From assembly GCA_041172305.1 (NCBI GenBank), contig JBEDKF010000064.1:1-52412 (forward strand): a stretch of 52,412 bases of DNA, written 5' to 3'. The position numbers and the translations under genes were made by a program. Numbering within the stretch: the stretch's first letter is position 1; each line of letters opens with the position of its first letter. Shown here in pieces: positions 1-52,412 of the stretch. The stretch is from Actinomycetota bacterium (GTDB lineage Bacteria > Actinomycetota > Actinomycetes > Actinomycetales > Microbacteriaceae). The notes below the pieces were generated by a model. It was not told where the DNA came from, ran no database searches, and saw only the letters and a list, made by a program, of their open reading frames with translations.

Positions 1-335
1 GCGATTCCGAAGTAAGACCAAACGGTTCGCACCTGTTTGCCGCCGTAGGCAAAGAATTCTGGCCAAATGAAGCTGGCTGCACCGATCACCAGAACGCCGG
101 TCAGTTCGATGATGACGGCGACATACGCCACATTGCGCCATGCGCTGCTCGATTGAGCCAGCGCGATGGTCGCGATGATGTAAATCAGGGCAGAAGCGGC
201 CGAAAGTGCATAAGGAAGCGGCGCCTCATCAAACTTTGCCACTAGTTCGTAGCCGGCACGGCCCGTGGCCGCCAGCGCAAGCACCGCATAAGCTGCGATC
301 AGCAAGCGCCCGATACCGAGTGATTTTGTAGCCAT
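1..335 (-). CDS. Integral membrane protein, 3' end outside window
   Basis: Read manually from ATG at 335: MATKSLGIGRLLIAAYAVLALAATGRAGYELVAKFDEAPLPYALSA...; hydrophobic and open to the window edge; TAGGCT -10 lies 6 nt upstream. Confidence 0.8.
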   Translation of the reverse strand, partial: MATKSLGIGRLLIAAYAVLALAATGRAGYELVAKFDEAPLPYALSAASALIYIIATIALAQSSSAWRNVAYVAVIIELTGVLVIGAASFIWPEFFAYGGKQVRTVWSYFGI

Positions 336-344
336 TTGACTAGC

Positions 345-704
345 CTAACCGACCCAGATTTGGTGCATTCGCGCCAACATCACCGATACGGTTAGCGCTC
401 CCACACCGAGAACGAAGGTGGACCAGCGAGTGCGCTCGATTAGTGCCCAGAAGGCGGCGCCGAGCGGGACAATTAGTGCGACCAGCAAATATGCGAAGAA
501 TTCGACCGTATCAGTCTTGGCGCGTGCACCTCCGGCCACAACGATGATCGAGAAAATCAGTTGGACAACCAGGCCAAACTGAACAATTGCCAAGGCTCCG
601 AGAGAAATCAGACTCGGTTTGCGCTTGGCCATACCAAAACCCAGAAGGACTAGCCCGATGAAGCAGGCTGTCCATGCTTCAATCTGGAAAAACAGGTCGT
701 TCAT
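345..704 (-). CDS. Small four-helix membrane protein
   Basis: 119 aa hydrophobic ORF whose start overlaps the truB stop (TAATG). Confidence 0.8.
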   Translation of the reverse strand: MNDLFFQIEAWTACFIGLVLLGFGMAKRKPSLISLGALAIVQFGLVVQLIFSIIVVAGGARAKTDTVEFFAYLLVALIVPLGAAFWALIERTRWSTFVLGVGALTVSVMLARMHQIWVG

Positions 705-1624
705 TAGTCTTCTCCCCCATCGCTACCATCAGCAAAGACCACCAATGACTTTGCGGCGTTTCCAGACTTGGTGAGCATTGCGATCAGCTTGCCATTCGAG
801 TCGATGGCTGCGATTGGTTCGACCTCGGTTTCGTCGATGACTCGCAGTCTTTTGCCGTGACGAAGGTCGATGGCATCTTGGTCGCTTAGCGCTCGAACTT
901 TGAACTGCTGAGTGGCAGCGACCTCAATCGGCAGAACATCGAGTGATTCGGCGGTTAGCCCCTCAAGTTCTTGAGCTTGTTCGATTGCGTAACTGCCGAT
1001 TTTTGTGCGGCGAAGAGCGGTTAGATGACCGCCTACCCCTAGCGCCGCTCCCAGGTCTCGGGCTAGCGCTCGAATGTAGGTTCCCGAAGAGCAATCAATA
1101 ATCGCGTCGAAGTCTAAAAAGGTGTTTTCACCCTCGACCAAGAGGCGAGGCTCACCCTTGATCTCAAAACGGTGGATTGTTACCGGGCGCGCCTTTAGCT
1201 TTACCTCATCGCCCGAGCGGACCTTGGCGTATGCACGTTCGCCATCCACCTTGATTGCACTAACTGAGCTGGGCACTTGTTCGATTGGCCCGCGAAGAGT
1301 AGCCAGAACGGTTTCTATTGCTTCTAAATCAAGGTTGCGGACATCCTCGGTGTTCCCGATGGTGGTGAACTCCGACTCTTTGTCATCGGTGATAGTGGCC
1401 GCTCCGAGGCGAATGGTGGCCTCGTAGGTTTTGTTTTCGCCGACCAGAAAGGTCAGCAACTTGGTGGCAGAGTTCACGCCGATCAACAACAGCCCGGTGG
1501 CCATCGGATCTAACGTGCCCGCGTGACCAACCCGACGGGTGCCCGCCACCTTTCGAAGGCGAGCAACCACATCGTGACTGGTCCAGCCAGACGGCTTGTC
1601 GATGAGAACAAGGCCAGAAGACAT
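704..1624 (-). CDS. truB: tRNA pseudouridine(55) synthase
   Basis: DKPSGWTSHDVV, GHAGTLDPMATG and CSSGTYIRALARDLG motifs; follows rbfA. Confidence 0.98.
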   Translation of the reverse strand: MSSGLVLIDKPSGWTSHDVVARLRKVAGTRRVGHAGTLDPMATGLLLIGVNSATKLLTFLVGENKTYEATIRLGAATITDDKESEFTTIGNTEDVRNLDLEAIETVLATLRGPIEQVPSSVSAIKVDGERAYAKVRSGDEVKLKARPVTIHRFEIKGEPRLLVEGENTFLDFDAIIDCSSGTYIRALARDLGAALGVGGHLTALRRTKIGSYAIEQAQELEGLTAESLDVLPIEVAATQQFKVRALSDQDAIDLRHGKRLRVIDETEVEPIAAIDSNGKLIAMLTKSGNAAKSLVVFADGSDGGED

Positions 1625-2071
1625 TTAGTCTTCGTCCTCTTCATCCTCGATTTTGCGTGGCTCTTTATAAGGGTTTTCTTCGCCGGCCCAGTGAGCTTCG
1701 GCCGCCAACTTGGCGACCTGCTCGTCGCGAGCTCGCGCCTCAGCCAGAAGGTCATTCATGGCCGCTGCGGTCTCTGGGATTTCATCCGGGATGAATTCGA
1801 TGGTCGGGGTTAGGCGAATCGAAAGGTTGTGGCCAACCTCGCGACGAACCAAACCGCGGTTCTTCTCAATGATTTCTGCGGAGCGCTTCTTCTCTGCAGG
1901 AGTGCCATACACGGTGTAGAAAATGCTGGCGTGCTGAAGGTCAGGGGTTACCTTGACCTCGGTGATGGTGACGAAACCCAAGTCTGGGTCTTTTACAGCG
2001 CGTTCAAGCGCCTCTGCCACCAACACCTTGATGCGTTCGGCGAGCTTGCGAGCTCGAGCGTGATCAACCAT
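1625..2071 (-). CDS. rbfA: 30S ribosome-binding factor A
   Basis: KDPDLGFVTITEVKVTPDL and LRLTP-like motif (IRLTPTIEF); lies between infB and truB. Confidence 0.97.
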   Translation of the reverse strand: MVDHARARKLAERIKVLVAEALERAVKDPDLGFVTITEVKVTPDLQHASIFYTVYGTPAEKKRSAEIIEKNRGLVRREVGHNLSIRLTPTIEFIPDEIPETAAAMNDLLAEARARDEQVAKLAAEAHWAGEENPYKEPRKIEDEEDED

Positions 2072-2080
2072 TACGAATCC

Positions 2081-4795
2081 TTAGACGCGAGGCTTTTCGC
2101 GCATCTCGAAGGTCTCGATGATGTCGTCAAGCTCTAGGTCGTTGAAGCCCTGAAGGCCGATACCACACTCGAAGTCGGTCTTGACTTCGGTGGCGTCATC
2201 CTTGAAGCGCTTTAGCGATTCGATCTTGAGGTTGTCTGCGATGACCTTGCCGGCGCGCAAGACACGAGCCAACGAGTTTCGCTTGATCGAGCCCGAGCGA
2301 ACGATCGAACCAGCGATGGTTCCGACCTTCGAAGACTTGAACAGTTCGCGGACCTCTGCGGTGCCGAGCTGTGCCTCTTCGTACTCCGGCTTGAGCATGC
2401 CCTTGAGAGCCTTCTCGATGTCGTCGAGCACTGCATAGATGACCGAGTACTGACGAACGTCGACGCCCTCGCGGTCGGCACGCTCCTTGGCCTTGTTGTC
2501 TGGCTTGACGTTGAAACCGATGATGATCGCGTTGTCAACAGTTGCAAGGTTGACGTCAGATTCGGTAATCGCACCAACACCACGGTGGATGATGCGTAGC
2601 TGAACTGAATCGTCAACTTCGATCTTGAGCAATGAGTCTTCAAGAGCTTCAACAGCACCAGAAACGTCACCCTTGATGACAAGGTTGAGAGACTCAACCT
2701 TGCCGTCTTCGAGTGCCTTGGTGAAGTCTTCGAGGCTAACGCGCTTGCGAGTCTTAGCCAGAAGTGCGTTGCGGTCGGCCGCTTCGCGCTTCTCAGCGAT
2801 CTGACGGGCCTGACGCTCATCGTCGGTGACCACAAAGGTGTCACCGGCGCGAGGAACTGACTGCAGACCGAGAACCTGTACCGGGCGACTTGGGAGCGCC
2901 TCAGTAACGGTTCCACCGTTCTCGTCGAACATCGCACGAACACGACCGTGAGCCGCACCAGCAACGATGGAGTCACCGACGCGCAGTGTTCCAGACTGGA
3001 TAAGCACGGTGGCAACCGAACCGCGACCCTTGTCAAGGTTGGCTTCGATGGCAACACCACGAGCATCCTTGTTCGGGTTAGCACGCATGTCTAGCGCAGC
3101 GTCAGCGGTCAGCAGAACTGCATCTAGAAGGTCAGGGATACCCTTGCCGGTCAACGCCGATACGTCCACGAACATTACGTCGCCGCCGTACTCTTCAGCA
3201 ACGAGGTTGAACTCGGTTAGCTGCTGGCGAATCTTTGCAGGGTTAGCGCCTTCCTTATCGGTCTTGTTAACCGCGACAACAATCGGCACACCGGCAGACT
3301 GAGCGTGGTTCAAGGCTTCAACGGTCTGAGGCATCACGCCATCATCCGCTGCAACCACAAGGATGGCAAGGTCGGTGACCTGAGCACCACGTGCACGCAT
3401 GGCGGTAAACGCCTCGTGACCCGGGGTGTCAATGAAGGTGATCGCGCGGTCGATGCCGTCGTGCTCAACGTGCACCTGGTATGCACCAATGTGCTGGGTG
3501 ATGCCGCCGGCTTCGCCAGCGATAACGTTCGAGTTTCGGATCGAGTCGAGCAAACGAGTCTTACCGTGGTCGACGTGACCCATAACGGTGACAACTGGTG
3601 GACGCGCGACAAGGTCGGCCTCTTCGTCGTCGTAGTCGGTGTCGATGTCTAGACCAAAGCCCTCGAATAGCTCGCGCTCTTCGTCTTCTGGAGAAACGAT
3701 CTCGATCTTGTAACCGAGCTCTTCACCAAGAATCTGGAAAGTGTCTTCATCCAAAGATGCGGTGGCTGTCGCCATCTGTCCTAGGTGGAACAGAACGGTG
3801 ATCAGCTGACCTGCATTGGTGTCAATCTTGTCTGCGAAGTCTTGGATCGATGAACCGCGACGCAAGCGAAGAACGGTAGAGCCGTCGCCGCGAGGTACTA
3901 GCGCGCCACCAAGTGATGGCGCATTGCTGCGCTGTTCGAACTCTTCGCGCTTTGCGCGCTTTGACTTGCGAGCCTTGCTCTGGCCGCGTGCACCGCCCTT
4001 ACCGAATGCACCAGCGGTTCCACCGCCAACACCTCGGCCACGGCCAGCACCCGGGCCGCCACCCGGACGAGAGAATCCACCTGGAGCTGCACCTGGTGCA
4101 CCGCCTGGAGCGCCGCCACCTGGGCGGGCGAAGCCTGCACCAGCCGGACGTGGTCCGCCTGAGAAGCCACCTGGGCGTGGAGCGCCGCCGGCACCTGGAG
4201 CGCCACCTGGGCGACCTGGGCCGCCTGGGCGACCTGCGCCACCGGCAGGACGTGGGCCGCCTGGGCGACCCATTCCTTGTGATGGTGAGAACGGGTTGTT
4301 GCCAGGGCGGCTGATTGGGCGAGGAATGCCCATGCCCTGAGCAGCAGCGAACGGGTTGTTGCCCGGACGCGGAATTCCTGGGGTTGCCGGTGCCGGTGAA
4401 GCTGGCGCTGACTTAGCAGCAGGTGCAGGTGCGCCTGGGGCCGCCGGCGCAGCAGGAGCAGCAGCCTTAGGCGCTGCCGGTGCAGCCGGAGCCGGAGCTG
4501 AAGGAGTCGAAGATCCAGGTCGCGGAGCTGCCGGAGCAGCTGGAGCAGCACTTGATGCTTCAGGCGCTGCGGGCGCCGAAGCTGCAGGTGCAGCAGGTGC
4601 GACCGGTGCAGCCTTAGGCTCTGCAACTACTGGTTTTGCATCTGGGAATGCCTCGCGCAGCTTTTTAGCTACGGGTGGAGCGATTGTTGATGAACCGCTC
4701 TTTACGAACTCGCCGAGTTCTTGAAGTTTGGCCAAAGCAACCTTGGAATCGATTCCAAGTTCTTTAGCAATGTCGTACACGCGTGGTAGCGCCAC
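2081..4795 (-). CDS. infB: Translation initiation factor IF-2
   Basis: [34 protein letters not shown] and NKTD motifs; GTG start with AGGAG SD; Pro/Ala/Gly-rich N-terminal region. Confidence 0.99.
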
Positions 4796-4803
4796 TTTTG
4801 TTT

Positions 4804-4838
4804 CTCCTGTCTGGGGCCTTCCCTAGACAGGGCAGGCC
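4804..4838 (-). promoter_or_regulatory. Two alternative hairpins overlapping the infB Shine-Dalgarno
   Basis: mRNA GGCCUGCCCU-GUCU-AGGGAAGGCC (4838-4815) versus CCUGUCUAGGG-AAGG-CCCCAGACAGG (4831-4806); SD AGGAG at 4808-4804. Confidence 0.6.
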
Positions 4839-4839
4839 G

Positions 4840-4860
4840 TTAAAGCTGTTGGGTACTCAT
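4840..4860 (-). other. Mini-ORF MSTQQL* (candidate leader ORF 2)
   Basis: ATG AGT ACC CAA CAG CTT TAA; its ATG overlaps the TGA of mini-ORF 1 (ATGA). Confidence 0.5.
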
Positions 4861-4874
4861 TTCGAGTTACTCAT
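4857..4874 (-). other. Mini-ORF MSNSK* (candidate leader ORF 1)
   Basis: ATG AGT AAC TCG AAA TGA; its ATG overlaps the ylxR TGA (ATGA). Confidence 0.5.
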
Positions 4875-5134
4875 TTGTTTGCCAACATCGTTTCTGCCTG
4901 TTCTTTAGTGAAGTTCAATCCAGATAAATCTGGTTGACCTGAAAGTTTCAAAGCCCGGATGAATGCTCTCCGAGTGATTGCTAACTCTAAACATTCCTGT
5001 GATGGGTGGATCCATGCTCCTCGGCCAGGCAGCACCTTGAGATCATCGAAAATCAAAACATTTGATTGTTCAATAACTCGCAAGAGTTCTGCACGGCTGG
5101 ATTGCTGGCGACAACCAACACAAGTACGTTCCAT
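4871..5134 (-). CDS. ylxR: YlxR (DUF448) family RNA-binding protein
   Basis: RTCVGCR...ELLR...GRGAWIH...C motif; between nusA and infB. Confidence 0.95.
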   Translation of the reverse strand: MERTCVGCRQQSSRAELLRVIEQSNVLIFDDLKVLPGRGAWIHPSQECLELAITRRAFIRALKLSGQPDLSGLNFTKEQAETMLANK

Positions 5135-5165
5135 TCTAACCCCTAGAAATTGAAAGGGCTAGAGC

Positions 5166-6143
5166 CTAGTCGCCATCCAAGATGCTGTCTGGCTGAATAT
5201 CAATCTTGGCTCCGGTGAGCTTTGCAGCGAGGCGAGCGTTCTGGCCTTCCTTGCCGATTGCTAGTGACAACTGAAAGTCTGGCACCAAAACACGAACCGA
5301 CTTGGTCGCAGCATCAAGCATGTATGAGCTCGAAACCTTCGCCGGAGAAAGCGCCTGAGCAACGTAGGTCGGCAGGTCATCGCTGTAGTCGACGATGTCG
5401 ATCTTCTCGTCGTTTAGCTCGGTCTGAACCGCACGAACGCGCTGGCCGAGCTCGCCGATGCACGAACCCTTTGCGTTTACACCGGCCTCGTGTGCACGAA
5501 CGGCAATCTTTGTGCGGTGGCCAGCTTCGCGAGCGAGCGAGACGATTTCTACGACTCCGCTGGCGATTTCAGGAACCTCCATCGCAAACAACTTGCGAAC
5601 CAATGAAGGGTGGGTGCGAGAAACGGTGACCTGAGGGCCCTTGGTTCCGCGGTTTACCGCGGTTACGAAGACACGGATGCGCTTGCCGTGCGAGTAGTCC
5701 TCACCCGGAACCTGCTCTTCTGGAGGCATGATTGCCTCGATAGTGCCCAGGTTTACGTAAACCATGTAAGACTTCTGGCCCTGTTGGATGGTTCCGGCGA
5801 CGATGTCGCCTTCCTTGCCCGAGAATTCGCCGAAAAGGCTTTCGTCGTTGATTTCACGCAGTCGGTTGAAGATAACCTGCTTGGCTGCGGCTGCTGCAAC
5901 GCGGCCAAAGTTCTCAGGGGTTACTTCGGTCTCGCCAGTTTTGACGCCCTCTTCATCCAAGACTGGGGCGAAAATGTTTACGTGACCGGTCGATTTGCTC
6001 AGCTCTGCACGAGCCGGTTCGGTGTTGCCAACATGCTTTTGGTAGGCGGCCAAGATTGCTGCCTCGATGATTGAGACAAGCTCGTTGAAAGGAATTTCTT
6101 TCTCTCGCTCGATGAACTTAAGTACGCTCAGGTCGATGTCCAT
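5166..6143 (-). CDS. nusA: Transcription termination/antitermination factor NusA
   Basis: FGRVAA..AKQVI, S1 and KH domains, REAGHRTKIAV, SLAIGKEGQNARLAAKLTG; GGAGG SD. Confidence 0.98.
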   Translation of the reverse strand: MDIDLSVLKFIEREKEIPFNELVSIIEAAILAAYQKHVGNTEPARAELSKSTGHVNIFAPVLDEEGVKTGETEVTPENFGRVAAAAAKQVIFNRLREINDESLFGEFSGKEGDIVAGTIQQGQKSYMVYVNLGTIEAIMPPEEQVPGEDYSHGKRIRVFVTAVNRGTKGPQVTVSRTHPSLVRKLFAMEVPEIASGVVEIVSLAREAGHRTKIAVRAHEAGVNAKGSCIGELGQRVRAVQTELNDEKIDIVDYSDDLPTYVAQALSPAKVSSSYMLDAATKSVRVLVPDFQLSLAIGKEGQNARLAAKLTGAKIDIQPDSILDGD

Positions 6144-6206
6144 GAAATGCCTCCAGGCCGCTAGTTAGTTGTCAATTTAGTGAAAAGCTTTGGAACCGTA
6201 AATGGT

Positions 6207-7970
6207 TTAGAGCAATTCAGCCAGTGCCGATTCTACCTTGACTGGGCGACGCTCACCAGAGCGGCGATCCCACAGGTCAACATCTCCCTGTTCAAGACCC
6301 TTACCGACGATGACAATGTTTGGCACGCCAATCAGCTCAGCATCACCGAACTTGACTCCAGGGCTGACCTTCTGGCGATCATCCAGGATGACCGTCTTGC
6401 CCTTGGCTTCTAGTTCGAGAGCCAACTTCTCGGCGGTTTCGTAGACGACCTCATCCTTGCCAGCTGCAACGATGTAGACATCGGCTGGTGAGACTGCTTC
6501 AGGCCAAATCAGACCCTTGTCGTCGTGGTTTGCCTCGGCTAGAACTGCAATCATGCGAGTGATGCCGATTCCGTAGGAGCCCATGGTCACAGTCACCAGT
6601 TTGCCGTTTTCATCGAGAACCTGGAGGCCAAGAGCCTCGGCATACTTGCGACCGAGTTGGAAGACGTGACCGATTTCGATGCCACGAGCCAGCTCTAGAG
6701 GGCCTGAGCCATCCGGCGCTTCGTCGCCGACGCGCACCTCGGCGATGTCGACCACACCATCCGCGGTGAAATCACGACCGGCAACGAGACCGAAAACGTG
6801 CTTCTCGGATGCGTTTGCACCGGAAATCCAAGCCGAACCCTCGACCACGCGTGGGTCAAGCAGGTAACGAATCTTGCTGACACTCTGAGAGCCAAGGATC
6901 GCCTGGCCGTCTTTGACTGGGCCAATGTAACCCTTGATTAGTTCTGGGTGCTTCGCGAAATCTTCGTCGTTGGCCTGCTCGATCTCGTTTGGTGAGAAAG
7001 CTGCCTCGGCGCGCTTGACATCGACCTCGCGGTCACCCGGAAGACCTACAACGACTAGCTCGCGCTTGCCCTCAGGAGAAACCAAAGCCATCACGTTGTT
7101 CTTGAGTGTGTGGGCGGCGGTCCATTCCGAACCGTCCGCACGCTTGTTGTTCTCGTTAGACCAAGCAACGATGCGCTTGATGTTTGAGCACTGCGGAGTG
7201 GTTAGAACCTCGGCTGCCGGCTGCCCCTCAATTGAAATCTTTGGAGGAGCAACGGTGGCAACTGCCTCAACGTTGGCCGCATAACCACCCGGCGAGCGCA
7301 CGAATGTGTCTTCACCAATTGGGCTTGGTGATAGGAATTCCTCGGATGCCGAACCGCCCATTGCGCCCGCGTCGGCCTTGACGATTACGTAGTCAACCCC
7401 CAAGCGGGTGAAGATGCGTTCGTATGCGTCGCGCTGAGCCTGGTATGCCTTGGCGAGACCTTCATCCGTGACATCGAAGCTGTAGGCGTCCTTCATCACA
7501 AACTCGCGACCGCGAAGGAGACCGGCGCGAGGGCGGGCCTCGTCGCGGTATTTGTTCTGGATTTGGTAAAGGCAAACCGGCAGGTCTTTGTATGACGAGT
7601 AAAGGTCCTTCACCAAGAGGGTGAACATCTCTTCGTGAGTTGGCGCTAGAAGGTAATCGGTTTTTTTGCGGTCCTGAAGGCGAAATAGGTTGTCGCCATA
7701 CTCGGTCCAGCGACCGGTTGCCTCGAATGGTTCGCGTGGCAACAAAGCCGGGAAGAATACTTCCTGGGCTCCTGCATTCGCCATCTCTTCGCGAACGACC
7801 TGTTCGATCTTGGCCTTGACGGCAAGACCCAGCGGAAGCCAGGTGTAGAGGCCCGCACCGGCGCGACGGATGTAACCAGCACGAAGCAAGAGCTTGTGGC
7901 TGTTTACCTCGGCCTCGTTTGGATCTTCACGGAGCGTGCGTAGGAACAGGTTTGATAAGCGGATTGGCAT
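6207..7970 (-). CDS. proS: Proline--tRNA ligase (with editing insertion)
   Basis: [51 protein letters not shown]. Confidence 0.98.
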
Positions 7971-7979
7971 GCTGCCATT

Positions 7980-9137
7980 CTACTTCTGAGCGACGACCAC
8001 CTGTGGGCTGCCAACCAGAGTTGGGTCCATCTCGGCGGCCAAACGGTTAGCCTCTTCGATTAGCGTGGCGACGATTTCGCTTTCAGGAACGGTCTTGATG
8101 ACCTCACCCTTAACGAAAATCTGCCCCTTGCCGTTACCTGAAGCAACACCCAGGTCCGCCTCACGAGCCTCGCCAGGTCCGTTCACAACACAGCCCATAA
8201 CGGCAACACGAAGTGGAACGGTCATCTTTTCAAGACCAGCGGTCACGTCGTTAGCCAACTGATAAACATCTACCTGCGCGCGACCACAGCTTGGGCAGCT
8301 GACGATCTCGAGCTTGCGTGGGCGCAGGTTCAATGATTCAAGAATCTGTGAGCCAACCTTGATTTCTTCAACCGGTGGTGCCGACAACGAAACACGGATG
8401 GTGTCGCCGATGCCCTTCGATAGCAGTGCTCCGAACGCTACAGAAGACTTAATTGTTCCTTGGAAGGCCGGGCCTGCCTCGGTTACACCCAGGTGAAGTG
8501 GCCAGTCACCGCGCTCAGCTAGCATCTCGTAAGCCTTGACCATCACAACCGGGTCGTTGTGCTTGACCGAAATCTTGAAGTCGTGAAAGTCGTGCTCTTC
8601 GAAAAGCGACGCTTCCCAAACCGCTGATTCCACTAGAGCCTCAGCGGTCGCCTTGCCATACTTCTGAAGCAGGCGCGGGTCGAGCGAGCCGGCGTTGACA
8701 CCGATGCGGATTGACACACCAGCATCCTTGGCAGCCTTGGCAATCTCGCCAACCTTGTCGTCAAACTGGCGGATGTTGCCAGGGTTTACTCGCACAGCAC
8801 CGCAACCGGCATCGATGGCGGCGAATACATACTTTGGCTGGAAGTGGATGTCGGCAATCACCGGAATCTGCGACTTGCGGGCAATCAAAGGTAGACGGTC
8901 TGCGTCTTCTTCGGTAGGCACAGCGACTCGCACGATGTCACAGCCCGAGGCAGTCAACTCGGCGATTTGCTGAAGCGTTGCGTTCACATCCGTGGTCTTG
9001 GTGGTGCACATCGACTGCACCGAGATAGGTGCGTCGCCACCGACGGCGACCTTGCCAACCATGATCTGACGGGTCTTGCGACGAGGCGCGAGAGTTGGAG
9101 GCGGAGTCTTAGGTAGACCTAGGTTCACTGCAGCCAC
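7980..9137 (-). CDS. ispG: (E)-4-hydroxy-3-methylbut-2-enyl-diphosphate synthase
   Basis: [38 protein letters not shown]. Confidence 0.98.
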
Positions 9138-9204
9138 TGGAGTTGCCCTCTTTCGATTTGCTGTTCAACAATCCTAAAGCGATTGTTTGCCGTCGACATT
9201 CCTA

Positions 9205-10521
9205 TTAGAACGAGATTGGGTTGACTAGGTCCGCGATGATAATCAGTGCGCTCATGGCCATAAGGGCAATAAAGACCACCCAGGTCAGAGGCATCAATAG
9301 CGCGGTGTCGGCCGGGCCTGGGTTTGGTCTGCGCAGAACGCGGAATATACCCTTCTTGATTGCCTCGTAAACGCCACCGGCCACGTGACCACCGTCGAGT
9401 GGCAACAGTGGAAGCAGGTTGAAGGCAAACAACGCGAAGTTGAGCGAGGCAAGGATGCCGAGCTGGCTCTGCAGTTTTTGCTCGAAGCTGGTCGAACTGC
9501 TGCTTGCCACTTCTCCGGCGATTTGGCCGATGCCAATGATCGAAACCGGGCCATCAGCGCGCCGGTCTCCCCCACCGAAGGTTGACTGGCCGACCGAGGC
9601 CACTTGTTCCGGGAGATTCAAAATCATTTGCCCAACCTGAACTACCGATTTAACCGATGCGCCGAGTGACTCACCCAAGGAAAGCGGTCGAACCTCGCTG
9701 GCTAGGACAATGCCGAACACAGGCTTAGGAACCAAAACAGCGTTTCCAGAACTGTCGACTTTCACCGCACCATTCTCAATAACCTGACGGTCCACGGTGA
9801 TGGGAGTGATCGCAATGCGTTCTTCGCTGCCACCCGCACGCTTAACCAGCAGATTATTGACCGAATCGGCCTTAATGAGCGTGCCAGATTCGCTCCAACT
9901 TGATATTGGCTTGCCATTGATTTCAAGAATCTCGTCACCAGGCTTCAGGCCCGCGGCGAGCGCCGGTGACGGTTGATCGACATCCGTGCATTGTGCCGAA
10001 GCCGTCGCAGGAACACAGTTTGCAACCTGTTCGATCTTGTTTGAAACCTGGGATACCCCGATGCCGCTGAGCGCCACAGTCAGCAAGATCACTCCGAGTA
10101 TGAGGTTCATGATCGGGCCGCCGAGCATGATTACCAGCCGCTTCCAGATGGCTAGCTGGTAAAACTTTCGACTCTCATCCCCTGGGCCGACATACTCGGA
10201 ATGAGCATCGCGGGCGGACGTCATCATGTCTCGGAAGAAACCTCGGCGGCTAGCCTTTTCGCCGGCCACAGCAGACTTTGCCGGCGGATACATGCCGATC
10301 ATGGTGATGTAACCACCAAGCGGAATGAGTTTTAGCCCGTATTCGGTTTCGCCGATCTTCTTGGAGAACAGAGTTGGCCCGAAACCAATCATGTACTTCG
10401 GAACCTTGACCCCGAATAACTTTGCCGGGATCAAGTGCCCGAGTTCGTGCCAACCAATTGAAAAACCGATGCCGAGGGCAATGATCAAGATTCCGACGAT
10501 GTAAAGCACCGAGTCGTTCAC
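9205..10521 (-). CDS. rseP: M50 intramembrane zinc metalloprotease with PDZ domain (RseP/Rip1-like)
   Basis: HELGH, FNLLPLLPLDGGH, SPALAAGLKPGD PDZ segment; between dxr and ispG. Confidence 0.93.
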   Translation of the reverse strand: MNDSVLYIVGILIIALGIGFSIGWHELGHLIPAKLFGVKVPKYMIGFGPTLFSKKIGETEYGLKLIPLGGYITMIGMYPPAKSAVAGEKASRRGFFRDMMTSARDAHSEYVGPGDESRKFYQLAIWKRLVIMLGGPIMNLILGVILLTVALSGIGVSQVSNKIEQVANCVPATASAQCTDVDQPSPALAAGLKPGDEILEINGKPISSWSESGTLIKADSVNNLLVKRAGGSEERIAITPITVDRQVIENGAVKVDSSGNAVLVPKPVFGIVLASEVRPLSLGESLGASVKSVVQVGQMILNLPEQVASVGQSTFGGGDRRADGPVSIIGIGQIAGEVASSSSTSFEQKLQSQLGILASLNFALFAFNLLPLLPLDGGHVAGGVYEAIKKGIFRVLRRPNPGPADTALLMPLTWVVFIALMAMSALIIIADLVNPISF

Positions 10522-10522
10522 G

Positions 10523-11608
10523 TTAGCAAGCCTTTGCTATCTGGGCGCTGGCGCGGTCTCGTGCCCACACTTCGGCGCGCAAAACACCTTCTAGTGAGAG
10601 TTCGGATTCAGGCTCGTGGGCGTCAACCACACGCTTGACTAAATCAACAATCTGGTTGAACCCGATCCATCCGGCATGGAAAGCTTCGACAGCCTGTTCG
10701 TTAGCCGCGTTGTAAACAGCCGGATAGGTTAGACCGGCAGAACCGACCTGGCGAGCAAGTCGCACGGCACCAAACACATTCTCGTCGAGTGGCTCGAAAG
10801 TCCAGGTGGCGGCCTTGGTCCAGTCACATGCCTTGGCTACATTTGGCACTCGAGCTGGCCAGGACATTCCAAGCGCTATCGGCAAACGCATGTCTGGAGG
10901 TGAACACTGGGCCAAAACTGAACCATCCACGAATTCAACCATCGAGTGAACGATTGATTGCGGGTGAACCGTCACCTCGATGCGATCAAAAGGAATATCG
11001 AAAAGCAGGTGAGCTTCGATCAGCTCAAGCCCCTTGTTGACCATGGTTGCCGAGTTGGTCGTCACTACTTTGCCCATTACCCAAGTTGGATGCGCAAGTG
11101 CCTGCGCCGGCGTCACGTCTTGCAACTGCTCGCGAGACCAGCCTCGAAACGGGCCGCCGGATGCCGTGAGAATAAGTTTGCGAACCTCTTGTGCGGTTCC
11201 ACCCAAGAGACACTGAGCCAGAGCCGAGTGCTCGCTATCTACGGGGACAATCTGCCCCGGCTGAGCAGCCTCGGTGACCAAACGGCCGCCGACAATCAGC
11301 GATTCTTTGTTGGCAAGAGCGAGCGTCTTGCCAGACTTCAAAGTGGCAAGCGTCGGAGCGAGGCCGATTGAACCGGTAATGCCGTTGATGACGACTTCTG
11401 CATCTAGGTCTTCGACCATGCGCGTAGCGGCTTCTGCGCCTTGCACGGCATCCTTGACATTGAACTTTTTCGCCTGCTCGGCAAGCAACTCGGCGTTCTG
11501 CCCGGCAGCCAGCCCAACCACCTGAAAGCGGTCCGGGTTGGCTTCGATGACCTCGAGGGCCTGGGTTCCGATCGACCCGGTTGACCCGAGAATAATGACG
11601 CGACGCAT
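10523..11608 (-). CDS. dxr: 1-deoxy-D-xylulose-5-phosphate reductoisomerase
   Basis: [47 protein letters not shown]. Confidence 0.98.
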
Positions 11609-11684
11609 GTTTCAATCTTGCCACCCTGCGGCGAGTTTCAAGACGGATAGCCCAGACCAGTTTTAGGAGGCTTAGACTTGAAAC

Positions 11685-13019
11685 ATGAGCGAATTTAGCG
11701 TCGCGCAAGAGCGCAAAGTTATTACTTCTATCCCTGGTCCTAAGTCGCAAGCACTTCACCAGCGTCGTCTGGATGCGGTTTCGGCTGGTGCGGGTGCCGC
11801 ACTACCTGTTTACATCGAAAAAGCACACGGGGCGATCATCGTCGACGCCGACGGTAACCACATGATCGACCTCGGTTCAGGTATCGGTGTAATGACAATC
11901 GGCCACACCAACGCCGGCGTCGTGAAGGCGGTTCAAGACCAGGTAGCGAAGCTCACCCACACGCTTTTCACCCTCACCCCATACGAGCAGTATGTCGAGG
12001 TTTGTGAACTTCTGAACAAGCACACCCCAGGCAACTTCAAGAAGAAGTCCGTCTTGTTTAACTCAGGTGCTGAAGCGGTTGAAAATGCCGTGAAGATCGC
12101 CCGCAAGGCAACCCGCAAGAACGGAATCGTGGTTTTTGACCACGCCTACCACGGTCGCACCAACCTGACATTCACCATGAACTTCAAGTCGGCACCCTAC
12201 GGAAACGGCTTTGGCCCAACCGCGCCAAGCATTCAGCACGTGCCGATGTCTTACCCATACCGCGACCCACAAGGCATGAGCGGCGTAGAAGCCGCTCAGC
12301 GCTCGATCACCTACATCGAGAAGCGCGTTGGAGTAGAAGACTTGGCAGCGATTGTTATCGAGCCGATTCAGGGTGAGGGCGGTTTCATCGTCCCTGCCGA
12401 CGGGTTCTTGAAGACCCTCAGCGACTGGGCTCACGCAAACGGTGTAATCGTCATCGCGGATGAGGTTCAGGCAGGTATCGCCCGCACCGGAAAGTGGTTC
12501 GCCAGCGAGCACTTCGATGGATGGGAGCCAGATCTATTCACCATCGCTAAGGGAATCGCCGGCGGTATGCCAATCTCGGCCGTCACCGGCCGCGCCGAAA
12601 TCATGGATGCCTCACACCCTGGAGGCCTAGGTGGCACATTCGGCGGAAACCCGGTTGCCGCAGCGGCCGCCGTATCGGTCTTGAAGGAGATCGAAGCCGG
12701 TGGCGTCATCGAACGTGCTCAGGAGATCGGTCAGCTCCTTGGCGACCGCCTACGCGCGCTCAAGGCCAAGTACCCGGTGATCGGCGATGTTCGCGGCCAC
12801 GGTGCCATGATGGCCCTCGAGTTCGTCGAGCCGGGCACTCTGAACCCGAACAAGGATGCAGTAGACAAGCTGGTCAAGCACTGCCACTCAAACGGTGTGC
12901 TGGTCTTGAATGCCGGAACCTACTACAACGTGATTCGTTTCTTGCCACCACTGGCTATCTCGGATGCGCTGCTGAGCGAAGCACTTGACGTGCTCGAAGC
13001 CGGTTTGGCCGCTCTGTAA
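11685..13019 (+). CDS. gabT: 4-aminobutyrate--2-oxoglutarate transaminase
   Basis: Class III PLP enzyme: NSGAEAVENAVKIAR, EPIQGEGGF, DEVQAG.ARTG, AKGIAGG, GGTFGGNP; adjacent to polyamine genes. Confidence 0.9.
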   Translation: MSEFSVAQERKVITSIPGPKSQALHQRRLDAVSAGAGAALPVYIEKAHGAIIVDADGNHMIDLGSGIGVMTIGHTNAGVVKAVQDQVAKLTHTLFTLTPYEQYVEVCELLNKHTPGNFKKKSVLFNSGAEAVENAVKIARKATRKNGIVVFDHAYHGRTNLTFTMNFKSAPYGNGFGPTAPSIQHVPMSYPYRDPQGMSGVEAAQRSITYIEKRVGVEDLAAIVIEPIQGEGGFIVPADGFLKTLSDWAHANGVIVIADEVQAGIARTGKWFASEHFDGWEPDLFTIAKGIAGGMPISAVTGRAEIMDASHPGGLGGTFGGNPVAAAAAVSVLKEIEAGGVIERAQEIGQLLGDRLRALKAKYPVIGDVRGHGAMMALEFVEPGTLNPNKDAVDKLVKHCHSNGVLVLNAGTYYNVIRFLPPLAISDALLSEALDVLEAGLAAL

Positions 13020-13030
13020 GTCTTAGCAAC

Positions 13031-13066
13031 GTTGAAAGCCCCGGCCGATTGGCCGGGGCTTTCAAC
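13031..13066. terminator. Probable bidirectional intrinsic terminator
   Basis: Perfect 16-bp inverted repeat gttgaaagccccggcc-gatt-ggccggggctttcaac between convergent gabT and potC. Confidence 0.9.
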
Positions 13067-13079
13067 AATTTATGGAGAT

Positions 13080-13880
13080 CTACTTCTTTGCTAGGCGTCT
13101 TGCCTTCAATGAACCGCGAATTTGAACGGTAACCACGATGGCAATCGCAAACAGGAAGACAGCAGAGCCAATCACATTGGCCTCCGCCGGTATTCCGCGA
13201 GCAGCAGCTGTGTAGACATACTTCGGGAAGGTCATAGCCGGGCCTGAGTTGAAGTTCGTAATGATGAAGTCATCAAAACTCAACGCGAATGACAGAAGCG
13301 CCGCCGAAAGAATTCCAGGCATCAGCAATGGGAATGTGATCTTCCAGAAAACCTGCGATGGCGAACCATACAAGTCACGGCCAGCCTCTTCTAGGGCCGG
13401 GTCGAGCGAAGCCACACGAGCCTTCACCGTTACCACAACAAATGACATGCAGAACATTACGTGGGCGATGATGATCGTCGCGATTCCCTTGGCTGCACCG
13501 ATGCTGAAGAACTGGGATGCCAGACCGGCACCTAAAACTACCTCAGGGGTTGCCATTGGCAAGAAGATCAGCAAGCTGACGAATGATCGGAACTTGAAGC
13601 GGTAGCGGACAAGCGCGATTGCAATCATGGTGCCGAGCGTGGTGGCAAGAAGGGTCGAAATCACACCGATCATTACCGAGTTGCCAAAGGCCTCACAGAC
13701 GCCCTGCTGTTCACAAACGTTGATCCAGTTGTCTAGGGTAAAGCCACGCCAAATCAGGTTCGTTTTCTGCGAATCATTGAATGAGAAAACGAAGGTGTAG
13801 GCGATTGGAATCATCAGGTAGATGATTGCGATTACCGAGAAAAGCGGCAAAACATACTTGCTGAGCCTCAAATTTTTCAT
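13080..13880 (-). CDS. potC: Polyamine ABC transporter permease (PotC/PotI family)
   Basis: EEAGRDLYGS EAA loop, FALSFDDFIIT. Confidence 0.88.
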   Translation of the reverse strand: MKNLRLSKYVLPLFSVIAIIYLMIPIAYTFVFSFNDSQKTNLIWRGFTLDNWINVCEQQGVCEAFGNSVMIGVISTLLATTLGTMIAIALVRYRFKFRSFVSLLIFLPMATPEVVLGAGLASQFFSIGAAKGIATIIIAHVMFCMSFVVVTVKARVASLDPALEEAGRDLYGSPSQVFWKITFPLLMPGILSAALLSFALSFDDFIITNFNSGPAMTFPKYVYTAAARGIPAEANVIGSAVFLFAIAIVVTVQIRGSLKARRLAKK

Positions 13881-14800
13881 AGTAGGTCCGCCGTTCCGCT
13901 GCGCTTGGCATAGAAGCCGACAAGCAACAGAATCACGCCCATTAGCAGCACTGAAAGTGCCGACGCGGTCGGGTAGTCATTTAGAACCAAGAAACGGGAT
14001 TCAACGACGTTACCGATCATCGCGGTCTTGGTGCCCCCGAGGAAGTCACCCGATGCGTTGACGTAGTCACCTGCGATCGGGATGAACGTCAGGAGGGTTC
14101 CAGAGATGATGCCGGGTGCCGTTAGCGGCAGAGTCACCTTGCGGAAGGTGGTTGCCGGTGTCGCATATAGGTCAGCGCCAGCTTCGAGAAGACGGATGTC
14201 GAGACGCTCGAGAATGCTGTAAAGCGGCAAGGTCATGAACGGAATGAAATTGTAGGTCAAACCAAAAATGACCATGGCAGGCGTGCCAACCAAGTAGTCA
14301 TTCATGCCAAGGATGCCAATGTTCTGAAGAAAGTGAACCGCGGCCGATTCGTTCGAGAAGATTTGCTTCCAGGCAAAGGTGCGAAGCAAGAAGCTAATGA
14401 AGAATGGGGCGATTACAAGGGTCAACATAAGTCCCTGAATCAGTGGGAAGCGACGAGCCTTTACCCCGATGAAGTATGCGAGAGGGTAGCTGATCAGCAA
14501 CGCCAGGAGCGTAGCGATGAAGGCGTATACGAATGAGTGCGAAATCTGCGGCCAGAAGTCGACGACTACCTTCGCATAGTTTTCAATCGCAAACCCGTAT
14601 GCGTAGCTGCCCATCATGCCGCTGCCATCTGGCACCTGCAGTGAGGTGACGATCAATGACACCAATGGGGTCATAAAGAACAGGCCAAGGTAGGTCAAAC
14701 CCGGTAGAAGCAGGAAGAGTGCAACCTTGCTCTTTTTAGTTGGAGCGGACGACGCAGCATTGCCACCGCCGCCTCCGTGACCGAAAGCCGCGAATGCCAT
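13877..14800 (-). CDS. potB: Polyamine ABC transporter permease (PotB/PotH family)
   Basis: SFLLRTFAW, LLEAGADLYA, PFMTLPLY. Confidence 0.88.
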   Translation of the reverse strand: MAFAAFGHGGGGGNAASSAPTKKSKVALFLLLPGLTYLGLFFMTPLVSLIVTSLQVPDGSGMMGSYAYGFAIENYAKVVVDFWPQISHSFVYAFIATLLALLISYPLAYFIGVKARRFPLIQGLMLTLVIAPFFISFLLRTFAWKQIFSNESAAVHFLQNIGILGMNDYLVGTPAMVIFGLTYNFIPFMTLPLYSILERLDIRLLEAGADLYATPATTFRKVTLPLTAPGIISGTLLTFIPIAGDYVNASGDFLGGTKTAMIGNVVESRFLVLNDYPTASALSVLLMGVILLLVGFYAKRSGTADLL

Positions 14801-15948
14801 TAGATCACCGAGATTGACTCGGTTGCGCTGAGCTCAGGCAAGTCGCTAAGGCCAAAGCTGTGCTCGACCTTCCAACTAACCCAAACTCTGGCGCCGAGTT
14901 CGGTGACTGGGCTCTTGCCCACGTTCTGAGCAAAAACGGTGACATTGCCAACACCAGGGATTTCAATCAGATACTGGTTGCTCACACCGGTGAAACGAAT
15001 GTCGATGATCTCGCCAGGGCCGATTAGGTTGATACCGGTCTGTGCGGTCGGTTCGGTCTCGTGGAAGTTTGCCTTCTCAGGTCTAACACCGACTGCGATG
15101 GTTCCGGTGTGCTTCTCAGCGCGTTCGGTTGGCACTGTGATCTTATTTCCAGACACGTTGATGCTGATCGAGGTGCCGTTCGACTCAGCGACTTCACCAA
15201 CAAAGAGGTTCGACTGGCCCAAGAACTTTGACACGAACACGGTGTGTGGTCGATCGTAAAGTTTCTCTGGTGCGCCCATCTGCTCGATGCGACCCTTGTT
15301 CATAACCGCAACGGTGTCTGCCATGTCCATGGCTTCTTCTTGGTCGTGAGTCACGTGCAAGAAGGTCAAACCGACTTCCATCTGGATTGCCTTGAGCTCG
15401 ATCTGCATCTGACGGCGAAGCTTCAAGTCAAGCGCACCAAGCGGCTCATCCAGGAGCAGCAAGGATGGGCGGTTGACCAGTGCGCGAGCCAACGCGACGC
15501 GCTGCTGCTGACCACCCGAAAGCTGCTGAGGTCGTCGCTGTGCCAAGTGGCCGAGCTCAACTAGCTCAAGAGCTGCGGTTGCCTTGGTCATAGGGTCTTC
15601 GATTTTGCGCTGCTTCAAGCCAAACGCGACGTTCTCGAGCACCGACATGTGCGGGAACAAGGCGTAGCTCTGGAAAACGGTGTTTACCTGACGCTCATGT
15701 GGCTTGGTTGCAGTAACATCCTTGCCGCCGATGAGAATCTTTCCCTTGGTCGGCTCGTCGAGACCGGCGACAAGGCGCAAGGTCGTGGTCTTGCCGCAAC
15801 CCGATGGGCCTAGAAGCGCGAAGAACTCGCCTGCTGGGATGTGAAGATCCAGGTTTTCAATGGCGGTGAAGCCTGGGAATTCCTTGCGGATGCCGACTAG
15901 TTCTAGGTCTGCACCGCGTGCAATAAACTCTTGCGCCAACCTAGCCAC
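14800..15948 (-). CDS. potA: Polyamine ABC transporter ATP-binding protein
   Basis: GPSGCGKT, VNTVFQSYALFPHM, LSGGQQQR, LLLDEPLGALDLKLR; C-terminal TOBE-like region. Confidence 0.92.
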   Translation of the reverse strand: MARLAQEFIARGADLELVGIRKEFPGFTAIENLDLHIPAGEFFALLGPSGCGKTTTLRLVAGLDEPTKGKILIGGKDVTATKPHERQVNTVFQSYALFPHMSVLENVAFGLKQRKIEDPMTKATAALELVELGHLAQRRPQQLSGGQQQRVALARALVNRPSLLLLDEPLGALDLKLRRQMQIELKAIQMEVGLTFLHVTHDQEEAMDMADTVAVMNKGRIEQMGAPEKLYDRPHTVFVSKFLGQSNLFVGEVAESNGTSISINVSGNKITVPTERAEKHTGTIAVGVRPEKANFHETEPTAQTGINLIGPGEIIDIRFTGVSNQYLIEIPGVGNVTVFAQNVGKSPVTELGARVWVSWKVEHSFGLSDLPELSATESISVI

Positions 15949-17182
15949 CGAGCTTTACAGCCTGGAAGGCGGTAGCGAACTCAAGTTCTTCTTGACCGGT
16001 GAGCGAGCGGAACGCCTTAGTGTTCTTCAAGGTCTTCTCGGTAGGGAAGATCAGCTCGTTGTTTGCGGCATCTGGATACTTCTCCATCGCGATCTCGCGC
16101 GCGCCAGCAACCGGTGTGATGTAGTTCACGTAGTTTGCCAACTCTGCAGCATTCGCAGGGTCGTAGTAGAAGTTCATGAGCTTCTCGGCGTTGGTCTTGT
16201 GAGGTGAACCCATCGGAACAACGAAGGTGTCAGCGGCGATGGTCGCACCAGACTCTGGAACAACAAAGCCGTAGACATCTGAACCAGCTTCTGCATTCAA
16301 CTGCACAATGTCACCCGACCATGCGATAGCGGCGATGGTGTCGCCGTTCACGAGGTCTTCCTTGTAACTGTTGCCCTTGATCTTGGCAACCTGGCCAGAG
16401 TCAACCTGCTTCTGGAGGAAGCCGATTGCGTTATCAAATGCAGCGGTGGTGAGGCTTGAGTCTGACGTGATGTCGATTCCCTGGCTCATCAAAATTAGAC
16501 CCACGGTGTCGCGCATCTCAGAAAGAACGCCCACGCGGCCCTTCAGTGACGGGTTCCAAAGGTCGTCGATAGTAGCCGGAGCAACCTTGCCGGTTGCCTC
16601 CTTATAAGCCTTCTTGTTGTAAGCGATACCAGCAAGGATGCCCTGGTAAGGAAGAGACTGTTCGCGCTTCGGGTCATAGGCAGCACCCAGGTAAGCAGGC
16701 TGAATGTTCTTCTTGTTCACCAACACGGTCTCGTCGAAGGTCTGGGTGTAACCAAGTGTGATCCAGCGAGCGGCCATCCACTGGGTTGGGCAAACTAGGT
16801 CTGCGCCAATGTCCTGGCCGAGGGCGAGCTGATCCTTCACCTTGGCAAAGTAAGTGTCGTTGTCGTCGTAGTCTTCGCGGTATTCCACGGTGATTCCCTG
16901 CTCAGCCTGGAATCGCTCTAGGGTCGGACGACCGCCCTTGTCATCGACGTCGATGTAGAGCGACCAGTTTGACCAGATCAGGCTTTTGTCGGTAGCAGAG
17001 GTGTCGGTAGCAGGAGTCAGAGTCTTCTTGCCTGCACCACCACCCGGAGTACAAGCCGCAAGAGCGAGCGCAGCAGCGGTCGCAGACGCACCGGCTAGAG
17101 CCGTTCTGCGTGTCATCTGGTGACGACGAGCCATTTTGATTAGGTCTCGCATCATTGGGTCTTCTGGAAGTGGCTTATTCAT
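15941..17182 (-). CDS. potD: Polyamine ABC transporter substrate-binding lipoprotein (Tat signal)
   Basis: Start moved to ATG 17182 (GAAGGAGA SD); TRRTAL...LAAC Tat lipobox; NWSLYID and AWSGD PotD/PotF-type motifs. Confidence 0.88.
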   Translation of the reverse strand: MNKPLPEDPMMRDLIKMARRHQMTRRTALAGASATAAALALAACTPGGGAGKKTLTPATDTSATDKSLIWSNWSLYIDVDDKGGRPTLERFQAEQGITVEYREDYDDNDTYFAKVKDQLALGQDIGADLVCPTQWMAARWITLGYTQTFDETVLVNKKNIQPAYLGAAYDPKREQSLPYQGILAGIAYNKKAYKEATGKVAPATIDDLWNPSLKGRVGVLSEMRDTVGLILMSQGIDITSDSSLTTAAFDNAIGFLQKQVDSGQVAKIKGNSYKEDLVNGDTIAAIAWSGDIVQLNAEAGSDVYGFVVPESGATIAADTFVVPMGSPHKTNAEKLMNFYYDPANAAELANYVNYITPVAGAREIAMEKYPDAANNELIFPTEKTLKNTKAFRSLTGQEELEFATAFQAVKLGG

Positions 17183-17317
17183 TGCCGAATCTCCTTCATC
17201 GATTTGGGCATCAGCCCGACCAATAAAACCAGAGCACACTCCGTGCGCATCCAAGGGAAATCCTGCCACAAAACGAGGGGCTTGCCGACCGAAATTACCC
17301 CTTCGAGGAAGTTTTTT

Positions 17318-18370
17318 TTAAAAACCTAACGGGAATGCGAAATCAAGTTCGAAACCGGTGCCAGTTTTCAGCTGGGCATCGCGCCATCCGGGCGGTAAAA
17401 CCCTGGCGATTCGTCTTCCTTGAAAGCCGAGTTGATTGAGGTCTAGGGGGTCCATGTCGCCAATGGATACGCGGGCTCTGAGGTTCACCAGTAGGTTTCG
17501 TGTGATTCCTGACATCGATTGATTCGAGACGATTAAATGCATTCCGAGCGAGCGGCCTCGCGATGCGATTTGCTCTAAGGATTGGCCCAGGCGCGGGTGC
17601 TGTCGGAGCAGCTCCCCCAACTCATCGATGACCACAAAATGCCGATTTAGATTCAGCCCTTTCGAGCCGGCCTCCTCGATGCTCTGCGCCTGGGCATCAG
17701 CCAACAGTATCTGCCGATTTAGCAGCTGGCGCTCGAGCGTGCTGGCGATCGAAACCGCCTCGGTTAGGGCTAGGTCAGTGGCCAACCCAACTACGCGAGG
17801 GTTTTCGGCAAAGCGAGCCATGGTTGCACCGCCCTTGTAGTCGATTAAAGTCAGCTCAAGAGGGCTGGCTTGCGTTAGCCACCCGGAAACCAGCAACCTC
17901 ATAAACTCGCTTTTTCCGGAGCCGGTAGCTCCGACGATGAGCATGTGCGGCCCGGATGTCGATAAATCAAAATCGATGTCCTGGCCAGATTCAACCCCGA
18001 TCCAGTTTGAATTATCTGAGCTGCCCCGAAAACCTCTCGCTCGAGCGGCTTGTAAAACTTTGGCCAAGCTATCTGCAGCGCCTTCTTGCGCCAGGCCATC
18101 CCAGAGGTATTGGTGCCAATCGCGCCGCCAGAGAATTTCACGTCTAGGCAAACGATGCTCACCAATCCAGACGTCTCGCCCATCAAAACGCACAGGACCT
18201 GCAAGCGCGAAACCCCGCATCCGCTTGTGCCAGCGACTCAACGGCCAAACACCTAGGCTGAGCAACGCAAAAGCCAGCATCTGCCAGTCGCCGCTCGTGA
18301 ACCCGTGAACGGCACCAAAAATCACAGATGGAAGAAACCAAAGACCCTGCATAAACGAAGAATGGGCCAC
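17318..18370 (-). CDS. Membrane-anchored single-domain FtsK/SpoIIIE (EccC/EssC-like) ATPase
   Basis: Two N-terminal hydrophobic segments; GPHMLIVGATGSGKS Walker A, LIDYKGG, VVIDE Walker B, RGRSLGMHLIVSNQ; start could be ATG 18352. Confidence 0.85.
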   Translation of the reverse strand: MAHSSFMQGLWFLPSVIFGAVHGFTSGDWQMLAFALLSLGVWPLSRWHKRMRGFALAGPVRFDGRDVWIGEHRLPRREILWRRDWHQYLWDGLAQEGAADSLAKVLQAARARGFRGSSDNSNWIGVESGQDIDFDLSTSGPHMLIVGATGSGKSEFMRLLVSGWLTQASPLELTLIDYKGGATMARFAENPRVVGLATDLALTEAVSIASTLERQLLNRQILLADAQAQSIEEAGSKGLNLNRHFVVIDELGELLRQHPRLGQSLEQIASRGRSLGMHLIVSNQSMSGITRNLLVNLRARVSIGDMDPLDLNQLGFQGRRIARVLPPGWRDAQLKTGTGFELDFAFPLGF

Positions 18371-18409
18371 CGAGATTGACTCGATGACCCAAACTTCACA
18401 AACTGTGGA

Positions 18410-19846
18410 TTAGTCCCCAATATAAGACATGACGTGCTTAATGCGGGTGTAGTCCTCGAAGCCATACTGCGAAAGGTCCTTGCCATAACCGGAGTGGCGG
18501 AAACCACCGTGAGGCATTTCGGCCGCCAAAGGAATGTGGGTGTTGATCCAGACGCAACCGAAGTTGAGCCCCTTTGAGAAGCGCATTGCGCGGGTGTGGT
18601 TCTGCGTCCAAACAGAAGACGCTAGACCGTACTGAACGTCGTTGGCCCAACGCATAGCTTCTGCGTCGTCCTTGAACTTTTGGACGGTGGTCACTGGGCC
18701 AAAGATCTCGCTCTGAATGTGCTCGTCGTTCTGGTTTAGGCCAGACAAAACGGTCGCTTCGTGGAAGTAACCGACATCGCCGATGCGCTTGCCGCCAACT
18801 TCGATGCGTGCGTGATCAGGCAGGCGATCGATGAAGCCCTGAACGCGCTCAAGTTGGCCGGCATTGTTCACCGGGCCGAACAGGATGTCTTCGCGGCTAG
18901 GGTCACCGGTGATTGCGTTGGCCTTAACCTCGGCTACGAGCAAGGCGATGAAGTCATCGTGCACAGATTCGTGAACCAGGATGCGGGTTGCCGCGGTGCA
19001 GTCCTGTCCGGCGTTGAAGTAACCGGCAATCGCAATCTGGGCGGCTGCCTTTTGCAGGTCTGCATCCTCGAAGACAATGACAGGCGCCTTGCCACCGAGC
19101 TCGAGGTGCACACGCTTCAGGTCGGTAGCGGCCGACTTGGCAACCTCCATACCGGCGCGAACCGAACCCGTGATCGACACCATCTGAGGAATCGGGTTCT
19201 CAATCATCGCGCGCCCGGTGTCTCGAGTTCCGGCTACGACGTTGAAAACACCCTTAGGCAAAAATTCGCTCGCGATTTCGGCGAGCAAAAGGGTTGATGC
19301 AGGGGTGGTGTCTGAAGGCTTGATGACCACGGCGTTACCTGCAGCGATTGCCGGAGCGAACTTCCAAACCGCCATATTTAGTGGATAGTTCCATGGGGTT
19401 ACCTGGCCGATGACGCCGATTGGTTCGCGGCGAATCCACGAGGTGTGGTCGCGAGCGTATTCGCCCGCAGACTTACCTTCAAGGTTGCGGGCGGCACCGG
19501 CGAAGAAACGAATCTGGTCAACCGATGGTGCCATCTCATACTCAACAAGGGTGCTGCGCGGCTTACCGGTGTTTTCGGACTCGACGTCCGCGGCCTCTTC
19601 TGCGCGTGCTTCTAGGGCATCGGCGATGCGGAACAGCGCCAACTGGCGCTCGCCCGGAGTGAAGTTGCTCCACTCTTCGAAACCCGCCTCGGCTGCCTTG
19701 TAGGCTGCGTCTACATCGGCCGCGGAGGAAACTGGGGCCGTCGCATAGACCTGGCCAGTCGCTGGGTTGATTACATCACTGGTTTCACCAGACTTTGCCT
19801 CAACGTATTCACCATTGACAAAATTTTGTAGTTTACGGACCGACAT
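18410..19846 (-). CDS. Gamma-aminobutyraldehyde dehydrogenase (ALDH family)
   Basis: [51 protein letters not shown]; polyamine context. Confidence 0.9.
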
Positions 19847-19887
19847 GGCCTAGCTCTCCTTCGAGTTGTTGCTCATATTGTGACTCT

Positions 19888-19973
19888 AATCCGCATTTCG
19901 AAGCAAATCAGGTCAAAATGATTTCATTTCAGTATCAAAACGGCGAATCACCTGCGGATTCATTTGCTAAATG
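19888..19973. promoter_or_regulatory. Candidate operator region between divergent ALDH and Lrp genes
   Basis: AT-rich; aatccgca (19888-95)/tgcggatt (19953-60) inverted repeat; gaatc-N7-gattc; cattt-gct-aaatg. Confidence 0.4.
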
Positions 19974-19998
19974 GCATTTTCACTGACAAAATCGGAGC

Positions 19999-20472
19999 AT
20001 GTCTAGGGTTGCCCGCACCAAATCAAGTCAGCTGGACGATGTATCAAAGTTGATCATCGAACAACTTCAGCTTGACGGGCGTCGCTCATACTCGGAGATT
20101 GGCAAGGCTGTTGGCCTTTCCGAAGCGGCAGTTCGCCAGCGAGTGCAAAAACTAACCGAGTCAGGCGTCATGCAGGTTGTCGCTGTGACCGACCCGATGC
20201 AGCTCGGGTTTTATAGACAGGCCATGATTGGCGTTCGATGCGGCGGAGACACCCGAGCAATCTCAGAATCGTTGGCAGAAATGCCTGAGGTTGACTATGT
20301 GGTTATGACCGCTGGAAGTTTTGACATTTTGGTTGAGGTGGTTTGTGAGAACGATGACGATCTCATTGCCCTGCTCAATTCAAAGATCCGGACACTGCCC
20401 GGAGTGACATCTACCGAAACGTTCGTGTATTTGAAGGTCGCAAAGCAGGTCTACAACTGGGGAACCAGATGA
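19999..20472 (+). CDS. Lrp/AsnC family transcriptional regulator
   Basis: LDDVSKLIIEQLQLDGRRSYSEIGKAVGLSEAAVRQRV HTH; C-terminal RAM domain (GSFDILVEV, PGVTSTET). Confidence 0.95.
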   Translation: MSRVARTKSSQLDDVSKLIIEQLQLDGRRSYSEIGKAVGLSEAAVRQRVQKLTESGVMQVVAVTDPMQLGFYRQAMIGVRCGGDTRAISESLAEMPEVDYVVMTAGSFDILVEVVCENDDDLIALLNSKIRTLPGVTSTETFVYLKVAKQVYNWGTR

Positions 20473-20508
20473 TTCCCCTGCAAACCAACATGTAAAGAGT
20501 GATATCAA

Positions 20509-21951
20509 ATGGCTATCTGGAATCGAAAGAAAGCAGAAACCGCCACCCCGCTACTCGACGCTCGCAAGGCCGGACGAGAAGCAACCCCAGAAATGCTGCA
20601 GCAAGCCGCAAAAGACAACATGTTTTTGCAGTTCACCCGCCACAGCCCGTTCTACACAAAGAACGGTGAAATTCCGATCATTACGCACGCCAAGGGTCAC
20701 CACTTCTGGGACCAGAACGGTAAGCGCTACTTCGACGGCATCTCTAGCCTTTTCGCAGTAAACGCAGGCCACGGCCGCGAGCGACTCGCCGAGGCAGCCG
20801 CAAAGCAGATGCGTGAATTGGATTACTTCCCGCTTTGGTCGCACGCTCACAAGCCAGGAATCGAGCTATCGGAGCGCCTGCTCTCATACGCGCCGAAAAA
20901 CTTGTCTCGCGTGTTCTTCACCACCGGTGGTGGCGAGGCCAACGAGACCGCTTGGAAGCTTGCTAAGCAATACTTCAAAATTCAGGGCAAGCCGATGAAG
21001 CACAAGGTTTTGACACGTTCGGTGGCCTACCACGGCACATCGCACGGCGCCTTGTCGATGACCGGTATTCCATCCATGAAGAAGCAGTTCGAACCATTGG
21101 TGCCATCTACATTCCGAGTTCCGAACACCAACTGGTATCGCGCACAGGATCAATTCGCGACCGAGGAGGAGTTTGGCCTATGGGCCGCAGACCGCGTTGA
21201 AGAAATGATCCAGTTCGAAGACCCTGACACCGTTGCTATGTTCGTTCTAGAACCGGTGCAGAACTCTGGCGGTTGCTTCACTGCCCCGAAGAGCTACTTC
21301 AAGCGAGTTCGCGAGATTTGCGACAAGTATGACGTGCTGATCGTTGCCGATGAGACCATCGACGCCTTCGGTCGAGTTGGTGAGATGTTCGCATCGAACC
21401 GCTATGACTTCGAGCCAGACATGCTGGTCTGCGCAAAGGGCATGAGCTCGGCTTACGCACCGATTGGCGCCTTGCTGGTTGCCGAGAAGCTTTTCGAGCC
21501 GTTCAAGCACGGCACCGAGATCTTCCCGCACGGCTACACCTACAGCGGTCACCCGGTTTCGGCTGCCGTTGCACTTGCCAATCTAGACATCTTTGATGAA
21601 GAAGATCTGGTCGGCAATGTCCGCCGCAACGAGGGCGAGTTCCGTCGCACTCTTGAGAAGCTGAAGGACATCGACATCGTTGGCGATGTTCGCGGCGAGG
21701 GCTACTTCTGGGCCATCGAGTTGGTCAAGGACAAGAACACCAAGGAAACCTTCAACGACGCCGAGTCTGAGCGTTTGCTTCGTGGAATCTTGTCGCACCG
21801 CATGTTTGAAGAGGGGCTGTACTGCCGCTCTGATGACCGTGGCGACCCTGTAGTTCAGCTTGCTCCGCCGTTGACAATCGGCCCAGACGAGTTCAACGAG
21901 ATTGAACAGATTCTGCGTGGATGTCTACTAGAGGCTCAGCGAGCTCTGTAA
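20509..21951 (+). CDS. Class III aminotransferase, probable putrescine/omega-amine transaminase
   Basis: FTTGGGEANETAWKLA, AYHG, EPVQNSGG, AKGMSSAY, HGYTYSGHP; substrate inferred from context. Confidence 0.85.
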   Translation: MAIWNRKKAETATPLLDARKAGREATPEMLQQAAKDNMFLQFTRHSPFYTKNGEIPIITHAKGHHFWDQNGKRYFDGISSLFAVNAGHGRERLAEAAAKQMRELDYFPLWSHAHKPGIELSERLLSYAPKNLSRVFFTTGGGEANETAWKLAKQYFKIQGKPMKHKVLTRSVAYHGTSHGALSMTGIPSMKKQFEPLVPSTFRVPNTNWYRAQDQFATEEEFGLWAADRVEEMIQFEDPDTVAMFVLEPVQNSGGCFTAPKSYFKRVREICDKYDVLIVADETIDAFGRVGEMFASNRYDFEPDMLVCAKGMSSAYAPIGALLVAEKLFEPFKHGTEIFPHGYTYSGHPVSAAVALANLDIFDEEDLVGNVRRNEGEFRRTLEKLKDIDIVGDVRGEGYFWAIELVKDKNTKETFNDAESERLLRGILSHRMFEEGLYCRSDDRGDPVVQLAPPLTIGPDEFNEIEQILRGCLLEAQRAL

Positions 21952-21965
21952 AGGTTCTATGCACA

Positions 21966-22011
21966 AAAGCGTGAACGCCGACTCTCTCAACAGAGTCGGC
22001 GTTCATGCTTT
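21966..22011 (+). terminator. Intrinsic terminator
   Basis: aaagcgtgaacgccgactct-N6-agagtcggcgttcatgcttt long stem after the aminotransferase. Confidence 0.85.
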
Positions 22012-22042
22012 AATCGAAACACTCCTCCCCTAGCCTTCAAGG

Positions 22043-22528
22043 ATGAAGAACATGACACAAGAAGCAATTCGCTGCTTTGAATCTCCGGTCGGAAACATAG
22101 TTTTGACGTCCCGAAACAATAAGGTCATTCATCTGACTATGGGAGGGCCGGCCGTCGAAAACTCGGGAGCCGCAACGGTTCTCGATTTTGCCGAAAAGCA
22201 ACTGAGGAACTACTTCGCGGGTAAGACTCAAATCCTCGATTTCGATGTCGAACTTAAAGGCACTGAGTTTCAACGCGCCGTCTGGGATGAAATCAGAAAG
22301 ATCGGCTTTGGTGAAACCAAGACTTACGGAGACATTGCCGTTGCCATTGGCCGCCCGAAAGCGGTGCGAGCTGTTGGTGGCGCAGTCGGGGCAAATCCGG
22401 TGCCTCTCGTCGTTGGTTGCCACCGCGTTCTAGGAGCCTCAGGCAAGATCACGGGTTACTCAGGTGGAGATGGCCTACCGACCAAACGCTGGCTCTTATC
22501 GCTAGAGGGCTTGAAGGCGAAGGAATAA
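22043..22528 (+). CDS. ogt: Methylated-DNA--protein-cysteine methyltransferase
   Basis: GTEFQRAVW, RAVGGAVGANP, active site VGCHRV (PCHR variant). Confidence 0.93.
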   Translation: MKNMTQEAIRCFESPVGNIVLTSRNNKVIHLTMGGPAVENSGAATVLDFAEKQLRNYFAGKTQILDFDVELKGTEFQRAVWDEIRKIGFGETKTYGDIAVAIGRPKAVRAVGGAVGANPVPLVVGCHRVLGASGKITGYSGGDGLPTKRWLLSLEGLKAKE

Positions 22529-22529
22529 C

Positions 22530-23105
22530 TTGACCTTTGTAAAGCAGTTTGAAGACGGGCTCGCCCGCTGTTCATGGCTGAATAACGACCCTGTCTACAT
22601 TCGCTATCACGATGAAGAGTGGGGTGTCGAGGTTCGCGGTGACCGCGAGATTTTCGAACGCATAACCCTTGAGGGTTTCCAGGCGGGGCTGTCTTGGATT
22701 TCGATTCTCAAGCGCCGAGAAGGCTTTCGAGCTGCCTTTGAGAACTTCGAACTTGAAAAGGTGGCTGCCTTCACAGCAGCCGACGTTGAACGCCTCATGC
22801 TAGACATCGGCATCATTCGCAATCGGGCAAAGATTCTCAGCACCATACAAAATGCCAACCTGATACTTCAGATGCAAGCCAACGGGGAAAGCATAAGTGA
22901 CTTGGTTTGGAGTTTCCGGCCCGAAGGTGCCGAACGTCAAGATTCCACATTCACCTGGTTGGCCATAACTCCCGAATCAACAGCGCTCAGCAAAGAACTT
23001 CGGCTGCGCGGGTTTGGCTTCGTTGGCCCAACAACCATGTATGCCATGATGCAGGCAATCGGCATGGTCAAGGACCACGCGCCCGGATGCCATAGGCGAT
23101 ACTAA
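22530..23105 (+). CDS. tag: DNA-3-methyladenine glycosylase I
   Basis: RCSW, YHDEEWG, LEGFQAGLSW, IIRNRAKI, FVGPTT, DH..GC. Confidence 0.95.
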   Translation: MTFVKQFEDGLARCSWLNNDPVYIRYHDEEWGVEVRGDREIFERITLEGFQAGLSWISILKRREGFRAAFENFELEKVAAFTAADVERLMLDIGIIRNRAKILSTIQNANLILQMQANGESISDLVWSFRPEGAERQDSTFTWLAITPESTALSKELRLRGFGFVGPTTMYAMMQAIGMVKDHAPGCHRRY

Positions 23106-23109
23106 AGAC

Positions 23110-24243
23110 ATGTCAGTCAAACGCCTCGCGCTCGGAATCGCCACGATCTTCGCTTTAGTCGGTGCACTAAACCTCGTTGCCTTTCTCGTGCTGCCCCACC
23201 CACTCATCTCACTGGGCGAAAACAAGAGTTCCGCAGAAGGCTCTGCCGCGAGAGGAATGGCCACCTCTGACTCCAAGATGGCGGTCATGCCATTTAACTT
23301 CGAATACGTTGCCGCAGATGACCTGAGCGACCAAGCCGGCAAGGGCAAGGTTTATGAGTTGAATCTCCAAGGCACTCCAGAGGCTGTCTTGGAAAGAGCG
23401 GCGAAGGCACTTGGCATCAAGGGCGAGGTTCGCAAGAGCTCATACTGGTCAGCGGAAAACCCTAGCTACTTCATCGGCTCCGAGGACGGCTCGAGCCCAA
23501 GTGTCTCGATTTGGTGGAACGGCACCGGCAACTGGTACTACAGCAACTACTCGGCTCAACCCGAACAGCCTTGCCTGCGCAAGGAAAAGGCCGAGGATGG
23601 CAGCGAATACTGCGCGGAATACCCTGAACAAAAGCCAACTCCAGAACTTCTACCTAGCAAAGCGGAGATTTTGGTGGATGCGCAACGGATTTTTGGAGCA
23701 ACCGGGCTTAAGGTCTCGGCTGACGAAATTGTGATTTACCGCGATGACTGGTCAGCTTCGGCCACCGCGAGCCAGAGAGTGGGCGGCCAGGAAACAGCAA
23801 TCACTTGGTCAATTGGCTACGACTCCAAGGGCAACCTTTCTTGGGCTTCCGGAAACTCGGTCACCGCCGTCGAACGCGGAGATTTCGATACGGTCTCTGC
23901 GAAGAAGGCCGTGGCGCGATTGTCTGACTGGCGTTGGTTTGGTGCGCCGGCGAACAACGCTTATCCGGCAACAGAGCCGACGAACAAGTTGGCAACTTTG
24001 GACATGCCAGCCACCAATGAAGGTGAACCCGAAACCATCGTGGTCACGATCACCGATTCAAAGAATCACCTACTTCAGATTTGGGACAAGTCTGGAGGCT
24101 CGTGGTTAGTTCCGGGCTATGGCCTACAGGGTTCGAATGGTTCGGTGAGTTTTGTGGTCTCGTTGGTTGAGGGGGTAATCGAACTGCCTGAACCCATCGC
24201 GATCGACCCTGGCATGCCCGCGGTCGACCCTATGACCAAATAG
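23110..24243 (+). CDS. Hypothetical membrane-anchored/secreted protein
   Basis: 377 aa ORF, N-terminal hydrophobic helix, Trp/Ser/Gly-rich, one Cys pair. Confidence 0.8.
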   Translation: MSVKRLALGIATIFALVGALNLVAFLVLPHPLISLGENKSSAEGSAARGMATSDSKMAVMPFNFEYVAADDLSDQAGKGKVYELNLQGTPEAVLERAAKALGIKGEVRKSSYWSAENPSYFIGSEDGSSPSVSIWWNGTGNWYYSNYSAQPEQPCLRKEKAEDGSEYCAEYPEQKPTPELLPSKAEILVDAQRIFGATGLKVSADEIVIYRDDWSASATASQRVGGQETAITWSIGYDSKGNLSWASGNSVTAVERGDFDTVSAKKAVARLSDWRWFGAPANNAYPATEPTNKLATLDMPATNEGEPETIVVTITDSKNHLLQIWDKSGGSWLVPGYGLQGSNGSVSFVVSLVEGVIELPEPIAIDPGMPAVDPMTK

Positions 24244-24954
24244 TTAGGTCGCGCTGCGCGTTACAAGGGTCAAGACAGAGCCTTTGACCTCAATACTCAA
24301 GCCTGCCTTGGCGGCGCATTTCTTGAGGTCTCCCAGGGTTTGGGGAGGTGTAGCCGCCATCAGCGCTGCCCGAACCAGTTGCCCCTTAGCCTTCTTGTTG
24401 AAATGATTCAACTGCTCTCTGGAGCCATCTTCATGTTCCACGAAAACGGCAACCTGGTAAGACTCCAGCGCTTCGGGGATGGGCGCCAAATCGGCATAAG
24501 TCTTCGAACGCAGATCGATGATGATGCCTCCGGCCAGCCTTGGCCAAATTGCCTGATGGGCCTCACTCCAAAGCGCTTTGAGATTAAGTCCGTTGAGCTT
24601 CTTCGTCGCGTTGATTTTGTATTCGGGAATCAAGTCAGTAGCCGGAATCAAGCCGAACATGGCCGATTGGATCAAAACAGTTGATTTTGCGCGGGCTACT
24701 TCGCCAGAGGTTAGAGAGTTGTGCTCGGTTGGTGTGCCCTTCAACCCTCGTCCGTGCAATGCCCCATAGAGGGTTCCCGTGTAACGATCTAAGGCGCGCA
24801 TTGTTGGCGCTGAAAGCAGCTCCTCTGCCCCTGCAGCCTCAATGACTGCCTCTCTCGCCTTGTTCAGACCACCAAAAGTGAGCGCCACCTGATCGATGGT
24901 TAGCGAACCGCCACCTGGGCGTTTGGATTCGGATGGTGGCAACAGGAACAACAT
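24244..24954 (-). CDS. yaaA: Peroxide stress protein YaaA family
   Basis: LLPPSESK, ALDRYTGTLY, SAMFG, IIDLRSKTY, HFNKKAKG. Confidence 0.88.
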   Translation of the reverse strand: MLFLLPPSESKRPGGGSLTIDQVALTFGGLNKAREAVIEAAGAEELLSAPTMRALDRYTGTLYGALHGRGLKGTPTEHNSLTSGEVARAKSTVLIQSAMFGLIPATDLIPEYKINATKKLNGLNLKALWSEAHQAIWPRLAGGIIIDLRSKTYADLAPIPEALESYQVAVFVEHEDGSREQLNHFNKKAKGQLVRAALMAATPPQTLGDLKKCAAKAGLSIEVKGSVLTLVTRSAT

Positions 24955-24988
24955 GGTTCAATGCTAAAGCCCCGCCTAGACTTGAATC
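24955..24988. promoter_or_regulatory. Compact divergent leaderless-type promoter pair
   Basis: TAGCAT-N6-ATG (minus, yaaA) and TAGACT-N6-ATG (plus, pduO) within 34 bp. Confidence 0.65.
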
Positions 24989-25609
24989 ATGGTCAAACTC
25001 ACAAAGATTTACACCCGCACGGGCGATGAAGGAATGACCGGGCTCAGCGACTTCACCCGCGCCCGCAAGACAGACCCGCGAATCGAAGCCTACGCAGATG
25101 TAGATGAGGCAAACTCTGCCATCGGCGTAGCCGTTGCATTGGCCAAGGATGAATTCGACAGTCAAACACTTGAACTGCTTCTGCGCATTCAGAATGATCT
25201 TTTCGACCTCGGCGCAGACCTATCGAACCCGCTTAACGAGCACTACGAATATGCGCCCATTCGCATAGAGGAATCCTGGATTGTTGACCTTGAGAATTCG
25301 ATTGACAAATACAACGGCGACTTGGACAAATTGGATTCATTTATTCTGCCTGGCGGGTCAGGCCTTGCCGCAGGCTTGCACCTAGCTCGCACCGTGGTTC
25401 GTCGGGCTGAACGAGCAACTTGGCACGCAATCGAGGCGTACGGCACTGAGCCAGCCAAGAAGGGCAATCCAAACGGAGGCATCAACGTAGCCGCCGCAAA
25501 GTACTTAAACCGCCTGAGCGACCTCCTGTTCGTGCTTGCGCGCTATGCGAACGTCAAACATGGAGGCGATGTGAAGTGGGTTCCTAGCAAGGCTCGCTCC
25601 CGGAGATAG
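24989..25609 (+). CDS. pduO: ATP:cob(I)alamin adenosyltransferase (PduO type)
   Basis: KIYTRTGDEG, YADVDEANS, QNDLFDLGADL, FILPGG, ARTVVRRAER, YLNRLSDLLF. Confidence 0.93.
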   Translation: MVKLTKIYTRTGDEGMTGLSDFTRARKTDPRIEAYADVDEANSAIGVAVALAKDEFDSQTLELLLRIQNDLFDLGADLSNPLNEHYEYAPIRIEESWIVDLENSIDKYNGDLDKLDSFILPGGSGLAAGLHLARTVVRRAERATWHAIEAYGTEPAKKGNPNGGINVAAAKYLNRLSDLLFVLARYANVKHGGDVKWVPSKARSRR

Positions 25610-25611
25610 AA

Positions 25612-25857
25612 ATGCCGGAATTCTTTATCGTGGTTGGTGTGGCAATCGTTTTCCTGGCCGCAGTCTTGACCCCTTTCCGACTTCCAGAGCGAAAAGCCCC
25701 TAGGCGCAAACGCTATCGAGGTGGTTTAGGCCCAGCATTGGGTGCCATCAATGAAATCTTCAACCCGAGTGCCCAAAAGGCATCGATCATCCTTGAAGAG
25801 AAGAAGATTGCCCGCAAGGCGACTCCCGCCGCCGAAGACCCTTTAGATAAAAATTGA
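25612..25857 (+). CDS. Small single-pass membrane protein
   Basis: 81 aa; GGAG SD; TM helix, basic patch, GAINEIFNPSA motif; ends just before a terminator. Confidence 0.7.
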   Translation: MPEFFIVVGVAIVFLAAVLTPFRLPERKAPRRKRYRGGLGPALGAINEIFNPSAQKASIILEEKKIARKATPAAEDPLDKN

Positions 25858-25861
25858 GAAT

Positions 25862-25895
25862 AAGAAAACCCCGACCAAAAGGCCGGGGTTTTCTT
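25862..25895. terminator. Bidirectional intrinsic terminator (end of atp operon)
   Basis: aagaaaaccccg-N10-cggggttttctt with A/T tracts on both sides. Confidence 0.88.
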
Positions 25896-25905
25896 TTGAA
25901 ACTCT

Positions 25906-26163
25906 TTAGATCAGTGCAGCGTGGCGTGCAACAACGGTCACAACATCCTTCTCGATCGATAGGAAGCCATCCTCGGCCGAAGCCTTGATGATTTCGCCAC
26001 CCTCGAGAGTGATGCGCACCTCGCCTGATGCAAGAATCGCAAGCATTGGCTCGTGGCCTGGCAGCAAACCGATTTCACCTTCGACGGTCTTAGCGACCAC
26101 CATCTTGGCTTCTCCAGTCCAAACGGCCTGGTCGGCGGCTACTAGCTCAACGTGCAGTGCCAT
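25906..26163 (-). CDS. atpC: ATP synthase epsilon subunit (short form)
   Basis: GEIGLLPGHEP, GFLSI; last gene of the atp operon. Confidence 0.95.
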   Translation of the reverse strand: MALHVELVAADQAVWTGEAKMVVAKTVEGEIGLLPGHEPMLAILASGEVRITLEGGEIIKASAEDGFLSIEKDVVTVVARHAALI

Positions 26164-26165
26164 TG

Positions 26166-27638
<1,473 letters not shown>

Positions 27639-28547
27639 TTAGTCTTCGTTGCCAGCGGTAGACAGGGCGTCTGCTCCACCGACAATTTCGGAAATCTGCT
27701 GGGTAATCTCAGACTGGCGTGCTGAGTTGCTCAGTCTGGTGTAGTTCTTGATCAACTTGTCTGCGTTGTCGGTTGCCGACTTCATAGCCTTCTGTCGTGC
27801 AGCGTGCTCTGAAGCAGCAGACTGCAACATTGCGTTGAAGATGCGGCTCTCGATGTAAACAGGTAGCAAAGCGTCTAGCACCTTGTTTACGTCTGGTTCG
27901 AACTCGTATAGAGGGAAAACTTCGCTCTCGGTTGGCTCGTCGGCGCCTTCGACTACCTCAAGAGGTAGAAGACGAACAACCTCAGGAACCTGGGCAATCA
28001 TCGAAACGAAACGGTTCGAGACAAGGTGAATCTCGTCCACGCCGCCGTCTGCGTAATCCGTGTTGAAAGCTGCAACAACCGCGTCTGCAATCTCCTTGGC
28101 AGTGTCGAACACTGGCAAGTCGGTGCCACCGATCCAGCTGCGAACAGCCTCACGACGACGGAAGTTGAAGTTAGCAACAGCCTTGCGACCGATTAGGTAG
28201 TAAACAACTTCCTTGCCCTGCTCTTCGAGAAGGTTTGATAGCTGCTCTGCTTCCTTTAGAACGTTCGATGAGAACGCTCCGGCAAGACCGCGGTCAGAGG
28301 TAAAGATAACGACTGCTGCGCGATCGATACGAGCCGGCTCGGTGGTTAGTGGGTGATCGACGTTTCCGAAGGTTGCCACTGCCGAGACGGCACGGGTCAC
28401 AGCACGTGCATACGGGTTTGCCGCTGCCAGGCGCTGCTGTGCCTTGTAGATTCGCGAAGCAGAGATTAGCTCCATGGCACGAGTGATCTTCTTGGTGGTC
28501 TGTGCAGACTTAATTTTCTGTCTGTAGACGCGAAGTTGCGCTCCCAT
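27639..28547 (-). CDS. atpG: ATP synthase gamma subunit
   Basis: [34 protein letters not shown]. Confidence 0.98.
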
Positions 28548-28597
28548 GTCTCTCTCCGTTCCTTAAATAGAAGTTGTTTGTTTAGGCGAAGAAGTTA

Positions 28598-30277
<1,680 letters not shown>

Positions 30278-30360
30278 CTCGTTCCTCTACTTCTGGGGCG
30301 AACCCCGGTTGGTCTTTCTAGGCCAGTCGCCGAAACGACTGAAGTTTGTGGGTCAGTTCG

Positions 30361-31164
30361 CTATGCGAGCTGAAGTTTTGCTTGTAGCAATCGTGCGCTG
30401 AGGCTTCCGTCAAGAATCTCGCCGCCGACCTGTACTTTCATGCCGCCAAGGATCGATTCATCAACCTCGACGTTTAGCTTCAAGCTGTGTCCGTAGGACT
30501 TAGCCAAAAGCGCCTCAAGGCGTTCTAGCTGCTTGTCGCTAACTGGTGCCGCAACGGTGACGGTTGCGACTAGACGCTCGGCATAGGCAGAAACCTGCTT
30601 GCCAAACTGCTCTAGAGCCACCGCAACACGACGGCGACGAGCACCGGTCACTGCGCGGCGGATTAGAACTGCTGCTTCCTCGGTGGCTTTGCCCTTGAGA
30701 AGAGCGTTGACTAGCGCGATCTTTGCGTCATCTGATGCCGAGGCGTTACCTAGAGCAAACTGAAGTTCCTGGTCGGAATCAACGGCGGTCTGGAATGCGA
30801 ATAGTTCGCTTTCCACGCTTGAAAGCTTCTTGCCGTTGGCCGCGATTGCGGCAACCGTAAAGACCGCGAGCTGCTCGAAAGCAGCAACGAGGTCTTGTCC
30901 GGTTGACCAGCGGAGGGCAACTAGAGAGTTTGAGAACTCAAGTGCCGAAGCCGAAACACCCTTACCGAAAACAGCGGTAAGTGCGCCTGACTTGGCCTTT
31001 GCCTCGGCGGAAGGGTCCGAGAGGATGCTTCGCAGTTGAGCTGAAGATGCAACGGCTGCGCCGACTGCAAAGATCTCTTCTGCGAACTTGAGGTCTGCCT
31101 TGGCCAGAAGAGGAGTTAGTGCCCCTTTAGCCGCAGCTAGTGACTGTCTAGTTGAACTCGCCAT
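30361..31164 (-). CDS. atpH: ATP synthase delta subunit (long actinobacterial form)
   Basis: Operon position; VDESILGGMKVQVGGEILDGS. Confidence 0.95.
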   Translation of the reverse strand: MASSTRQSLAAAKGALTPLLAKADLKFAEEIFAVGAAVASSAQLRSILSDPSAEAKAKSGALTAVFGKGVSASALEFSNSLVALRWSTGQDLVAAFEQLAVFTVAAIAANGKKLSSVESELFAFQTAVDSDQELQFALGNASASDDAKIALVNALLKGKATEEAAVLIRRAVTGARRRRVAVALEQFGKQVSAYAERLVATVTVAAPVSDKQLERLEALLAKSYGHSLKLNVEVDESILGGMKVQVGGEILDGSLSARLLQAKLQLA

Positions 31165-31166
31165 GT

Positions 31167-31736
31167 TTACTTCTTGCCTGCTTTGGTTTTAGCAACACTG
31201 TCAGCGGCTTCGAGGTCGGCCAGGAACTGGTCAACTACGCCCGCTGCAACTTTTTCGTTCTTCAAGCTTGCTCCAACAACACTTGATGCGAGGTCGATGG
31301 CAAGTGAGCCAACCTCTGCGCGAAGTGAGACTAGAGCTGCCTGACGCTCGGCTTCTATTTGAGCCTTCGCGGTCGCGGTTAGTCGAGCTGCCTCTGATGA
31401 TGCCTGCTCCTTGAGTTCAGCAAGAATTGCTGCACCTTCGGCGCGTGCTTCTTCACGAATCTTGGCTGCCTCGGCGCGTGCCTCGGCCTGCTCGGCTTCG
31501 ATGTTTGCAGTCTTTGCTGCAGCCTCTGCCTGAGCCTTTTCAGCGGCCTCAAGGCGACCTTCGATCGCCTCGGTGCGTGCATCAAGAGTCTTCTTGAAGT
31601 TCGGTAGAACTCTGAACCAGAAGAATCCAAGCAGGATTACGAAGACAACCGAAGACCACAGGAGATCGTACGACTCTGGGAGGAGTGGGTTTTTAGTCGC
31701 ACCCTCCGCAGCGTTCGCGAGAATCCTAGAAATCAT
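31167..31736 (-). CDS. atpF: ATP synthase b subunit
   Basis: NPLLP plus TM helix plus Ala/Glu coiled coil; operon position. Confidence 0.95.
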   Translation of the reverse strand: MISRILANAAEGATKNPLLPESYDLLWSSVVFVILLGFFWFRVLPNFKKTLDARTEAIEGRLEAAEKAQAEAAAKTANIEAEQAEARAEAAKIREEARAEGAAILAELKEQASSEAARLTATAKAQIEAERQAALVSLRAEVGSLAIDLASSVVGASLKNEKVAAGVVDQFLADLEAADSVAKTKAGKK

Positions 31737-31754
31737 GGTTTAGGTCCTGACTGA

Positions 31755-32024
<270 letters not shown>

Positions 32025-32034
32025 TCAGATCTGA

Positions 32035-32877
32035 TTAGTGCTCGTCTGCTAGGGCCAACTGAATGTAGACCGTGGTCAGAAGAGTAAAAACGTATGCCTG
32101 TAGGAACGCGACCAGAATCTCAAAGAGAGTGAACGCGAAACCAAAGACGAATGTTCCGGCACCGAATGCCTTGAAGAAACCATCGGCGTTGAACAGGAAG
32201 AACTGGGTTGCCGAGAAGCAGAGCACGAGCAACAAGTGGCCCGCGATCATGTTCATGGTCAAACGAAGAGCCAAGGTGACCGGGCGAAGAATGAAGGTTG
32301 ACAGGAACTCGATTGGGGTTACCAAGACGTAGAACGCCTTAGGAACACCAGCCGGGAATAGCGAGTTCTTGAAGAAACTCACACCGTGCTTTTTGACACC
32401 TGCGTAAATGAAGGTCACATAGGCAGCCAGCGCCATGACGATTGGCAAACCGATAACCGAGGTTCCAGCAATGTTCAAACCAGGGATGATTCCGGTGATG
32501 TTCATGCCTAGAGTGACGAAGAAAATTGTGGTTAGCAATGGAAGGAAGCGGTCGCCATCCTTCTCGCCTAGCTGGTCGTGAGCAATGCTCTTGCGAACGA
32601 AGTTCAACGAAATCTCGCCCATTAGCTGGAACTTGCCCGGCACGAAGTTGTTGGTCTTGTTGGATTGCTTGAACTTTGCAGTCCAGAGAGAGAAGACCAC
32701 AATCAAAAGGGTCAAAACCAGAAGACGAATGAGCATGATGCGGTTCAACGCAAAGGGGGTGCCTTCGAAAGCGACGATCTCTGGATAGAACTCCATGATT
32801 GATGGCGCGTGGAAGCCGGTGCCCGACTCCTCGGTGCTCGCTGCTACAAATAGCAGGTTCAAAGCGTTAGTGAACAG
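32035..32877 (-). CDS. atpB: ATP synthase a subunit (start either CTG 32877 or TTG 32862)
   Basis: PIEFLS..ILRPVTLALRL..NMIAGH, FEILVAFLQAYVF; AGGAG SD sits 6 nt before the in-frame CTG. Confidence 0.95.
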   Translation of the reverse strand: MFTNALNLLFVAASTEESGTGFHAPSIMEFYPEIVAFEGTPFALNRIMLIRLLVLTLLIVVFSLWTAKFKQSNKTNNFVPGKFQLMGEISLNFVRKSIAHDQLGEKDGDRFLPLLTTIFFVTLGMNITGIIPGLNIAGTSVIGLPIVMALAAYVTFIYAGVKKHGVSFFKNSLFPAGVPKAFYVLVTPIEFLSTFILRPVTLALRLTMNMIAGHLLLVLCFSATQFFLFNADGFFKAFGAGTFVFGFAFTLFEILVAFLQAYVFTLLTTVYIQLALADEH

Positions 32878-32966
32878 CGTGAACTCCTGTTTCGGGGCAA
32901 GTTTCGAATGCCTTGCGGCGATTTACAGTGTGATGCCGTCGGGAAAACTCCCCGAACAACCACATC

Positions 32967-32975
32967 AGTCTAACA
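32967..32975 (-). promoter_or_regulatory. Extended -10 (TGTTAGACT) for the atp operon
   Basis: TGn-TAGACT about 90 nt upstream of atpB. Confidence 0.55.
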
Positions 32976-33038
32976 GGTAGAACCCTGTCAAAATAACGGA
33001 AAAACGCAGGTTTACAGATTAATTTTCGACCCGATTTC

Positions 33039-33449
33039 TCAGTTCGAGCCAACAGTGATTCGTGAACGTAAAACGATGAGCGAATCAATCACTAGCGTTC
33101 CGAGAATCGAAGCAACGAGAGTAAAGAATAGGACCGGTCCGGCGATGAATGTCGCACCTTTTAGCAGTGCGATAAGGAAGATAAAACCAAGCAATTTCAC
33201 GATCCATCCGCCCAGCACTACACCAAAGAAACCGCCAAGCGATAGCTTTCCGCCAAACTTGACCGATAGGGCCGTAAGACTGCTAAACAGGAGTGCCAGA
33301 GCAGCGCCAATCAACCCGCTGATGAGACCGTTGATGCCGGCAAACGCCAATCCAAGCCCTCCCCCGACAAGGGCGATTACTCCGACCAGGATTAGCCCCT
33401 GCTTTAAGACGTTTGCGAAGACTTCTGATGTTGAGGTTGCGCTAGGCAT
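33039..33449 (-). CDS. AtpI-like four-helix membrane protein
   Basis: Start moved to ATG 33449, overlapping the end of the MraY-family gene; hydrophobic with WIVKL motif; upstream of atpB. Confidence 0.8.
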   Translation of the reverse strand: MPSATSTSEVFANVLKQGLILVGVIALVGGGLGLAFAGINGLISGLIGAALALLFSSLTALSVKFGGKLSLGGFFGVVLGGWIVKLLGFIFLIALLKGATFIAGPVLFFTLVASILGTLVIDSLIVLRSRITVGSN

Positions 33450-34557
33450 TTGAACTCGATTCTTTAGCTGAACGGCGAGCCAGCAATGGCCAGATCGTGA
33501 ATACGCATGCACCGGCAAGGCCTAGCGCTGCGAAAATCCAGACCATCCATGCGGGAACGAAGAAGAAAAGCAGGCAGGTCAGCGAGATTAGCGCTGTCCA
33601 GACGTAGAAGACCAGTACCGAACCAAGGTGCGAGTGGCCGAAATCCTGCAGTCTGTGGTGCAGGTGCTGGCGATCTGCCGTGAACGGAGACTTGCCTGCA
33701 CGAAGGCGCCTCAAAACCGCGAGGGTGAAATCGAGCAGCGGCAAGATGAGGATTCCGAGCGGGAGAATCAGCGGGATGAAGGCCGGCAAGAAGTCATCCT
33801 TGGCGGCGACATGTGGATCAACTTGGCCGGTGACGGTCAAAGCAGACACTGCCATCAACATTCCGAGAAGCATCGCTCCAGAGTCGCCCATGAAGATTTT
33901 GGCTCGGTGCCAGTTATAAGGCAGGAATCCGAGGCACATTCCAATCACAATCGCCGAGATTACGGACGCGAGGTTGAAGTAGTTGGTCGGAGAGGTCTGT
34001 TGGGCAAGCAGGTAGCTGTAGGCGAAGAAAACCGAGGTGCCGATCAGGACTACACCGGCGACTAGCCCATCGAGGCCATCAATGAAGTTGACCGCGTTCA
34101 TCACCAAGACTGTCAAGAAAACCGTGGCCACGAACGACAACCCAAAGCTGCCGATGGTGATGCCGGCGATGGGCAGCGACACAATCTGAACACCCTGCCA
34201 GGCAAGGATGCCGGCAACGACGAACTGCCCGGCAAGCTTGAGGGTCCAGTCGAGGTCATACAGGTCGTCGAGGAAGCCGATGAGGGTTATTAGTGCGGCG
34301 GCTCCAACGATTGCCAGGACGCGACCGGGCTCGACAAACACACTGTGAAACCAGCCGAGACTCGCAGAAAAGGCGATTGCCGCGAGGAAACCGACGAACA
34401 TTGCAACGCCGCCAAGGCGAGGTGTCGGGCGAGTGTGCGAATCACGGGCTCGAATCTGCGGGTAGAGCTTGTACTTGTGGCTGATTTTCAGAGTTATGAA
34501 AGTGCCGAAAAAGGTCACAGCTGCCGCAAACAGCATGGTGAGCAAATAGGCGCGCAC
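33442..34557 (-). CDS. wecA: MraY-family undecaprenyl/decaprenyl-phosphate GlcNAc-1-phosphate transferase
   Basis: PTPRLGG, GFLDD, NAVNFIDGLDGL, FMGDSGA, ADRQHLHHRL. Confidence 0.9.
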   Translation of the reverse strand: MRAYLLTMLFAAAVTFFGTFITLKISHKYKLYPQIRARDSHTRPTPRLGGVAMFVGFLAAIAFSASLGWFHSVFVEPGRVLAIVGAAALITLIGFLDDLYDLDWTLKLAGQFVVAGILAWQGVQIVSLPIAGITIGSFGLSFVATVFLTVLVMNAVNFIDGLDGLVAGVVLIGTSVFFAYSYLLAQQTSPTNYFNLASVISAIVIGMCLGFLPYNWHRAKIFMGDSGAMLLGMLMAVSALTVTGQVDPHVAAKDDFLPAFIPLILPLGILILPLLDFTLAVLRRLRAGKSPFTADRQHLHHRLQDFGHSHLGSVLVFYVWTALISLTCLLFFFVPAWMVWIFAALGLAGACVFTIWPLLARRSAKESSSNA

Positions 34558-35252
34558 TAACCGGCCGCCTCTTCAAGAAGGTCTCCGGCGATGGTTCGAA
34601 TCTTTTCGGCACTGAGCGCTCCGGCGCGCACAAGGCGAATCTTGCCGGTGGTTTCCAGCTTGCCGTCCACGTATGTGTCGACAACCGAAGTCAGATCCAA
34701 GATCGTCGAAGCCTCGCCCTTTGGGCTGTTCCCGCCATCAAGATAAACCTGGACGCTCTCGCCAAGGTAGGCCTCGGCCTGCTGGCATGTGGTAGCGGCC
34801 GGCTCACCGGTTAGGTTTGCGCTCGAGACCGCCATTGGTCCGACTTCTTCAAGCAGCGCCAGCGCGATTTTGTGATCAGGCATGCGCAGAGCGACAGTGC
34901 CTTTGGTCTCGCCTAAATCCCAGGTTAGGGATGACTGTGCGCGAAGGATGAGGGTCAAGGCACCGGGCCAAAAGGTGTCGGCAAGGCGAGTCGCCACATC
35001 CGGGATGTTCTCAGCCAGCGCGTTCAGTGTGGCGAGGTTTGGAATCAAGACCGGTGGCGGGGATTGGGGGCCGCGACCTTTGGCAGCTAGCAGGGAGGCA
35101 ACGCCCTTGGCCGAGAAAGCATCGCAGCCGATTCCATAGACGGTGTCGGTTGGCAGCACAACAAGCTCGTTTCGGCCAAGCGAAACCTTGGCAAGGCGCA
35201 TTCCGGTCAAAAGGTCAGTGTCGAGAGAGCAGTCATAAATGCGAGCGGTCAC
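34557..35252 (-). CDS. tsaC: L-threonylcarbamoyladenylate synthase (Sua5/TsaC)
   Basis: PTDTVYGIG, KGR, FWPGALT, SSAN. Confidence 0.95.
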   Translation of the reverse strand: MTARIYDCSLDTDLLTGMRLAKVSLGRNELVVLPTDTVYGIGCDAFSAKGVASLLAAKGRGPQSPPPVLIPNLATLNALAENIPDVATRLADTFWPGALTLILRAQSSLTWDLGETKGTVALRMPDHKIALALLEEVGPMAVSSANLTGEPAATTCQQAEAYLGESVQVYLDGGNSPKGEASTILDLTSVVDTYVDGKLETTGKIRLVRAGALSAEKIRTIAGDLLEEAAG

Positions 35253-35298
35253 GATGCCTCCTATGTGTTTTCTGCGGGCGCTGCCTTGGAACTCTAGA

Positions 35299-36165
35299 TT
35301 ACTTAATGGCGGTCACCACACGGTCGCGATCGGTCAGATCTCGATGTGCTTTGACCTCGCGCCATCCATCTGCCAATAGTAGTTGACAGACCTGCGCTGA
35401 CTGAGAGTCGGCATGCTCAATAATGAGCACCCCGCCATCAACCAGCAGACGCTTTGCGGTTGCCGAGACCCGGTGAATCACCGACATGCCATCCTCGCCG
35501 CCGTAAAGAGCTAGATCAGGGTCATGCAGACGCACTTCTTCATCACGCGGAATCATTGCCAGCGGGATGTAGGGCGGGTTTGAGGCTACGACGTGCACGG
35601 TGCCGTTCAGAGATTGAAATGCATCCGCTAAGTCGCCTTGGATGAGAGTTGCGTCGCCCTGCTCGGCATATTTCTCAAAGTTTGCCCTGGTAAAAGGGAA
35701 TGCCTCTGTGGATTTTTCGACGGCGAATACTTTGGCGGCTGGAATCTCGGTAGCCATGGCCAATGCGATTGCACCCGAACCGGTGCCTAGGTCAACCGCG
35801 ACAGGGTTTTGGACTCCTGAACGGGTCGCTGCGGCCACCGCATCTATCGCTAGTTGGGCAACAAATTCGGTCTCTGGGCGAGGGATGAAAACGCCCCTAC
35901 CCACGCCAAGTTCGAGCTGTCTAAAGTAGGCGATACCGGTGATGTGCTGTAGTGGTTCACGCGAGAATCTGCGACCGTACAGGTTTGAGAGCGCCTCGGC
36001 TTGCACCTCGGTGAGCTCAGCTCCCAACAGGATCTGTGCCTGCACTCCCCCGCGACTTAGCCCAAGGATGTGACCGGCGAGAAGCTCGGCGTCGGCGAGT
36101 GCCGAATCGATTCCCGCCGATTCAAAGCGCTCCGCCGCATGTCGAACCAGGTCGCCAAGTAACAA
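35299..36165 (-). CDS. prmC: Release factor glutamine methyltransferase
   Basis: REPLQHITG, FIPRPETE, DLGTGSGAI, SNPPYI. Confidence 0.97.
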   Translation of the reverse strand: MLLGDLVRHAAERFESAGIDSALADAELLAGHILGLSRGGVQAQILLGAELTEVQAEALSNLYGRRFSREPLQHITGIAYFRQLELGVGRGVFIPRPETEFVAQLAIDAVAAATRSGVQNPVAVDLGTGSGAIALAMATEIPAAKVFAVEKSTEAFPFTRANFEKYAEQGDATLIQGDLADAFQSLNGTVHVVASNPPYIPLAMIPRDEEVRLHDPDLALYGGEDGMSVIHRVSATAKRLLVDGGVLIIEHADSQSAQVCQLLLADGWREVKAHRDLTDRDRVVTAIK

Positions 36166-36174
36166 GATTGCTCG

Positions 36175-37254
36175 CTACTTAGCTTCACCGATTGCGGCTA
36201 GGCGTGCTTCTTCGTCCATCTGAATTGCCGACTGGATAACCGGCTCTAGAGCGCCATCCATGACCGCATCTAGGTTGTATGCCTTGTAACCGGTGCGGTG
36301 GTCGGCGATACGGTTTTCAGGGAAGTTATAGGTGCGAATGCGCTCTGATCGGTCAACCGACTTCACCTGCGACTTGCGGGCGGCCGACTGCTCGGCCTCT
36401 AGTGCCTCCTGCTGCGCAGCAAGGATGCGGGCACGAAGCACACGCATACCAGCTTCACGGTTCTGGAGCTGAGATTTTTCGTTCTGCATCGCCACGGTGA
36501 TGCCGGTAGGCAAGTGGGTAATGCGCACGGCAGAGTCGGTGGTGTTAACCGACTGGCCACCAGGGCCAGATGAACGGTAGACATCGATGCGCAGATCGTT
36601 CTGGGAGATCTCGACTTCTTCAGGCTCATCAACTTCAGGGAAGACTAGAACGCCAGCCGCCGAAGTGTGAATACGACCCTGAGTTTCGGTAGCCGGAACT
36701 CGCTGAACGCGGTGCACTCCACCCTCGTACTTTAGGTGCGCGTGCACACCCTGAGCCGGGTCGGTGGTGTTCGACTTAATAGCCAACTGGATGTCCTTGA
36801 TGCCACCGAGGTCAGACTCGTTCTTATCTAGGATTTCGGTCTTCCAACCCTTCGAGTTGGCATACTGCAGGTACATGCGAAGCAAGTCGGCAGCGAATAG
36901 TGCAGATTCTGCACCACCTTCACCTGCCTTGATTTCCATGATCACGTCGCGGCCATCATCTGGGTCACGAGGAATCAATAGACGACGCAACTTTTCGTTG
37001 GCCTCGTGAAGCTTCTGCTCGGTAGCTGGAACTTCTTCGGCGAACGCCTCGTCTTCCTTAGCAAGCTCCTTGGCCGCGGCTAGGTCATCCGTGAGTAGGT
37101 TGACCTGGTTGTAGGCATTGATGATTGCACTCAGCTCGGCATAGCGGCGGTTAAGCTTCTTTGCCAGGGCTGGGTTGCCGTGCAGCGCCGGATCAGACAG
37201 CTGGGTCTGAAGTGCTGTGTGCTCGGCAATTAGAGGTTGAACGGAAGAAAGCAA
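36175..37254 (-). CDS. prfA: Peptide chain release factor 1
   Basis: [12 protein letters not shown] (PAT), [18 protein letters not shown]. Confidence 0.98.
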
Positions 37255-37257
37255 TTA

Positions 37258-39054
37258 TTACTCCGAGTCAGAACCGGTTGGAACTGGCATTGACTTCTGA
37301 ACCTGCATTAGGAACTCAACGTTGCTTGAAGTCTCCTTCAGGCGGCTAAGAACAAGTTCGAGTGCCTGCTGCTGCTCTAGGCCAGCTAATGCGCGGCGAA
37401 GCTTCCAAACAATCTTGGTCTCATCCGGGCTCATCAACATTTCTTCGCGACGGGTGCCCGAAGCGTTGACGTCAACAGCTGGGAAGATGCGCTTGTCGGC
37501 AAGTGCGCGTGACAGGCGAAGCTCCATGTTGCCGGTTCCCTTGAACTCTTCGAAGATAACCTCATCCATCTTTGAACCGGTCTCAACAAGAGCAGTTGCC
37601 AGGATGGTCAGCGAGCCGCCATCCTCGATGTTGCGGGCAGCACCGAAGAAGCGCTTTGGTGGGTAAAGCGCTGACGAATCAACACCACCCGAAAGGATTC
37701 GGCCTGAGGCAGGAGCGCTCAGGTTGTAAGCGCGGCCAAGACGGGTGATCGAGTCGAGAAGAACCACGACGTCGTGACCTAGTTCAACGAGGCGCTTTGC
37801 ACGCTCGATGGCAAGTTCGGCAACGGTGGTGTGGTCTTCGGCAGGACGGTCGAAGGTTGAAGCAATAACTTCGCCCTTAACCGTGCGCTGCATGTCGGTA
37901 ACTTCTTCTGGGCGCTCGTCAACGAGAACAACCATGAGGTGAACCTCTGGGTTGTTGACTGCGATTGAGTTGGCGATTGCCTGAAGGACCAGAGTCTTAC
38001 CGGCCTTTGGAGGAGAAACAATCAGACCACGCTGACCCTTACCGATTGGTGAAACCAAGTCGATGATTCGGGTGCTTAGCTTATTTGCTTCGGTCTCTAG
38101 ACGCAGACGAGTCTGAGGGTAAAGAGGAGTCAACTTCTGGAACTCGACGCGGTTTGCCGCCTGCTCCTGGGTAAGACCGTTGATTGAGTCAATGCGAACA
38201 ATCGCGTTGAACTTCTGGCGGCCCGAGTTGTCGTTTTCGCGAGGCTGGCGGATTGCACCGACCACCGCGTCACCCTTGCGAAGTGAGTACTTCTTAACCT
38301 GACCGAGTGAAACGTAAACGTCGTTTGGACCAGGAAGGTAACCGCTGGTGCGGACGAAAGCGTAGTTGTCGAGGACGTCCAGGATGCCGGCTACAGGAAC
38401 TAGCACGTCATCTGGAGAGATCTCTGGCTCTGCCTCGTCGTAAGGGTTGTTGTTGCCACGGCCACCACGACCATTGCGGTCGTTGCGGTCACGGTAACGG
38501 TCATTGCGGTCGTTGCGGTTGCGGCTACGACCGTTGCGGCCGTTGCGGCGCTCGTCGTTGAAGTCGCGCTCGTTGCGTGAGTCGTTGTCGCGGGTTGAGT
38601 TGTCGCGGTTCTGGTTGTCGCGTGGTTCACGAGGCTCGCGAGCTTCGCCGCCTTCACCGTTTGATTCGTTGCCGCCCTCTGAGCGCTCGCCGCCGTTGCG
38701 GTTGCGTCCGTTGCGGTTGCGGTTGCGGTTGCGTGAGTTGCCCGAACGCTCCTGGCGCTCACCACCCTCGCCGTTACCCTCTGAACCTGAGTTTGAGCCT
38801 TCGCTTGAAGAGCTCTCTGCCTTGGCTTCGGTCTTCTCGACCTTTGGCTCGCGGGTTGCTGGCTTCTCAGAAGCAGCCGCGTCAGTAGCAGGCTTAGCTG
38901 CGCGTGATCGAGTGTTCTTCTTCGGAGCCTCTGCTGATGCAGATTCGCTGGCCGCAGGAGCTGCTGCTGATGTTGCCTCAGGTGCTACCGCACCGGCTTC
39001 AACGCGGCGTCCGCGACGAGCTGCAGGCTTCTTGGTTTCTTGGATTTCATCCAT
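37258..39054 (-). CDS. rho: Transcription termination factor Rho with long polar N-terminal region
   Basis: GKGQRGLIVSPPKAGKT, DERPEEVTDM, DSITRL, EEFKGTGNME. Confidence 0.98.
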   Translation of the reverse strand: MDEIQETKKPAARRGRRVEAGAVAPEATSAAAPAASESASAEAPKKNTRSRAAKPATDAAASEKPATREPKVEKTEAKAESSSSEGSNSGSEGNGEGGERQERSGNSRNRNRNRNGRNRNGGERSEGGNESNGEGGEAREPREPRDNQNRDNSTRDNDSRNERDFNDERRNGRNGRSRNRNDRNDRYRDRNDRNGRGGRGNNNPYDEAEPEISPDDVLVPVAGILDVLDNYAFVRTSGYLPGPNDVYVSLGQVKKYSLRKGDAVVGAIRQPRENDNSGRQKFNAIVRIDSINGLTQEQAANRVEFQKLTPLYPQTRLRLETEANKLSTRIIDLVSPIGKGQRGLIVSPPKAGKTLVLQAIANSIAVNNPEVHLMVVLVDERPEEVTDMQRTVKGEVIASTFDRPAEDHTTVAELAIERAKRLVELGHDVVVLLDSITRLGRAYNLSAPASGRILSGGVDSSALYPPKRFFGAARNIEDGGSLTILATALVETGSKMDEVIFEEFKGTGNMELRLSRALADKRIFPAVDVNASGTRREEMLMSPDETKIVWKLRRALAGLEQQQALELVLSRLKETSSNVEFLMQVQKSMPVPTGSDSE

Positions 39055-39081
39055 GTGGTTTGTGCTCTTTCTTGAGTATTT

Positions 39082-39203
39082 CAGCGACTCAATGTTTTTG
39101 AGATTTTCGCTGGCTGCACTGGCCTTTAGAACCGGGCCGTGCTCCTTCGCATTAGATTCGCGAGGATTTGCGCGTCTTTTAGCTTCCTGCTAGAGACTTG
39201 CGC
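39082..39203 (-). promoter_or_regulatory. Structured rho 5' leader (four tandem hairpins)
   Basis: Stem-loops at 39082-39112, 39116-39142, 39143-39166 and 39170-39203; TGCTACAGT extended -10 at 39224-39232. Confidence 0.55.
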
Positions 39204-39207
39204 TTAC

Positions 39208-40128
39208 TTATTGTTGCGTTACTACTGTAGCACCCTTGAAGTCGACTGCCAGCAAAAGCGCTTTCCACTGTGGATAGTGTTTTGCCGCCAGTGCTGCTGC
39301 TTCAAGTCTTTGTGCCGGGCCCGTCGCCAAGACCAACACGGATGGGCCAGCGCCCGAAACCACTGCGGCATGACCGTTCTCGCGCATGAGTTGGACAAGC
39401 GAGTGGGTCTCAGGCATAGCCGCGGCACGGTAATCCTGGTGCAGTTTGTCTTCGGTCGCTGCCATTAGAAACTCTGGGCTCTGGGTCAACGAGGCGATCA
39501 GCAGGGCTGAGCGAGACACGTTGAACACGGCATCGTTGTGAGGAACCGATTCTGGCTGCAAAGAACGAGCCAGAGCGGTGGACATCTTGAAGTTTGGGAC
39601 CAGCTCAAGGAACGAGACTCCGCGGTGCACGAAAAGCTTCTTGTGGTGCGGGCCCTGTTCGTCTTCCCAGGCGACGGTGAGCCCACCGAAAAGCGCCGGA
39701 GCAACGTTATCCGGGTGCCCCTCCAGTTCGGTAGCCAGATCGAGCAGGTCTTTGTCAGTTATTTCGACGATGCCCTGAAGCAGTCCCTTCGCCGCAACGA
39801 TGCCCGAAACCACGGCTGCGCCGGATGAACCCATGCCGCGACCGTGAGGGATGATGTTGTGCGCCTTCAAACGCAGCCCAGGTAGTGTCTGGCCAAACTT
39901 GTTGAAGGTAAACGCAATTGATTGCACGACCAAGTTTGAGGAGTCGGTCGGAACCTCTCCCTCGCCCTCGCCATGAACCTCAACGAATGCGCCTTCACCG
40001 GCGACAACTTCGACCTCGAGCTCGTCGTAGAACGAAAGCGCGAGACCTAGGGTGTCAAAGCCAGGGCCAAGGTTAGCCGAAGTGGCTGGAACCTTGACGG
40101 TGACTTTTCTGCCGATGAGTGAGGTCAT
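39208..40128 (-). CDS. thrB: Homoserine kinase
   Basis: VPATSANLGPGFD, PHGRGMGSSG, EGHPDN, SGAGP. Confidence 0.97.
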   Translation of the reverse strand: MTSLIGRKVTVKVPATSANLGPGFDTLGLALSFYDELEVEVVAGEGAFVEVHGEGEGEVPTDSSNLVVQSIAFTFNKFGQTLPGLRLKAHNIIPHGRGMGSSGAAVVSGIVAAKGLLQGIVEITDKDLLDLATELEGHPDNVAPALFGGLTVAWEDEQGPHHKKLFVHRGVSFLELVPNFKMSTALARSLQPESVPHNDAVFNVSRSALLIASLTQSPEFLMAATEDKLHQDYRAAAMPETHSLVQLMRENGHAAVVSGAGPSVLVLATGPAQRLEAAALAAKHYPQWKALLLAVDFKGATVVTQQ

Positions 40129-40130
40129 GA

Positions 40131-41210
40131 TTACTTCTTTGAAAGCCCTAGGCGTTCGGCAACGGCCTCGACCTTGTTAGCGACGGCCTGTGGCTTGATG
40201 TTCTTTCCGCTCTCGGTCTTTAGAGCCCACATCGGGTCCTTCAGGCCGTGACCGGTGACGGTGACAACAATGGTCGAACCGGCTGGAACTTCGCCACGCT
40301 TAGAGTGCTTGAACAGACCAGCGGCACCGGTAGCAGATGAAGGCTCGACGAAGACGCCAACCTCCTGTGACAGGAAGCGGTGCATCCAAAGAATCTCTGC
40401 GTCTGAGGCATAGCCGAACTGACCGTTTGATTCTTCGCGTGCAGCTAGAGCGAGGTCATAGGATGCAGGGTTACCGATTCGAATTGCGGTGGCAATGGTG
40501 TCTGGCTTCTTGACCGGGTTGCCGAAGCTGAACGGCGCTGAGCCTTCTGCCTGGAAGCCCCACATCTTTGGCAAAGCCTTGATTCGACCTTCGATGAGAT
40601 CTTCCTTGTAGCCCTTTGAATAAGCGGTGTAGTTACCTGCGTTGCCGACCGGCAATACGTGGAAGTCAGGAGCAAATCCGAGAGCGTCAACAACTTCAAA
40701 GGCACCGGTCTTCTGGCCTTCGATGCGGTCTGGGTTGACCGAGTTAACCAGGTGCACTGGGTAGTTTGCAGCCAAGTCACGAGCAAGGTCTAGACAGTCG
40801 TCGAAGTTTCCCTTGACCTGAAGGATCTGAGCCTTGTGGGCAACTGCCTGGCTGAGCTTGCCTAGGGAAATCTTACCCTTTGGCACCAAAACGACCGACT
40901 GAATTCCAGCTGCGGCGGCATAGGCAGCGGCAGATGCAGAGGTGTTTCCGGTTGAGGCAGCAATGACAGCCTGCGCACCGTGGCCGACAGCCTTTGAAAC
41001 GGCCATGGTCATACCGCGGTCCTTGAACGAACCGGTTGGGTTCATGCCCTCGACCTTTAGAAGAACGCGCTCAGCGCCAACCAACTTGGCAAGCGCAGGA
41101 GCCTCTACTAGAGGAGTGCCGCCTTCGCCAAGCGTGATGACAGGGTTGTCGCTAGAGATGTCGAGTCGATCGATGTATTCACGGATAACTCCGCGCCACT
41201 GGTGAGCCAT
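40131..41210 (-). CDS. thrC: Threonine synthase
   Basis: [33 protein letters not shown]. Confidence 0.97.
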
Positions 41211-42529
41211 TAGATTCCTTCTACTCGGATTACTGAAGTAATAGATTCAACCGCGGCGTTGGCGGCTAGAGCTGCGACCACTGAAGACAACGAAGCGTCA
41301 GTTGCTACGTGGGTTCCTACTTCGAGGGTAGCGGTTGTGCGGCGCTTACCGCCGTTTTGGCGCACCGACTGCTCAACAGTTTCAATCGAGACCCCGTGGT
41401 CGGCGAAGACGTTTGCGATCTTGGCAAGGATGCCAGGCTGGTCGGTCACTTCGAGGCTGATTTGGTAGCGAGTGTACGCGCGATCAATCGGCAAAATCTC
41501 TAGGTTCGCGTGCACAGAGTCGGCAAGACCTGGTCCGCCGGCAACGTGACGCTTTGCCGCTGAAACTAGGTCACCGAGCACCGCCGACGCGGTCTGAACT
41601 CCACCAGCTCCTGCTCCGTAGAACATCAGTGAGCCAGCGGCTTCTGCCTCGACGAACACTGCGTTGAACGCTCCGTGAACCGCACCCAGCGGGTGTTCGC
41701 GTTCGATTAGAGCCGGGTGAACTCGAACCGAGACGCCGGCCGCACCATTCTCATCCGCGTCGATTCGTTCGGCGATAGCCAACAGTTTGATTACATAACC
41801 ATCACGTTTGGCCGCAAGCATCTGCTCGGCAGAAACCTTGGTGATGCCCTCGCGGTAAACCTGCTCTAGCGGCACCTCGGTGTGGAAAGCGAGGTTCGCC
41901 AAAATCGCGGCCTTTTGCGCAGCGTCGAACGCTTCGATATCTGCGGTTGGGTCTGCCTCGGCATAGCCCAGCTCGGTGGCTTCGGCGAGCGCGTCCGCAA
42001 AGTCAGCGCCAGTGGTGTCCATGCGATCGAGGATGAAGTTGGTGGTGCCGTTCACGATTCCCATGATGCGGTTGACCTTGTCACCGGCAAGCGATTCGCG
42101 AAGCGGGCGAATGATAGGAATCGCACCGGCAACTGCAGCCTCGAAGTAAAGCTGAGCTCCCACCTGCTCGGCTGTGTCGAAAAGCTCGGTTCCGTGAGTG
42201 GCGAGCAGCGCCTTATTTGCGGTGATTACGTCTGAACCCGAGTTCAGCGCCTGAAGAATGTAGGTTCTTGCCGGTTCGATGCCGCCCATCACTTCGATGA
42301 CGATGTCGGCACCAAGGATGAGGCTCTCGGCATCGGTTGTAAGCAGTTCGGCCGGCACTCCCTCAGCTCGCTTTGAGTTGATGTCGCGGACAGCGATGCC
42401 GACTAGGTCGAGCTCGGCGCCCACGCGAGCGGCGAGTTCGGGCTTGTTCTCGGTGAGCAGGCGCGCCACCTGGGCACCGACTGAGCCAGCACCCAAAAGG
42501 GCAATTCTTAGAGGACGGTATTCGGTCAC
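41210..42529 (-). CDS. hom: Homoserine dehydrogenase (with ACT domain)
   Basis: [36 protein letters not shown]; C-terminal DQPGILA ACT domain. Confidence 0.97.
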
Positions 42530-42531
42530 GG

Positions 42532-43959
42532 TTAGCTCTTCTCGTTCTTTGCGGCCTCGGCCTTATTTGCCTGATAGCGAATGTCGCGGGTGAAAAGATC
42601 AGATTCGATTTCGCCACGGATGATGAGTCGAGCTTCTCCGCTTCTAACCGCAACCACAGCTGGCTTGGTCAGAAAGTTGTAGTTGCTCGAAAGCGAGTAG
42701 CAGTAAGCGCCGGTAGCGGCAACCGCTAGCAGGTCATTTGGCTGAACGTCACTCGGAAGATAATCGTGACGAACCACGATATCGCCGCTCTCACAGTGCT
42801 TTCCAACCACACGTGCCAAGGCTGGCTTGGCGTTCGTGCTGCGTGAGGCGAGAGTTACGTGATACTCGGCCTCGTACAACGCTGGGCGAGCGTTATCGCT
42901 CATGCCACCGTCTACAGAAACATACTTGCGAACCGCTGGGGTCGCACCGTCGGTCACACGGACATCCTTGATCGTGCCCACGTTGTAGAGCGTGATTCCG
43001 GCTGGGCCGGCGATGTAGCGACCTGGCTCAAAAGCAAGCTTCGGAACCTGGATTCCCAGAGCCACACACTGCTCGGCCACTACCGCTGTGATTGCATCCG
43101 CAAAGTATCGAAGGTCAGGTGCCTTGTCGGCCGGCTTGTAGTTGACCCCGAAGCCTCCACCTAGGTTTAGCTCTGGGATGTCTCCCCCGACTAGCTCCTG
43201 GGCGTGCAGAGCGAGTAGACGCTTAGTTGATTCGACGAATCCGTCTACGGTGAAAATCTGAGACCCAATGTGCTGGTGGAAACCCAAGAACTTTAGGTGT
43301 GAGTGCGAACGGATCTTCGCGACCAATGCGGGCGCGTCAGCGATCGGGATACCAAACTTTTGGTCTTCACGAGCCGTGGCGAGGAAGTCGTGAGTGTTTG
43401 CGTGAACACCGGTGTTGATTCGCAACCGAACACCTTGGATGGTGTCTTGAGCACCCGCGGTTGCCGCGATGCGCTCGATTTCAATCTCGCTGTCGATCAC
43501 GATCGCACCTACGCCGGCACTGACGGCACGGCCAATTTCTCGCAACGACTTGTTGTTTCCGTGAAGTCCGATTCGCGCTGCTGGGATTCCTCCGGCGAGC
43601 GCCGCAGCTAATTCACCTCCGCTAGAAACGTCGATGTTTAGGCCGAGCTCGCTGATCCAACCGACGATCTCGGTGCTTAGGAACGCCTTGCTGGCGTAGT
43701 AAACCTTTGCTTCGCTGCCGATGCGCTTAGCCGCGTCACCAAGGATGCTGCGTGCTGCGGTTGCGCGAGCCCGAAAGTCATCCTCGTCAATGACGTAAAG
43801 CGGGGTGCCGAACTGGGTTGCAAGTTCGCTAACCGGAACACCTGCGATTTCGACTTCGCCGGTGGCGCGTCGTGATGCATGACGCGGCCAGACACGAGCG
43901 TCAAGAGCGTTTACATCGCCTGGGTATTGCAACCAATCTGGCGCTAGGTGGTTAGACAA
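42532..43959 (-). CDS. lysA: Diaminopimelate decarboxylase
   Basis: YASKAF, HIGSQI, LGGGFG, EPGR, GKHCESGD, TGAY. Confidence 0.97.
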   Translation of the reverse strand: MSNHLAPDWLQYPGDVNALDARVWPRHASRRATGEVEIAGVPVSELATQFGTPLYVIDEDDFRARATAARSILGDAAKRIGSEAKVYYASKAFLSTEIVGWISELGLNIDVSSGGELAAALAGGIPAARIGLHGNNKSLREIGRAVSAGVGAIVIDSEIEIERIAATAGAQDTIQGVRLRINTGVHANTHDFLATAREDQKFGIPIADAPALVAKIRSHSHLKFLGFHQHIGSQIFTVDGFVESTKRLLALHAQELVGGDIPELNLGGGFGVNYKPADKAPDLRYFADAITAVVAEQCVALGIQVPKLAFEPGRYIAGPAGITLYNVGTIKDVRVTDGATPAVRKYVSVDGGMSDNARPALYEAEYHVTLASRSTNAKPALARVVGKHCESGDIVVRHDYLPSDVQPNDLLAVAATGAYCYSLSSNYNFLTKPAVVAVRSGEARLIIRGEIESDLFTRDIRYQANKAEAAKNEKS

Positions 43960-43967
43960 GGAATCCC

Positions 43968-45626
43968 CTACATTCTCTCTGGGGCGCTTACGCCCAGCAG
44001 ATCAAGACCATTGCGCAGAACGACTCCGGCGGCTTCATTGAGCCAGAGGCGGGTGCGGTGAACAGACTCGACTTCGCCGCCAGAAATCGGAGTCACGCGG
44101 CAACTGTCGTACCAGCGGTGGTATGAGCCGGCGACCTCTTCTAGATAGCGTGCAACGCGGTGAGGCTCTTTCAACTCAGCGGCTGAGGCCATTACGCGAG
44201 GAAGTTCGATCAACTTGGCTAGCAAGTCTGACTCGGATGGGTGGTTCAAGAGTTCCGGCTTGAACTCGGAGTTGTCAACGCCGAGGCTGGCCGCATTGAT
44301 TGCAACCTGCTTGGTTCGCGCGTGGGCATATTGCACGTAGAAGACTGGGTTGTCGTTAGTCTTCTTGGCCAGTTGCTCGAGGTCGATGTCTAGGTTCGAG
44401 TTGATCGGAGAACGTGCCAAGGCATAGCGTGCAGCGTCGACGCCAACGGCACTGACTAGGTCTTCCATCGTCACAACGGTTCCGGCACGCTTGGACATAC
44501 GAACAGGTTCTCCGTTGCGAACCAGGTAGACCAGCTGGCCAATCATGATTTCGAGGTTCACGCCTGGCTCGTCGCCATATGCTGCGCAAAGTGCCATCAT
44601 GCGAGGAACGTATCCGTGGTGATCTGCGCCGAGCATGTAAATGCAACGATCAAAGCCACGCGAACGCTTGTCTAGGTAGTAGGCAAGGTCCCCCGCGATA
44701 TATGCAGCTTCGCCATCACTCTTGATGATCACGCGGTCGCGGTCGTCTCCAAAAGTGGTCGAGCGCAACCAAACGGCTCCATCGGCCTCGAAGATGTGAC
44801 CGAGCTCGCGAAGTCGGGCGATGGCCCTGTCTACGGCCTTTGACTCGTATAGCGAGTTCTCGTGAAAGTAGACATCGAAGTCGACACCGAAGTCATGTAG
44901 CGACTCTCGGATTTCCTGGAACATGAGTTCAACACCCGCGGCGCGGAAAGCCTCTTGGGCCTCGGCCTCAGGCAGAGCAAGAACGTCAACGGCGGTTTCG
45001 TCAAGGATTCGCTTTGCAATCTCGTCGATGTAGGCGCCGGCGTAGCCATCTTCCGGAGTTTCCTCGCCCTTGGCGCTAGCCATGAGCGAGCGAGCGAAAC
45101 GGTCTATCTGAGCACCGTGGTCATTGAAGTAATACTCTCGAGTGACCTCTGCGCCTTGCGCCTGAAGGACGCGCGCTAGAGAATCTCCGACTGCGGCCCA
45201 ACGCGTTCCACCGAGGTGGATTGGTCCGGTCGGGTTAGCCGAGACAAACTCGAGGTTTAGCTTGATGCCAGCCATGTCTGTTCCGCGACCAAACGAAGCG
45301 CCTGATTCAACAATGGTCTTGGCAGCCTCGCCGGCGGCGGCAGCACTAAAGGTGATGTTGAGGAATCCTGGGCCAGCGATGTCCACCTTGGCGACACCAT
45401 CGAGAGCTTCAAGCTCAGGAGAGAGTAGCTCCGCAAAGGCACGAGGGTTCATGCCGAACTTACCGGCCAACTGCATGGCTACGTTGGTGGCCCAGTCTCC
45501 GTGGTCTCGGTTCTTCGGGCGTTCAATGACCACTTCGGCAGGTAGTTCGGCAGCACTAAGGCGCCCGCTGGACTGCAGGGCCGAAAGGATGCGAACGATC
45601 GCGGCAGAAAGGTCTGCTGGAGTCAA
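43968..45626 (-). CDS. argS: Arginine--tRNA ligase
   Basis: [40 protein letters not shown]; TTG start. Confidence 0.98.
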
Positions 45627-45699
45627 GATGTGGCCTAACCGAAGTGATGGAGGTTCCCGCTACGGTCTGACGTCGCCAAACTCGGAAGGGTACCCCTAA

Positions 45700-45705
45700 A
45701 TCATA
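45700..45705 (-). promoter_or_regulatory. -10 element (TATGAT) for the argS-lysA-hom-thrC-thrB unit
   Basis: TATGAT about 75 nt upstream of the argS TTG. Confidence 0.55.
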
Positions 45706-45730
45706 CCGAAAATGCCTAGATAACGCCTGT

Positions 45731-46681
45731 TTAAGCCTTTGGAACCAACCCAAGGATAGGGTCCGCGGTAACTGGAATTGGGTCACAAAGTTCTCCTACG
45801 AACTCTCCATCCACGTAGTTGATAAAAGCGATTAGGTTCCAGCCGCCGTCTCGGTCTTGGACTAATCGACTCGCGTAGAGCGTTGTGTCTGGAAACAGGG
45901 TTGCATCCTCGAAGTTGATGTCTTGCAAATCTTCGCGCACCGGAATGCTGTAGATACCGCCGATTTCTCCAGCGGCTTTTCGCTCTTCCGAGAGCCAGAT
46001 GGGTCCGCAACAGAACAGAATGATCGGCACACCATCCACGATTTCGTATTGGAACACCTCGGTTTCGCCGAAACCCTGATCTGGAGCAGACAGCGGCGCT
46101 TGAACCACCCAATTGACTAGGTCATTGGACTTCGATATGGCCATGGCTGCGGCTTGGCGAGGGTCGGTCGAGTCTTTTAATTCCGCCGTAGTAAGCATCG
46201 TCCATCCGGTTTCACCTGCCATCTTGAATACCCAAGGGTCTCGGAAAGGCTCGTTGCTGAAACCACCAGAGAGTGTCTTGAACCAACGAGGGTCCGCTGA
46301 CACTACCGGCAGATTTTCGACCTTGTTCCAGGTGATCAGATCATCCGAGGTAGCGGCACATACGGTCTGGCGCGCGCCGGCATCTTCGCGGCTGGTTCCC
46401 GTATAAAACATTCGCCACTTACCGTTGTCTTCACGCACCACCGAGCCCGTCCAGGTGGTCCAACTATCTGCGGCAGGTGCCTCGCTCGGTGCTAGCGCAT
46501 CCGCAACGACTGTCCAGTTCTTGAGGTCGTTGCTGATCGCGTGCCCCACGGATGTGTTTCGGTGACGGCGCTCTGGGTTACCAAGCGCGCGGCTGGCCTG
46601 AAGATAAAACGCGTGGTGATTTTCACCATCGAAAACGAACCAGGAATCCCACACCCATTGCCCGGGTAACCTCAGTGCCAT
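45731..46681 (-). CDS. Clan GH-J five-bladed beta-propeller glycoside hydrolase (GH32-like beta-fructofuranosidase)
   Basis: Start moved to ATG 46681 (GGAGG SD); WVWD nucleophile, GHAISNDLKNW, WTGS, FRDP, E acid/base (GETEV). Confidence 0.85.
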   Translation of the reverse strand: MALRLPGQWVWDSWFVFDGENHHAFYLQASRALGNPERRHRNTSVGHAISNDLKNWTVVADALAPSEAPAADSWTTWTGSVVREDNGKWRMFYTGTSREDAGARQTVCAATSDDLITWNKVENLPVVSADPRWFKTLSGGFSNEPFRDPWVFKMAGETGWTMLTTAELKDSTDPRQAAAMAISKSNDLVNWVVQAPLSAPDQGFGETEVFQYEIVDGVPIILFCCGPIWLSEERKAAGEIGGIYSIPVREDLQDINFEDATLFPDTTLYASRLVQDRDGGWNLIAFINYVDGEFVGELCDPIPVTADPILGLVPKA

Positions 46682-46749
46682 TAGCGCCCTCCATGGTTTC
46701 TGCCGAGCCACAATGATAACCGCCCGCTGTTAGGCTTAAGGCAACCTAA

Positions 46750-46822
46750 GCCCCTATAGCTCAGGGGATCAGAGCATTGCCCTCCGAAGGCATGTGCGCA
46801 GGTTCGAATCCTGCTAGGGGCA
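46750..46822 (+). tRNA. tRNA-Arg (CCG)
   Basis: Acceptor GCCCCTA/TAGGGGC, D arm GCTC/GAGC, anticodon loop CT-CCG-AA, T arm GCAGG-TTCGAAT-CCTGC; CCA not encoded. Confidence 0.93.
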
Positions 46823-46823
46823 C

Positions 46824-47492
46824 ATGTTTGGAATGGATTGGCTAAAGCCAGAAACACTCATCACCTCATTCGGCGCGTTCGCGATGATCGGGGTGATGAC
46901 TATCGTGTTTATCGAAACCGGGTTGCTGATTGGCTTCTTCCTGCCGGGTGACTCACTTCTGTTCGTCACTGGTCTGATGGTCGCTACCGGCGCTATCCAG
47001 ATTCCACTTGGCGACTCGAGTTTTGTCGTTCCGATCTGGTTGGCCTGCCTTCTTATCTCTATGGCCGCCTGGCTAGGTGACCAAACCGGTTACTTCATTG
47101 GTCGACGCGTGGGGCCTGCGATTTTCAACAAGCCGGAATCAAGACTCTTCAGCCAGAAGAACGTTTCTAGAACCAACGCATTCTTTGAGCGCTATGGCGC
47201 TCGAGCGATCATCCTGGCTCACTTTGTGCCGGTGATGCGCACCTTCGTTCCGGTGGCGGCAGGTGTCGGCCAGATGCCTTACCGCAGATTCCTGCGCTAC
47301 AACTTCATCGGCGTAATCGGGTGGGGAACCGGCGTCACGCTGCTGGGGTTCTTCTTAGGCAAGATCCCATTCGTAGCTCAACACGTTGAATACTTCACGA
47401 TCGGCTTCGTCGTGGTTTCAACCATTCCGATTGTCATCGAGATAGTCCGCGCTCGTCGCGAACACAACCGAGAAGAACTGCTCGGCAAATAA
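46824..47492 (+). CDS. DedA/VTT family membrane protein
   Basis: FIETGLLIGFFLPGDSLLF, GDQTGYFIGR, FFERYG, FVPVMRTFVP. Confidence 0.93.
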   Translation: MFGMDWLKPETLITSFGAFAMIGVMTIVFIETGLLIGFFLPGDSLLFVTGLMVATGAIQIPLGDSSFVVPIWLACLLISMAAWLGDQTGYFIGRRVGPAIFNKPESRLFSQKNVSRTNAFFERYGARAIILAHFVPVMRTFVPVAAGVGQMPYRRFLRYNFIGVIGWGTGVTLLGFFLGKIPFVAQHVEYFTIGFVVVSTIPIVIEIVRARREHNREELLGK

Positions 47493-47498
47493 ACGCAT

Positions 47499-48077
47499 CT
47501 AAGCGATGGCGTTTAGATAGCTGGCTAGCTGCTCCAACGCCAATGCGCGGTGGCTCATCGAATTCTTAACCTCTGGGTCCAGCTGCGCCGCGGTCACTTC
47601 AAAACCCTCAGGGATGAAAATCGGGTCGTACCCGAAACCGTGCTCACCGTGCTCTTCGGTGGCTACTCGGCCTGGCCAAATGCCGGTGAAACTCGCCTCA
47701 CCATCCGGGCCAACCAAAGCAATTGTGCAGACGAATGCCGCCGCGCGGTTCTCTTCAGCCACATCGGAAAGTTGAGCTAACAGCAACTGGCGATTTGCCA
47801 CGTTATCGCGACCACCAGCCCAACGCGCAGAGAAGATTCCCGGGGACCCTCCAAGAATTTCTACAGCGATTCCTGAATCATCTGCCATCGAAGGCAATCC
47901 GGTGTGTGCAAAGGCCGCACGCGCCTTGATGAGCGCGTTTTCGAGGTAACTCGTGCCGTCTTCAACCGGCTCAGGGCCGTCGTAACCGAGCAACTCAAGG
48001 CTATCGACAGACGCTCCTAGGATGGCTCCCAGTTCGGTGACTTTATGGGCATTGTGAGTGGCTAGGACGATCTGCAT
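47499..48077 (-). CDS. rdgB: Non-canonical purine NTP pyrophosphatase
   Basis: ATHNAHK, ENALIKA, ADDSG, GFGYDPIF, KNSMSHR. Confidence 0.96.
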   Translation of the reverse strand: MQIVLATHNAHKVTELGAILGASVDSLELLGYDGPEPVEDGTSYLENALIKARAAFAHTGLPSMADDSGIAVEILGGSPGIFSARWAGGRDNVANRQLLLAQLSDVAEENRAAAFVCTIALVGPDGEASFTGIWPGRVATEEHGEHGFGYDPIFIPEGFEVTAAQLDPEVKNSMSHRALALEQLASYLNAIA

Positions 48078-48814
48078 TAGCCGGTTACCTCGGCAAGAAT
48101 TGCCTGCTGGATAAGGGTCAACTCAGAGGTTCCCTTGAGCGCGACGTCAAGCAGTGCGTTGAGCTCATCGCGGTCGAACGGAACGCCTTCGGCTGTTCCC
48201 TGGACCTCAACAAACTTTCCGCTGCCGGTGACAACGACGTTCATGTCTGTCTCGGCCCGCACATCCTCGCTGTAGGCAAGGTCCAGCATCGGCACACCAT
48301 CAATGATGCCGACCGAAATCGCGGCGACACTGTCGCTCAAAGGCTTCGACTTCTGAGCAATGAACTTGTTCTTCTTGCCCCACTCAATGGCGTCTGCCAG
48401 CGCGATGAATGCCCCGGTGATTGCCGCGGTGCGGGTTCCGCCATCAGCCTGCAAAACGTCACAGTCGATCACGATGGTGTTTTCACCAAGCTCGCGCACA
48501 TCGACTACGGCACGCAAACTGCGGCCGATCAGGCGCGAAATTTCGTGGGTGCGTCCACCGATTTTGCCCTTTACCGCTTCGCGATCGTTGCGGGTGTGGG
48601 TGGCACGCGGCAGCATCGCATACTCGGCGGTGACCCAGCCCTCACCCTTGCCAACCTTCCAGCGCGGAACACCATTGGTGAACGATGCCGTGCAAAGGAC
48701 CTTGGTTCCGCCGAATGAAATCAGAGCCGACCCTTCCGCGTGCTCGCTCCATCCGCGTTCCACGGTAACGGTGCGAAGTTCGTCTGGGGTGCGGCCATCG
48801 GCGCGAAGGGTCAT
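48077..48814 (-). CDS. rph: Ribonuclease PH
   Basis: [39 protein letters not shown]. Confidence 0.98.
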
Positions 48815-48838
48815 GATTCTCCTATTGGTAAAAGGGTT

Positions 48839-49642
48839 TTAGCCGAGGTGTTCGACTCGAGCCACTTCTGGGCCCAAAAATCTGCGTGCAAGTTTGCCAA
48901 AAGACTCAGCGTCACCGGTCGCCTGGAACCGGAGACTTGGTGCATCTTTGCTGGTTCTCTGCAGGTCGTGCGCCACGAGAGTTCGATAAACATCCTTGGC
49001 GGTTTCTTCGGCGCTCGAAACCAGCGTCACGTCCTCCCCCATCACGTATGAAATCGCGCCGGTAAGCAGCGGATAGTGAGTGCAACCCAGAACCAGGGTG
49101 TCTACCCCTGAATCTCGAATCGGGCCGAGGTATTCTTCGGCAGCAGCCAAAAGCTCGGGGCCCGATGTAACACCGCGCTCAACGAAATCGACAAACCGCG
49201 GGCAGGCAGCGCTGCTAATTTCAAGGTCAACAGCGGCCGCAAAAGCGTCATCGTATGCCTTTGAGTTAATGGTCGCCATGGTGCCAATCACGCCCACCTT
49301 GCGATTTCTCGTGGATGCAACAGCACGTCGGACTGCCGGCTGGATCACTTCAACCACGGGGATTCCGCGGCCCTCCGTATAGCGTTCGCGGGCATCGCGA
49401 AGAACGGCTGCCGAGGCTGAGTTACAGGCAATTACAAGGAGCTTTACGCCTTCGTCGACCAGGCGATCCATGACTTTGAGCGCGAGTTCGCGCACTTCTG
49501 GGATGCTCTTTGGGCCATACGGGGTGTTTGCAGTGTCGCCGACGTAAATGATCGATTCGTTCGGCAACTGGTCGATGATTGCTCGAGCTACGGTCAGGCC
49601 GCCAACTCCAGAGTCAAAAATACCGATAGGTGCATCATTCAC
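48839..49642 (-). CDS. murI: Glutamate racemase
   Basis: [27 protein letters not shown]. Confidence 0.97.
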
Positions 49643-49663
49643 AAGGATGAGTCTACCTTTGGG

Positions 49664-49951
49664 CTATTTCTCTGGGTTGGAACTCTTAGGGTCTTCCGGT
49701 CGCAATCCGTCGTAAATGTCTTTGCAGGTAGGGCAGATCGGAAACTTCTCAGGGTCGCGACCAGGAACCCAAACTTTGCCGCAAAGTGCGATCACTGGCG
49801 TGCCTAGAACAGCAGACTCAACGATTTTCTCTTTGCGCACGTAGTGGGAATTGCGCTCGTGGTCACCAGGATCGACATTCTGAACTTGCTCTTCTAGAAG
49901 AGTCGAGCCAGCGGACTGACCGCCGATTCCCTCGCGTCCAAAATCATCCAT
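49664..49951 (-). CDS. DUF3039 family protein
   Basis: Start moved to ATG 49951 (GAGGAG SD); HYV, ALCGKVWVP, PICPTC metal-binding pattern. Confidence 0.88.
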   Translation of the reverse strand: MDDFGREGIGGQSAGSTLLEEQVQNVDPGDHERNSHYVRKEKIVESAVLGTPVIALCGKVWVPGRDPEKFPICPTCKDIYDGLRPEDPKSSNPEK

Positions 49952-49964
49952 GACTAACTCCTCG

Positions 49965-51176
49965 TTACTGCTTTCCAGCGTCACCCAAGACTACATTCAA
50001 GGTAACGTTCTTGCCATCTCGGATGAGTTCAACGATGGCCTTTGATCCGGCTTTTTCTTGGCGGACCGCAGCGGTGAGTTCACTGGCTGAAGTAATGGTT
50101 GCCCCATTGAACTTGGTGACGATATCTCCAACGAGCATTCCGCCCTTCTCGGCAGCGCCACCCGAGCTCAGCTTTACGACTTTCGCGCCAACGCTGAAAC
50201 TAGCCGCGGCATCAGAGTTTGCCGAGTCGGTAACCATCGCCCCCAACAAAGCGTGGCTCGCGGTGCCAGTCGCCATGATTTCCTTAGCGATGCGCTGAGC
50301 CACATTTGAAGGAATCGCGAAGCCAACACCGATGCTGCCTGCGGTTCCTCCAGCGTTGGCAATCGCGACGTTGATGCCGATCAATTCACCTTGCTGGTTC
50401 AACAACGCTCCACCAGAGTTGCCCGGGTTGATAGCTGCATCGGTCTGGATAACTCGCAGGTTGATCGAATCGCCAGATCCGCTGTAGAACTGGAGCCCGC
50501 CACCGTTTGAGTTATCAGGAGCCGCCGCGGAAGCAACCTGAATGGTGCGGTTCAAGGCTGAGACGATTCCGTTCGTCACCGTGTTTGAGAGACCGAGCGG
50601 CGCGCCAATTGCTACCGTCGCGTCGCCGACATTCAACTTGCTCGAATCGGCAAAGGTGATTGGCGTGAACTGAATAGGAGCAGAAACCTTGATCACGGCA
50701 AGGTCATTAGTCGGGTCTGTGCCGACAATCTGGCCAGGATAAATTCGCCCGTCGAAGGTCTTAACTTCGATTTTGACCGATGCGGTAGCACCATCCAAGG
50801 TGACTACGTGGGTATTGGTAAGCAAATAACCATCCGAGGTGAGAAAAACACCGGACCCGTTGCCGCCACCGGAAGAGCTAGAGACCGAGATAGTCGCAAC
50901 CGAAGGAGACGCCTTGGCAGCAGCCGCAGTTACCCAGGAAACGCTGTCTGCGTTGTTCACGATTACCGGGGCCGGACGGGTCCAGTAGTTATAAACGCCA
51001 ATTCCGACGCCGGCACCGACGGCAGCACCGAGCGATGCGCCAATGACGAGAACGGCCGTGCCGGTGAGAATGGTGGTTCGCTTTGCCAAGCGCTCGCGAA
51101 GGGTGAGCTTTTTGGCCGGCACAAACCCTTGAGCCGTTTTGGTCTCAAACAAAAACTGGCGGTTGTAATCAGACAC
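49965..51176 (-). CDS. HtrA-type (S1C) membrane serine protease with PDZ domain
   Basis: Start moved to GTG 51176 (GAAAGG SD); TM helix, TNTHV, DLAV, QTDAAINPGNSGG, PDZ. Confidence 0.93.
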   Translation of the reverse strand: MSDYNRQFLFETKTAQGFVPAKKLTLRERLAKRTTILTGTAVLVIGASLGAAVGAGVGIGVYNYWTRPAPVIVNNADSVSWVTAAAAKASPSVATISVSSSSGGGNGSGVFLTSDGYLLTNTHVVTLDGATASVKIEVKTFDGRIYPGQIVGTDPTNDLAVIKVSAPIQFTPITFADSSKLNVGDATVAIGAPLGLSNTVTNGIVSALNRTIQVASAAAPDNSNGGGLQFYSGSGDSINLRVIQTDAAINPGNSGGALLNQQGELIGINVAIANAGGTAGSIGVGFAIPSNVAQRIAKEIMATGTASHALLGAMVTDSANSDAAASFSVGAKVVKLSSGGAAEKGGMLVGDIVTKFNGATITSASELTAAVRQEKAGSKAIVELIRDGKNVTLNVVLGDAGKQ

Positions 51177-51221
51177 GTCTAACCTTTCAAACTTTGCTTT
51201 GCAATGAGCATCGCAAGCAAG

Positions 51222-51259
51222 CCTGAACAGTCTATGAAAACAACCTGAAAGTTGCCTGA
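51222..51259 (-). repeat. Four TCAGG-like direct repeats with 11-bp period upstream of htrA
   Basis: Plus strand cctga 51222, tatga 51233, cctga 51244, cctga 51255. Confidence 0.7.
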
Positions 51260-51262
51260 TGG

Positions 51263-52186
51263 TTAAGGGTTGCAACCAAACACGCTGCGCTTGCCAAGGC
51301 AGTTTTCGCCGACAAGGCGAAACACTTTCGCTTGCGGCGCCCTTGGCGGGGCGACGGGCAGGTCGAGCGTCTGAACCGGCATGGACAGCGAGTCAGAGAC
51401 GACTATTTCACCGCTAGAAACCCAACCGGATGCGCCAGAAATTTGGTATTCCACCGAGTAGCGGACGGAGGCAACGACATCGAACGATCCGACAGCAGAG
51501 AAGCCGTGGGCTATGACCTCGCCGGCACCGGAATCGCCGTCACCAAAATCCCAGTGGGTGTTTACGGGGGTAAACCTGACATCGGTGGGTTTACCGAGAA
51601 GACTTCCTGACTTGTAGTGGATCGAGTTTGGAGCCCAGAACGCTACCTCCTCCCCAACCGAAGCAACATCCTTCGCTACCCAAATCGCGAGAGGTTCCGG
51701 AGAAAAACTCACCTCGGCAGATGATGACTTGATCGAACTAGAGCTGGAAGCATTCGGTGCCGAACTCGGCTTCGCTGGGGTCGGTTTGGCGGTGGGTTTT
51801 GCAACAGGCTTCGGCGTGGGTTGGGGTGTCGGTTTGAGCAAGGATGTTGGCACGCCTTTTTGAATTGGAGTTAGTAGCGCTGGTTTGGCCGGAGTTGCTG
51901 GCGCTGGCTTGGTCGTGGCAGTAGCAACTGGCTTTGGGGAGGGTTTCGCCGGAGCCACCGTCGGAGGTTTTGGCGCTGCAGGCTTAGCCGGAGCCGTCGT
52001 TTTGGTTGAGACAACCGATTTGGCGCAAACGGTAACCGAACTTGGCCCAGTGTTGGCGGAGTATGAGAATCCGGAGCTTGATGAGGTGCTGCAGGCCCAC
52101 ACCGGGATGGGTGAGAACTGATAGGCAGCCATGAGGAACCCGGCGGTAGCCAGGATGAGTGTGCGATTGGCTTGGAAGAGTTTCAT
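51263..52186 (-). CDS. Secreted protein with Pro/Lys/Thr-rich linker and C-terminal PKD-like domain
   Basis: Start moved to ATG 52186; signal-like N-terminus; HWDFGDG...HGFSAVGSFDV PKD motif; Cys pairs at both ends. Confidence 0.8.
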   Translation of the reverse strand: MKLFQANRTLILATAGFLMAAYQFSPIPVWACSTSSSSGFSYSANTGPSSVTVCAKSVVSTKTTAPAKPAAPKPPTVAPAKPSPKPVATATTKPAPATPAKPALLTPIQKGVPTSLLKPTPQPTPKPVAKPTAKPTPAKPSSAPNASSSSSIKSSSAEVSFSPEPLAIWVAKDVASVGEEVAFWAPNSIHYKSGSLLGKPTDVRFTPVNTHWDFGDGDSGAGEVIAHGFSAVGSFDVVASVRYSVEYQISGASGWVSSGEIVVSDSLSMPVQTLDLPVAPPRAPQAKVFRLVGENCLGKRSVFGCNP

Positions 52187-52233
52187 GTGCGAAATACTCG
52201 CAACTCTGTGGCCTCGACGCCGAAACAATCCAC

Positions 52234-52271
52234 AAAGAAAAACCCGGCCCACGAATGGGCCGGGTTTCTTT
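52234..52271 (-). terminator. Intrinsic terminator downstream of tRNA-fMet
   Basis: aaacccggccca-cgaa-tgggccgggttt with flanking A/T tracts. Confidence 0.88.
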
Positions 52272-52294
52272 CACCGCTAGCGATGTGTTTCTAG

Positions 52295-52368
52295 TTGCGG
52301 GGGCAGGATTTGAACCTACGACCTCCGGGTTATGAGCCCGGCGAGCTACCGAACTGCTCCACCCCGCG
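52295..52368 (-). tRNA. Initiator tRNA-fMet (CAT)
   Basis: CGCGGGGTGGAGCAG...GGGCT-CAT-AACCC...GTTCAAATCC...CCCCGCAA; C1:A72 mismatch and three G:C pairs in the anticodon stem. Confidence 0.96.
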
Positions 52369-52412
52369 GCGAAGTTCCAAGTGTAGCACGTTTGCCGTAA
52401 GTAAGCGAACCT

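Follow-up and report, generated by a model that had tools for sequence, protein, structure and literature searches.

The infB gene, which codes for translation initiation factor IF2, is preceded in nearly all Actinomycetes examined by a relay of at least three coupled mini-ORFs (open reading frames of a few codons, each starting where its predecessor stops), which ends at the foot of two alternative predicted helices. We regard this arrangement as almost certainly a real cis-element, common to the class. As to its action, the folding models lead us to lean slightly towards a negative-feedback translational attenuator, in which the three-mini-ORF leader and the two-state hairpin would together read the efficiency of re-initiation. 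The element is described here from a contig of 52,412 nucleotides (the window, i.e., the whole stretch of DNA that was analysed), and its parts are presented in Table 1.

Table 1. Features of the infB leader and adjoining genes in the window
Feature	Position	Strand	Basis
infB, IF2, 904 aa; likely controlled gene	2081..4795	-	ORF list; Pfam IF-2, IF2_N, GTP_EFTU
ylxR/rnpM, 87 aa, upstream neighbour; the element can do without it	4871..5134	-	Pfam YlxR
SD-like entry site of mini-ORF1, AGAACAGG, within the final ylxR codons	4897..4904	-	anti-SD duplex -5.8 kcal/mol
mini-ORF1, MLANK and stop, sharing its frame with the ylxR end here	4871..4888	-	sequence
mini-ORF2, MSNSK and stop; start forms an ATGA overlap with the ORF1 stop	4857..4874	-	sequence
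mini-ORF3, MSTQQL and stop; start forms an ATGA overlap; stop at the foot of hairpin A	4840..4860	-	sequence
hairpin A, predicted open state; infB SD free	4815..4838	-	constrained fold, -16.4 kcal/mol
helix B, predicted closed state; excludes A in nested folds	4806..4831	-	MFE
infB Shine-Dalgarno AGGAG	4804..4808	-	duplex -9.7 kcal/mol

The ORFs of the window give the minus-strand gene order proS, nusA, ylxR, infB, rbfA, truB, where nusA, ylxR and infB were identified by Pfam, and proS, rbfA and truB are the names that we take to fit their translations. The proS gene passes straight into nusA, with rimP absent between them (6143-6207), and RimP_N (PF02576) was not found in the assembly, which is 85% complete. 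The stretch from the nusA stop to ylxR contains an inverted repeat, and a -10-like hexamer, TAGAAT, overlaps the ylxR start (5138-5133, minus strand); a promoter scan of positions 4700-5400 called no sigma-70-like promoter. An intrinsic terminator was also considered for the leader and rejected, as hairpin A is devoid of a U tract and no terminator was called.

The mini-ORF ATGs (4888, 4874 and 4860) succeed one another on the minus strand in steps of 14 nt and occupy three different frames, with ATGA overlaps at 4874-4871 and 4860-4857, exactly as had been claimed in an earlier, sequence-only reading of this DNA. The final stop is a TAA ending at 4840, and the infB start, a GTG at 4795, follows 44 nt beyond it. 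The mini-ORF coordinates of that reading stand; the feature extends further in both directions, taking in the SD-like site upstream (4904-4897) and the two-state hairpin downstream, both of which had been left out. Dinucleotide shuffling of the 162-nt region of the window yielded a chain of at least three coupled ORFs in 49 of 5000 sequences. Among 1009 rough gene calls of the same genome (long ORFs, with the start picked by SD score), infB is the only one preceded by such a chain when its ORFs are limited to 10 codons; at a limit of 25 codons, the chain precedes five of the 1009.

The distribution of the chain was assessed using a first set of 96 loci, anchored on ylxR and not on the chain itself: all 26 matches of one search, the best 30 of 146 rows, and 40 loci hand-picked for further families. 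Removal of four loci without an infB start and three duplicates left 89 (25-codon ORF limit). At least three coupled ORFs occur in 82 of these 89 distinct loci, compared with 402 of 17800 shuffles (2.3%), and in 53 of the 54 families. Five of the seven misses belong to the window's own genus (L005, L007, L009, L011 and L013), in which the A run of ORF1 is one base shorter; ORF1 there stops at a TAA or TAG inside ATGAGTAR, forming an 8-base overlap that the chain caller does not count. The short A run (at 4878 of the window) breaks the ATGA junction, yet a stop remains beside AUG2. The remaining two misses contain two ORFs (L072) or longer ORFs (L045).

A later set of 35 loci, comprising the order of genome G152 and genomes without a ylxR match, was not used in forming the model. 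Here a chain of at least three ORFs was present in 33 of the 34 loci with a located infB start; in L308 the caller chose an upstream chain, the proper one being visible, and in L286 the infB start was misplaced by 12 nt. In other classes of the phylum, the infB start was located for 44 loci, and none of these contains a chain of three (10-codon limit; four further loci were not located, and the count is independent of L111 and L121, whose genomes are marked unpublished), and in these classes ylxR abuts or overlaps infB. The expectation that serial overlaps would be conserved independently of the peptides is borne out across the class. Since related genomes are not independent, these counts describe the breadth of the element and are not to be read as a p-value.

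A 20-mer taken from L092, a locus of the same class, gave 120 matches, including Mycobacterium and Mycolicibacterium records, which identifies the class as Actinomycetes; M. tuberculosis was not among the 80 listed. The set is circular as regards ORF1. The matches lie visibly before infB in 118 cases (16 by eye), and two are truncated. In 102 matches the sequence parses as a three-ORF chain 89-101 nt upstream of infB, and 62 of these encode exactly MSTP, VKSR and MTMRHS, each followed by a stop. One record of Candidatus Sericytochromatia (L224) carries the mycobacterial motif and is probably a misbinned contig. Variant architectures were also observed: L022 and L279 have expanded relays of five coupled ORFs, family f32 (L038, L052) has a chain without the hairpin and its last stop 21 nt upstream of infB, and in L265 (genome G023) the chain has two ORFs and the hairpin is weak.

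ORF1 has its typical length of 4 codons in 46 of 53 family groups; ORF2 typically has 5 and ORF3 5-7. The peptides vary by lineage (MSAR/MSTQR/MSTxxx, MSTP/VKSR, MKRQR-type ORF2), and in four small complete genomes of family f51 (L266, L267, L273, L274), for which a YlxR match was not found, a four-ORF relay encodes the unrelated peptides MRKI/MKQK/MSSFTS/MRFDN and keeps both helices. The junctions alternate among ATGA, GTGA, TAATG (in L014 and L058) and TGATG, with coupling retained, and the gaps between successive RTGA words, counted without chain calling, equal 2 mod 3 in 106 of 121 cases. The final stop may be TAG (22), TAA (19) or TGA (12 of the 53 family groups), and it lies 36-50 nt before infB in most loci (33-63 in the first set, except for f32). 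To judge from these comparisons, selection acts on the junctions rather than on the peptides, and ORFs of 4-6 codons, below every annotation cut-off, can face strong selection on their junctions alone.

Two accounts of the chain as something other than a relay can be weighed on this evidence. Both junctions of the window contain the same word, AAATGAGTA, as would be expected of a neutral tandem duplication, and a chain appears in about 1% of the window shuffles; its retention in 53 of 54 families leaves chance or duplication with practically no probability, and the shuffles, the genome-wide gene calls and the later set together refute it. Alternatively, the repeated GAUGAG words could be an RNA motif bound by a protein (NusA, RnpM/YlxR or IF2), the mini-ORFs being incidental. 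The neighbouring genes do encode RNA-binding proteins, and an ATGAG context is common at ORF1 as well, where codon 2 is AGC in 32 of 53 groups and no overlap requires it. A binding motif, however, would not call for the frame-keeping spacing, the variable junctions, any of three final stops or an SD at ORF1, and the sequences have diverged fully in f51; we therefore consider it highly improbable.

Of the 53 family groups, 51 have an SD site (-5 or stronger) before ORF1, 13 before ORF2, two before ORF3 and all 53 before infB, and the anti-SD duplex of ORF1 has a median of -10.5 across the groups. These were scored with what we presume to be the anti-SD motif; the 16S tail was not found in the assembly. 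Of 54 groups, 24 have a small four-pair hairpin over AUG2; over AUG3 there is none of note. Since an SD is present at ORF1 and mostly absent at ORF2 and ORF3, ribosomes are expected to enter at ORF1 and to reach the other two by restart. The mini-ORFs are very probably translated in this manner, and the earlier claim that re-initiation is needed to travel along the chain gains support.

In the window, ORF1 is indeed the end of ylxR, as had been proposed, the two sharing a frame. ORF1 nevertheless has its own SD in nearly all groups, and the ylxR stop shifts freely against the chain: among the 53 groups, 33 have it upstream of ORF1, 11 have it directly adjoining ORF1, and in nine it coincides with the ORF1 or ORF2 stop. 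Within the genus of the window, nucleotide conservation starts at the SD-like site of ORF1, and ylxR upstream diverges. A relay fed by ylxR translation was rejected as a general rule on the grounds of these upstream stops, of the f51 chains for which ylxR was not found, and of a footprint-to-mRNA ratio for the S. coelicolor ylxR (SCO5705) about 28-fold below that of infB (our division, from the first data column of PMC4895711).

Published and public transcript data bear on the same site. In RNA-library contigs of related strains, ORF3 carries a deletion of 3 bases at 4847 and the A run has a 1-base variant at 4878, with no substitutions between 4713 and 4918 among the 40 listed of 62; metatranscriptome contigs, which cannot show starts, strand or level, span the element. 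Supplement 1A of PMC9094748, which deals with putative leaderless ORFs, includes as novel an M. tuberculosis ORF encoding MSTP and a stop (3147962-3147948). It overlaps the stop of a ylxR-like ORF by ATGA and lies 89 nt before an annotated start at 3147873, taken here as that of infB (PMC9094748). The main text of that paper makes no mention of infB, and Ribo-RET counts were zeroed there for 50 nt past such 5' ends, so that ORF2 and ORF3 were not callable. In M. smegmatis, three TSSs (2707615, 2707657 and 2707661) fall within the 3' end of ylxR, and a cleavage site of medium confidence lies at 2707680 (PMC6448022), which we infer to be the base before the ORF1 AUG. The S. coelicolor TSSs in PMC4895711 are at the start of SCO5705 and 19 nt into infB, with none at the chain. 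An RNA 5' end at or beside the ORF1 AUG is thus called as a TSS in M. tuberculosis (3147962) and as a cleavage in M. smegmatis (2707680); a cut at this AUG would separate ORF1 from its SD and might bring in a second layer of control. As a general rule, a leaderless start at ORF1 is not supported beyond the one M. tuberculosis row, and a conserved SD precedes ORF1.

The relay ends on two helices which are mutually exclusive, helix B hiding the ribosome-binding site (RBS), as indicated by sequence complementarities and predicted folds. Hairpin A of the window pairs GGCCU (4838-4834) with AGGCC (4819-4815) and CCCU (4832-4829) with AGGG (4824-4821). In 87 of 89 loci it begins 1-9 nt past the final stop, with a median of -17.3 kcal/mol and a median z of -2.67 relative to shuffles (54 groups). 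In a MAFFT alignment of the 54 groups, 83% of its cells are paired and one pair is exchanged among UA, CG and UG; two of 500 shuffles reached this. Hairpin A ends before the SD core and thus does not itself hide the infB SD.

Helix B of the window pairs CCUGUCU (4831-4825) with AGACAGG (4812-4806) and hides the first three bases of the infB SD. In 53 of 55 groups it shuts the infB RBS, through the first codons (42), the SD (6) or both (5): the window has the SD form, and in most other families the 3' arm of A pairs with infB codons 3-5. In the codon-pairing form 89% of the cells are paired, which none of 500 shuffles reached. The 3' arm binds its own infB codons at -14.3, compared with -9.4 for synonymous recodings (native better in 50 of 54 groups), and the Arg of a K-V-R segment is encoded by CGG in 35 of 42 cases versus 161 of 938 other infB Arg codons. 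Covariation is mostly of one or two pairs per helix, among related genomes that are not independent. The different lineages build B from different strands, which argues for selection on the switch itself. The start of B lies more than 10 nt past the last stop in 47 of 53 groups and more than 13 nt in 43; in the window and the other SD-pairing lineages it lies at 8-9 nt, i.e., at the edge of the ribosome footprint. Two small hairpins also occur in the first infB codons of the window (4795-4783 and 4759-4742), the former of which takes in the infB start codon and raises the RBS opening cost.

Such helices bear on another conceivable role of the chain, namely that it merely retains ribosomes on the leader and so protects the RNA against Rho-dependent termination or decay. 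Less Rho-dependent termination accompanies NUGA-overlapped ORFs in M. tuberculosis, according to a study whose main text does not mention infB (10.1101/2022.06.01.494293). A single ORF would suffice for shielding, however, and neither the two helices nor the preference for CGG would be explained; this role is very improbable.

A terminating ribosome covers approximately 7-10 nt after the stop codon. Measured footprints have their 3' ends about 15 nt past the start of the P-site codon (PMC9094748). The effect of such a ribosome on the last stop was modelled by limiting folding to the RNA downstream of that stop, which assumes that ribosomes hold the mini-ORFs open. With a mask of 7 nt, the predicted opening cost of the infB RBS rises by a median of 4.4 kcal/mol (above 2 in 64 of 89 loci), and masks of 10 and 13 nt give median rises of 3.9 and 3.4 kcal/mol. 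Shuffling the spacer abolishes the rise (-0.2 with the 7-nt mask, 46 of 445; and -0.3), and shuffling the RBS under a native leader reduces it to 1.1 and 1.3, versus 4.3 and 4.1 for the native sequences (7-nt mask, 126 of 324 versus 40 of 54). In the later set the median rises are 5.1 (25 of 34) and 5.7 kcal/mol. As B mostly starts beyond 10 nt, the ribosome could break A and mostly not B, so that completion of the relay is predicted to turn infB off.

The energetics of the switch qualify this sign. The A-to-B barrier in the window is 11.4 kcal/mol, and 3.0 when the 5' arm is held open; it is just 3.6-5.4 in three of the eight loci tested, and in every one of the eight B is the more stable helix of the two. 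At equilibrium, the unmasked RBS has a median opening cost of 12.4 kcal/mol versus 12.9 in shuffles. Without a ribosome B is therefore favoured at equilibrium, and the open state must be kinetic and co-transcriptional or captured by the 30S subunit. Folding of the whole leader at equilibrium, with the upstream RNA free, gives a weak and noisy effect (median +1.4 or +0.8), and for the window the sign hinges on the footprint (+8.8, +2.6 and -1.8 for 7, 10 and 13 nt).

These properties would suit a positive hand-off, in which B is closed by default and ribosomes finishing the relay melt it or slide into infB, thereby activating the gene and tying IF2 synthesis to translation capacity. B is the MFE structure without a ribosome in most of the examples shown, and it sits at the footprint edge in the SD-pairing lineages, with the 13-nt mask reversing the sign in the window. 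Family f32, with no hairpin and its stop at -21, and G023, with two ORFs and a weak hairpin, are also compatible with delivery of ribosomes, and short ORFs in such a role are already a known idea (PMC12548453). The equilibrium preference for B, the weakening when upstream RNA is free, the 13-nt reversal and these two forms together keep the hand-off alive. On the other hand, the 43 of 53 groups with B more than 13 nt past the stop place it out of reach of the ribosome, infB has its own strong SD throughout and no overlap with the chain, and a single ORF would be a better means of delivery than three. Nor does a hand-off provide a role for the conserved hairpin A, with its fixed place 1-9 nt after the stop and its pair exchanges, and we consider it unlikely.

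In the attenuator that we prefer, a ribosome would load at ORF1 via the SD (in this genome also by finishing ylxR) and would gain access to ORF2 and ORF3 solely through restarts at the SD-less ATGA overlaps, such that the share arriving at the last stop would vary approximately as the square of the restart efficiency. Hairpin A would fold first during transcription, keeping the SD and start of infB accessible. Once at the last stop, a ribosome would cover the 5' arm of A, and the freed strand could pair with the SD or the first codons of infB; the helix B formed in this way would block infB initiation. Restart would depend on IF2 and fMet-tRNA; an ample supply of IF2 would then reduce IF2 synthesis, and scarce IF2 or excess IF3 would raise it. 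The earlier suggestion of a re-initiation read-out placed before infB is partly supported, by the conserved overlaps, by the lack of an SD at most ORF2 and ORF3 starts and by the limiting role of IF2 for re-initiation in an E. coli reporter (PMC2268962); it had no output step, which is likely to be the two-state hairpin, with a negative sign.

In E. coli, overexpression of IF2 raised re-initiation about 2.5-fold in an assay with a mutant initiator tRNA, efficient re-initiation required IF2, perhaps to a greater degree than de novo initiation does, and excess IF3 lowered re-initiation (PMC2268962). According to a review (PMC12548453), the roles of 30S and 70S ribosomes and the effect of IF3 in re-initiation are disputed, and the IF3 data conflict. 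We give an even chance to the more specific proposal of a dedicated sensor by which IF2 would regulate itself, serial SD-less restarts amplifying small changes in the activity of IF2 or fMet-tRNA and the last stop shutting the infB RBS.

The same switch might respond to another signal: RF2 at the UGA stops, RRF, IF3, IF1, the rare CGA codon before each UGA, or general translation stress. ATGA junctions make UGA stops obligatory, a CGA codon precedes the stop of ORF1 in 44 of 53 groups and that of ORF2 in 39, and IF3 and IF1 also act on coupling. The CGA is replaced by AAA, CAA, CCG, TCA and others, in the window as well, TAATG junctions exist, and the element was found before infB and no other gene among those called in this genome; these observations make a different signal unlikely. 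An element of approximately 110 nt, present throughout a class, would serve as a natural reporter for what limits bacterial re-initiation (IF2, IF3, 30S or 70S).

A full-text literature search, which left most subscription papers outside its scope, found no paper describing such an infB element, and infB is absent from the main texts of PMC11109978, PMC8632094, PMC5737381, PMC4633059, PMC12548453 and 10.1101/2022.06.01.494293, the supplements of which may hold the motif or its ORFs. The serial-restart sensor, of which no description was found in the literature searched, would resemble both a leader-peptide attenuator and the autoregulation of a translation factor. Translational coupling by termination-reinitiation was reportedly treated by Huber in 2019. 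Such coupling at NUGA/URRUG overlaps is known from Shell 2015 (PMC4633059) and D'Halluin (10.1101/2022.06.01.494293). The infB chain shares with it the four-base stop/start overlaps, the SD-less downstream starts, and an architecture that remains steady as the peptides drift. In known coupling, an ORF is joined directly to a functional gene, whereas here two to three serial couplings connect ORFs of 4-7 codons, and the chain ends about 45 nt short of infB, on a two-state hairpin.

In leader-peptide attenuation (ermC, cat and the amino-acid attenuators), the position of a ribosome selects between exclusive helices, one of which hides an RBS. As in ermC and cat, the predicted helices at infB are exclusive and the ribosome footprint overlaps one arm. 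Unlike these systems, the infB leader contains neither a conserved stalling peptide nor a run of control codons, only a CGA bias with exceptions; moreover, the step sensed would be restart and not elongation, and finishing the leader is predicted to close the RBS. The rimP-nusA-infB operon is also subject to rimP-leader/NusA autoregulation, which is transcriptional and acts at a terminator at the operon 5' end (PMC2965389). The two elements share an operon, the present one being located instead between ylxR and infB. A search of Rfam, including the rimP leader, gave four matches with E values of 0.88-2.8, all far below the gathering scores.

Feedback loops are known for IF3 and RF2: infC is autoregulated by its AUU start, and prfB by frameshifting at a UGA. 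As in these cases, the factor's own reaction would set its synthesis at infB, with a predicted negative sign, and the element lies at the factor's gene; infC and prfB use one signal at or in their own ORF, whereas infB would use a separate multi-ORF leader with an RNA switch. For IF2, unlike IF3 and RF2, no feedback loop was found in the literature searched. In the GCN4/ATF4 control of eukaryotes, several short uORFs turn initiator-tRNA delivery into an on/off decision: efficient re-initiation represses the main ORF, and at low ternary complex the scanning 40S passes over the inhibitory uORFs. The infB leader likewise has short uORFs in series, and efficient re-initiation is predicted to repress; its uORFs, in contrast, overlap without a scanning gap or skipping, are led by an SD and end on an RNA switch, no homology is involved, and the target is the initiation factor itself. 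If correct, our interpretation would make this leader the basis of a feedback loop acting on IF2, and a bacterial analogue of GCN4 logic, extending from the mycobacteria to streamlined freshwater lineages.
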